From Kudoa neothunni (taxonomy: Eukaryota > Animalia > Cnidaria): a DNA stretch of 64,000 bases. Shown one piece after another: positions 1 to 64,000 of this stretch. A program made the translations under genes and the position numbers. The stretch is from the NCBI GenBank assembly GCA_964304625.1, contig OZ199840.1, positions 6,637,252 to 6,701,251 on the forward strand, given 5' to 3'. The stretch's first letter is position 1; each line of letters begins with the position of its first letter. Under the pieces are notes generated by a model that saw nothing but the letters and a program-made list of their open reading frames with translations, was not told the origin of the DNA and did no database searches.

Positions 1-35
1 GAAAGGTAATTTCGAATTCAGTTAAAATTTTACGC

Positions 36-522
36 ATGGCTTCCAGACCAAATCCCACAAGAGAACCCTTTCAAATAGTAACTAAAATTGTGTAACTGTT
101 GTAATTGCAGTTAGACTGAAAATGCTCTTAAACAATTTCAATATCTTATGAAACTAAAGCCGGATACCGTAAATTTTTATTCTTAACAATGAAATTAATA
201 GGTTGATTTGATTCGATTTTTCTTCGAAGATTGGATTACGTATTGGTGTCAAACAGAGGGGTTGTAGCGGATATGCTTATGATATGAGTTACTGTGATAA
301 AAGAAACAATCAAGATCTTGAATTTAAAAAGAATGGTACCTTACATGGGCAATCAAAATTTCATTTTATGTAGACATTACTGTTTTTATTGATAACAAAG
401 CGCAATTGACGCTGATAGGATCTGAAATCGATTTCATTGAGGATGAGTTGGGCTCCGAATTTATTTTCAAAAGCCCTTCTATAAAAAATCTCTGTGGTTG
501 TGGTGAGAGTTTTAATCTATAA
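36..522 (+). CDS. ISCA1: Iron-sulfur cluster assembly protein ISCA1 (A-type carrier); exons 36-77, 115-168, 230-335, 374-522; may have a further exon upstream of the window
   Basis: Spliced translation MASRPNPTREPFQITENALKQF...IGLRIGVKQRGCSGYAYDM...LIGSEIDFIEDELGSEFIFKSPSIKNLCGCGESFNL* has the RGCxG and CGCGESF motifs. GT-AG introns of 37, 61 and 38 nt keep the frame. Confidence 0.92.
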
Positions 523-1055
523 ATTATTTTTATTTGTTTGTATATATTTTGAAATTGTTTTTGTTTTGCAATCTATCCAGTTCTATGGTTCATTTCTTTT
601 ATTGCCAATTAAACTCACACCGACTTTATATTTACACATTTTGTCATTTCATCACAAGTCTGCGTGTATCTCATATATTCTATGGTTAGAGTTTGGCATT
701 ATTCCACTTAATTGGTATTTCTTGTTTTTAATCATTTTATTTTGAGGGGAAACCCCATTATTATAAGTCTATAAAATAATGTAAAATTTATTCAGGTTTT
801 AAAAACAAATATTTCGCATAGAAAATTTTTAGTCGAGTCTTCTTTGAATAAAAATGGTGGCAGAGTTCGATTTAGGGGTCATTTCAATGGTTGACCTTGT
901 TTGAACACCGAATGATGGGGCTGATAAAAAATAATTTTAAATAATAACATTTATGATTTAAATCTGGAAATAATAACTATTAAATCCAACCCAATAAAAA
1001 ATTAGTAAACATCTTCGCTTATCTCCGTACTATGTGCACGCATAAATTTAAAAAA

Positions 1056-1358
1056 ATGGCAGGAGACTCAGTATATAAGGGACTTGGCCGAAGAAAATAC
1101 TTCGATTCTCATGTTGATCTAGGTCATACATGTTACAAGAATAACATGATCGAATATTATGTCTCTCCTAATTATGTCAAACTTTATAATGATCCACCCA
1201 AAGTAGCATTCAAAAGGTTTCTCCGAAGATGTGTTATCTTCACACCGATTGCTGCATTGGTAGCATTTACATATGTGTCCGGAGAGTTGCTTAGTTATGG
1301 AGTCTACTATAATAATACCAAACATTACAACATTATGGGAATACCGGAAGACCAGTAG
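1056..1358 (+). CDS. UQCRQ: Cytochrome b-c1 complex subunit 8 (QCR8/UQCRQ)-like, intronless, 100 aa
   Basis: Pattern G..(x)IEYYVSPN..K.Y...FKRFLRR..IFTP plus one hydrophobic helix ending YVSG resembles the QCR8 family (I.YSLSPF..R...NV.RR....V.PP...Y.WG). Divergent; recognised by eye. Confidence 0.62.
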   Translation: MAGDSVYKGLGRRKYFDSHVDLGHTCYKNNMIEYYVSPNYVKLYNDPPKVAFKRFLRRCVIFTPIAALVAFTYVSGELLSYGVYYNNTKHYNIMGIPEDQ

Positions 1359-1521
1359 TGAACATAAATTTTTGAAAACTTTTTGACATTTTTTTTATTT
1401 TTGAAGTTTTTTGCGCAATATAAACCCATGTGAAATTTCTATTTTAAATGTTGAATATTATGGGAAAGCTTTTCTAACTTAAAAATTAAATGAGATTGAT
1501 TTTTCTCACGGAGCTATTTAA

Positions 1522-3349
1522 CCCTCGAATGCGGTGTTTCCCAACCTTTTTTCTGTCGCGCCCCACCTTTTTCAAATGTATTGATTTTTTAACTTAAACT
1601 GCTTATAATTTTGAATCAAGCTTCATGCCACATCAAAATTGGAAAGTGACTAGTATATATTTCTTTTTCATTAGAATTGAAATGTATTCGATCAGGTCTA
1701 GTTTAGTTTACAGATGGACTATAAAAATTAACCTTTTTATTTCTTCATTCAGTCAAAAGTCGCGTTATGCGAAACTTGTGGTAATCCAACCCGCACCAGG
1801 AAAAATTATTCTGTATTCGGGATTTATAAACCTAAAATAAATAATTAATATGGAAAATTAATCAATATTGTTTTTGGATAAGTCAAAGTAAGAGGGGATC
1901 GCGGCTATAAATGTGACAACATTGGAATTATAACCATACTGATTCTATTGAACAAAAACCATGTTAAATGTTTTTATATATGTTGTATAAATTAATCAGT
2001 GCTTTTTATTGTTTTAGGATATTCTCACTCGCTTAAAAATAATCCAGATCAAAAATCGAAATATAGATTTCGTTGTACGTCACACTGCCCAATTATCTCA
2101 CCATTATCCATGTCATATCAATGCCCAGGATTTTGTACGTCCTACAAGAATCGTTCATTAAATGCTCAAAGATTTCCATGCCCAACCAACAATTCTCCAC
2201 GCCCCACCGGTGGTAAACACTACTCTAATGGTATATTTTTTTATACAGTAAACCAATATGTAATTAATTCCAGTTATTATTCTAAGAAAATTTTTTCATT
2301 GGTTTGGCCAAAAAATTTTTTTCGTGAAATAATTGTATAAGTTTTAATTTTTATTTTATCTTGTAATGGTCTTCGGGGTAAAATTTATCCCATGTTCTTT
2401 TTGATTAAAAATATTCCAAAACGTGTAAACCACGTCGAAATTAAATATAATAAAATTCTTGTGAGTAGTTTTTGTAGAAAGTAAGGAAATATTAGATTAA
2501 TTAATTAAAACGCATGCGCGAATATATGAAGATATGTGGTTCTAATGATTTCATTGATGAATTTGGTTTATCAGAGAATGAATATCATGTTATTTACGAA
2601 AATGTCTTCTTATCGATGTTCCTTGCTGAAAAATTGTTGGAAAACATTGACCATACAGAGACATTACGTTAAAAACTAGAGATACCACCATGCCTCCAAT
2701 CATCACTAATTTCAGCCCCCTGTGGCAGCATTTTTGCTTTCCATGAAAAATATATGTTGTTATCTTATGTTCCCAATAAATTAAAATATGTGATTTTTTT
2801 AAGAAATCGCCGAACAATTTTATAAAATATTGTTGACAACAAATTCCACAAACAAAAAAATACAGGTTTCAGAATTGTTTACGCTCCCCATCAGGAACCT
2901 CTTCTTAATGTAAAGCGAGAAACATGTGGTCACAGTGAGAGGAAAAATGATAAAAAATCTAAATGATGCGAAAACAGTCATAAGTTTTATTGTCCAATTC
3001 ACGCATTTTAAAATTGTTTTAGCTTCACATAACTTCCAAGAAAATTTTTTATGTTTTGTTTTAATACTTCAACTGGCGTAACACGGTTAATTCCGCTGAA
3101 CTGGCACAATTACCTTATTGAGGAACATCGCTGTGTACCGACATAAGACGGATCGTAAACGAAGCCGATTATCGCGTAGATTGCGTCAAAATTTAATATG
3201 CATTTGCCAGTGTTTCATCCGTAAGAATTAAAAATTATTCTACAATATTAATTATTAGATTTTTTAAAGTGTTATAATTTAAGAAATGTAGGCTAAAATT
3301 TATCCCCCAAGTCCATTACACATTCGTCGTTTTGGGGATCATTAGAGGG
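1522..3349. mobile_element. Non-autonomous piggyBac-type element, interrupted by a hAT insertion in its left terminal repeat
   Basis: TTAA|CCCTC(G/T)AATG at 1518 and CATTAGAGGG|TTAA at 3340-3353. Subterminal inverted repeat at ~2364-2386 versus ~3296-3318. Confidence 0.8.
1532..2222. mobile_element. Non-autonomous hAT (Buster/Charlie-type) element
   Basis: Termini CGGTGTTTCCCAACC and GGTGGTAAACACTA. 8-bp TSD ctcgaatg (1524-1531) / ctctaatg (2223-2230) with the Buster-type central TA. Confidence 0.8.
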
Positions 3350-3461
3350 TTAACTAGATGTCACTAGATTTGAGTATATTTAATTCTTTCTGCCACACCT
3401 CTCCCTTAGGGATTGGGAGAAATTAAACGCAGAAGATTAATAAATATTAATTGTGTATATG

Positions 3462-5752
3462 CAGTATAACAGGACTCGTACTTAACAGATGTCGTGTGTA
3501 ATCGCCACTTTGTTACACTAAACTCAATTTAAATTTTCCAATTCTTACTTATAATCAAGTAAATATTTTTAGCTATAAAATAAATAAAATATCGTTCACT
3601 GTAAAAAAATAAATCAAGAGCATGACTCGTACGCAGGGCTGCCAGCGGGGTTTTATAAAAAACCCAAGTTTAAGTAAAAAAACAATGTCGAGATAACCGC
3701 TAGTTTAGAGTACAACAAAAAAATAGAATTGTATCTATTAAATTTTTTAATCTTATTTCGATTCTATAATTACATCTTCAGATATTAGATTTAAATTTAT
3801 CGTCGTATTATTATTATAGTTTTTTGGCGCGAACACTCACTCGTGCTTAATTTCTAATATAGATCAATATACTCACAATTAATTATTTCACCATTCGGAA
3901 CATATTTTAAAATAATAGTTAAATTTCCTGATAATGTACGACAATGTTTACTGTGTAATTATGTAATCGTATCACTTTAATCTAATCGGCCAATGATGGC
4001 CAGATTGCATAAAGTAGAAGCCGCATTTAAAGACCTTCAAATTTCAAGGAGTCACTAGAGATAAAAATTAAATTTCGGGATTGGGAATTATATTTATATT
4101 CTGTCTAAAGGTTTTAATTAATAATGAATTAATATTAAATTCATGCACTTACACCGAATAAAAACGCATGATGCTATGACTTTCAAAGTATCCAAATAAT
4201 TTTATGAGCAAAATGTAATGAAACAATATGTCAAGTCTAAATTTTTTAAAATCAGCACGTCAACTTCCTAATGATACGTGCGCTCGCGAGTCGCGTTTTG
4301 GCCATCCCTGTAATAGGTTGTCGTTCAATATCGTACATGTTTAGACATTGCATGAAATAATCTGAATAAGATACGTTATTAAAAATGTAAATATTAATAT
4401 CGCAAATAAAAAAATTTGTGTTATTCAATGCATACAGGTTTTCAATAAAATCCCAAGATTTTGTAAACAATGAAAAAAAAACCCAAGAATCCAAGGTGAC
4501 CATAAAAAAAACCCAAGCCTTGGCGGCCCTGCTCGTACGTAATGCAACAATTCTCCCTAATGGAAATTGTACCTGAAAATACACTTTTCATGCTTAGTGA
4601 GTAATCGCGAAAATAATATCTAACTAACCGATAAAATACAAAAGATTTTCTAAGAATTATGAAATAATTAAATATTATGATTAAGTACACGAGTTAAGAA
4701 CAATACAAAACTGACTATGGATAAGTACGACCTGAAAAGAATGTCAACGTTGAATTGGATTCTAATAAGAGATGTAATTTTAGAATCAGGGGGTTCAGCA
4801 CTTTGAACAATTCTCGAAAAACTTTAGATAAAACCTCAATCGTGACGTTGAGAACAAAATCTATAAATGGATATTTTAAGTAAGAGTGAATGATGGTTGA
4901 TTTACACTGATAATTCCATTACAATGGCGAGAAGATTCACTCCAATGGAATGTAACAATAATAGTAATCATTTTGAGTGTAGAAGATTTAAAGGGTTTAA
5001 AGACCAGGTTAAATTAAAATATGTATGTTCCATGTTGAGGCTGGAAACTTTCCTGCTGGGACATTTCCAGAATGGAATGAGAAACTTCATGATGTTCTTG
5101 AAAAGTGGTCATCTGAGAGTGTTTTAAACATATGTTTAAAAAATAATTAAGGGTGTTAAAAACAGTGAAACAGATGGTAACAACACATCTGATGAAGATT
5201 AATCAGAAATGGTGAATCCATCTATTTCATTTAATCAGGCTCTCGAATATTAAGTAGATCTATTTAAGTTGTTAAAGCAAACAAATTCGATCCCAGTTAA
5301 AGACATTTATGGTGTTGGAAAGGAGATTTACAATATTATAATCGATTCAAGAACGATACCAAAAATTTGATTTATTTAAAATATTTATAAATGGGATAAC
5401 ATGAATTCGTAGTGGGATACTAGAGTCGAACAAATGAGAAACAATAAAAATACATTTTATTGCATAAAAATAATTGTTACCATTTATTTTTATTTTTCGC
5501 AATTTCATTATTCCTTTAGAATTTTTTTAGATCACGAATAGACTATCGATTCGCTCAATATAAAAATAGATGCAATAAGGTCAAAATTTATTTTATTTCA
5601 GTTAAGTATACATAAAGTAATGATTAAAGTAGAATAAAAATTTCTGGAAAAAACATCAGTGAGCTTGCGCACACAGGTCTCGTATGTAATGCAGCGGTTC
5701 TACGTAAAGGAGCCTCTTTCTCGACTCATTACGTACGAACCCTGTTGAACTA
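3462..5752 (+). mobile_element. Degenerate pogo/Tigger-like DNA transposon remnant
   Basis: Imperfect inverted termini CAGTATAACAGGACTCGTAC and GTACGAACCCTGTTGAACTA. Recurring CTCGTACGTAATG-like motif at 3476, 4532, 5680, 5727. Only weak coding remnants at 4700-5350. Confidence 0.38.
3634..4531. mobile_element. Non-autonomous TIR element with 8-bp TSD (hAT-like)
   Basis: TIRs CAGGGCTGCCA / TGGCGGCCCTG. Perfect TSD CTCGTACG at 3626-3633 and 4532-4539. AAAAAACCCAAG subterminal repeats at both ends. Confidence 0.88.
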
Positions 5753-6387
5753 TATTTTCGATATCGAGCTACGTTGCGCTATTGACGCTAGTTTTTTTTA
5801 TATAGTAGATGTAAATGCATGCTGTTTTAGCTAATCCCATGAAATTTGAATACCTCCCTTAGTATTGAAATTTCGAATGTTCAATAGTCACGACACTCCC
5901 ATTTTGAAACCTCTATTCGAGATGTTTTCTTGGAATATTGACGACGTGAAAAAAAGTTTAAATAATGATGCTCTCTACTCGTGGAAGATGTCCAGCATTA
6001 AGACCAAAGAAAGAGACAATTTTCAATCCATATTTACCAAAGATGGAGGCGAACTCTCCCAACTCAACTTTATTATTTGCATAAAATGCAATAGATCGTT
6101 TAGATATAAATCTATGGTTGACAATCGTCTACCTATCAACCAGAATATATTTCACCGCAAGTTAAAATTTATATCAATATTTGAATTTACTCCCGTTATG
6201 CTATATTTTTCGAGGTTTTTAATAAAATAAAAACATAATTCAAACATTTTTTTGACATATAAACTCGTAATAATTAAGTTTCAATCAAACAGTAACGTTG
6301 GTTATGTAGTAACAAGCACTAGAAATTTCTATTCATAGGAAATCGCACCACTTTGAAGTTTAAATCTGTCGACATCACGCATTACAT

Positions 6388-6433
6388 CATTTATCACGTT
6401 CACAATTTCTAAAAATTGTGAACGTGATAAATG
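6388..6433. repeat. Perfect 21-bp inverted repeat with 4-nt loop
   Basis: CATTTATCACGTTCACAATTT-ctaa-AAATTGTGAACGTGATAAATG. Confidence 0.95.
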
Positions 6434-6881
6434 TACATGTTCTAGAATCAACTAGATCGGTTTGAATATAATATATAATTCGAATTGAGAAAATTTATTA
6501 AGAATACGGTTTTGTAATGTAAATAGCACAAAATATTTGTTAATGTTTTCTTAAGGATTAGTTTATTACTAGTACAAACTTTACGGAATCATAATTTCGA
6601 CATATCTCTAAAATTGCCAAACCGAATTTACTGAAAATTTATATGTTAACATAATACAAAAAGAGCAATTGATTTGTAAATTTATAGATGTATACACGTA
6701 TGTTATACAGATTATCTTAAAATTAAGCACGCGACTGAATATGAACATGTTTTTTAACTTTAGAACCGGCTTAATTACCAAATTATTTACTCATAAATGT
6801 ATTGAAATGTTGTATAAATTCATAACGACAATTTTTCGTCATTGTGCAAGTGTCTCACATCAATTTGTGTGCACTATAGCG

Positions 6882-9800
6882 ATGAGTCACAATTTATTTA
6901 GCGTTGGCATGAAGTTTAATTCTTTTGAAGAATTAGAAAATGTCGTAAAGATTTATGAGAAGGAATCATATTCTAATTTATACAAATGTCAGGCAAGAAC
7001 TCTCTTGAATATTAAAGGCAGAGTAACAAACTCAATTAATCCGCTTCTTCAGTATTATGAAATTACATACCGATGTATTTTCGGTGGTACTAATAGGTAC
7101 AGGAAAATGTAGACAGAAATAAAACAACTATCAAAAACAACTTCCTTGTTAAAATCACGTTGAGAGCATCAGAGGATGGATTGTCGCTTGAAGGGCGTTC
7201 CTCATTATTTAACCACAATCATGAATGCAATTAAATTATTTTCAAAAATTTACTAAACCAAAGAAAAATTGATCTCAGAGATTACTCAACTTATTCATTT
7301 AGGTGCAAATAAAAAGCTTAAATAGTCAAAGATTCAATCAGACAGGGGGAAACTTGAGATTAAAATCACTTCACAATATGAAAACCAATCCCGATACCTC
7401 CCTAAACTCCATAACTAAAATAAGGAGATTTTTAAAGTCGATTTTAGTTGCTTTTTAAGTATTTTATACAACGAGCATAATTTAACCAATGTGGTATTCT
7501 TCATTGACCAAGATATGAAAAGGTTTTTAGAATTTTATTCTGATGTGTTTGTTGATGCGACAGACAAACTTTTAAACACGAGTTATTTATAAAATTAATA
7601 GCCAACCTGGTTGTGAACTGTACTAAAATTAATTTTTTAGAGCACTCTTATATTTATCAGCAGGGAAGATTCGACAGGATGAACACGCATTACAAGTGTT
7701 TGTGTTGCGTATGAAGAAACGAAGCAGAACATCCAATGTTTATTGTAATGTTTTAAGTGAATTGGTGTCAATGTTAAAAAAAACAATCTGTTTTCGATTA
7801 CAACTCGTAAAGATGAAAAACTTCGAAAATGTCCGAAAAAAAGCTTTCCTAATAATTCATTAACCCTCGAATACCTGGAGTGGACCATTGTGGTCCATTA
7901 GCGAAAAAACCTTTAATATCTCCTCAGGATAATTAGTTATTAATTTCCAATTACGTGTATTTTATTGTGTAAACTTACTGAATAAAATGTTAACATATCG
8001 GATTTTCGGATTCAGTAACTTTGTGTATAAATGGAAAAAACAAAAATAGTTACGTAAATACCTGAGTAGGACCACAGTGGTCCACCCCAAACTAATGATC
8101 TAATCAACCTTTGAAGCATTATTAAAATGACTGAAATCTAGAAATGACGTTTTGTAACCGATTCTGTATATAATTGAGTATTTTATAACAAATTATAATT
8201 TAAATTAAGAACATTAAAACGTATACATGAAATTTATGGTGCGCGGTCAGTGTTCTAGAAAACGTCTAAAGTGAGTTCTGATAGAGAAACTAATTTTCTT
8301 GAATCTGAAGATGATTGTGATGTAAATGACAGTGATGAAAGTATCGAAGATAATTCAGAAATCTCCTGTGCTGTGTCAAAAGACGGAGAAAAATGGTGCA
8401 AAGCTCCAAAAAGAATTGATTTGGAAGAACTCAACATTTATTTGAATGCAGTCATACTTATTGGAGTGGTGAAAGGGAAGAACGAAAATATTAGTGCGTA
8501 CTAGAGTGAAAAATACGGCCTATTATCCATAATAAAGAAGATATCCAGAAATCGCGATGACAAATTAGCTCCAAATAGACATATTTTTGACTGCTTCATA
8601 AAGACATGCAGGGAAAGTTACAACCCATCTTCTCAGTTGAATGTTGATGAGCAGCTTGTAACATTTAGAGGACGATGCCCCTTCAAAATGTTTATTCCGT
8701 CAAAGCCTGGTAAGTATGGAATCAAAATCTGGGCGTTGTGCGATGCGACAAATGCGTATCTCTGCAATGCAAAAATATACATTGCAAGGAAAATGGAATG
8801 GTCGAAAATAACCAAGGCATAAATGTAGTGAAAGATCTAATGCAACCATACCTAAACAAAGGTCGAAATGTAATTACAGATAATTTTTTCCCACTTTGTC
8901 GTTTGCAAGGTATTTTATTTCAAATAAGACTACTATTGTTGGAACAGTAAGAAAAACGAAAAAATTTCTTTTTCAGGACAAATTTACTCTGGTGAAGTTC
9001 AACCGGAAGAAAAACAAATCGGTAATTCTTCTAAGCTCTCAACATCGAAACGTTGAAATAAACAAGCAGACCAAAAAGCATGAAATTTTAATTTATTACA
9101 ATACAACCAAAGGTGGCGTCGATTCTCTAGAGTCTAGACCGTATTATCCGTTGCTATTCTACCAAGAGCGCCACTCGTCGTTTGCCAACGGCAATTTTTT
9201 CAATATAATTGATATAGCTGCTTACAATGCTTATCTTTTGTATATTAATAGAAATCCTGAGTTCCATCAAGCAAATAAAGACAATCAAGAAGAGAATTCT
9301 TGAAAATGCTTGTCCAAGAGTTACTTGGACATGACGATACTGTCAAATCAATCCAGACTAGAAAACCGAATATTTTTCCGGAAGAGGTTTGTGTCACGTT
9401 TGATCTATGGTTAAAAAGAAAAAAGTGTATCTTGTACAAAATGCCAACAGTATGTTTGTGAAAGCCACCGAACTAACATTGTAGAATGTGATACGTCATT
9501 GCAACTAAAACATATATATTCATTATATAATTTAAATTTTTTTCTTCTTTTATTAGACGTTTAGATTTTTATTTTCTATACATAAAGAAATCTTAAATTT
9601 TCAATATTTTGTAAATCCAATGATTTTTATATAAGTAAATTGATGTTTGAAGGGATAATTTGGTAAAAAGAAGATTTTGAGTTGTGTTCAGTTACTTTGA
9701 TTATAAGTCCAACTAAAAGGTTTCCAATTGGAATTTATAAATATTTATAAAGTTTTCTTTTAAAAAAATGTTTTGAATTAATTAACAACCCATTTATGGC

Positions 9801-10330
9801 AGCGAATTTTGATCAATACAAGAATCTTATTACGTATATAAAATAATAATCAATGAGAATATAGAATATTTAAGTTTTTTAAAATAAAATGTTTAATTAT
9901 CATTCAATGTATATTTTTAATTTATATTATAATAATTATTATTCTTTTTAATGTGAATTTACCCACAGTAATTCGTTATTGGTGGTGCGTCCATTAATTT
10001 ATAGTTCCCAAAAATACATTGCCTCACAATAGAAAGACAAAGGTCGATGACTTTAGACCTATGGGTTAGGTGCTACGATTCCAACTATACTGGAAGGAAA
10101 TAGCACAGGACCACTGTGGTCCTGTTCAGGTATTCGAAGGTCAATATCCCTTGACCCGTCAAGAGCTTAACGCACTATTTCCCATATACATCCACAAATC
10201 TCGTCAACCTCAACACAAACAATTTAAGTAATTGGGTGAAATAAAAGTACAACCATATGCATTCAATTTAATCATGGAAAGTTAAACTTAGCGGACGATT
10301 TCAATGAAATCTACGGACACAGTATTTCCA
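6882..10330 (+). pseudogene. Decayed MULE (ZSWIM3-like) transposase, split by the piggyBac at 7864-10140
   Basis: MSHNLFSVGMKFNSFEELENVVKIYEKE...NPLLQYYEITYRCIFGG (ZSWIM3-type N-terminus); VFVDATDKL near 7545; AFPN just before the TTAA at 7860; PYAFNLIMES-like remnant near 10255. Confidence 0.65.
7864..10140 (+). mobile_element. piggyBac element with decayed PGBD4-like transposase
   Basis: TTAA|CCCTCGAATACCT and AGGTATTCGAAGG|TCAA ends. GGACCA-N3-TGGTCC palindromes at 7882, 8069, 10108. Fragments VDEQLVTFRGRCPF...KPGKYGIKIW, ITDNFF, YNTTKGGVD. Confidence 0.9.
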
Positions 10331-10374
10331 TGATAGTGCTTCAATCAATATGATCTTAACGTTATTTGCCAATT

Positions 10375-10850
10375 CGGTATCCATGAAACATATATAGATT
10401 TTTTATTATATCTAAAACCATTAATAGAACCTTCGAAATGTGTTTATCAAATCAAAAACGTTAAAACTCCACAAATAAGGAGTGTATCTGCACGAACGCC
10501 TAAATTTACACATTAAATTTATAAAAAAAGTCAGATAGCAGCAGTTAATTAACATTTGATAGAGCATATAACGGGGAAATTAACTTTAACCGACAATCAG
10601 CAGGTCATAAACATGTGTTAATCTTATTGTTAAATTCAAATAATCCGCTAAACAAACTTTGAATCGACAAAATCACCATTTTCTAAATACTTTAGGGAAC
10701 ATTTGTTGGTGTGAAAACGATTTAAACATTTTTTGAAACATTGTGATTTTTAAAAAAATTCATGTCTCTCTATATGGAACAAACTTTGACGCACATGCGT
10801 ACTTGCTGACACACACGCGGGCATTTCAGCTATGTATATATATAGTAGAT
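10375..10850 (-). mobile_element. Dispersed ~470-bp repeat with a Helitron-like 5' end (copy 1)
   Basis: Clearly homologous to 41582-42040. Minus strand begins A|TCTACTATATATATA...AGCTGAAATG, as in non-autonomous Helitron 5' ends. No 3' CTAG hairpin found. Confidence 0.5.
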
Positions 10851-11160
10851 TAATACAAAAATAAAACTCCGGAATTATACATTTCTTTAATTTAGGATAT
10901 TTAATGAAAAATTTAACATTCCTTTAACTTCCCCGCGTTTAAATCCTATGCAGCAATTTATATATTAGATCATGTATTTATTCCAAATAGATTGAAAAAT
11001 ATAAACATAATTTTTATTCGCATAAATTAGAGAAATGAGACTGTGAGCCATTCCATGAACTAGAAAGAAAATCCAAATAAATGTATAATAATTCAACAGA
11101 AAAAGTTAGAAATAGTCTATAAATTATTTTAAATAAATAGTTTTTCCAAATTTATATACT

Positions 11161-12094
11161 CTAATCAATCTTAGCATTTTTTCTCTGATAGCTTGGGACA
11201 ATCAGCAAGTAACATGCCAATAAAATTCCTATGATACAAAGAGTTCCAGTTAGATTGCCTAATAAAATCACACTTAAAGGTTTCGGCCTAAAATAATGAT
11301 TTAACCAGTCCAAATACTTTATATTTACTTATGAAATATTCTTCCAAGAGCGTATAATAGAGCTAATAACAATAGAACCATTGAAATTAAGCCAACATTA
11401 GCGTGAATATCTCTAATTTTTCCCTTGTAGTCGATTGGAACAATATCAAACGAGAAGGTAACGATAGCAACAATCAACTATAAAAATTGTTTGCATATTT
11501 GGAAATAACAGAACAAACCTGAGCAATCATGATAAAAACGACGAGAATACAAATCCAATCATGCATCGTTCCGAAGTGGGGGATATTTGCAAACAACTTT
11601 GAATGGAACATAAAACCTGAAGTTATAACCAAGAGCACAGTTACACATCCCATAATTATTCCATGTAACAGTTTAGCTGTTGGTTTTGTAAGGTTGGTAA
11701 AATAACGAAAAACTATGGCAGCTAAGACACCACAAGCATTTAAACGTTGTCAACAGAGACAAATCATACCAAAGGGATAAAGCACAAATCCTACCAAAAC
11801 ACCAAAGAGTACATGAAAATGAAAAAGACTTTTTCTTGTTAAAGTCATGCCATCCGCTAACATCCAGCTGATTGACATGATTGTTATTAGAAGGAATATC
11901 ATAAACAATACATGTGCCCACCTATCCATAAACTTTCTGTCATTGAGATCAGACGTATTTAGGGATACATCTCGTAGTGCACGTTCAGATGAGCTTTCTA
12001 ATTCATCGGTTTCGCTAAAAATTTTATTCGAAAACCTTTCTGAACTTCTGGGGCTTTGTTTCATAGTTTCATCAGGTACAATTGGATGTGACAT
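11161..12094 (-). CDS. Cytochrome b561 family protein, 4 exons, 6 TM helices
   Basis: Spliced protein has four heme-ligand His in register: LFHFHVL, KLLHG, GTMHDWI (SLHSW position), RDIHANVG. Three GT-AG introns keep the frame; stop TAG at 11163-11161. Confidence 0.88.
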
Positions 12095-12691
12095 ATTAGG
12101 ACAATTTAATCATCTTAGCTACTCAATAGAAGCTCACACATAATATGCAATAATAAATATTTATTTTTTATTTTTTATACAGTTATCCTGAATGGGAATC
12201 ATTTTGAAATATTTTATATAACTGAACAAAATAGTTTCTAATCAAAAGAAGAATTTCGTCGAACTATAAATAAGGCTCAACTCTAGCATTATTAATGGCA
12301 TAATAACATTCCTAGTTAACAGGGAAAAGAATTTTCTTGGGAAATTAATTGATATTCTTTTTTTTAAATCGAAGAGTAATTAATCAAGAAAGTTAACGAA
12401 AAAATGGAAATGTATAATTTCTTATTTGAATAGATAAATCCTTGAACGTTTAGTTGTTGACCATATCAATGAATATCATTTGTAAAATAAGATCTTAGGT
12501 TTTATCAAGACAATTTTAGCAATCGTAATTACTAATAATGACGACTTTAAAATGAAAATTGATCCATTTTATTTGCAAAAATTAATTATTCATTAGATAT
12601 TTAGGCGTCAAGTTAATTTAATTTTTTTATTTTATTTTAGAGCACAATAAAATAGCAAGAGTGGACTGCAAACAAAACTAATTGTGCTTAA

Positions 12692-13593
12692 CCCTCTAAC
12701 GAACTTGGGGTCTTTCTGACCTCAAAGTAGTTTTCAATTGATTATAATGTTACTTATTCTTTCAAAACACTTAAAATTCATTTTATTTCAATTAAATTAT
12801 GATATTTACAACTTATTAAACTTTGAAAAAATAATTAACAAAATTTTCGCAATGAAATGAAAAATTACACTCCAACGAACTTGGGATCTTTTGGACCCCA
12901 AGTTTTTATTTTAAGATAATTAATAAAAAAATATTTCAAAATGCCACAGAAATTTTGAGAAAAAGATGATTCACTGGGCAAGTTAATCCTCCCGAAGTCA
13001 ATTCAGCCAGCTAATATAACACTTTGTACAAGCTCGCTGAACGAAAAAATCAAACATGATAGATATTGCACGCTCAGAATGCAAGTTCATAGGCTTTTAA
13101 TCAATTTTAGATGTTTAAAATCAAACAGTATAATATTTATTATGTTTCTACTAACCATTACTTGTTAACAATCAAAGGATCTGAATGTAACTAAAACACC
13201 CGGTTCATATTGTTCCTAAGAAATCGAAATAATGGAATAAAGCTCTAAGAAAGTATTCTGCAAATGTTTACTCGCCAAAATGAGAAATAATAAACACATG
13301 ATGCATTAGTTATGATGATATTTTGGTCTGTTTAATTATTCGAGTAAGTTTAATCAATGTTCAAAGTAAAAATCTATTGGATTCGATATTCAAAAAATTT
13401 TTTTCTTTAATGTTTATTTTTCTCTATACTATGAAAGATTGTTGATTTATTTAAACGAAAATTTACGAAACGTTATATAAGCCTACCGAATAGGATTTTG
13501 TAGGATTAACTGGCTCAATGAATCACATTTTTCTTTAAATTCTGTCTATAGAAATTTCATAGAGTTCGTATGGCATTTTGAAATATTTTTTGA
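12692..13593. mobile_element. piggyBac-derived foldback/MITE with long internal inverted arms; right terminus missing
   Basis: TTAA|CCCTCTAACG left end. GGGGTC-N5-GACC-type palindromes at 12707 and 12882. Imperfect inverted arms ~12926-13056 versus ~13441-13592. Confidence 0.7.
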
Positions 13594-14372
13594 TTAACCC
13601 TCGCACACACATTGGGGAGCGAAAATGAGCCCAGCCCCTTTTATCAGCGATTTTCTCAAAATCTCTCTCACAGAATTTTAAGTAATTTTTCCAAATTTAT
13701 GTTAATATTTTATTAATTTAAAATATTTACTGAAATAAAAATAAAATGAATTTTAAACATTATAAAATCATCGAAACATGAAAGCTTCCGTTTCCCACAA
13801 TGGGGGTCATTTTTGACCCCCATCTTTTATTGGAAAATCTATGATAATTACTCTCTTAATTCTATGTATAATACCAAATAAAACTATTAAATATTCATTT
13901 AATTTTATGAATAAGTAAAATAATTTTGAAGAAGAGATAAATCTATGAGTTTTTAGTGCGTCACGTGATCACATAGATTCAAAATCAGATGAATTTTGGT
14001 CTGTTTTAGAGATGAAAATGAAATTCTATTGGATGACACTGATTCTGAGTTTAGCGACTATTTAATTGAAAATCCCACATCCTATTATGATGATTCGAAT
14101 GATGAAACAGAATTTAGCACTGAATTGATTGCCACGTTGACTTCGAAGGATGGAGAAAAGTGGTCTAAACAACCAACAAGAAGCCATCGAAGAATTGACG
14201 CGGAAAATATTTTTAAGTGCCAATCAGGCTTCAAACCATATGTGCTAAAACGATCGGATACCCCACTCATGGCATTTTTAAACTATTTTGACAGTGAAAT
14301 CCTTGATTTGATTGTTGAATGCACCAATCATCATATAAAAACCCATCGATCAAAATTAACTATGATTATTAA

Positions 14373-15883
14373 GATGGCGTCTATTTGCACTCCCTCGGTG
14401 CATGTGAGGAGGATTAAAGCATTATCTCTATATGTGCTTTTTCTCTTATATTAGTTGTTGCAGAAAACCACTAATAGCCAAAAATAATAAATAATATTTT
14501 TTCTACTCTTTTGTTATCAACACAGTTTTTTAACTGTTTTAGTCCTCCTTTTATTTTAATGGAACGAAAATTGAAATTATACGAATTGGAATTTTTTCCA
14601 TTTTGTTGATTTATGGAAAATGTGGTTTTATTCTCGTATTGATCTTTTTAATTTTTTGGGATCTTGTAAAATCCGTTGTATTGACTACCACCAAGTGTAT
14701 TTAATTGATCCAATATTTCAGAACATAATTGTTTGTTGTTTTTAAATTTTGATCTTAAATTAACATTGGTTGGTAAAACATTCAAGTTGATATTTTGTGG
14801 ATCGATACCGGGTGAGTTTATAGTTGTTGAAATATCGTCTTCTGTTATATTGCATACATCATTATTATCGACGAATGTATCATTGTTTGTATAAACCATC
14901 TTCCAATGCACATAGAATCAAAAGTCAAAATTAAAGATTTTACCTTTACAATTAAATGTTTTCATGAGAGAGAATATTGTTGAAAAAATGTACAATCAAG
15001 CTTGTATATATTATCTTGAAATGTAACCATTGCTGAACAAGAAAGAATGTGAAAAAAGAACATGTTTTTTAAGTTCCAAATTGATAATAATTTCAGATTT
15101 TAGTCTCTAATTCGATTTCATCAGCGGAAAAACTGGACAAACGATTTATAATTACCAAAATATCATCATCAACAATTTTGTTCTTCATGAGAATCAGAGC
15201 ATTTTTTTATAAATCATCACGATGGATGGGCTTACAGTCATTGAGCATTGAATGGACTTGGTGAATTAACGATGATTTTGGCAGAAATTTTTTATCTTGT
15301 CATTCTTTTGTTCAATCCTATTATTTGTATTTGAACCAAATGTCAGTGCATCGAGACAATGGACACGATTCCAAATATTTTGAATATTAATCCAGTTTTT
15401 TTCCAAATATTGAAAATTCATTGGATTTGTCGAATATAATTCATTCAAAATGAAGTAAAATGAGTCGGCACTTTCAGAATATATTAAATTTTATGATAAT
15501 TTTTTATAAGATTTTTTAAATTCTCAGATTAACAGAATCGTTTGTTGAATAAATCGCGGGCTTCTGAACTCATTACGCTCAAAACTAATAAACCTCACAA
15601 AGATATATTCACACGAGTTTTTCTTGTAATTATTATCTAACCATTTTTTAATTTATTATACATGGAAGTTGATATAAAATTGTTTTATGGAGTAAATATG
15701 ATTGTAATTTTTACGATAAATAATAATTGACGTACGGCTTTAAAAGTCAATTAAAAAAATATTATGTGGCGTTAACAGCTATTATTATTTGTTTGAAATG
15801 ACTAATATAAGAGTAAAGGCACATATAGAGATAATGCTTTAATCCTCTGCGCATGCACCGAGGGAGTGCAAATAGACACTATC
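14373..15883 (-). mobile_element. Internally deleted MULE/Mutator element
   Basis: ~90-bp TIRs (GATGGCGTCTATTTGCACTCCCTCGGTGCA... / ...TGCACCGAGGGAGTGCAAATAGACACTATC). Perfect 9-bp TSD GATTATTAA at 14364-14372 and 15884-15892. Remnant YLEKNW...GSNTNNRIE. Confidence 0.93.
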
Positions 15884-15892
15884 GATTATTAA

Positions 15893-17772
15893 CCCTCCGT
15901 CACACGCATGGGGTCCAATGGACCCCACGTGATTTCAATCTGCAAATAGCTATCGTTGTGTTTTTTATGGTAACACTAAAATTAAAATATTCCTGTTTTT
16001 TACGTTTTCTTCAAAATGAAAATAGGACATGGACTTTAGAAAATTTTTAAAAGATGATTTTGATGATTGTTATGATGAAAAAAGCAATGATTCAAGCTCT
16101 GATGTATCATCAAAAAGTAATATTATAGAATAAATAAATATTTCTTAAATAAGGGGTTTAGATGATAGCGAACATTGGTTATACTCCAAAAATTTTAAAT
16201 GGAGCTCAAAGCCTGTGGGATTATTTTCAAGAAAGAGAAAACACGACATTATAGCGGATAAACATGGAGTAAAAATTCCTGATGATGTGGAATCTGAGTC
16301 CCAAATTTGGAGTTTGTTTATCACTGAGAATATACTAACTGAAATATTGCAATGTACCAATTACTATCTTCGAAATATCCAACCAAATTACAAACAATCG
16401 CGAGTTTGTATGGCATTTGATATGTGTGAATTAAAAGCTTACATTGGTTTGCACTGCTTTCTTGGCGTGAAGAAAGCTAATCTTACTCATCTGAATGAAT
16501 TATGGGCAGATGACGACTTTGGTTTTCCAATTTGCAAAAAAATATTCAACCAGAATAGATTTTCCTTGTTAAAAACATGTCTACGTTTTGCAATCGGTTC
16601 AAGTAATTCAAATGAAAATAATCAAGATAGAATGTCCAAAATCAGAGATATTTTTAATCAAATAAATTCTAATTTCATAAAATATTATATATCCACCGAA
16701 TATTTGACGATCGATGAAATGCTTGGATCATTCCGGGGTCGCTGTATTTTTAAGCAGTATATGCCTTATAAGCCAGCGAAATATGGGATTAAGATTTTTA
16801 ACCTGTATGATTCTAAAACTTTTTACACCCTTAATCTTGAAGTTTACCTGGGAGCCCAGAATAGTGCCCCATAAAAGTTGATAACTCACGCCATAGTTTA
16901 GTTATGCGCCTGATTCAACCAATTCTGGGCTCAAGAGGAAACATCACTGTTGACAACTGGTTTACATCAGTTCCATTGTTTCAAGAATTATTAATGAATG
17001 GAATAACTGCTTGTGGTACCATTAGAAAAAACAAGGAAGAAATACCCCCTTAATTCCTGGCTTCAAAAACACGTGAACAATACTCATCTCTTGCATTTAC
17101 GAAAGATCTAACGTTAATGTCTTATGTCCCCAAAAGAAACAAAGCCGTTACACTGTTGAGTTCGTTTCACCACAAGTCAACCGTTGATTTGAACCATCCT
17201 AAAGAGCTACCAGAGATCGTCTCTTTTTACAATTCAACAAAAGGTGGAGTTGATACAATAGATCAAATGTGCGGGAACTACTCTACCTAGCGAATTACAA
17301 GAAGATGGCCTGTTGTCATATTTCATACACTTCTAGATATTGTAGCAATAAATGCATATGTTATATATTGCATGAAGGCCGATAAAATTATTCGTCGGAA
17401 GGAGTTTTTAAAGTCGTTGAGTGTGCAATTAATAGAGCCTCGGTTGATTAAAAAAGATTAATACATTGATAATTTTTTTAAACTTAAATTTAGTAGAAAT
17501 CCAAAAACCTGCCAATATGGAACCAAAAAGCTCTCTCGTTGACAGAGGAAGATGCTATTTATGCATCCGTCTACATGATAAAAAAACAAGGACAAGTTGT
17601 CAGACATGCTCAAAATTTGTCTGTAAAATGCATTTAAATATCATTCGCAATAACTGTTTAAAAAATAATTGATTTCCCTATTTATTAGTATTAAATCACT
17701 GTTTCTTTTTGATGGGGTCCAATGGACCCCATGCGTGTATCCGCGTAAAGTTTTTGCGCGTGAGACGGAGGG
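15893..17772 (+). mobile_element. piggyBac element B (decayed transposase with C-terminal cysteine-rich domain)
   Basis: TTAA|CCCTCCGTCACACGC ... GCGTGAGACGGAGGG|TTAA. TGGGGTCCAATGGACCCCA at both ends. TIDEMLGSFRGRC, VDNWFT, KGGVD, RGRCYLC..CQTC..VCKMH. Confidence 0.94.
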
Positions 17773-19069
17773 TTAAAGATGATCTAATGAAATATATTGG
17801 TGGCTGCATAATGATTGGTTTATTGAAGGGTAAAAATATGGATATTCGTGAATTCTGGTCATCAAAATATGGTCAACCTAAAATAAATTAGTCAGTCTCC
17901 ATTAATTTATTTGAAAAAATATCTTCGTGTATGCGGTTTGATAAAAGAGAATCCAGAATACAAGATGACAAATTGGCTCCCATAAGAGAAGTTTTTGAGC
18001 ACTCTATTGGAAATTGTCAAAAAAATTACACACCAAACGAACAAATGACTGTTGATGAGCAACTGGTGACATTTAGAGGGAGATGTGGTTTCAAAATGTA
18101 CATTCCAAATAAATCCGGACGGTATGGTGTTAAAATATGGGCTTTGTGCGACTCAAAGAATGCCTACCTATTCATTGCAAAGGTATATCTTGGAAAAGAA
18201 AATGATGAAGTACAGTTTAATAAAGGAGAAAATGTTGTGAAAACTTTATGTGAACCGATTTTTAAATTTGATCGAAATATCACAACATATAGTTTTTTTA
18301 TTACTCTTTCCCTCGCAAGATTTCTACTTGGCCAAAAATTGACAATTGTAGGAACTGTTCGAAAAAATAAAAAAATTTTGATACCAGAGTCTCAAATGTC
18401 GGAAGGAAACGAAGATAATAGTCAGTTCTTGTTTCAAGATAAAGTCACACTCGTCAAATACAACCCTAAGAAAAAAGATCGGCTGCCTTTTTGTAAACAA
18501 TCCACAAAGATGCGAATATTGATGAAGAAAGCCAAAAACCTGAAATTATATCTTATTATAATTCTACAAAAGGCGGAGTTGATACTCTTGATCAAGTAAG
18601 TAGCAAGATATTTTTCGGTAAAAAGAAAAACACGAAGGTGGCCAACGGCTCTTTTCTATACTTTGTTAGATATCGCTGCATATAATGCCTACTTGTTGTA
18701 TTGCTAAAATCATCCCGCATTCTTGAATAAATATAGAAAGCGATCCAGAAGAGAATTTTTAAAATTACTCTTTATCATCTAAAAGTCCCGAAACTGGCAT
18801 TCCATCTTTAAAAGATCTAAATCTTAAAAAACAATGCTAGAAAGTGGTGCCAAATCTGTATTCGTTTGAGGAGATTGAAAACGTCAGTGCAGTGCAAACT
18901 TCATAATAAAGGAGAAATAATTTGCATTGAATGTTTAAACTCAAATAATATCAATTCGAATTTTTGGAATTTTGAAAACGTTTTCATGTGTTGATTTTTT
19001 AGTGGTGGTCAAAAAATGACCACCATTGCGGATTAACGTAAGTTTTCTGCGCATGTGTACGAGGGTTAA

Positions 19070-21169
19070 AGAATATCAAAAACATTACCGGGTTTTGCAT
19101 CAAAATACGTACAAGGTTGCAATCAAATCCGGACACTATTTTTTTGTTGGATATTTAACGTATTAATGTCTTCTTTTGTTAATTCTAACGCATGATCAAG
19201 TATAAAGGTTTGATAATTATATCAATCAAAAAAATACGCGTCGTCAAATGTTAAAATGCAAAAATAAAAAAAACAGTATTTCAGTTGAACAATAAATAAC
19301 TATATTGACTTTAATCGCGTCCAATATCTTGGTAAGTATGACATCTTCCTAAGAATGTTTCGGCGTGCTGGAAATAATTTTTTAAATTTCGCTCCGTTAC
19401 ATTATTTGAGGAATTTTTCATCCTTTCCAGTAATTCGTTGGTTCCAGGCAAGGGTCCAGTTCTTCTCACGTTATTTTTTATTTGTGAGAATACCTCCTCG
19501 TATGGGTTTAAGAAGGGCGAATATCCTGGGAGATAATGAATTTCATATGGATATTCATCACAGAATTCGGCATTCGTGTAATTGAACCTAACTTTATCCA
19601 TCACAATGATGAATTCACCTTTCCCTAAAATATTCTTGAGTTTACCCAAGAACTCTTGAAAAAATTATGTGGTTGACACCGCCGAATACAGCTTCGCAGC
19701 TTACCACGTTTATTGCGTTAACAGCGAGTATCATGGTGACGTTTCTCCCCCTGCTATTTTGCACCACCGGGTTAGGTGTTGTTCGAACACGCGAACGTCC
19801 ATGAGAGCGTAATAAATGTAACGAGAAGGGGCTCTCATCCATAAAAATCAAATTTTTATAGCGCATATCAAGAGGCAGGCTCGTATACCAATTGGCATAA
19901 ATGTTGCGTTCTGATTTAACCTCGGCGCTATTTCTGCTTCTAGGTACAGGACGCGTCATTTTATAGGATATATTTAAGGCGTTTAGCCATCTCCGAACGG
20001 TTGATCTGTGTACCCTCAGATTTAACTTTTCTATGATCGGTTGCAATGTTATGGTACAATCATCATTAATTAAGTCTAATAGACTTTTCTTTAAATCCTC
20101 CGTCAAAGTAATATTTCTAGAACCTCCTTTGGGAGCTTTTAAAAACCTTTCTTCAACATCATAGGCTTTTATCATATCACTCACCGTCGAGCGAGGAACA
20201 TTTAGATCTCTGGCGGCCTGTGCCTGGGATTTACCTTTAAAAAACCACGGCGTCGATTACCATCTTTCGTCTCTCGTTACTATGTTCAGTTCTACCAGGC
20301 ATCGTTTCAACAATATTCAAACAACGTGGAGCAACAAACGAGGTTAATTACAATAATGTCCGAATTTGGATGCAAAACCCCGTACAAAACTTCTTTTATG
20401 CGTTGGATTTAGTAAACTATTGGCCCCAGATTACAATTCATTATGAAATCAATTGGTGTTTTTGAAACAGGTGGCTTAATTAAGCTCCAAACAATCCCAT
20501 TTTTTCCTTCAGCGGAGTTTTGGTTACATTCGATTTCTTAGCATTCGTCAGATGATTCTAGAAACTCAGACGAGCAGTCTTCGATTTCACTACCATATGA
20601 TTCGAACTCATCAACAAATTCCGAAAAATCACTGCTCATAGTTAGTTTTTAAAACAAGCCAACCACGCGCGTTTAATGACGCTATTTTTTAGGTTATCCG
20701 CCGCACTTTAATTTACTAATTAAAATACTTAAGAACCTTAATGATTATTGTTCGAATCGAATAAAACATGAGATTCTAAGAGTTAATTGCTCCCATACTA
20801 TAAATGTTCGCCCCTATAACCTGTGAGAATACATCGTCCCTCGTGTTTTAGATAATTCCGTAAAATTTTATTAAGATTCAATATTTAAATTGAAAATATA
20901 TCAATAGCTCGAATAACATTTATTAAATATGGATCAATTTATGTGAGAAGCAAGAGGAACCACGCACCGTGTAGATGACGAAACATCCGATGCAATGATG
21001 ATACCGTCCGAATAAGATTATGAAGGATTAATCTATGATATTGTTGAGATTTTCCTCCAATACCTCTCATTAGAATATAATATAATTTTACCGAACGTTT
21101 TATAATAATATTTAACTAAATTTATCAAAAAAAAACTGGGGTGAAATACACTCCAATGACGTTAGAGGG
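19070..21169 (-). mobile_element. 5' part of piggyBac element C, interrupted by the Tc1-like element
   Basis: CGTTAGAGGG|TTAA terminus at 21160-21173. Minus-strand acidic N-terminus from 20639, MSSDFSEFVDEFES...GKNGIVWSL...NLGP, similar to the ORF at 47871-48209. Confidence 0.75.
19088..20382 (-). mobile_element. IS630-Tc1-mariner element, near full length, two frameshifts
   Basis: TA|CCGGGTTTTGCATC ... GATGCAAAACCCCG|TA. HTH from ATG 20302 (QAARDLNVPRSTVSD); IFMDES, IVMD, YSPFLNPYEE catalytic motifs. Confidence 0.93.
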
Positions 21170-22279
21170 TTAAGAGTATAATTAAAGGACGTTAAGTATT
21201 TGCCAAAAACGTAATATCCACCGTTTTCTCTCTGTTTCTCTTAATGTTTCTAGAAGACTCTTAATTTAAAATTCGTAGCGTTTTGCCATTGTATACGCTA
21301 GAAGATGAATTTTTGACATACATCATCCATTTGTTAATCCCCGGTTATATCACGTTAATCTCTGTTCTTGATATGAGTATCGCAGTTCATCATTCATTTC
21401 ATGATCACGTGGCATTTTAACCTTTTTTTAATTGAGAAGAGAATTTTATTTTGAAATCAATACATTAAGTGCCGGTAAATATCTATTTTTCTATAAAATG
21501 ATAAATGCGCATGCGGTTTCCAGTATACTCTGGTACGTGAGGCATATTACCCTCAGTACATAACTGTATATTCGTGTTAAGGTTTTTAATGATCCCCTGA
21601 GAAATATAATAAATATTTTAATTTTGTGTATGAACTAGTAACTGTATTTATTATTTATTAATCATTTACTCCAAACCATTAATGACTATCCTTATTGTCT
21701 CATTGGATGTAAGCGGATCTAAATACCCGAAGCATTAACTGCGCTCGATGCCAAAAAATTATGTGATAATCAAAAGATTTTACTCCTATGTATCGACTTA
21801 TATCATTTATGGAATTTGATAGAATAAATTATTGTTCTTTTCAACCCATGATCTATTTCTAATTCTAAATGCCAAGGTTAAGACCTGATAAAGGTTTATG
21901 CATAATGAATAATATATTTATATTCGATTAACACTACCTGCTATAGTAGATTTGAAGATGCATAAACAAAATTTCCTTGGAAACACTCACTATAGTGCGT
22001 ATTACCAATTGAATAGGGAATAGTTATAACTGGCTCATCGTTGAAGATATTTTTTACAGAAAACCTCCACATATTGCACTAAACCTTTATCGGAGTATAA
22101 TCACGATGTATTGTTCGGTTACATATTTTGTATAAAGAGGTGTAGATTTAATTGTTAATTTATAGTGAGGGTTGCAGGAAAAATAGATTTTGAACCATAA
22201 ATCGCATTAATTATTTTCCGAAGAAATATAAAAAAAAGCGATACTTTAATTCCAATTTCTGTTTATTTAATCTGGCCCA

Positions 22280-23868
22280 ATGACTTTACTTGACCATATT
22301 GATTTGGTAGAGGAAAAATTTTCTTATTTCTATGATGCGATGAAACCTTTTCCTGATTGTCTATACCAATACATCGAAGACTGTAAGGTGTATGGCGTGC
22401 CTCCACTGCGATACTTTACAACTGTCTTGTTGTTGACTTTTGTTATGCATTCAATTAGAAGTTTTTTCAATAAACAAGTTTTTCAAGTAGCTCTCCTTGG
22501 CATATCATTATGTGAACATTTTTATGGTACTAATAATTTTATACACGTAGAAAATGTGTCATAATTTAAATATACTGCCAAAAAATGCGAGGAAAGTTCA
22601 AGATTCCTTGTGGAAAGTTGTGTACTATGTGCATTTTTGGAGTTATTGCTATTATGTTGTTTCGAAAAATGAAATAGTTGAAAAAAAACCTTTTGATTGC
22701 AGGTAATAGTCACTTTTTATTGGAATATACTATCAAAATTATAATATTTGGTTGTAACAATGCGTATAATTACAAAGCTATAAACACTCCTAGTCATAGT
22801 AATATTTGTTCAATAAATATTCAGCTTTAATTATATTAATGTAATGAGTTTTAAAATAAAATTATTTCAAAAGCCTGATTAAAGAACATGACATATATGT
22901 TTTTATCTGTAAGAATTTTACTAGTCGCCAACAAAAACTACAATAGTACTTTTCTGAACCCGCTATATTGTTAAATCTTTATAGTGGATCGCCAATTTCT
23001 TGACCCACACATTTTGTTGGTGTGTACCTTTCACACAAAATAATAAATGTTTTTATTATAATACTTTATTATGAAAACCATTGTATTCACATGTATCAAT
23101 TTATTATTCAATTGATTTATCTAGATGTTATCCCATCTGATATTTATTCGTTGTATTGTATATGTGGAACGTTTTATCTTTATTCTATATATACCACATT
23201 CTTTTTGGATTATTGGAGGTCCGATTCAGGGTTATTGGTTATTCATCATCTGGTTACCCTTAATTTATTGACCATCTCGTTAAATATAAAGTAATCGCTA
23301 TTGTCTAATCTCCACATAGCATATTCATTCCACAAATTTGTCAATATCCACAATGAATCATTTAGGGCTGTTTATATGGGAGCATGGGTTCTGTATACAG
23401 TGGAGATAAATGATATTTTCCTTGAGTTGGCGAAATCTTTGAAATATTTCTCACAAGGAGAAAATAACTATAGGGAACTTTTTGACAAGCTTGCCCACAT
23501 AAGTTTTTTCTTTTTTATTGCTTTATGGTAGATTATTCTATTTGAATTTCCGCTGTATATTTCATTATATTCATTTTAGGTTGTATATGCGAATATACAA
23601 ATTTTACACTGATGGACTAATCCGCCTTCTAAATTCTGTACCTGATGTTTTTAGCCCTACTCTACCAATGTCACTTACCGCCTTCTTCTATCTGGTTTTC
23701 CTCTTTTTGATGTTCCTATATTGGACTAGTATTATGATAAAAGTTTTAATTAACAGTGCTCTGGGTGATTTTCATTTAATATGCATATATGTATATATAT
23801 ACTGTGTTTTTTTAGGCAAAAGTGAAATTAAAGATGTAAGGGAAGATGTCGACAATGACACCAATTAA
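22280..23868 (+). CDS. Ceramide synthase (TLC/Lag1 domain), CerS1-like, about 8 exons
   Basis: RKVQDSLWK, IYTTFFLDYWRSDS..VIHHLVTL...G...TVEINDIFLELAK and C-terminal KDVRED match the Lag1p motif and CerS1 context. No Hox-like domain. Middle exons 22914-22945 and 22985-23023 are less certain. Confidence 0.88.
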
Positions 23869-24879
23869 CCCCTTAATTAAACATATTTTTCGGCTTCGTT
23901 ATGTTTTACTCTTTGATTTTAAATTCTTTTTTGTCTTTACTATGGAAATTTTCATATTTCTTTTTGTCTAATTCATCCTCAAACATACAGGGAAGGTTGC
24001 ATCTCCCTAAATAACAACAATAAAGTTAACGACAAGTAACCTCCCCGAATCACCCAAAATCAAACTACGATTTATTTCTATTTTGTAGTATTTGTTCTTT
24101 CCTAGCAGTCCTAATGTTATTAAAACTTTTTTATTGGGTTTGTCTAATATTAACTCATAAAATTTGAATGAAAGTTTCATTCTACCTATTTTCAGTAATA
24201 TATTTTTTTGTTAATCTTATTAAAAATTGGAGAAATTTCTAGGCTTACAAATACATTTTAAATGTTTAAATTCGTTTTTCATGTTAATTTATGACATAAT
24301 CACAATTTTTTTTATACAAATAAGGGGCTTTTTTGCGAATTAGTGAATAAATTTTGATGGGAGATAAATGTTGAGCGCGTAAACCTCGTCACAAGAATCC
24401 AGAAAATATTTTTCATATAGAAATATACTATAATTCTTTATATCAACAAATAACATTGAGTGTTATCGATTATAACAGTTAATTTCATGACGTCTAAAAT
24501 AAGACCGGGAGCGTCGAAAAGATATTTCGATAAATTTTTTCAATTCTATCAACCATTACTTCACAGGTTAATATGCAAGGTAGAGCAGCTGTGATTATAA
24601 CGGTTTTGTTAGACTCTCTTCTATTCTTAAAAATAATCATGTGAGTCTCTTCTTTAAGTCCACTCATGATTCCTCATCACAATAGGATGGTTAACTTTAA
24701 TCTGCAGTTTAGAAAATTCTCAAGTCTAATAACAAAAAAGATTTAATTTTTTAATACCCATAAATAATTATCTTGTCATATAGCAGCAAAATTACTATTG
24801 AAGATAAAGTGGCCGCATGGATTTTTTATACAATTCATCGTTTTAACCATCGCCAAATTGAGGTATGATTTTTATGTTT

Positions 24880-26830
24880 AATTTAACAAACAGGTATTGT
24901 GTATCGATTGATCCAATCAACTCATAACAACTTGGCAAAGCTGTTATTGAGGTCAGCGGTTAAACAACATTCGTTGGTTTCACGCAACATGATTATTGGA
25001 GCTGTTCACATTAAATTTTCAACGAAAAACTAAATTCAACGAAAAACTAAATTACGGAATTATAACTTACGATTTTAAAACGATTAGTGTCTTTTTAAGA
25101 TATCGAATATTTTTTTAATAACAAAAAGATGATATTCAAAATCTTTTCTATCGTCAAAATAGTATATTTATCTTAATTATAATTGACGACATACGGTTCA
25201 AAGTGGCCGAATGGTCTGTAACTTTTTGGGTTGAGCAGTAATCTACGTTGTACGTACTTTTATATAAGGAATTAAGAATAAACCCTCAAATAATATGAGC
25301 TCTTTTGCTGATAAAATACAAAATAAATAAATATTTTTAAAGTTAGTCCGAGGATAGGATCGTAGAGAGAGGATAAAACTTTGTATATGTTATCGGTTTA
25401 CACTCTATATATTTAGCAAAATTAATAATATAGTTAAGACGTTGGAGAGCAGTTTGGATCAAATAATAAATGCAAGAAAAGGGTCAAATGAGAAATTTAT
25501 CAAAGAGCCTATCATTGGACGCTCTACTAGCAGCGAAAAATTTTTGTTTGATTGTTTAGAAAAATCAACATGCGTAATTACGTTTCCAAAGATCGAAAAT
25601 TTACTTACTAATCAAACTTATAGTTGCCTACAATCTATCAATATGAAGAGCGTCAAGTTCGTTGGTAAGACTCATTGCGTTTAGGATATAGGCTTTCGGA
25701 ATCGTAAATAATTATTAAAAACGTTGACTAAGAAAAAATAGTTTTATATTAATCAGAAAATTTGTTTCTTTCAACAATTATTTGATGAGCTTGTTATCAA
25801 CATATATTCTAATTGCTAAAAGAAAAATATTTTTTATTGCCTTTAACAAAATAATAAAGAAAGGCATAAATCAGCCTTTAAAACGCCTATCAATACTAGA
25901 TTTAGCGTCTGTGGTGAATTTTTAAATGTTGGTAGTTTAAACTTTTCAATATGAAAAAACAACTAAGTTTTATGAAAAGAGATAGTTTAAAATTCACATG
26001 AAAATAAAGAAGGTGAACTGCAATAAGACGTTTAATATCTATTATTGGATTGCAAAATTTTATAAATTATTTAAAAATATGAAACTAAAAATTTTTTTAT
26101 CTCGCAAATAACACCAATTTTCCTGTAAATTGAAATCGTATAAATATAGAATTCATTTTTCTCCCAAAGAACACTGCGTGTTCTCCGTCTCATGAATCGG
26201 AAATCATACCTCTTCTTACATCAATATGGATTATTTAAGGCTAATGGATAAATTTCTTTTATTGAAACATGAATAATATCTGTAAACTCTACATTTAAAG
26301 TTTGTTTCATGATAAGACTTAGGAATAATGCTTAACATAAGAACATCATTTTTTTTCATAAGGTGATATTTAACATAAAATCATACTTTTATCAATCTTA
26401 ATATTTACGGACTAAGCACCAAGTGTATAAATTTTATTTTGTTTTCCATTCATTAATGGTAATTCAAACTTTTTGGGCAGGAGTACAGTATAAGAAATCT
26501 GATAAGAATAGACCGAGTTGTGGAAATTTTAGATAATTGGAAGGGCAAAAACTAATCTTTAATATGAGCTTGAGGTCTAATAGACCCCAAATGCACTCGG
26601 AAGGTTAAAGAAAAGAAATGAGACAGAGAGAGGAAATTTGAATTTATGTGAAATTCGACATTAAACAAGACATCAGATAAACATGAAAAAACAATACCTT
26701 AATGAGTTTCTAAGAAATGACAAAAAAATTCAAATGTTTAATTGATGTTATCTATGGTAAATAAATGGATATCTAAGTCAAAATGATTACAAAAAATAAA
26801 AATATTGGAAGCAATGCGGATAAAACATCT
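24880..26830 (+). mobile_element. Highly decayed Penelope-like retroelement remnant (tentative)
   Basis: Scattered fragments in the expected order: THNNLAKLL (~24920), VSF.DIE.FFNN (~25086), PIIG (~25508), KILEAMRIK (~26800, GIY-YIG C-terminus-like). Confidence 0.35.
26566..26604. mobile_element. Solo piggyBac-type terminus
   Basis: GAGGTC-TAATA-GACCCC palindrome followed by CTCGGAAGG|TTAA. Partner end not found. Confidence 0.6.
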
Positions 26831-27692
26831 GTATAACGCTTAAAAATACTTAAATTAAAAAATTATACATGTGAATATTGGTGATTTAAGGTATTTAAAA
26901 AAATGAGCGTACAAATGGAAAGTTAGGAATCACGCACTATCAAAATTATTGCGTTTTATTCTGACGTATTTTGGAATGTAAAGCTACAATCAACTAGTCT
27001 CACTTTCTATAATGAATTCTTCAAAATCTGTCCATAATCAAATATTAATTTTTATTTTTACAATCGAAACAAAAACTAGCGGTTCCAACTTGGAATGGGC
27101 ATGACCTTTACGAGGGCCACCTCTCGATCTATTCCACAAAATGATTTGCTCGGTTAAATTAAATTCTTTGCCGTTTTTTATGAGGACACAAACAAGAGAT
27201 TAATTTAATTATTCCATAGGGAGCAAGGTGCAATCCCTGAAAATTATACACAAATCCTCCCGGAGAAAGAGAACTACTCTTAGTCCCACACAAATTACTT
27301 TCCCATCCAATAATACAATTTATATTATCTTTCAACTTAAAAGGACTTTATTCCCTTATCAATTAGATATGTTTATTTTTAGTAATATAGTTAAAACCTC
27401 GCCAGAAATTATTATTAACTAATATTAAAAATCCCAATGTTTCTGTTTTTAGATGGTTAATTTTTTTACCTATTTAAAATTATTTTTTTAATCACATTCT
27501 TTGGCAAAGTTTTAAAACACAAACACCCGTTTAAATTTATTTAAAACTTTGTGTTTTGTATACATCATGTTTTTCTTAATAAAAGCTAAAAAAATGATAA
27601 AATAATATATTTCGAAATAAAATCATAATTATAATATAAATTATATTACAAAATAAGCTTTTCTGCATGAAGTAAACCCCAGGTCGGTCTAA

Positions 27693-27964
27693 TTAAACCG
27701 AGGAGTTCTGCCCGACTCTATGAATGCTGTAGGCCATAAATAGTCCCCTTGCATTATGTATCTGCCAATAATGTTGGAATTTAATCCATTAAACACTTAC
27801 CTTCGTGATGATAAACAACCCAGAAGTCCCGCCAATTTCAACTTCAAGGCCCTCAAAATTGTGGACCGGAAAATTTTTTATTACCTAATGTTGTGGTCCC
27901 AATAGACATTTTAATTACAGACCTATAGGATTAAATCCAAATTACACGGTGTATAACAAATTCC
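27693..27964 (-). other. GC-richer island; possible orphan 3' exons of an unidentified gene
   Basis: AAG|GTAAGT donor at 27800 with a CAG acceptor 39 nt away. Possible reading VIKNFPVHNFEGLEVEIGGTSGLFIITK|IHNARGLF...; no recognisable family. Confidence 0.3.
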
Positions 27965-28029
27965 CTGAGGAGAAATAGGTTTTCGATAAATTATCACTAA
28001 TACATCAACGATACTGTTATTACATTACT

Positions 28030-28975
28030 TTGTTTAGGGTCAATTTGTAGGATCCACAAAATCTAAAAACGTCGTTTTATTTTAACACATTAACAGTAGG
28101 AGACGACCATTCAGAGTTTTCACAAGAATTAGGATACTTTGATTTTTCTAATCACGTGAGTTCATCATTTACTTTATCTTCAGGTAGAAAGTTATTCGTA
28201 TAATTTTGCAAAACATGTTCTTTTGCATTATTGGATGCATTGAGTCTAGTAGTATATTCTCCCGTCAAATATCATCGAATAAAGAGAAGACAAGGAAATT
28301 TATTTATAAAGTCAATTTCTTTTATTGAGTCGCACTTCACCAGAAGAAACATCATGTACTTCAAAATATCTCTTCTGCGTAATCATTTTTTATATGATTT
28401 AATAACAACACATTGAATTTATGCTTGTTTCCTTTTCATCTCATTTTTAAGTGTAAAGTACAAACAGTTTTAATAATATTTCCGCAATGGTTCCTATAAA
28501 TAATACTATTTTCTCGGTTTTGTCACGTTATTTTTGCCAGGTAACTTTTCAATAATATATGGAATGATCATCATTTCAGAACCAGTGTTCAATTTCGAAA
28601 CTACTCATACTAATATCCGTTTCAATCATAAATGTCAAATGTTTTGATTGTATTATAATGAGTCAATGGTCATAATATCATAGTTTGTACAAAATGTTTA
28701 TCCGTTGTAGTGGTTGTTATGGCTAATAGATAGCGCGGACAGGGATTAGGATTATTATTAGTACTGGTATCACGTTGGAGTTTCAAATATTGTTTCTATT
28801 CGCGTTTGCTCATACTTCACAGTGGTTGAATCAACTTTTGAGACTTTTGGTTATTATGTTGAAAACAGTACCGATTAATTATGACATTGTTTTTAACACT
28901 GATTGCATGTAACTTGTTCGAATTTACATTTAATACGTAGATGCTCTTTTCTCCCGAATGAACAGTATATTCCTT
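28030..28975 (-). mobile_element. Decayed Gypsy LTR-retrotransposon gag-pol fragment
   Basis: Minus strand: double zinc-knuckle remnant (~28870-28970), protease-like LNTGSE (~28580), RT N-terminus KVNDELT*LEK...SEWSSPTVNVLK*NDVFRFCGSYKLTLNKV. Confidence 0.75.
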
Positions 28976-29228
28976 TTATTCGGTGGTGGCTTGTAGTTTT
29001 AATTAGTGAATATGCTGCAATATTATAAAAATTTTTGTAATCGTTTGTTCAGAATTGAATAAATTCCAGGTGGGAAAACAATCAACTGCTTTTAAACCAC
29101 TTGTAATCTTAAGGATATCACCAAAGTGTGGATATATACCTATGAGCCTATAGATGAAAACACAACCTGTCAGCCGACACTGTGAATCGTACAGCGTCTC
29201 CACCCCGCAGATTGTATCTGGGTGGCTC

Positions 29229-32200
29229 TAGGGATTAAGACGGTTTCATATTTCGGTTTTGTAAATAATTTTCTCAATCATCATTGTAAATTTTTGTGCA
29301 AGCAAAAAAAATTTGAAAATGTGATAGAATTAAATCGTGCTTTAGTCACTCTTTGTTTAAACATACTCTTTTAATACAAATTTTTAATTATTTTACAATA
29401 GAATTCAATTCTATATAAGCTTTTATGGTTATAATTAATTTTATTATTTAACATTGTTTGTAATTACCTTTAAAAACGATTATAAGTATTTTAAGTTAAA
29501 ATTTTTTCAAACGCACCAATAAAAATTTCTATAATTCAACTTCAATTTAGTTATTTCTATTTTCGTAAATAAACACAATGGTCTTAAGTTTCGAGACACT
29601 CAGTTTTGTTCTCAACGGGAAATAACACGTTTGCGTAGGGAAAAACATCTTTTTGAGCCAATACTTGCAGGCCTTATGTTAAAAAGAGTTTTATGAACCC
29701 TTTCTAAACGATCTGACATCATACTGCGACTTAAAAAATTGGTAATTTCGTCGGAATCCGAACGATATTTTGAATTTTTTGGTCTGGCCGCGTAAATTAT
29801 CAAATCGTCTAAATTCATATCAGCTTCGGAAGGTTCATAGTTGTGGATTTGATCATTCGGTTCAATTAAATTTAATTTCTTCTTGTAGCTCAAAATTTAA
29901 GGGTCTTCTCTATAATAAACTCTTTTCATATATGTTTGAATCGAAGCTTAAAAACATAAATATATCGGACCAAATGGTGCGTCGTTCAAAGCAGCGTCTG
30001 ATAAGGGAGAGATCCTCAACTGTATTGGTTAGTACGAAGTCACATTGTGCAATATTTATTTTTGACTCTGAAATTTACTTCAAGCTTTTTCCATCGGAGC
30101 TGACTCCTAGTTTAATATAAATTCGACAGGTGCCTCATAAAGTTTTAGCCTCTCTTACACCCTTTGATCTATTACAATAATGGTTTCCAAAATAACAAAT
30201 GTATTAAATATAACAGTATTTTAATTTCCCATTAAATTTTTTGGACGAGAACACGTTTGACGTAATTAATTTTTTTAATCTCTATCTATTAAGTTACGTA
30301 ATGATCTTTTTTTCGTGTGACTTTAAAGAATCTTCTAGCTCAGAGGTCAGCAACCGAAAGAGCCAATTATTGATGCGGGAAAATTTTTTCTACTTCCGAA
30401 ATCGCACGTTAAATTTAGGCTCGACAATCAAAATATCTACCTTTGAAACCATGAGTACATACATTTCAGAAAAATCTGGAGAAAATGTTCCAATTAGTCT
30501 ATTTATACGTTGCTCTATAACTAATCAACCTATTATTTTTATTAGTAGCATTTTAATGCAGGAAGAGATAATACAAATAAAAAAGGTATTCACCTGAATT
30601 TTTCTGATTACTTCAAATAATATTGTAATTTCGTTTTTGATCATTTCCATTATAATGAATTAGAAATTTTACCATTGACCTCTTTACAACAAATATCCGA
30701 TATAAAATTCACTTTCATGAATATTATTGTCAATAAAAATAAGATTTCAATCATATAATTTAATCTTTTAAAATTGAAATAATTATTTTCTAGTGTATTT
30801 TCCTGAATTTAATTACTTCAACGACATTTCATACGGGGTTTTCTTTGTATTAAAATTAAATAACGTTTAATATCACGAGAATTCTTTTTAATGGATAAAA
30901 TTTAATAAAAATGCATGTATACCTACTTTTTTATGTAAAAAAGTTGATTCAACAAAATTTTTAAACTGAAAAAACTATCAACACTTCCATAAGTCTAATT
31001 TAAAGGTTTACGAAATGTTGTGAATATCACCAAATAAGACGTATTTTGTATAATACCTGAAAAATTTATTTTTAAGTAGTTTCAGTTTAATAACAACCTT
31101 TTTATTAAGGAGGAATTTTGATTAATGATAAAAAATAACTTTTTTATTTAAAACCGCAGATAAAATTGAGAAAATTTAGAATTATTTCGCCTCGTTAATT
31201 ATTGCATATGCATAGGACTACATTCTATGAAGAATTTTTAATATTTATAATTTATAAGTTTTTTCTGGATCTTTCCTTTCTATATTTAACTTTTACGTTG
31301 CGGATTAAGAAAATTAGTTCAAGTTGGTGAACTTGTAGTACCATGTATTCATTTCAATGTCCGTATATTTCCATTAAAAATGAATTATTTCCAATGAAAA
31401 CTCAAAATTTGAACGTAATAATGAGTTCAGCAACTAGAAATTATATAATTTCATCGCGGTTTAACCTTAGATATTCTAGTTTATACTACGTACGTAAAAT
31501 GGGGAGCCACATCCGGCTCGCGAGCCTCAGGTTGCCGACCCCAGTTTCAACCGATGAAGCTAGATAAATTTTCTCTTTACTTAAAACGAATCACTCTTAA
31601 CACTGCCGTATATTATTTCTTATTCTCGCATATTATAAATATTTAAAAAAATTCACATTAATGAGGAAAAATTATTTATTATTTACAATCATTAATATTA
31701 AATATAAACATAATTCATAATTATAAGTATTACAAGTTTTGTAAGTTTATTTCCATAACATTTTTACACCCTTTTTCAGAGTTACCCCTTTTTATGTACC
31801 TCAAAAGGTCAGGTAAAATACCTTTTAGCGAACAAAAAAATGCGTATAAATATGCCAATACAGGGTGTGTACTTTGATAGATTTGATTTAGTTAGGTCGA
31901 TTTAAGGATGGATCATCGAATTAGGACTCAAAACAGTCTAGGAATAATCAATTGTGATAATGTAAAATCAAAAATTATTTCAACGATCCCATTGTGTATA
32001 CAAATAAACTGATATTTTAGATTTTTAAGTCACCGATTTTTATCGTAAAATTTAATTTATAAAAGTATGTTTAAGTAGTAATGCAAATTATAGACTTAAG
32101 AATCCTCAGAATTAGGAGAAATTCGTTTTCGTGGCAATAGACATCCCCGACATGGGATTATACGCTAGCGCGGTAATAGCCATCGCCTTTGAAAATCATT

Positions 32201-33194
32201 CATAAATTGGTTCTATTTCATACTTTTTATCATATACTGTAACGGTGGAGTTAGTTGCGCTGTCGATAGGAGAAGCCATGATAAAATATACTCGAAAAGT
32301 AATCTACTTAGATATCACTAATCTAAATCCGGTTGACGCGTGTCATCCGTTACATATACAAACAAATTTTCCAACATCAAATTTATCTATATATGTTTTT
32401 ATTGATTTTAAGTGTGAGTGGTTTAAAAACGACATAATCACGTGCTCTCAAAATGCATTTTCTCCATTTTCTTAGAACTAATAAGTTTTTTAATAATAAA
32501 TCAATATTACATTTGTTGGGGCTGATAGTTAGTCTGCGGCATCAAAGATATAATGACACACATTATCTTGATCAGTACCTATGTGTATTAATATACAGTT
32601 GGCGCTAACTATATAAACACACATACTAGCCTCTACATTATTATTGTTATATTTGAACGATGGTTCCTTGCCCTAACAATATTTTATATAAATATTTAAA
32701 TTCAATGGGTTAATAACTTAAGATTGATTATATGAAATTATTATAAAATAAAAAGAGTTGTTATTTTTATACATTTGTTAGTTTAACGCTGTTATATGTG
32801 TACCAATAAAAATAATAACCGTAATTCACATTTTGTGTTTACATTTTGGAAAATTCTCAATTCGTACATTTTACCGAATTTGTTGTTACCAAATTATAAC
32901 ATAAAAAAACTCATTATTATCATTTAAAAAATTATGACCTAAAACAAATTGTACGACATAAAGATGTATTTTTTAAAATTCAAAAAGTATTTTTATTGTA
33001 GTGAAACATGAGATGTTTGTGTGAAGTCTGCAATAAGTTAGTTTATATAAAATTGTTATATATCAATATCAAAAAATTTAAATAGTAATAATAAATAACT
33101 TTTGAGTTAATAACTACGAAAGAAACATAAAAATTCAATGTTTGTTGAAAAAAGATGGAGATTACACGCGTATCCGACCACGTTCGGATGAATG
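29229..33194 (-). mobile_element. Deleted/interrupted copy of the Ac-type hAT element at 49229-52659
   Basis: Starts TAGGGATTAAGACGG. 29229-30070 is the reverse complement of ~51810-52659 (dimerisation-domain remnant RPASIGSKRCFS). ~32380-33194 matches ~49505-50460 in patches. Confidence 0.85.
30341..31544. mobile_element. Non-autonomous hAT (Buster/SPIN-type) element
   Basis: Termini CAGAGGTCAGCAACC and GGTTGCCGACCCCAG. Left flank ttcTAgct. Last ~250 bp homologous to 62530-62764. TSD decayed. Confidence 0.7.
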
Positions 33195-33575
33195 GAGTCG
33201 AACCTGGACATTGCGTAATTTCACAAGTTCTTTGAAATATAGGGATATTTTAAACTTTTTACTCAAACTTTTCTTTTATATTATTTAAATTAATGTTAAC
33301 TAAGCAAGCGAAGATAAAAAGTTTTTATTAACGAAGTATAAATTTAAGTTAGTGTGCTAAAACTAAAATCTCGCTACTGCATAACATTTTGTTCAGTTTA
33401 ATCCTCAATTAATCTTCTTTTTGAATTCAGCGAAAAAATGGTAAGTAATCAGCGAACAGCAGCTGAAAAAATTGAAATAATCGAATATTATAATTCGATT
33501 AAATCACTCAAAGGAGAAAAAGGGATGACTTTAAACTTCCCAATATAATATATTTGCAAGGCATTCTACTATTAA

Positions 33576-36534
33576 CCCTCGAAGGACGGTGCTCGGAAAA
33601 ATTCCTTAGGGGACGATGGGGGTCCAGCCAGACCCCAGCAATTTTAGACTTCTTTTAAAGCTAATGCCATAAAATTTTACTATTATTATAAATTTATTTT
33701 AAAGTTTCCTAAGAGTTATGTTAAAATTAAAAAAAAATTATAGATTCTGAAAAAAACGTAACAAGTCCACCGATTAAACAACGCCTAGGTTCAAGCCAGA
33801 ATGCGATCTAAAATAGGCTGATGACAAGGAAGATATCATATCATCAGGTTTAAAGGCAGTTGATAATAAAGAAACAGATTTTAAACGTATTCCCGGGAAA
33901 TATCCACATCTCATCCATGGCGCCCTGAACCGCGAGCTTCCGAAGATTTTCACTAATCATACCGTTGTAAAAAAAACTGATTAATCCTAATCTCATTTTC
34001 ATTACTCATCTCTTCGAATTCCAGTTGTAAAATAACTTGCATTGTGAATCAAACATTAGTTCTACGAAGAAGTCACTTATTTAATTCTAACCATTAAGAA
34101 TTATTTTATATTCACACTTTCTGCTTCAAACAAAGTCAGTAGTACCTTCAGTAAGCCCATGTCAAATTTTGGTTTGAAAACTTTGTACATTATTGTGATA
34201 ATTTAAAAAAATAAAACCCTCCATATTTAATCGACTTCTATGATTGGGGGTGGAATTGTCGAAAATCATATTATAGATGGATGTTATCCTTAAATATTTA
34301 TTTTCCTCTAAAACATGCAAATCCTAAAATGTTACATAAACGCACAAAACGTCGGAAAAAATATCGTAATATTAAACATATGTAAGATATGATTCCCACG
34401 ACAAAAATCAATCCATGTCATCATTATTGCATAATCGGCAGAGGACAACAATCTTTTTAAATTTATGAGGAATACAGATGGGCTTGTTGCATTTGTCACC
34501 CCGAAATTTCGTTTTTCTATCTATCTTTCTTGGACAAAAAAACGATTTTTTGTAATGATACATTGTATATTGGAATCATCATGTGGACAAGTAACAACCT
34601 TTTTATTAAAAATTGGGAAACTTAATTTTTGAATATTGTAGAGAGAAGTTAAATTGTTTTGACGAATTAAGACATTTGACTTAATCAATTCAACGGCCAA
34701 CTCTCGAAGGAAGTATTGACGTCGGCTGCGATTTGTTCTTCTCCAATCCGTGAATTTTGTTGTGTATATGATATACGCATTCAATGCAGCTATATCAACC
34801 AACTCAAAGAACAAACGGAGGGGTCATCTTCTAGTTGCCCTAGCACACGAATACAATCAGGTCATACGGTCACTGTTTGTCCACCCCCCCCCTTTTGTTT
34901 GGTTACAGTGCATAATTATCTGGGACCTTTTTCTGTCACCTGATTCAATTTCAGAGTCATGGTGTTCCGTAGATAAGAGTATCACGTTGCAATTTTTTGG
35001 GGGACGTAGGAAACAAGAGTTAGATCGCCAGAGTAACAAAAACCGAAGATAGTTCTTGGCGATCTTCTACATCCTGAATTTTTGGTGGAATATAGGTATT
35101 ATTCCGTGTCATTGTACCAGTTAAGGTGATGTTGTTGTCCAAGAGAAAAGACGCAAGTGGGACAGAAATAAAAAAGTTGTCTGATGTGAGTCCTCTACAA
35201 GTTTCATCATATGATTCCATTAAATCTTTTACAACTTGTTCATCTTGTTTAACTTCTCTTGCTCCACCAACTTTTCCCCAAGATGGTTGAATATTTAGGT
35301 GATACGAAGTTTTCATATCTATGGCTACCCATACCTTCATACCATATCGTAGTGGCTTATCTTTCATATATATACGAAAGGGGTAGTTACCTTTAAACCC
35401 AACCATTCTTTCGTCGACAGTGATATACTTATCTGGAGAATATTTTTTGGGAAAGGATACGTTCACAATGTCGAAGATATTTCGAATGGCCTCTAGTTTG
35501 TCCCCAGATGTGCTGATTCTTTCAAGGCGAGTTGTATTATCATCAGACCGTAAAATGCGGCAAATCAAGTTGAACCTATCTCTTGAGAGAGTCACTGAAA
35601 ACAAACATCACTTAAATAATGGGTTGGTATCCCAAATTTGTTTGAGAGATATCTTTGTCCCATTGCATCTGCCAGAAGCAAGTAAAATACCTAAAAATGC
35701 TTTTAATTCGTCCATTATGATCAACTTATCATCCAAATATTTGCTAGTACAAAAGCAATATTTGTTCGTGTAATACAAAACATTTTCAAGCAATATGTCT
35801 GAGAAGAACAGTGAGAATGAGCTCATTATTGAATCAACATATTGACCATATTGTAAGACCTTGTTTTTGCCCCTATTCTATTTGTAAAATCCCATCTCAA
35901 AATTAGATTTTGAGATGGATATTTTAGTAGAAGCTTCAAAATCGTCAAAAGAATCCGAGGATTCACTAATATCTTCCCAGCAGAAGCATCCGATATGGGT
36001 CCTTCAAACACCAAATTACTGTCTATTTCATCGTCTAGTTTATTATCACTTATTAAGTCTTCTGAATTTTCGGAGTAAATTATCTGATAAATTAAATTAA
36101 ACTAAAATGATGAATAAGTTTTAATATTTTTCAGTAAACAACACGAGTAATAAAAATTCAGAAATCATTAATCCGCGGTTAATCTCTTGCCAATATCCAA
36201 AAGAGAATCGGGGTTTATCGGGACTTAACACAACATATCTTAATTATTTCCATTTATTGGTAATTTCTTAAATTTTATTAACACCTTTTCCAATAAAATA
36301 AAAAAACAAGCTTTATTTTAACTTTTTGTTGAGAAAATTTTTATTCTATGCAAAAGAACCAAAAATATCTGGGAAGTTTTACTTTCCATCTAATATTTGA
36401 CTTTATAGAAAGGGGCTTTAATTTTTGAATGAAGAATACACAAAGTATGAATTTAATATAAAATCAGCTTATATGAAAAAAACGAAAAATGCTTATAATG
36501 GGGTCCCGACAGACCCCGCATCGTCCCGGGAGGG
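33576..36534 (-). mobile_element. piggyBac element D (decayed transposase)
   Basis: TTAA|CCCTCGAAGGACGGTGC and GCATCGTCCCGGGAGGG|TTAA. GGGGTC-N6-GACCCC at both ends. TVDERMVGFKG, TSDNFF, TKGG fragments. Confidence 0.92.
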
Positions 36535-36691
36535 TTAATAGAATTTGATCTTCTCAAAATGATATTATTAATTCTATTATTTCAGCTTCAAAAAAAGAAT
36601 AAAAAAGACAAGTACACGGAGTTAGTTAATCTATTCTATACATGAATAACTAAAATGCGAAATGAAAAATAGGTGGTTCCTGCTTACTTAA

Positions 36692-39520
36692 CCCATTCAG
36701 GGTTTTCGTTGCGTTTTCGCAACAAAATGTATTTGATTATATAACAACATATAAAATTATTATTTTAAATGTATTCTGTTATTTTAAATACCCAAACATA
36801 TTAATTTATGGAAACAAATATTATTGGAGTTAATTCATATTTTAAGTTTGAACAAAATATGATTTTATGTGCTATTTTTGAAATTCCAACTAGACGAACA
36901 CCAACTAGAGTTTCGCCTAACAAAGATCATGAAAATCTTATTAAAAAACGCATCAACTGCCATTTGTCATTTAATATCTATATATGATAATGAATGCATC
37001 AAAGGATTAATGAATAAATATTTATTTGTAAAAAACATGTGTTGCGAAAACGGAACGAAAATCCCGAACGGGGTAATTGTGCGCGCTGCTTTAAGTATCA
37101 CTGTATAATGGATCCAAAATCGTACATGAATCTTTTTGATGCAATCAAAGAGTATGAAGATAACGAAAATCTAGAGTCGATTGATTTTGTGTTATTACCC
37201 CCTGAAAAAGTCGACGCTCTTACAGATACTGAGGATAATTTTGAATCCAATTTTAATGGCATATGTGACATCAATTTAATGTCTGAGACGTGTGGAGAAA
37301 TTGAAGTATCTTCTGAGGCTCTTGAATCCTTCGTAAATGATGATGCCTTGATATGGACTGATAAAACTAATGTCGATTCTACTCAAGAAAAATCAAAATT
37401 TTTATGTCAGAATGAGACTATATTAATCAATCGGAATATGGATAATTTTTCATCAATACTTGATGGGAACTTAAATTCTTATGGAACTTTTTTGGAGTTA
37501 TCTGATGAAAATTTATTTACACGCATCGTGAAACAATCTAATTTATATGCGAGCCAGAATAACAACCATGACTTTCATGTTACGATTAGTGAAATGAAAT
37601 CATTTATCGGTATTCTGATTTTGTCTGGTTATCATAGATTAGCACGCCAGTCTATGTATGGGGAATCTTCTCCAGACGCTGGTGTTGAACTCGTTAAAGT
37701 ACAATGACCTACAAACGCTTCAAATCTATAAAAAATTCATCCATTTTAATAATTCAAATATTGACACCACCGATAGATTTTTCAAGGTACGCCCTTTAAT
37801 TCAAGAATTTAACAAAAATTTCAAAAAATTTGGAATATTTGAAAAATATACATCTGTGGACGAGCAGATGGTACCTTATACTGGTAGGCATTCCGCTAAA
37901 ATGTTTATGAAAAATAAACCAATTAGATTCGGCTTCAAGCAATGGGTTATGTCATCATCCTCCGGTTACATGTATAGTTTTGACGTGTATAGTAGAAAGT
38001 CAGCAAATTATGATAAAAAATATGGTTTGGGTGGTAGTGTCGTAATCTCTTTTGCGGATGAAGTAAAAAATGAAAAAGATCTCAATATGTTCTTCGATAA
38101 TTTTTTTACTTCTCATAAATTATTACAAGAGCTCAAAAGAAGAAATATCAAGACTACTGGAACGTTAAGATCAAACAGAATATCAAATTGCCCTGTTACT
38201 CCCCAACAAGTAATGACAAAAAAACCAAGGGGAGAATTTGAGATGTTTTCTGATGATCAACAAGGTATTCATTGCATTCAATGGAATGATACAAAACCTG
38301 TTATCGCATTGAGTAATTGCTACACCGCTCACCCTCTCCAAAGCATCAAAAGATACTGTAGGTCGAAGAAAAAAGAAATTACTATTTGTCAGCCATTTAT
38401 GATATGTGCATATAATAAGTTTATGGGTGGAGTAGATATTGCCGATAATTTAATTTCTTGTTATAGAATTAACATAAAAGGAAAAAAATGGTATTGGCCC
38501 ATTTTTACGAATATGATATCAATGGCAGTAGTAAATTCATGGAGGATTTATAATATTGTAAATAACACACAAATTGACTTGTTGAAACATGTCAGGAATA
38601 TAGTGACTGACTTGGTAACATCCACAAAAACCAGCATTGGCCGAAAGTCTCTGTTGGGTAAATTGCAGAACGCAAATCTATGTAATAAACCAACATTGGT
38701 GTCTCATCCTCACAAAATAAGACGTAGGTGTGTGGTATGTAAAAACACTACCATCCATATTTGTAAAAGTTGTGGAAATCATATTCATATAAAGTGCTCG
38801 GGGCTGTTCCACAAGTAAATGATTAAAATTATAATTTTCTTGTAGATAACTTTTTTTTCTCATGTATTTGACAAATATTATTTATGTGCGTTGTAATCTT
38901 ATTCCCATACAAGGAAAGTTTTTCATTGCATTTTTGGAATCTAAACACTTCTCGAATATACTCTTTTATAATTTAATTTTTTTCGATTATTTTTTTAGAT
39001 GATTATTATAATCGTTATTAAGTCTAATACCAGATATGTAAAAACTACAAAATTGTAAGTTAAATGGGTTAAAGGTGTAAAATTTAATCTCACAAGGCAA
39101 AATGAGGGATTAGTTAGAGGTTTTGTTACTAGTAAGGAAATATTGTTGAAATATGAACTAAAAATAATTTTTTATCGCTAATCTGGGCTAAGAAGACCGA
39201 GTGACACTCAAACGTACTACAACCCATATCATTAAAAAATATAGAAAACAAAAAAATATAAATTTTTCGATAATATGTCACATAGGTATTACTAAATTGT
39301 TGCTTAAAATTCAATGTTTTTGTTAATTTCATTTGTCACGTGACACGCAAATTTATATACCACACAAGTTTTTCGTTGCGTTTTCGCAACATTGCAAAAA
39401 CCTACGTATCTTTGTAAGGAGATGAAATTTTAAAATAGTTTTTTTAAAATCAATAATAATATTGTTATTTTTACTTAATATTGTAATCTTACAAAAATAC
39501 AAAATTGGAACCTGAATGGG
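36692..39520 (+). mobile_element. piggyBac element E (PGBD2/3-like clade)
   Basis: Perfect TIR CCCATTCAGG with TTAA on both sides. GTTGCGTTTTCGCAAC palindromes at 36708 and 39375. Confidence 0.95.
37108..38818 (+). pseudogene. piggyBac transposase of element E, full length apart from two 1-nt deletions near 37697 and 37732
   Basis: SVDEQM, FFDNFFT, GGVDIAD triad; KKWYW; C-terminal CVVC..CKSC..HIKC. The segment VKSTMTYKRFKSIKKFIH is recoverable by adding one A to each of two A-runs. Confidence 0.88.
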
Positions 39521-40293
39521 TTAATTGTTGAAAAGACAAAAAGTTTCGTTAAATCCATTGGTATTGAAAAATTCACCGGTAGTGACGGTTGGTTCGTAGA
39601 ATTTAAAAATATATTTGGAATTAATTTAAAAAAATTAATGGTGAAACCAATAATGTGAATAATCAAACTGTGGTGGCTTTTTCGGTAAAATTCCCAAAAA
39701 TTTCACTACGATACGAAGAATGCGACGTAATAAATATGATAATTCAAATTTAATTAAGTATATCATTTTTGTTTTATTAAAATTTAGCTCAAGATTTTTC
39801 TGAAAATAAAGGCGAAATTTCGTCATACTATTTAATTGTTTATCAACTTTAATTTTTAGATAAAAATATGACGAAACCGACAATATTGAAGATGAGGGGA
39901 AAACACATGAGGAATCAATAGCTTTACCCGAAGCGTATGCAGTTGATGAATTTCAAGAAAATTTCGATCCAACTTTTGTAAATGATGAATCGTTTGTGTT
40001 AACTGCGGAACTCAAACAATCAATTAATTTAATGAGAAAACTCTACAGCATTATTTTCAAAACACACAATTATGGAGTTCATATCTGAAATAATCCGACC
40101 ATGGTTCACACGAATTGAAATTATCAGTTATTTAAAACCCAACAAATTTCTGTTTTTTGTACATAACGCGCGTTGCGCTAATACCTTGTATTGCATAATA
40201 TTTCCCCATTCCCAAAAAATTAAGAAATATCAAGGTTCGACTGCAATGCTTCAATCTATCCTATTATAGCATGCTCCACCAATTCGCTATTAG

Positions 40294-41412
40294 CCCTCTA
40301 ACGATCCCACAAACGGTATCCCTGTAACACTTTTGGGGTAAAAATTACCCCATCTTTTTATTATCGCGATGTACTTAAAAAAATAATTAATTGCGGAATA
40401 CAAAATATCGTTTAATTTAAGCGAGTAGAATAATTGGAATATTGTATTAATTACGCCAAATAATCTCAAACTAATCTCGCTTGTAACATTATCGGAATAT
40501 ATCAACATTATCCGTAAGTGTTTACAAAATAAAAAAGGGTGGAAAAAACAAAAATAAGCATAACAGTTGATTTTGGCACTTTGAAAGAATTTCAAAGTAT
40601 GAGTGGAGAAACAAAACTTGAAGCAATTATGACGCCATTTAGAGTTTCTCTTATCATTTTATCTTCCACAATAATTTCTTTTGCTAACTTTTCTGAAGGT
40701 TCTATTTACAGTGAATTGTACAATTCTTTCCGAAATCTCTTTCAGTAAGTTTCTCCATAATATTTTCTTTGAATTAATATTTTATTAAATAATGCAAATG
40801 CGTTAATCAATGAGAAGTAGATCACGTTGAAAAGACGATAACCAGCCATCTTCTTTAAAACTTCTTGGTAGGAACGGATGCCAAAATTCTATCCACATTA
40901 CCAACCCCACCCTTGGTTGCGCTATAATGCATTATCGTATAAGGTTTAAAATTTTTAGACGCAACGATGACAGTATTATCAATGGTAATTGTCTATCCTT
41001 CTGAATAGCTATTAGTATTAGAAGGTCTACATATCCTTTAAATTCAATTCCATTGGTATCATATCACTCATTATTAAAATAGTGATTTCCAAGCATATTT
41101 TTGCATACTTTATGATAATACTACCGATTTCTGGGGTAAAGAATAACAAAAAACAATAAATGAACGATTTTATTTTTGATACAACATATAAAATGGCACT
41201 AAGGATGGAATTCATTATGTTTTCAGCACAGGTTTTTTCGTAAGTGACTTTGATAAACTCCAAATAATTCCTCGTTTATATTTTAAATTATTATCATTAA
41301 TATCTATGGGATCTATTTCTATGTCCGATATTTCAATTTCATCAATAACTTGATCGTCAAATTCGCTTCCAGACGGGGTATTTTTGGTAATGAAATCACT
41401 CGCGTCATTCAT
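40294..41412 (-). mobile_element. Internally deleted piggyBac remnant H
   Basis: TTAG|CCCTCTAACG terminus and GGGGTAA-AAA-TTACCCC palindrome. Minus-strand acidic N-terminus (KRGIIWSL) joined to TKGGVGNVDRILAS near 40900. Confidence 0.75.
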
Positions 41413-41581
41413 TTAGAATTATGCACTATGTGCACATAAGCATGGGCCTAATTAGTCATTTTTCTCATTGTTTTCTTCAAATCTTCTCGGTTAATTTACC
41501 TAATAATTTATTATTTAATTATTTACAAGATACTCATTATACTAAAGTAATAAAAAAACGTTAGTAAGTTAATATTGCAAA

Positions 41582-42040
41582 CAGATTATTTGTTACATGC
41601 AAAACCAGTAATAGAGACTTTAAAATGTGTTTATCAAGTCAAATACGTTAAAACTCCACAAAAAGGAGTGTATTTGCACCAACAGCCAAATATACACACC
41701 AACCTTATACATGTAGATAGATGGCATCGCTTATATAAATTTAATAGAGCATATAAGGAGGAAAGTTAATTTCAACCGACCACTACCACCACATAAACAT
41801 GTGTTAATCCTATTGCTAAACTCGCGTAATCCGATAAACAAACTTTGAATCGAGAACATTACTATTTTCAAAACTCTTTTGGAAACATTTGGTAGTGCGA
41901 AGACGATTTAAAGATTTGTCCGAAACATTGTGATTTAAAAAAAATTCTTAAATGCCTCTCTATAAGGAAAAAAATTTAACGCTCATGCGTACTTGCTGAG
42001 GCACACGCACGGACACTTCAGCTTTTATATATAAGGAGAT
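41582..42040 (-). mobile_element. Dispersed repeat, Helitron-like (copy 2)
   Basis: Colinear with 10375-10850. Minus-strand start TCTCCTTATATATAAAAGCTGAAGTG. Confidence 0.5.
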
Positions 42041-43112
42041 AGATTTGAAGATAAAATCTGCTAAAATTTAATGTCACAACATTAAAACAGTTAAAACCAT
42101 CAAATATTATAAGGTACATCTTTATGGAAAGTTTGTGTAGGTTGGAAAAACAATGTCATATGGAGGCATTCGGGTGGGATTTGTTATTGACTAACGCACC
42201 TGCGAATATGTTTACCTTATTTGTAGGTAATATTGAATTAGAGGATTAATATAATTGGTAACCAGTGAATGTTGTAAATGATATAATATATTCTAAACTT
42301 ATTTTACTTAATATTAAAATTTTGGTAGTTATAAAAATTAGATAGGATAATCTTCTTGGCCCATTTAGAGTCCCTAATACTTAAAACTTTATATGGAAAT
42401 TAACAATTGACCACAAAGATGTCTTAAGGGGATATGAAAGATCGCCTTTAAAACCGATTTATTTCACGATGGCCCGATTCACCAAGTTTTATAATTATCT
42501 CGAAACAAATTCCACTGTATTCATTATTTTAAATTTATCGAATGATTAAAAAATTTAGCACTAGGTTTGCTCATAAACCTACATTTACTTAATCTGAATA
42601 GCTTCGTTAGATTAAACAATTAATCCACTAAGTATATTCAATATGCTTCTTTGTTGCGTGGCATTATCATGGAAAAATTACTTCGAATATTATATTAGTG
42701 TAGCTCATAAATATATTTGTGAAAGATTTATTTCTTAATTTTGTGAGCTGCGCAAACCGTAAATGAAACGCATTGGTCCATATTTCACGTGTGTAGTTGT
42801 TGAAGCATGAAGGTAAATTCAAGCTTTTCATTTTTCTGTGGTAATCAAGAATATTTTTACCGTACTTGTAGAAAAAAAAATAATACGACTAAGAATGAAA
42901 CCGATTATATCATCTTACCTTAATCATTTCTTCTGCACAAATAATGGCTATTGTGGATTGTTCGTAAAGAAAAGTCACAATGGTTTAATAAAAATGTAGC
43001 ATTGTTGTAAAAATACTAAATCAATGTAATTGAATCTATTAGTTTGATGTCACAAACGCTAATTCATAACTTTTAATCCTTAGTATTCTCACAGCCTGTT
43101 AAGCATTGATTG

Positions 43113-45588
43113 ATGGCTGATGTTATTGTGGAAGATTTGAAATATTTGGAAAATGTGGTTCAATTTTTCACAAATAATAAATACGAGGAAGCGATGCGTA
43201 TGGTTAAATCTAGGTATTATCATATTGGTATGGCTATCCCATTGATCATATGTATGTTTAGGCCCAATTCGTATATATACAGTCGTTTTTCCTATTCCTT
43301 AATTATGTTTACGAAAGCTTCCCTTACATTCTATGAGGTTAAGATGAAAAATTAATATTTTTGGTTCAATCCTGCTTAGGAGGATTTTAATATGGCAAGC
43401 TCAGTAATTAAACAAAACTTGGAGATTCTTGAGGAGTAAAACATTACGCATATATATTAATTTGTAGAATGTTTTATTTTCATCGAATAGAAATAGCTAT
43501 AAGCACCATTTTTGGGATTCTCTGTTCACAAATTGTTATTACAATAATTACACATGCGGTAAATTTGAGGGAATAATTAGGTTTGGTTTGAACATTCTTC
43601 TAGTACAAATACATTATGATGTTTTAATTCCATTGTTGGTACTGCTGAATGCACTTTTAGATTTGCTGAGGGTATTTTTATGCATAAAATTGCAAACGTT
43701 TTTTATATCTATAAAAATCCATTTGTCACTAATTCCATATCTTAGAGTGAAAGCTTTGGTTGTTTATTCAAATGTGGTTACAATATGGCAGGTGCTTATA
43801 GGAACATCAAGTAAAATAGATGTTATCGGAACAGATAAACTTATAAAATCATTGATAGAATTCTCTTGGATAGTTTTTCAAAACACAACAATTTTTTTAA
43901 AGAAACTCTCCAAGATACTTATGAATTCGTAGGAGTGCTTTTAACATGTTTGCAAGGATGTTTTCATATGGTAGTTATGGCCCTGAAATCGCTATACCAA
44001 TAACTGATATTGTCTAGTTTCTTGCTTCTGTGCCACCAAATTTGATGTCGATTATCAACTTGGTTGGGATCAAGGGAGATCTAGTAAATTCAATGATATA
44101 TCTTCAATCAATACATAAACTTTTAGAATAAAGGAAAATATTATATGATGAAGGGGATAGAATCCGATACTATTCTGTCACCAATGTGTGCAGTTTTTTT
44201 GGGTCTCTACTATGCAGTTGCAACGCCTTACAATGGTATTTTATTAAATAGTTTAGACTCGGTTCAACTAATTAAATAAAACTTTTTAATTATACATAAT
44301 TGGGTTTGTATTATGGTAAAAGTTGTTAGGTCTATTATATCAAATAAACGAGAATAAAAATTTGAATCTTATAAGAGAGTATCTTAAAACTGAATACCCA
44401 AACGTATGGTTGAGATTACGGAATATCGATTGACTCTATCTAAGTTTCTATTGGGAAAAATTATCGAAGCCAAGGTTAGTGGTATATGTGGGGATTTTGA
44501 CGATGCCACTGAAATTTGCCAAAAGGCTATAAATGTACCGAAGGATTGGCTTCATGTGTCTCATATTTTTCTAATTGAACTTATATTTTCATACTCGTAA
44601 TAACGATTTGGTTTTTATTTGTCTATATCAGTTTATAGTTCTATTGGAGAGTATGGAAAAGTAGAAAAAATTTGTCTCAGCTTGGCCAACGAAACCAACT
44701 GGACTAAAACGTTGTTTTTCTATATCCGTGGATGTTCCTTACTGATGATTGAAAAACCTACCATGTCATACTTGGAAACCCATCCAACTGGTCCGCTGGA
44801 TAGCATAACTTTCAGCCAACCTGTGATAGATTCTTTTGAGTAATTTTGTTGACTCAACTTGATATTTAATTCTTTGCCATAGTAATGCACATAAATATGC
44901 AAGAACTATAATGGGAAAACGAATTCCAGAAGAGAAATACGCTTGTATTAGAAGTGCTAGCATTTTACAAACAAAAGCTACCTTGTTTCCTTTATATGTG
45001 AGTCTTAGCCTACCATCATTGTTGTTGATTGTGTGTTTAAAGGAGGCCTTGTACATATTTGGTTATATGCAGAAAATTGCAAAGAATAAATCATGTTCCG
45101 ATAGAATTATTTCTGAGATTCAAATCACACTCGATGAACTGCCAAATCGACATGAATTTAATAGAGACATACTTTTTTGTGATCTTATGATGGCTACTCT
45201 AATGCTTGAGTCTGTTCCTTCCCCAACTGAACAAGTCGAATTGGACGCTATCAACAAATTAGAGAATGTCATAAAGAAGTAACAGAAAAAATAAAAAAAT
45301 TAATTCATTTACCATAATTTAGTGAGAAATACCTCAAAAATGAATTATTTATCGTTGCTAGTGCCTCCTGCGAAATAGCACGACATTATATCAGGATGAA
45401 ACATTTTGACAGCGCCGCTAAATACATAAAAATTGCAAAGTATTTTCAAATCCGATGATGATTGTAGTTGATTTGTTTCCAGACTAAATAATTCAAAATT
45501 CACACTTGACAATAAAATTTATTTGAGAATTCAAGCTTTCCAGAATATCATACTGAATTTTAATAATCAAACTGAAGCTCCGATTTAA
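43113..45588 (+). CDS. TTC39: Tetratricopeptide repeat protein 39 (IML2/DUF3808 family), about 16 exons
   Basis: FFTNNKYEEA, KASLTFYE, VPP..SIINLVGIKGD, NETNWTKTLFFY, GKRIPEEKYA, FTLDNKIYLRIQA follow the family order. Fifteen GT-AG introns keep one open frame to TAA at 45586-45588. Confidence 0.88.
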
Positions 45589-46205
45589 AGAGCATAGGTT
45601 TTTCTCCTTTCTAGAATTGGCTGGCATCTTCAAGGGTCAAAATATTTGTATTTTTCTGTTTATTACTTTTTTCTGAATTGTTTATATTTATCGTATCCTA
45701 TTGTTTTATTTAAACTTTTCTTTTATTCTTCTTATGGTTATATATCCATAATTATTATATTAATATTTGTTATTGATAAGCTTTAGATTGTTCTAATTTT
45801 ATAGAAAAAGTGTCAGGCTTTCACGTTATTTACCCATCCAATAAGGATTAGTCTAACAATTTTTGGTTATTCTTTACAAAATGGGACGCTAGCCTAGCCG
45901 GAAACTTTCGGCCAACATCGCTAAAAAAGCAAAATAAATTATATTAAACTAGCGCAAAAGCCCAGTTTTGCCTGGTACAATGTGATGGAAAATTTTAACT
46001 TTAATTTTATTGTTGAGTGAAGAAATTTTACAGAAGAGTTAATCTAATTAGCACTTTAAACCCTGCAAATTTTATTTATCTATTTTAATTTATGCATTTT
46101 AAAGATTGTCATTATTTTTGCAGTGTGATGATTTAGATAAATGAAATTATGCGCACACTTTTCATTCAAATATAAATAGAGATATGAGATATGGAGGGAA
46201 ATTAA

Positions 46206-48652
46206 CCCTCCGAAGACGTTGGAGTCAATTTGATCCCAAAGTAAAATTAAAATCAATATTACTCTTTGTGCACCTTTTAAAATTTCTCGATTTCTTATCT
46301 ATTTTCCTAAATTTGTGTACAGTATACAATGATAAAATTAGGGGAAAAAATAATCACAATAATAATATGTAAAAAATTTTTACCTTCAGAGGACTTTTGG
46401 GGTCAAATTGACCCCAAGTTTTTATTATACGATATTATTATAACAAAAATTTTAAAAACGGAAACGTGTTTATTTTGAATTCTATCGACTCATTTTTTGG
46501 TAAAATAATGATTAATATCACATTTAATCCGTGTTAATACCTTACTAATAGTCTTGGATCCACTTCGCAAATTATCGTACAAACAATAACACTTCGCGTA
46601 TAATATTTCAGTTGATAGATTGAAGATTAAACATTCCTCACGCAAAAAAACAACTATATAAATTTGTAAAATTTTATTCGGAGTATCTAACTAATTTAAC
46701 AATTCTTACATTTCTTTGATGAATGAATTGAGCAATAGTATTTATTTCAACAGGAGCATTTGGTTTGAGTTTTTTTATCGGTTCCTCGAACACAATATTC
46801 ACATCGACGTCTTTTTTCGGCAATTTGGAAAGTGTTAGTTGGGGTCCCTAAATGGGGTGATTTTGCTTTGACAATTTTCCCATTCTGTAAATTACGATCT
46901 ATGAGAGGTTGATAGAGAGCTTGTGCGATTTCTTTTAAAATATACGACGTCTTCTAAATTTGCAATTGAAAATTATTTTATGTAATGAGAACGCATTTAT
47001 AAGTGACAAATCTATCATATTGAAAAATACGATCATTGGCCACCTACGAGTGAATCGACGTGTCGAAACCGACGCCAACATACGATCGACAGTGTAGACC
47101 CCTCCTTTGGTTTTATTGTAATATGTGATAATTTCAGGTTTTTTTAGTAGAATCATTCATAATTTTTACATTATTAGTTCCCTTAGACAAAATTATAATA
47201 CTCTTATTCTTTTTATTCACATAAGAGGTGAGCATGTTCTTTTGGAAAAATACAAATGTGGTGCTGAAAAGACTTCTATTTTTAGACAGAAGAACACATG
47301 GAGGGAGCTCCCTCTTATTGTGCCTTACAGTCCCAAGATATGTTAATTGTTTTTCCAGCAGTTTAGACGCAAGAAAACCGAGGAAAAAAAGTTGTCAGCA
47401 ACGATATTCCTCCCAGAGTTGAACAAAGGTTCCGACAGTGACAACACAATATTATCCCCAACTTTTGTATTGCGTTGATTTGATGCCATATTTTGCCGGT
47501 TTGAGGGGCATACATTGTTTGAAGGGACACCTCCCTGTAAACGCAATTAACTGTTCATCGATTGTCACATCCTCATTCGGCGAAAAATACTTCGGGAGTT
47601 CCCTTGACCAAATTTCCCATAATTTTCTTATAGGACAAAACTTATCCATTTGTTTCCTTTCCGCCCTTGTAGAATAATTGTCAAAATAGAGACATCTTGT
47701 GATTTGCTTAAAGCGCGTCTTCGAAAAAATATTTCTGTATATCTCCATACCTTCTGATAGACTGAATAATTCAGATAATGGCTCTTCACGGTCCTTGTGT
47801 AGAGCTAATAGAATGGGGATCCCCAAATAACCGTTCAATTCGATAGAATCCATATCTATCCAGTCATCTTTCAAATAATGTTTCCCAAACAGATTTGTGC
47901 AATCGAGTATTTTTTACAGATAGTTTCTGAAAAAAATATGGAAAAACTGTCCAAAATATTATGAATCTGTTGGTAACAATATGCGGTAGGACCAGGAGGG
48001 GGATTCAAAATGTTTTCCGCCGAAGTGCGTTTTGTTTGGGGTATATTGGGGTCCCATGCAATTCCTGATTTACTAAGATTTGAGCTTGTGAATACTGTTG
48101 TCTCCATTGAATCGGATGAATCTACTGATGAATCCAAAAAGCAGTCGTCAGGTTCGCTTCCTGATGATTCAAATTCATTATTGAATTCGCTGTAATCACC
48201 CATCGACATTTGTTTAGTTAGAGTTTAACACGACGTGAAAATTAAAATTTGGGATAAAAAACCAACTTAAAAAGTATTACAGCCTAAGTGAAAATAAATA
48301 AGAATTGTTATTTTCGGGTATGTATTAAGTTATTGTTTACCTAAACTTAAAATAAAAATATTTTCCCCAGAAATTGACCCCAAATTATTATTTTAAACAA
48401 TAAATTAGCTATTAAACAGTGGCTTACATTGTACGATCATTTACTAACAGCTTACGGATAACTACGTAAAAGATTTAACAAGATTAATTTTTATGTTTCA
48501 CATTTTTTTACTGAAAAACTAGTCGATAGAAATCGAAAATATCCGAAAATTGAATTGGTAACAATTTTTGTAATTAGTTTAGCAAATAATAATTTGGGGT
48601 CAAATTGATCCCAAAAGACCTCCGAAGATGTTTTTTTAGCGACTTTAGAAGG
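46206..48652 (-). mobile_element. piggyBac element G (decayed transposase)
   Basis: TTAA|CCCTCCGAAG and CTTTAGAAGG|TTAA. GGGGTCAAATTGACCCC-type palindromes at 46221, 46399, 48596. TIDEQLIAFTGRCPF, VADNFF, YNKTKGGV. Confidence 0.92.
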
Positions 48653-49228
48653 TTAATAAAGAATTAGTGATAAATTTTATATAATATAATGTTAAACCAA
48701 CCGGTAAAATAGTAAAACGCCTTAGACATAAAAACATCTTTATTTATAAATTCTCCTCAAAAATTAAGTACGTTATAGCATCTAAGGCCTAAGATGTAAT
48801 CGTTAATTTTATAAATATGAAAAAAGAGTGAACGTCAAATTAGAAGAACATATACACTTAAAAATGAAGTGCAGAGTGTAATATATATTTAATATTACAT
48901 TATTAAATTCCTATATATGTTACTTCTTTTATTTTGTATAATTAACTTTCGTTAAGAGTGTTTCTCTAAAAATTTAATGATAAATGCTTATAATTTTTTT
49001 ATAATTCAAATAAATTAACCAACAAATATATAAACTACAAAAAGTGATAATTTGTTGTAACTTTTTTTTTGAAAGGTTCATAATCGGTATACCAAAAATG
49101 ATAGAGAAGATAATTTATAATAAGATGCGTAAGGTTTAATTAAACGTCTGAGTCGTATAATTTTGGAACGACCCATTCCAGAAAATGTTATTAAGGTGTA
49201 TAATAAATGTAGAAGTTAATGTGTGCAC

Positions 49229-52200
49229 TAGGGGTTAAGATCGGCTCGGTTTTTAAAATCTATTTTTTAATTGATATAATTTAGCTTCTATTATCAGTTG
49301 ATGCTGAATTTTAGACAAAGAATCACAAAAATAAGTAATCAATCACATTTTTACATATTTTTAGTGATAGTAAAGTATGCGGAACCTAAAAAACATCCCC
49401 TTATGCATGTTCTTTCGCATTTCTTTTTTCACGATTCTTGATAATAAAATAAAAGAATATGAAATCCACAAATTTAGCTGAAAATAACTTCAAGATTTTG
49501 AGAATTATTCATCCGAATGTGGTCGGATACACGTGTATTCTCCATCTTTTTTTCGACAAACATTGAATTTTTATGTTCCTATCTTAGTTATTAACTCAAA
49601 AGTTATTTATTATTACCATTTAGATTTTTAGCTTTTGATATCTAACAATTTTGTATAAACTAACTTGGAAAATAAACTACTTGCAAATTTCAAATATCTG
49701 TCATTGTAGTAAGATTTTTGTTAGTTTATAATTTTTTAGATTAAATTTTTTTAAAGAAATTAAGAATTTATTTAATTTTTATTATTAAAATTCAGAAACC
49801 TAATTTTTAAAAATGATGATATTAACTTTTTTTGCCTTGCAGTGTTTGTATAATATTAAAAAAAATTATTAAGCGATATTTTTATTGTTTTTTAAGTTTT
49901 TTTATATGTCAAAGTTTGGTAACAAAAAATTCTCCCAAATATACGAATTGAGAATATTGGGAGATGTACAAATACATGTGTTAACTAAAGTTATTTATAT
50001 CGATACACATATAATTGACTAAAACTGATATATTTATAGAAAAATCAATTCTTTGAAGGTATAATAACAACTTTTTTACGTTTGTTGAATGTTAGAATAA
50101 ACACACACGTAAAATTTCCTCTAATAAAGTAATAACATCATATAATCGACCTCAAGCTATTTACCTTTTAAAATTAAATGCTTATCTTAAATATAGTGTT
50201 GATTTATTTTTAAAAAATTTATCAGTTCTGTTGGAGATTATAACTAATATATAAATTAACGGCGGTTTCACCGCCTTTTTAAGTAAGCTCTATTATGTTT
50301 TACTGTCGGACCTGAACGAGCCGCGTGTGTGTTTATTCTAAGTCTGAGTGAGCGTGAAAGAAAACACAAGTTATAAGAAAATGCATTTTGAGAGCACGCA
50401 GTTAAGTTCTTGTTTAAAACCATTCATATTTAAAAACCAATAAAAACATGTATAGATAAATTTGTGGATTTCATATTCTTTTATTTTATTATCAAGAATC
50501 GTGAAAAAAATGCGTAAGAGGACGTTTTTTAGGTGCCGCATACTTTACTATTACTAAAAATGTGATTGATGCAGTATTTAAAAAAAAATAAACGCGTTTT
50601 TAAAATATTAAAGGGGTAACAAAATTTTTTGATAGTGGCATGTGATTTAATAGCGAATAAGTTTTTTTTGTTCATCATTACGGTGATGGTATCTGCTACT
50701 TGGAGCTATTTCGTTAAGCTTGGTAATGAAAAAGCAAAATGTAACAAATGTGATGCAGTACTTATGTGCAAAAAAAGTTCGAATAGTACATTGCATGCAC
50801 ACGCTAAATTACATGGGATTGATTCGAAAAATAAGTTGCTGCAATCGCTGATATTTTTCTATTGAAATTTAGAAACATACAAATAAAACCCGTTATTGAA
50901 AGTTTTGCGAGAAAAAGTCCTTGGGATTTTTACCTGGATAGTGATATTGACAAAATTGCAAAAAGTACCACCATAAGACGATTGTTGAAAAAAGTTCATA
51001 ATAAAGAAATCCGAGTATCCTATGATGAAATTTTCGATTCTTGCGTAAAAGTAGAAGCATCTATGATGAGCAAGATAAAAAAATTTTTCCGGTGCCAATT
51101 CAAGATCTGCGCTCTGTTCTGATGAGTGGACGTCATGGTCTAAACAATGATTTCTTAATATTCAAGCATATTTCGAAGGCAAAAAAATTTCGCTCGGGGT
51201 TATTAGAGTCACCGAAAGATGTACAGGCGTAGAATTGGCGTCCTTAATCAAAAACCAACTATCGAAATTTGACGTTACGTCCTTATTTACGTGTACCGAT
51301 GGAGCGTCAAACATGGCAAAATGCACTTTTGAATTGGGTTTTCAGCAGATAAAGTGCATGCTACACGGAATAAATTTAGGTAATTGAATTGTTAATTGAC
51401 AAACCTACATTAACGTATAGCCAGCAGCAAAAAAATATCGAAACTATAACTGACGAGCCGGAGTTTGATGAGCAAGAATTTGTCCTTGTGCCAAGTTTCT
51501 TAGATATTTTATCTCGGATGAGGTCAGTTGTCAGTTACTTTTCAAGATCTGGATTGGCCTCAGACGCATTGAGAAAATCATGTGAAAGAAAAGGCATTAA
51601 ATACCTATCAATGAATATCAATTGTGTGACACGATGGTCAAGTTGTTACGATATGTTAGTTAAATTTGTGAAGATGTTCGAGGCCATTGAAGACGCTTAC
51701 ATGATTTTAGAAAAGGATTTACTTATCGATAAAGATATTGTAAAAATGACTGAGTGTTAAGGAATTAACATCATGTCTGGAAATTGTGCATCGCGCCGTT
51801 CTCAAACTTTCAGAGCCACAAATAAATCTTGCACAATGTGACTTCATACTAACCAACACAATTGAGGATCTCTCTCTTATTGACGGAACAATTTCAGAAA
51901 ATTTAAAAATGAAATTTATCGAACGCTGCTTTGAACGACGCACCATTTAGTCTGACATATTTATATTTTTGAGTTTCGATTCAAACATTTGTGAAAAGAG
52001 TTTATTCTACAGAAGACCGTCAAATTTTGAGCTACAAGAAGCAATTAATTTCATTGAACCGAATGATCAAATCCACAACCATGAACCTTCGGAAGCTGAA
52101 GTGGATTTAGACGATTTGATAAATTACGCGGCCAGACCGAAAAAGTCAAAATATTGTTCGGATTCCAACGGAATTACCAATTTTATTAATCACGGTGTGA

Positions 52201-52659
52201 TGTCAGATCGTTTAGAGAGGGTTCGTAAAACTCTCTCTACCATAAGGCCTACAAGTATTGACTCAGAAAGATGTTTTTCCCTATGCAACCGTGTTATTTC
52301 CCCCTTGAGAACAAAACTGAGTGATTCGAAGTTTGAGACAATTGTTTTTATTTATGAAAATAGAAATAATTAAATTGAAATTTGAATTATAGAATTTTTT
52401 ATAGTGCGTTTGAAAAAATTTTAGCTTAAAATATATATAATCGTTTTCAAAGGTGATTACAAACAATGTTAAATAATAAAATTAATCCTATTCTAAAATA
52501 ATTAAAAATTTGGGTTGAAAAAGTATGTTTAAACAAAGAGTGACTAAAACAAGATTTAATTCCATCACATATTTAAATTTTTTTTTGCTTGCACAAAAAT
52601 TTCCAATGATGATTGAGAAAATTATTTACAAAACCGAAACCGAACCGTCTTAACCCCTA
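49229..52659 (+). mobile_element. Full-length Ac-type hAT element
   Basis: Perfect 12-bp TIR TAGGGGTTAAGA. Perfect 8-bp TSD GTGTGCAC at 49221-49228 and 52660-52667. Confidence 0.96.
50686..52373 (+). pseudogene. hAT transposase (BED finger, DDE, dimerisation domain), frameshifted
   Basis: WSYF..AKCNKC..LHAHAKLH BED finger; DEWTS (~51121); TDGASNM; C..HG; TRWSS; PTSIDSERCFS. Putative intron 50835-50872. Confidence 0.9.
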
Positions 52660-52925
52660 GTGTGCACAATAAGGTGGGGTTTCACTGGTTCTTGGAAACT
52701 TAACGAAGATTTCACGTGTGCCGACGGTGTTGTATTCGGGATTTTGCACCAAAATTAGACGTTACCATAATTAGCTGAATATTTCCTCTCGGTATTCCTT
52801 TATTTTATTATGAACATTCGTGAAAGAATCGACGAAAAAAAATGATGCGCAAAAGGGGTGTTTTTCGGAGCCACATCCTACCCTATTACCCAATCATATT
52901 GACTGGAAGACGAATCCTCAATTAA

Positions 52926-55339
52926 CCCATATAGACTCGGTACCCTTTGTCCTTAAGTTACAGAGCTATAATTTTGTATATACTCTCAAAATACATTTGT
53001 GAATTATATATTTTAAAATAAAAAAAATATCTTTGTTTTAACATACTCTTTAACATGTTGCGTTAACGCAACATATAATCTACAGCGACCATAGGGATTA
53101 ATGGATTAAATTTATTTATAATCGTATACATAACTTTGTTTTGAAAAAAACAAGCATGAAAATAATAAAATAATTGAGTGTAAGGTACCAGTTAATGAAG
53201 TTTGTTAAAACAAGTAGGGTGACATGGCAAACAGCAACCACGACAAACAAACACAGTATTGGACTTGCAAATTTTGCATCTTGCTCTTTTTTCATCCGTA
53301 CGTCGCTCAATAGTTTTATCGCTACATAAATTGCGTGTAAATTGGAAAGATACTGAGGATATGCGTTTTCTTGTTGTATCGAATTTGACAGTTAAAAGTT
53401 TTGACACAAGCGTTCTTCGAAACATAAGGGAATCCCCAGTATCAGGATGGAGCAATTTAAATATTTTTTGTGAATTGGAAACTGCCATATCGATATAATT
53501 GCAAAATATATTCCAATACCACTTTTTTCCAGCTATTGAAATTCTGTAGGTGGCAATAGCTGAATCGAGGGAATCGACGCCACCCATATAACGGTTATAG
53601 CTGGCAACAACGTTTGGCATTGGAATATACACATCTCTTTTATTACCCTTAGAATACCTTCTGGCATTCTTTATTGGTTCAATTTGATCAAAATTTGTCC
53701 CTATAATAACTGGCCTGGTATCATTCCATTTAACCAGCATCACTTTGTTGGCATTGTATGATTCAAAAAAACCACGATTTTCTTTTTTGAAAACTGTATC
53801 GCATGTAAATGGACACTTCAGGGTCCTATTTTGTCGAACCGTTCCGGTGGCTTTTACGTTTAAAGAAGACAAATAGTTTAAAAGTCCCACTGAAGTGAAG
53901 AAATTGTCGAAATAAAACTCGTGGAGTCTAGGATATTCGACCAATTTCACAAAGTTTTTTACGACACTACCACCTAACCCTAATTTCTTATCTATGTTTG
54001 TTCCTTTTCCACAATAAATGTCTGTGGAGAAGACATAGCCATCGTACGAACATAGACACCAACATTTAAAACCAAATTTGATTGGTTTACCTTTTATATA
54101 CATTTTTGCGGAATGATGTCCAAAATAAGGTATCATTTGTTCGTCGATGGAAAGACATCTCGAAAAGTAACCGAATCGTTGAAAGTTTTTGTTCAAGATG
54201 TTCATATAATTTCTAACCTTAAAAAAGCGATCATTTTTATATGCATCATCAGAAAGTAAATTATTGTCGCATAAGTGAATATATTTTTTTATTTGTGTGA
54301 ATCTTTTGTAGGACATACATTTCTTTACTGCTTCAACACCGCAATCCATACCTTCTTCCCAATACATTCGTTGTCTTGGAAGATGGTTATAACCACTCAA
54401 TATCAAAATTCCAATAAAATTCATCAATTCATTTTTTTCAATGTCAAAATCAATCTCGTTATTTTGACCGGCATATGTGACACTTTCTTTAATAATCAAA
54501 TTTAAGACATTGGAATCAAAGAACAATTCAAAAATCTCGCGTTCATCCATTGCAACAATCGTGGGTTCAAATTTATCCAAGTAAAAGTCACAACCATCTA
54601 ATAAAATACTTAAGATTATGTATAAAAACCCTTTCGTTTATACCTTCCAGAGAAATATCTGGATCCCTATTGGATACAGATCTGTTTGAGTAATCATTAA
54701 GCTCCCAACAGAATAATTCGTCTTCAATATCGTCAAAATCTTTATTAATTACTTCCACTTGACATGATATTTCTTTGTTGAGTTGATTATCGCTGAAAGT
54801 ATTCGTGTCTTCGTCATTTGTACTTTCGTTATCAGTTACAACATCAACCCTTTCTGGAGGAATAATAACTATATCGATCAGATTTTCATCCGCATTTTCT
54901 TCGATTTCATTTATTACGTCAAGGTATAGATTATAGCGCTTGTTCTCCATTTTATGACAAAATTGTCGCCGTAGATTATATGTTGCGTTCGCGCAACAAA
55001 AATTGATCCTTATATTAAACTTTGAAGGAAACTTTTTAGATCGCTTCTTTCATTTTAAGGACAATTATCATATCATGATCTAATTATTTTTAAATTATTG
55101 GCATCATTGAGTTTAACGCTATGAAATAAACGGAAGAATATGAAAACACTTCAATGATGACCTTTCGCACATTTAATTATAGTCACATTTTAAATTGCAG
55201 AAGTTATTTTTTTCTAAAAATAAAAATTTATGTATTCTTCTAAATAATTAAATCAATTTTGTGTCATCGTACCCACTAACGTATGAGAAAAATAACAACA
55301 AAGTTTTGTTGCGTTATTGCAACATATAGTCTATACGGG
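52926..55339 (-). mobile_element. piggyBac element F (PGBD2/3-like clade), apparently complete
   Basis: TIR CCC(A/G)TATAGACT with TTAA on both sides. GTTGCG-N4-(C/T)GCAAC palindromes at 53057, 54982, 55308. Confidence 0.95.
53192..54950 (-). CDS. piggyBac transposase, 570 aa, two exons (54950-54644 and 54597-53192)
   Basis: A 46-nt GT-AG intron (54643-54598) joins the 120-aa and 462-aa ORFs in frame. SIDEQM, YFDNFFT, GGVDSLD triad and C-terminal CKIC..CRGC..CHPTC are intact. Confidence 0.85.
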
Positions 55340-55796
55340 TTAATTTTTCGGCGTCGTCGAACATATTTCAAAAATCATTTAAATAAAGGGGTATATAATT
55401 AAGCATAGATAAAAAATATACTTTAGTATCAATAAAAATTTAAATTAGCGAAACACGCTGTGCTTTCCCGACAACTCTGAATGGATTAATTTTCGTCAAT
55501 CTTCTATCGGCACGTAAAAACCATAACACTTCTTTTTTATTATTAAACTTAAAATAATTGATATTTTAACCATATAAACTCATATATAAGCAGTTTAAAA
55601 AGATTATAATATTGATCTGGTGGTAAAATTAGATATATTATAAGGCGACATATTTTAAAATTCGTATTTTTACAATAATACGGCATCATATTCAATTTAT
55701 TCTTATCCTTCTTAAACTCTAATATATTATAAAAAGATTGAATAAATTTCATGACGCCCATATAAATGTGTCAAGAATTATAAGCAAAAGTATCAT

Positions 55797-55835
55797 ATTG
55801 GGGTGTCCAATATACCCCGCATCGGACAGGAGGGG
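55797..55835. mobile_element. Solo piggyBac-type terminus resembling the right end of element D
   Basis: TGGGGTGTCCAATATACCCCGCATCGGACAGGAGGGG|TTAA versus 36499-36538. Confidence 0.65.
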
Positions 55836-56860
55836 TTAATATAAAAATTGAAAAACGTTGACATTAACGTTTAATTTCGTTCAACCCCTCTAACATTAAA
55901 ATCGCCAAATAAAGATTATACACTTTGATTTGGAGATATTGTTAAATTTAATGATGACTAAAATTAATGCGCAATACCCACCTACTCAATAACCGTTGTT
56001 GACTGCAATTGCTGTACAGCATTTTTTCCTCCACATTATCGCGCGCGCGATCATAGAAATTACGAACTACCCGTCACCCATTGTATTATAATTTATCTGT
56101 TATCCACATTGTATCTATCGTTTTTACACAACTGCATAAAAGTGGTTACCTACTCTACGCCTCTTTTATTGCTTAGAATAATTAACTATAACAAAAAAAT
56201 TCATACTGATTATTACTAATACACATGCGAACATATATTACCAATCAGAAAATACACACAAAATTTTTTAAGGAAATCGTAATCTTTAGAAATCAATAAA
56301 CAAAATAATGTTTCTAATTAAGATCAAAATGCCAACGATTCCATTTAATAAGAATGGATTAATGAATAATGCTAACCATAGACTTTTACAACAAAAAAAT
56401 AAATTATTCTATATCCCCCAATAAAAAAGAAATTTCCATCACAATATTAAGAATTACGCGCACGCAGTGAAATTTGGGTAGAAGCCACAAGTAACATTAT
56501 TCCCCATCACTTCAATCAAAATAGAAATATTATCTATTTTGTATATTTTTAAGAATATCCACATGTATTATAACTAAATATAATGTTCGTTATTGTGATT
56601 TACCATCTATTTGATTCTCGATTCAATTTGCACGCGTTGCGCATGCATCCAAACATCAAATAGACTTGTTCCCACTCAATCATTCAACGATTATAAAACT
56701 AAGCTAAATATTAAATCAAACAATAATTCTCTAGCGCTGCTGCAAATATTGATTTTTTAAGCATTTAATAATCGTTTTCCTGCATTTCTCTATCGCGCAG
56801 GCGCGGCTACACATATTGTTGCTTGTACATTCCTCCGCTTGGTATTTTTAACAGTGCATT

Positions 56861-59800
56861 ATGGATGACGCTGAGCCTAACACAGATTCTCAGAATGAGC
56901 TCAATGATGTATTTAGTTCAAGAATAGGTATAATATTCCCTCCGCCAGAAGTGAAAGGTAACCATTTTCACATCTATTATTTTCATTAGTTGTACGGTTA
57001 ACGTTATTTGTGTGTATTTTTAGCCATTGTGGATAAAACGGCACTTTTTGTGTCAAAAAATGGTAAAAACATTGCATTCAAATGATAGGCATTGTTATTT
57101 GAATTGGATGTATTAGGAATCGAATTTGAAGAAAGAATTCGAGCCAATGAAGCAAATAATTTAAAATTTAACTTTTTGAATCAAAATGACCCATATTTTG
57201 GATATTATCAATATAAATTGAAAGAAAATGCTGAACAATTAATCAATTCTCATGCAAAAATAACTTCAGGCAATTAAATTTGCATTAATTTTAATGTATT
57301 TATAATTTTATTATATTAGAGCCATCAGCCAACATCAAAACTACTACAGTTGGTGGAAACAATTACGAAGTTGAGATGGCTGGTGAGATACCGACTCCTG
57401 ATGACGATTCTGCTCTGCTCGGAGGAACTGTTAGCTATTATGAAAAGTTAATGAAAGACACTACGCTAGTACTATCATACAAACTAAATATATTATCTAT
57501 AATGATGTTTAGTCATATGAGAAAATTGTTGAGATACCTAAATACACGGAAGTAGAGCTCCAAAGTGTTGTTCTTCCAAAGCCATACGAATTTATGAATC
57601 CTCATCCTAACATACTACTCATGGATATGTATTTTTATTGAATTTAATCAATCTATACGATTATTCATAGAGATATTATGAAAATTACCGCACAATTTGT
57701 GGCAAAAGGTGGTCGTTTATTTTTGAATAACTTGATGCAACGTGAACAGGTAAATTTTTGCAGCTTTTAATCGCATTGTGGTTCTCAGCATTTGATAATA
57801 CGTTTTAAAACGTTAGAGGAATTATTTCTTCGATTTTCTAAAACCTCAACACTCTCTCTACACATATTTTCTTTCGCTGGTCGATCAATACACTAAAATT
57901 ATAAATCCATCCCCTTCGATGTTGGATTTAATACGCAATTCGATGGATAGCAATCAAGTGAATGTATCTTTTTTATAAGATTTTTTGTATTGATTTTGTT
58001 TTTTCGGCAATTATTCAGTTGATTAAAAGTTTAAAAGTTCGCTGTTTCTTTGAAAAACAACGTGTAGACCAAAAAGAAATCGAGGACGAAGCCAATGAAA
58101 AAGATCGAAGTAAACTCATTTTGACTTTAATTACTATTTCGAATACTTTTCTCATTTAGTTGCGTTTGCTCAGATTGATTGGCACGATTTCGTTATAGTA
58201 GAACAAGTTCATTTTAAGGACGACGATAAATCTGCACTACCCCATCCAGTTAGTTTGGAAAAACTTGGAGAGCGACTTCTTGCTCAAGAACACTATGAAG
58301 CTATGAGAGTATTTGTTTCGGCGTTCCACGCCTGTTGGCTAGTGATCAACTCATTGCTTTAGAGGGAACAAGAAGAGAAGAAATATGCTGCTTCAAATTT
58401 GGAAAATGTTTCTCAGGAACAATTAGCCAACTCATCTGCATCTGCTACACAAGTCAATGTGATCAACTCTTCAAGTGACATTCCAGAGGTAATTTCTATA
58501 CAAGTCATTTTCTTGTTTCTACAAATACTCTTTAGAATACATCAAATATTGGTACTGATGCCGATGCGGTTGCGGATGCAATAGGTGGTAAACCTTCAAA
58601 GCGAAGGTTCGAACCTGCAGATGTATCATCTTCTGTTTTCAAAAAGGCCGGCCTCATATCAAGTGATTCCACCGGTGGTGCTTCCAAAAATAAAGACAAG
58701 TAATTTTTTAATAACGTTTTGATTGTAGTTTCATGAATTTAGATTGATGGTATCGCCTATTACTGGTGAACTCATTCCTGCTGATTCCATTGCTGAGCAT
58801 ATGCGAATCAATCTGCTGGATCCAAGATATAAGGAACAAAAAGAACGTTTGTTCGCCGAGAAAAAACAACAAGACGAAGTATACACTGTGGGTTCATCTA
58901 TGGTTTCTCATTTGAAAGAATTGGCTCAACGACGTTCCGATATATTCGGACCCAGTACTCAAGAGATTCAGATTGGTAAAAAATTAGAAGATTACCAACC
59001 GGTAACCACCTACAAAACGGCGGTTCCTATTGTCAATTCGTCATCCTCTCAGCCAACTGGAAACGATAAACCAAATGATAATCTTTTGAACGTTCAACAG
59101 TCAAGACTCAACAATTCATCTCATCCTATATCCAATGTACAAAAACCTCTACTATTTACACCCGTTAGTGCTAATGTGATCACCAAAGTTCCAGGTAATA
59201 GTTGATGGTGAATCAAAATGATTAAAAATTTTATTTTAAATGCAGAGGGTCTGTCCCAGCCTCAAAAATACCCTCACATGATGCCAGGCAGTAGCGGCGT
59301 TGGGATTTTCCCACAGACTCATACTCAACCGCTACCCTACAACACCCACAATACACCAGTTGGACTTCCACCACCTGCTTTCAATCCTATGGCTGCCAGA
59401 ATGCCACTTCCAATGATGAACGCCAATCCACAGTTGAGAGGCATGCCACCAACCCATCACATGATGAATTTGGGGCAACCGATGAACAATATAGCTGGTG
59501 TTGGTCTGCATGGTTTGCCCCCTCCATCGTTAGCTACTAATAGCGCTGATCCATTCGCCAAACAAGCCAATCCAATCGAAAGCATGCTTATACCTGAGGC
59601 TGTTTTCTTATCTAGCAACACCAAACATGAAATCACTCTAAAGGTAGATTATTGTTTTCTTTTTTCTTAATGCTTATTGTGCCATTGAAGATTAAAATGC
59701 CTCAAAATGAAGAATTGAACAAAAAACATGGTTGGAAACTGGAGGGTCAATTTGAGTCGATACCGTCTAATATGACGTGGAAAGTATGTGACTTTAACAG

Positions 59801-60071
59801 CTTCGTCAGTTAAGCAACTTATCTCATATTTAGATATCTCAACTCAAGGCAGAAATCACTAAGGCTATCGGAGTGCCACCTTCCAAACAAAAACTCACCA
59901 TTGGACAGGTAATATCTATCTACTAAGTGTTTCTGGTATTGGATTTCATCTTATGGGGATTGGTTGTAGGGATTTTTTATGAAGGATGCCAACACTCTTG
60001 CCTATTATAACCTCATGGATTCGTCGTTTGTGAACCTGCAGATCAAAGAGCGTGGCGGGAAAAACAAATAA
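56861..60071 (+). CDS. SF3A1: Splicing factor 3A subunit 1 (U2 snRNP), about 16 exons
   Basis: GIIFPPPEVK.IVDKTA.FV.KNG (SURP1); IMKITAQFVAKGG..FDFLKPQH (SURP2); FAQIDWHDFV; SPITGELIP..EHMRI.LLDP; Pro-rich tract; ubiquitin-like domain ending KDANTLAYYN..KERGGKNK*. Confidence 0.97.
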
Positions 60072-60535
60072 ACAATTGTGTATCATGGAGAACTTAATTT
60101 GGTCGCACTCCAAGTGCTTTATTAGACATGTTTATTTTTGGCGAAACTAATGCACACTCTCTATTTAAACTTGCTTAAATCAACCTGGTTTATCTAAGAA
60201 ATTTAATAGAATTTATTTCCATCCCTATCAAATCTATAAAGTTAGTTGTTCCCTAAATTTAAGATAATTGTAAATTTTCTTATAATTACTATTCGAAATA
60301 GAACTCGATAAAATTCGCCATTTTTTAATTTGCATAAAATTACCATGTATATTTGAGTATTAAGTAAGTCCCACCTGTTCCTATTACATAAATTTTATTA
60401 ATCGTAATTTTTTCTCTAATTTCATATTTTATTTTTGCATTTAATAATATCGATATGAAAACCTTATAACGTTAAAAGAATTATTTTTTCAATTTCACAT
60501 AAATACAGTATTTCACGATCAAGATGCAAACACGC

Positions 60536-61146
60536 TTAAAAATGACACAAAAAACTGTGATAATGCCTTAAATTTATAACGAATGAACAATCCAAATGTT
60601 TATTTCTTCTCAGACATGCTAAAAAATATGATTTAAACTGTCGAATATAACTTTGGCAGTTGGCTTCAGAGACAACTCTTTGGCTTAATTCAATGCATTT
60701 AAGCAAGGCTTCATGAGTTTTTGGTGCCTGTCTTTTCACTTCACACTTTAACTTATTGAAGACTTCCTCAGTCGGGTTAAGAAAGGGGAATAAGGTGGCA
60801 ATAGGAGTAATTTTTGTCCGCTATTATGTATGATGCTCCTAACATCATCTGTTTCATGGAAGGCCATATTATCCATGATTATCAAGTATTTTTTGTTTTC
60901 TGTAGCCAAATCATCGAAGAATTGGATTAAGAAATCGCCGAAAACTGATTGGTTTACACCACCTCGATATAGCCTAAACCCACATGTTTTAATGATGCTC
61001 ATCGCCGCAATTAGAGTGACATTTTGCGATCCGATGGTTTTTACTCTTAAGTTGACTCTTGTTCCACAAAGAGACGCATAAGGAAAATTCGCCAACGAGG
61101 TGCGCGCGTGCACATTGAAAAAAGTCGAGACGTTCAAATCACTCAA
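60536..61146 (-). pseudogene. IS630-Tc1 (DD34E) transposase 3' fragment
   Basis: QNVTLIAAM, IIMDNMAFH...LPPYSPFL(NPTEE after a frameshift near 60780). Confidence 0.85.
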
Positions 61147-61157
61147 TATATTATATT

Positions 61158-62340
61158 TTACTCAATTTTCAAATTATATAATTTTGTAATAAGTTCCAAA
61201 AATGTTGTGCCATAATATATATGATAATTATTGCATATGCCCCGTAAAGAAGCTATTTTTTGGATATATTTTGAATCAAGAACATAAGATAAATTAGAAA
61301 TTCGATTTTCAATTTCATTTTCAGTGTTGCTCTGGTTTACTTTTATTTTATTAAAAAAGGTAGTCAAACCAGGACGGCACTGCTCAAATTTTGCGTAAAA
61401 ATGTCGTTAAACACTTCTGCTGAGTTTGAAGTGAGCGGAATATCATTCATTATTCTAAAGTAAGCATTCCAACATTCAATTGGATACTTAATTCCCCTCA
61501 AGTAATTTTTCTCAAAATATTTAAAAAACGGATCTAAACTAACATCCTGAAACATGGTGGTTTTTAAAGTTTTTTGCACTCGGTCTCAACAAACTCAGCG
61601 GGAACGAACCCCAATGACGTTACACATTTGATAAACAAGCGAAATTCAGTATCTGTTTGGAATTTATTCCTTAGTCCGAGTTTGTGTAATTTTTTAAACA
61701 TAATTTGCCCAAAATGAAACAGACAAAAGAAAATTGTCGATTTTGTTGCCTTTTTAAAAGCAACAAAAGCAGCAACCTCAAAATCCAACTCAATTTATTT
61801 AGGAAAAATTTGTTCACACTTTTCCATTACAATATTAATCGCTTTCAAGTAATCGGATTCCTTCTTTGTTTTTAATAACATAAACAAGGGGGAACATATT
61901 ACAGTTTATTTTTCCGTGTAGAATATACAGCTGTAAAAACTCCTTCGGACACGATTTGAAAGTACCATCTAATATGGTTAATTGAGAATTTTTAAGATGG
62001 ATTAGGTTCGTGCTTGTGGGTAAAATAACAATTCTGTTATCAGAACATGCACAAGAATCATACAAAACAAATTCTTCTCCTCGTAGAGTTTTTACCTCTA
62101 ACTCTTGAAGGTTTTTTGTTCGGTCAATTATTATGGAATTACGCTTTCGAACATGCCTTATATATATATATATTTTATTTTTCAATTATAGGGAGTTCAC
62201 TTAACTTTATAAAGACTGTGGCAGCAGAATAAACTTTATAGGTTTTGTAGGTCGTGTTATTGGCCAAATCTATTTTGTTGCAAAAAATACTCTTAAGATA
62301 TCATTCTCAGAAAGAACATGGTTGTGAACGTTTATTAATT
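61158..62340 (-). pseudogene. MULE transposase, frameshifted
   Basis: ILDGTFKSCPKEFLQLYILHG, FPLVY, DFEVAAF, CLFHFGQ, YFEKNY, TSNSAEVFN in order. Confidence 0.88.
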
Positions 62341-62529
62341 AAATATTTTCAATTTTTTCCTAAATGATATTTAATATAAAAATAATTTTTATAAAATATC
62401 ATATCGGTATTTCTTGAAGATTTAAGAAGCTGAAATCTTGATTCCCTAAGGCTTGATCAGACATATTATAGACACGCGCGCGACACTTGGCGAATTTCCC
62501 CCGTGTCGAATCTTTTCTTTCTGTATTTA

Positions 62530-62764
62530 ACTTTTAAGATATTAATTAAGATGATTAGTTCACGTTGGTGACATTGGAGTACTATACATTCTTTCAATAC
62601 CCATATATTTCCATTAAAAATGATTTACATCTGAAGAAATTTCAAAATTTGGACGTAATAAAGTTCAACAATTAGGAATTATATAATTTCGTCGCATCTT
62701 AACCTTAGATATTGTAGCTTATATTATGCATGTACGGTGGGGAACGGCGGGTTGCCGACCCCTG
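62530..62764. mobile_element. Right end of a Buster-type hAT element
   Basis: Ends GGTTGCCGACCCCTG followed by catTAtag. Homologous to ~31285-31544. Confidence 0.75.
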
Positions 62765-63690
62765 CATTATAGGATACCCTCAGCATAGAAAATGTTATTT
62801 TAACTGTTGGACTCGATTTATATTGATTTAGTATAATTTTATATTGAATTAAGTTATATATTATTGTTTTATGAGTAAAATTGCACACATTAAGAAGGAA
62901 AGCGGTATAAATTTAACTCATCATGCGACCAGAAATGATCGGCACGTGTTCCGATCAATCAATACTCACTCTTTCGTTCATTTGTTCTTGGTGTTAGCGA
63001 AAAGTTTTTTAACTTGAAAATCTTATACAGATGAGAGTTAATTTTTCTATCCACTAAATTTTAGACACTTAACTGTTCATGTATTTCTTGAACTCGTTTA
63101 ATTCCCGACGGCGGTTTGACTTCGTAATTTTTTCTATTTTTAATTATTTAATACTTAAATAAGATTATTCATAAAATATTTAAGTGGAACCAGCATTTTT
63201 AGAAAGTACACTTTATATTTAATTTAGCTATTAAAACTTGAAGGTATTTTCAAACACTTCAGCTCACTCGTCTATTTAATAACCCAAATCTGGACATTGA
63301 AAGCATTACTCGCCCCGAATTTTCATACAGAAAGAATTTTATTAAGTAATACTATCAATTCATATGAAATTAAAAATTTTGATTATATAAAATAATGTGT
63401 TTGTAGACTTTTCATGAAATATAATCTGCATATCCTAATTATATTTTTTTGCCATCCTTATATGTCAGTCATGTTATGTATAATCGAAGAAATAAATTTT
63501 ATTATGACATCAAAATCTAATAAAGTAATAAAATATATATTATTTTTAATTAAAAAAGCTGTCAATGAATAATTTTAAATAACTTGGAATTTCACGTAAA
63601 TTTTTATCCGCATGTTTTTAACATATTTTGACTTTGTGTAACGTATTTAATTAAGAAAATTAAATTGTCATGACATCTGATGGAAAATAA

Positions 63691-64000
63691 GATAGTGTCT
63701 ATTTGCGCTCCCTCGATGCGTGCGCAGAGGATTAGAGCGTTATCACTATATGTGTTTTTACTCTTATATTAGCCATTTCAAATGAATAATAATAGCTGCT
63801 AACACCAAATAATATTTTTTAATTGACTTTTAAAGTCGTATGTCAATTATTATTTATCGTAAAAATTACAATCATATTTACTCCATAAAACAACTTTATG
63901 CCAACTTCCATGTATTATAAATTAAAAAATGGTTAGATAATAATTACAAGAAAAACTCATGTGAATATATCTTTGTGCGGTTTATTAGTTTTGAGTGTAA
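63691..64000 (+). mobile_element. End of another copy of the MULE family at 14373-15883, running off the window
   Basis: 63691-64000 is the reverse complement of ~15574-15883, including the TIR GATAGTGTCTATTTGC. Confidence 0.92.

Follow-up and report, generated by a model that had tools for sequence, protein, structure and literature searches.

Among mobile elements of the piggyBac superfamily, Pokey of Daphnia pulex and D. pulicaria carries a single GT-AG intron of 68-84 bp that has been confirmed by sequenced RT-PCR products, and its open reading frame (ORF) was under-called before this intron was recognised (PMC3575242, PMC3849761). A survey of piggyBac-like elements describes them as single-ORF and reports introns only for the domesticated genes PGBD5, PiggyMac and TPB2 (PMC5381638). 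Outside piggyBac, host-type introns have been acquired by Tc1-like elements in molluscs (bioRxiv 10.1101/656579), and CACTA transposases have both gained and lost introns (PMC4158355). Together with the P element, these elements resemble the one described here, which we call F, in encoding a cut-and-paste transposase that requires host splicing. In the P element, retention of intron 3 regulates transposition; among these systems, we know of no other in which intron retention has this role.

Element F is a piggyBac-like element of 2414 bp in the cnidarian Kudoa neothunni, on the minus strand at positions 52926-55339 of a 64,000-nucleotide stretch (contig OZ199840.1, positions 6,637,252 to 6,701,251 of the forward strand; hereafter the window) of a genome of 40.26 Mb in 4 contigs. 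With a probability of roughly 0.72, the best explanation of the locus is a young piggyBac element in which a 46-nt intron is spliced out to give a 570-residue DDD transposase, the intron being an ordinary constitutive one of host type. Like Pokey, F is a mobile piggyBac element with a TTAA target, terminal inverted repeats (TIRs) and one short GT-AG intron in its transposase gene. However, Pokey measures 6-7 kb and targets rDNA, whereas F measures 2.4 kb and occupies dispersed TTAA sites, and splicing has been seen by RT-PCR in Pokey, whereas in F it is predicted from sequence. In Pokey a long exon 1 precedes the intron and an exon 2 of 585 bp follows it, which puts it towards the 3' end of the gene, while that of F lies near the 5' end, ahead of the DDE core; since the positions differ, the two introns represent independent gains. 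An earlier sequence-only reading of this DNA had implied that an intron-bearing piggyBac element was a novelty, which overstates the case given the RT-PCR-confirmed intron of Pokey (PMC3575242, PMC3849761): introns in mobile piggyBac elements are uncommon and were already known from Pokey, and F is a further case. It leaves what is known of piggyBac mechanism and regulation unchanged, and offers a clean, datable intron gain in a mobile gene. The 570-residue product is readable only from the spliced model, and mining for single long ORFs would miss or shorten such elements, as happened at first with Pokey (PMC3849761).

Trichoplusia ni piggyBac and Myotis piggyBat (PDB 6x67, 9c0f) share with F the TTAA target, CCC..GGG ends, the DDD core and a C-terminal cross-brace cysteine-rich domain, although their transposases are encoded by single ORFs and that of F is split by the 46-nt segment. 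In T. ni piggyBac, TGCGT/ACGCA motifs at LE17-33, LI180-196 and RE45-61 are bound by the cysteine-rich domain and are required for transposition (PMC5861402). Greater similarity, with identities of up to 47%, links F to the 'PGBD3-like' elements found in arthropods, Gordionus and Trichinella. PGBD5, PiggyMac and TPB2 resemble F in that a piggyBac-derived coding sequence contains spliceosomal introns (PMC5381638), but these are immobile, single-copy host genes that lack ends and often have altered catalytic residues, in contrast to F, which retains its ends, is flanked by target-site duplications and occurs in many copies, some of them inserted recently.

Ends, insertion sites and copies of element F

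The anatomy and coordinates that the sequence-only reading gave for F proved correct in every detail that we checked. The two ends (CCCGTATAGACT / CCCATATAGACT) form 12-nt inverted repeats with one mismatch and, as is the rule for piggyBac TIRs, start with CCC and end with GGG (CCCGTATAGACT / AGTCTATATGGG). The 5' TIR, CCCGTATAGACT (55328-55339, minus strand), is found at the same end of 9/9 full-length copies and lies in a stretch that is 94% complementary to 52920-52937 (inverted-repeat pair I7), while the 3' TIR, ending ...AGTCTATATGGG (52926-52937, minus strand), is supported by the inverted-repeat listing and by comparison of the copies. TTAA target-site duplications flank the element at 55340-55343 on the 5' side, where four empty-site paralogues have a single TTAA, and at 52922-52925 on the 3' side, as read from the sequence, the copies and the empty sites.

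Three palindromes of the form GTTGCG....CGCAAC are present, all on the minus strand: a left-end palindrome, GTTGCAATAACGCAAC (55308-55323; element positions 17-32), a left-internal palindrome, GTTGCGCGAACGCAAC (54982-54997; element positions 343-358; inverted-repeat pairs I1 and I2), which lies about 30 nt 5' of the ATG, and a right-end palindrome, GTTGCGTTAACGCAAC (53057-53072; element positions 2268-2283; inverted-repeat pairs I2 and I8). The left-end site occupies positions 17-32 in F and 17-33 in T. ni piggyBac, and both elements also have left-internal and right-end sites, although the internal and right-end sites are spaced differently in F and in T. ni piggyBac. By analogy, the left-end palindrome is likely to be a binding site of the cysteine-rich domain, and the common offset of this motif suggests that F shares its mode of end recognition with T. 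ni piggyBac. A candidate poly(A) signal, AATAAA, at 53111-53116 (minus strand), 76 nt past the stop codon, is a consensus match only.

The F family comprises at least 11 copies that cover the intron site (nine full-length and two partial), with identities of 87-100%; four of these, the window copy among them, are 99.5-100% identical. Every full-length copy has different flanks, with TTAA on both sides except at the 3' side of one copy (L008), which has CTAA. The window copy is itself flanked by another repeat, and in four paralogues of this repeat the two flanks adjoin with only one TTAA between them; these four empty sites prove that the window copy inserted precisely at TTAA. In a DNA run of the same organism, word depth was about 16-21 on F and 3-4 on its flanks, a ratio of about five, and contigs from this run extend from the ends of F into the flanks of another copy, L003. 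Both exons are intact, with an ATG, in the window copy and in two others (L002 and L004), while L003 has lost its ATG and older copies contain stops and deletions. The claim of a mobile, apparently intact piggyBac element was borne out by the TTAA duplications, the TIRs, the DDD residues, the cysteine-rich domain and the copies at distinct sites. The family is young and probably still autonomous, and its encoded protein would be active. Three copies with intact exons, and near-identical siblings at different sites, make F a possible source of a new active piggyBac vector.

Patterns of substitution among the copies show that the family has been under purifying selection while carrying the 46-nt segment. 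Omega was 0.29 for changes found in two or more old copies (25 synonymous versus 29 non-synonymous; p = 9e-6 for the synonymous excess) and 0.68 for private differences. In the old copies the untranslated ends have diverged by 9.5-11%, compared with 4-7% for the exons. For exon 1 taken alone, pairwise omega ranged from 0.32 to 0.67 on 12-21 changes, a weak indication of selection on this exon.

The window copy departs from its siblings at two positions. Its left-end palindrome reads TGCAA owing to a private G>A change (element strand) at 55318, where 7/8 other full-length copies have TGCG(A/T), the site in the eighth copy not being recovered by pattern search. A private CGT>CAT change (element strand) at position 54384 replaces R with H at codon 174, and DNA run X1 carries the sibling base at this position (T>C on the plus strand). 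Because of these two changes, the window copy may be less mobile than its siblings, or slightly impaired. Two further observations concern individual copies. One contig from run X1 (depth 4.7, compared with about 21) skips 36 nt of exon 2 at 54282-54319, with ends of the AT..AC type, and may represent an unassembled F copy with an in-frame deletion or a contig artefact. An old F copy at G000:C1:7126335-7133027 lies in three pieces (L010, L013 and L014), separated by about 4.2 kb of inserted DNA near element position 470 and about 130 bp near position 750, and its intron donor is mutated to AT.

A transposase gene divided by a 46-nt segment

The ORF listing of the window places a 120-residue ORF at 54588-54950 and a 462-residue ORF, in a different frame, at 53192-54580. 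As had been claimed from the sequence alone, a 46-nt GT..AG segment (54598-54643, minus strand; GTATAA...TTATTAG) can be removed as a predicted phase-1 spliceosomal intron, which joins the two frames across GAA G|AT GGT into 570 codons plus a stop. Exon 1 (54644-54950, minus strand) would then consist of 102 codons, counted from the ATG, and the first base of the split codon, and exon 2 (53192-54597, minus strand) of 467 codons and the stop, with the DDE_Tnp_1_7 domain, the DDD aspartates and the cysteine-rich domain.

Protein searches were carried out with exon 1 and exon 2 separately. Exon 1 encodes an acidic N-terminal region with a conserved DIVIIPPE..VTD motif and matches positions 13-76 of a profile built from 60 single-ORF homologues (E = 4e-11), in which exon 2 begins at position 127; on this homology, exon 1 is part of the F transposase. 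It is open in 6/9 copies. Exon 2, from 54595, matches positions 2-348 of the 349 in DDE_Tnp_1_7 (PF13843; E = 3e-81), and the piggyBat structure 9c0f with E = 2.5e-29. The motifs that hold the DDD aspartates, SIDEQ (from 54151), YFDNF (from 53914) and GGVDSLD (from 53584), all on the minus strand, align with the matching motifs of piggyBat and of the 60 homologues, and mark the putative catalytic aspartates of F. The C-terminal cysteine-rich domain (from 53281, minus strand; motif RCKIC..C..C..CH..C..H) has seven Cys and two His in RCKICKSNTVFVCRGCCLPCHPTCFNKLH, a tail that aligns with the C-terminus of the homologue profile; its alignment with piggyBat is a weak second stretch that is not significant alone, and Pfam PF13842 gave no match to this tail reaching E = 0.01. 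In the protein collection searched, the best match to F was 46% identical, and no sister element of another species was found there.

The 46-nt segment is very probably a spliceosomal intron, judging from its conservation, its position and its likeness to host introns. Its GC content is 0.22, compared with 0.34 in the exons of F. It is present in 11/11 genomic copies that cover the site, and 10/11 keep GT..AG; the donor is AT in one decayed copy, and one copy has a 1-nt deletion. None of the 11 copies has a continuous ORF through the segment, so that the sister copy made continuous by a 1-nt indel, which the sequence-only reading had named as evidence against an intron, was not encountered among them. 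Near the break in the reading frame, 13 GT/GC..AG pairs would restore the frame, of which only 54643-54598 both fits the length of host introns and keeps the conserved residues, sparing a conserved W and the FELFF block.

For comparison with host introns we used one gene, the adjacent SF3A1/PRP21-like gene (window 56861-59202, plus strand), whose 11 introns measure 42-67 nt with a median of 50. Its reading frame is open over 588 codons after these introns are removed, and Pfam identifies Surp and PRP21_like_P domains that are split over the exons. Ten of the introns are GT-AG and one is GC-AG, apparently that at 57270-57319 (GCAATT..TATTAG); the donors are GTA, GTG or GCA, +5G occurs in 0/11 and the acceptors end in TTAG in 9/11. 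With its 46 nt and a donor lacking +5G, the segment in F resembles the introns of this host gene, as proposed previously, and its acceptor, TTATTAG, agrees with theirs as well.

The spliced product is also colinear with its relatives. By tblastn, 42 residues of spliced F correspond to 44 in L043, a sibling of element E of another piggyBac family in this genome, and 22 correspond to 26 in a further locus, L069, whereas unspliced F would be 15 residues longer than spliced F and out of frame. The agreement in length between E and spliced F that had been noted earlier held on recounting by eye from the ORF translations, where the span bounded by the N-terminal W and the F-x-E-L motif came to 43 residues for E and 41 for spliced F.

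An intron at this site is absent from eight loci of the same genome (L043, L044, L058, L066, L067, L068, L069 and L070), which are continuous there and belong to between two and five other piggyBac families whose identity to F is about 41-54%; 60 database homologues are likewise continuous at the site. These comparisons uphold the proposal that the intron was gained in the F lineage, and the gain is well supported from sequence, while splicing in vivo would follow from the spliced model. An introner-like origin of the intron was considered and rejected, as a 66-nt probe matched only the 11 F copies in the genome.

Transcripts were looked for in RNA runs filed under the name of this organism. 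Three raw-read runs (X5-X7) gave 0 reads over 6 kb that include both F and SF3A1, and the organism is not in them; since SF3A1 also had no reads, these runs say nothing about splicing of F. Small runs (X8-X17) contained none of the sequence words of F, which is no proof of silence.

Probable constitutive splicing and its alternatives

Taken together, the conservation of the segment among the copies, the homology of exon 1, the colinearity with relatives, the host style of the intron, the uniqueness of the splice pair and the signature of selection make a spliced 570-residue transposase the best reading of the locus. Under this reading the F transposase gene would have acquired one short intron in a stretch of low conservation that links the acidic N-terminal region to the DDE core. 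The spliceosome of the host would excise the 46 nt and join the exons through a split GAT codon; the resulting DDD transposase of 570 residues would carry the cysteine-rich domain at its C-terminus. If it acts as T. ni piggyBac does, this transposase would bind the TGCG/CGCA palindromes close to the two ends, cut the element out and paste it at TTAA. The intron most likely acts as a constitutive host-like intron and not as a switch.

The sequence-only reading had gone further and proposed that splicing gates transposition. In such a scheme splicing would be limited to certain stages or tissues and retention would keep the element from moving, a scheme for which intron 3 of the P element provides a precedent. 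One part of the proposal is sound, in that the exon 1 frame is open over 54588-54950 and a retained intron would end the protein as an acidic peptide of 120 residues (pI 4.05); an exact look-up in public assemblies found no record of this retained-intron ORF. The gate itself is unsupported. The F intron resembles the constitutive introns of SF3A1, the predicted RNA fold around the splice sites is no better than that of shuffled sequences (z = -0.83), no Rfam family matches F or its intron at E up to 1, old copies show no greater conservation of the intron than of the exons, and the 120-residue product has neither a DNA-binding nor a catalytic part. The same fold score led us to reject a candidate RNA hairpin over the 5' splice site (GTATAAA/TTTATAC). 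On this evidence we regard regulated retention as very improbable.

It is also unlikely, if rather less so, that the 46 nt are an old disabling insertion that is never spliced, the F copies having been moved in trans by another piggyBac family or by a protein made from exon 2 only, which would start at an internal ATG (MDEREIF...) and lack the acidic N-terminus. The genome has more than 90 piggyBac-like matches, and open frames of 563-601 residues among them could in principle supply a transposase; clear evidence of selection is confined to exon 2; and N-terminally truncated T. ni piggyBac has been reported to remain active. This reading does not account well for exon 1, which is open in 6/9 copies and keeps the N-terminal motif of the wider family, nor for a segment with exact GT..AG boundaries and host-like length and composition whose removal restores the frame with near-perfect colinearity. 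Moreover, protein identity between F and the other families does not exceed 54%, and cross-mobilisation at that distance is doubtful. A programmed +1 ribosomal frameshift would dispense with splicing altogether: the exon 1 frame is open to 54588 and the exon 2 frame from 54637, and a shift within this 47-nt overlap would yield a fusion of 585 residues. We find this scarcely credible, as the fusion would contain 15 extra residues where spliced F already fits its relatives, the RNA fold is unremarkable, and GT..AG at exactly the positions that restore the frame is better explained by an intron; +1 frameshifting is, besides, rare in eukaryotes.

Other transposons of the genome

Element E (window 37039-38818, plus strand) is a disrupted member of a piggyBac family that lacks introns. 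Three of its siblings (L043, L045 and L058), about 95% identical, are open in one frame over 592-601 residues, whereas E has private deletions of 1 nt and 3 nt near 37695 that split its ORF. The frame change in E was considered as a second intron or frameshift site and rejected, since it results from the private 1-nt deletion and the siblings are in frame. For a genome of 40 Mb, piggyBac-like transposases are very abundant, as 93 of 1287 first-look candidates gave scored matches, and several piggyBac families here have open frames of 563-601 residues and may be intact.

Outside the piggyBac superfamily, a Tigger/pogo-like transposase (L065 1507-3080; G000:C3, about 4073006-4074579) is open over 482 codons if three gaps, measuring 45, 44 and 36 nt, are taken out. 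The boundaries of these gaps are GTATAG..TTTAAG, GTATTA..TTATAG and GTAATA..TTCTAG, respectively, and the element appears from its sequence to carry introns of host size. With introns in both F and the Tigger-like element, F would be one case of a wider habit among the transposons of this host, a hint that the acquisition of introns by transposons recurs here. We also considered whether the intron might be functional equipment, either as a stage- or tissue-specific gate of the P-element kind or as a mark of 'self' that aids expression of the transposon and its escape from silencing. In the latter form it would serve several superfamilies in this genome (piggyBac F, the Tigger-like element and possibly others). 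We hold a functional role of this kind to be decidedly unlikely.

The 3' flank of F contains a repeat of about 230 bp (window about 52660-52890) that occurs at least 40 times in the genome. Many of its copies form inverted pairs 1.5-3 kb apart, as at C2:444680/446345 and C1:9235956/9238093, and have the appearance of termini belonging to a different DNA transposon family.
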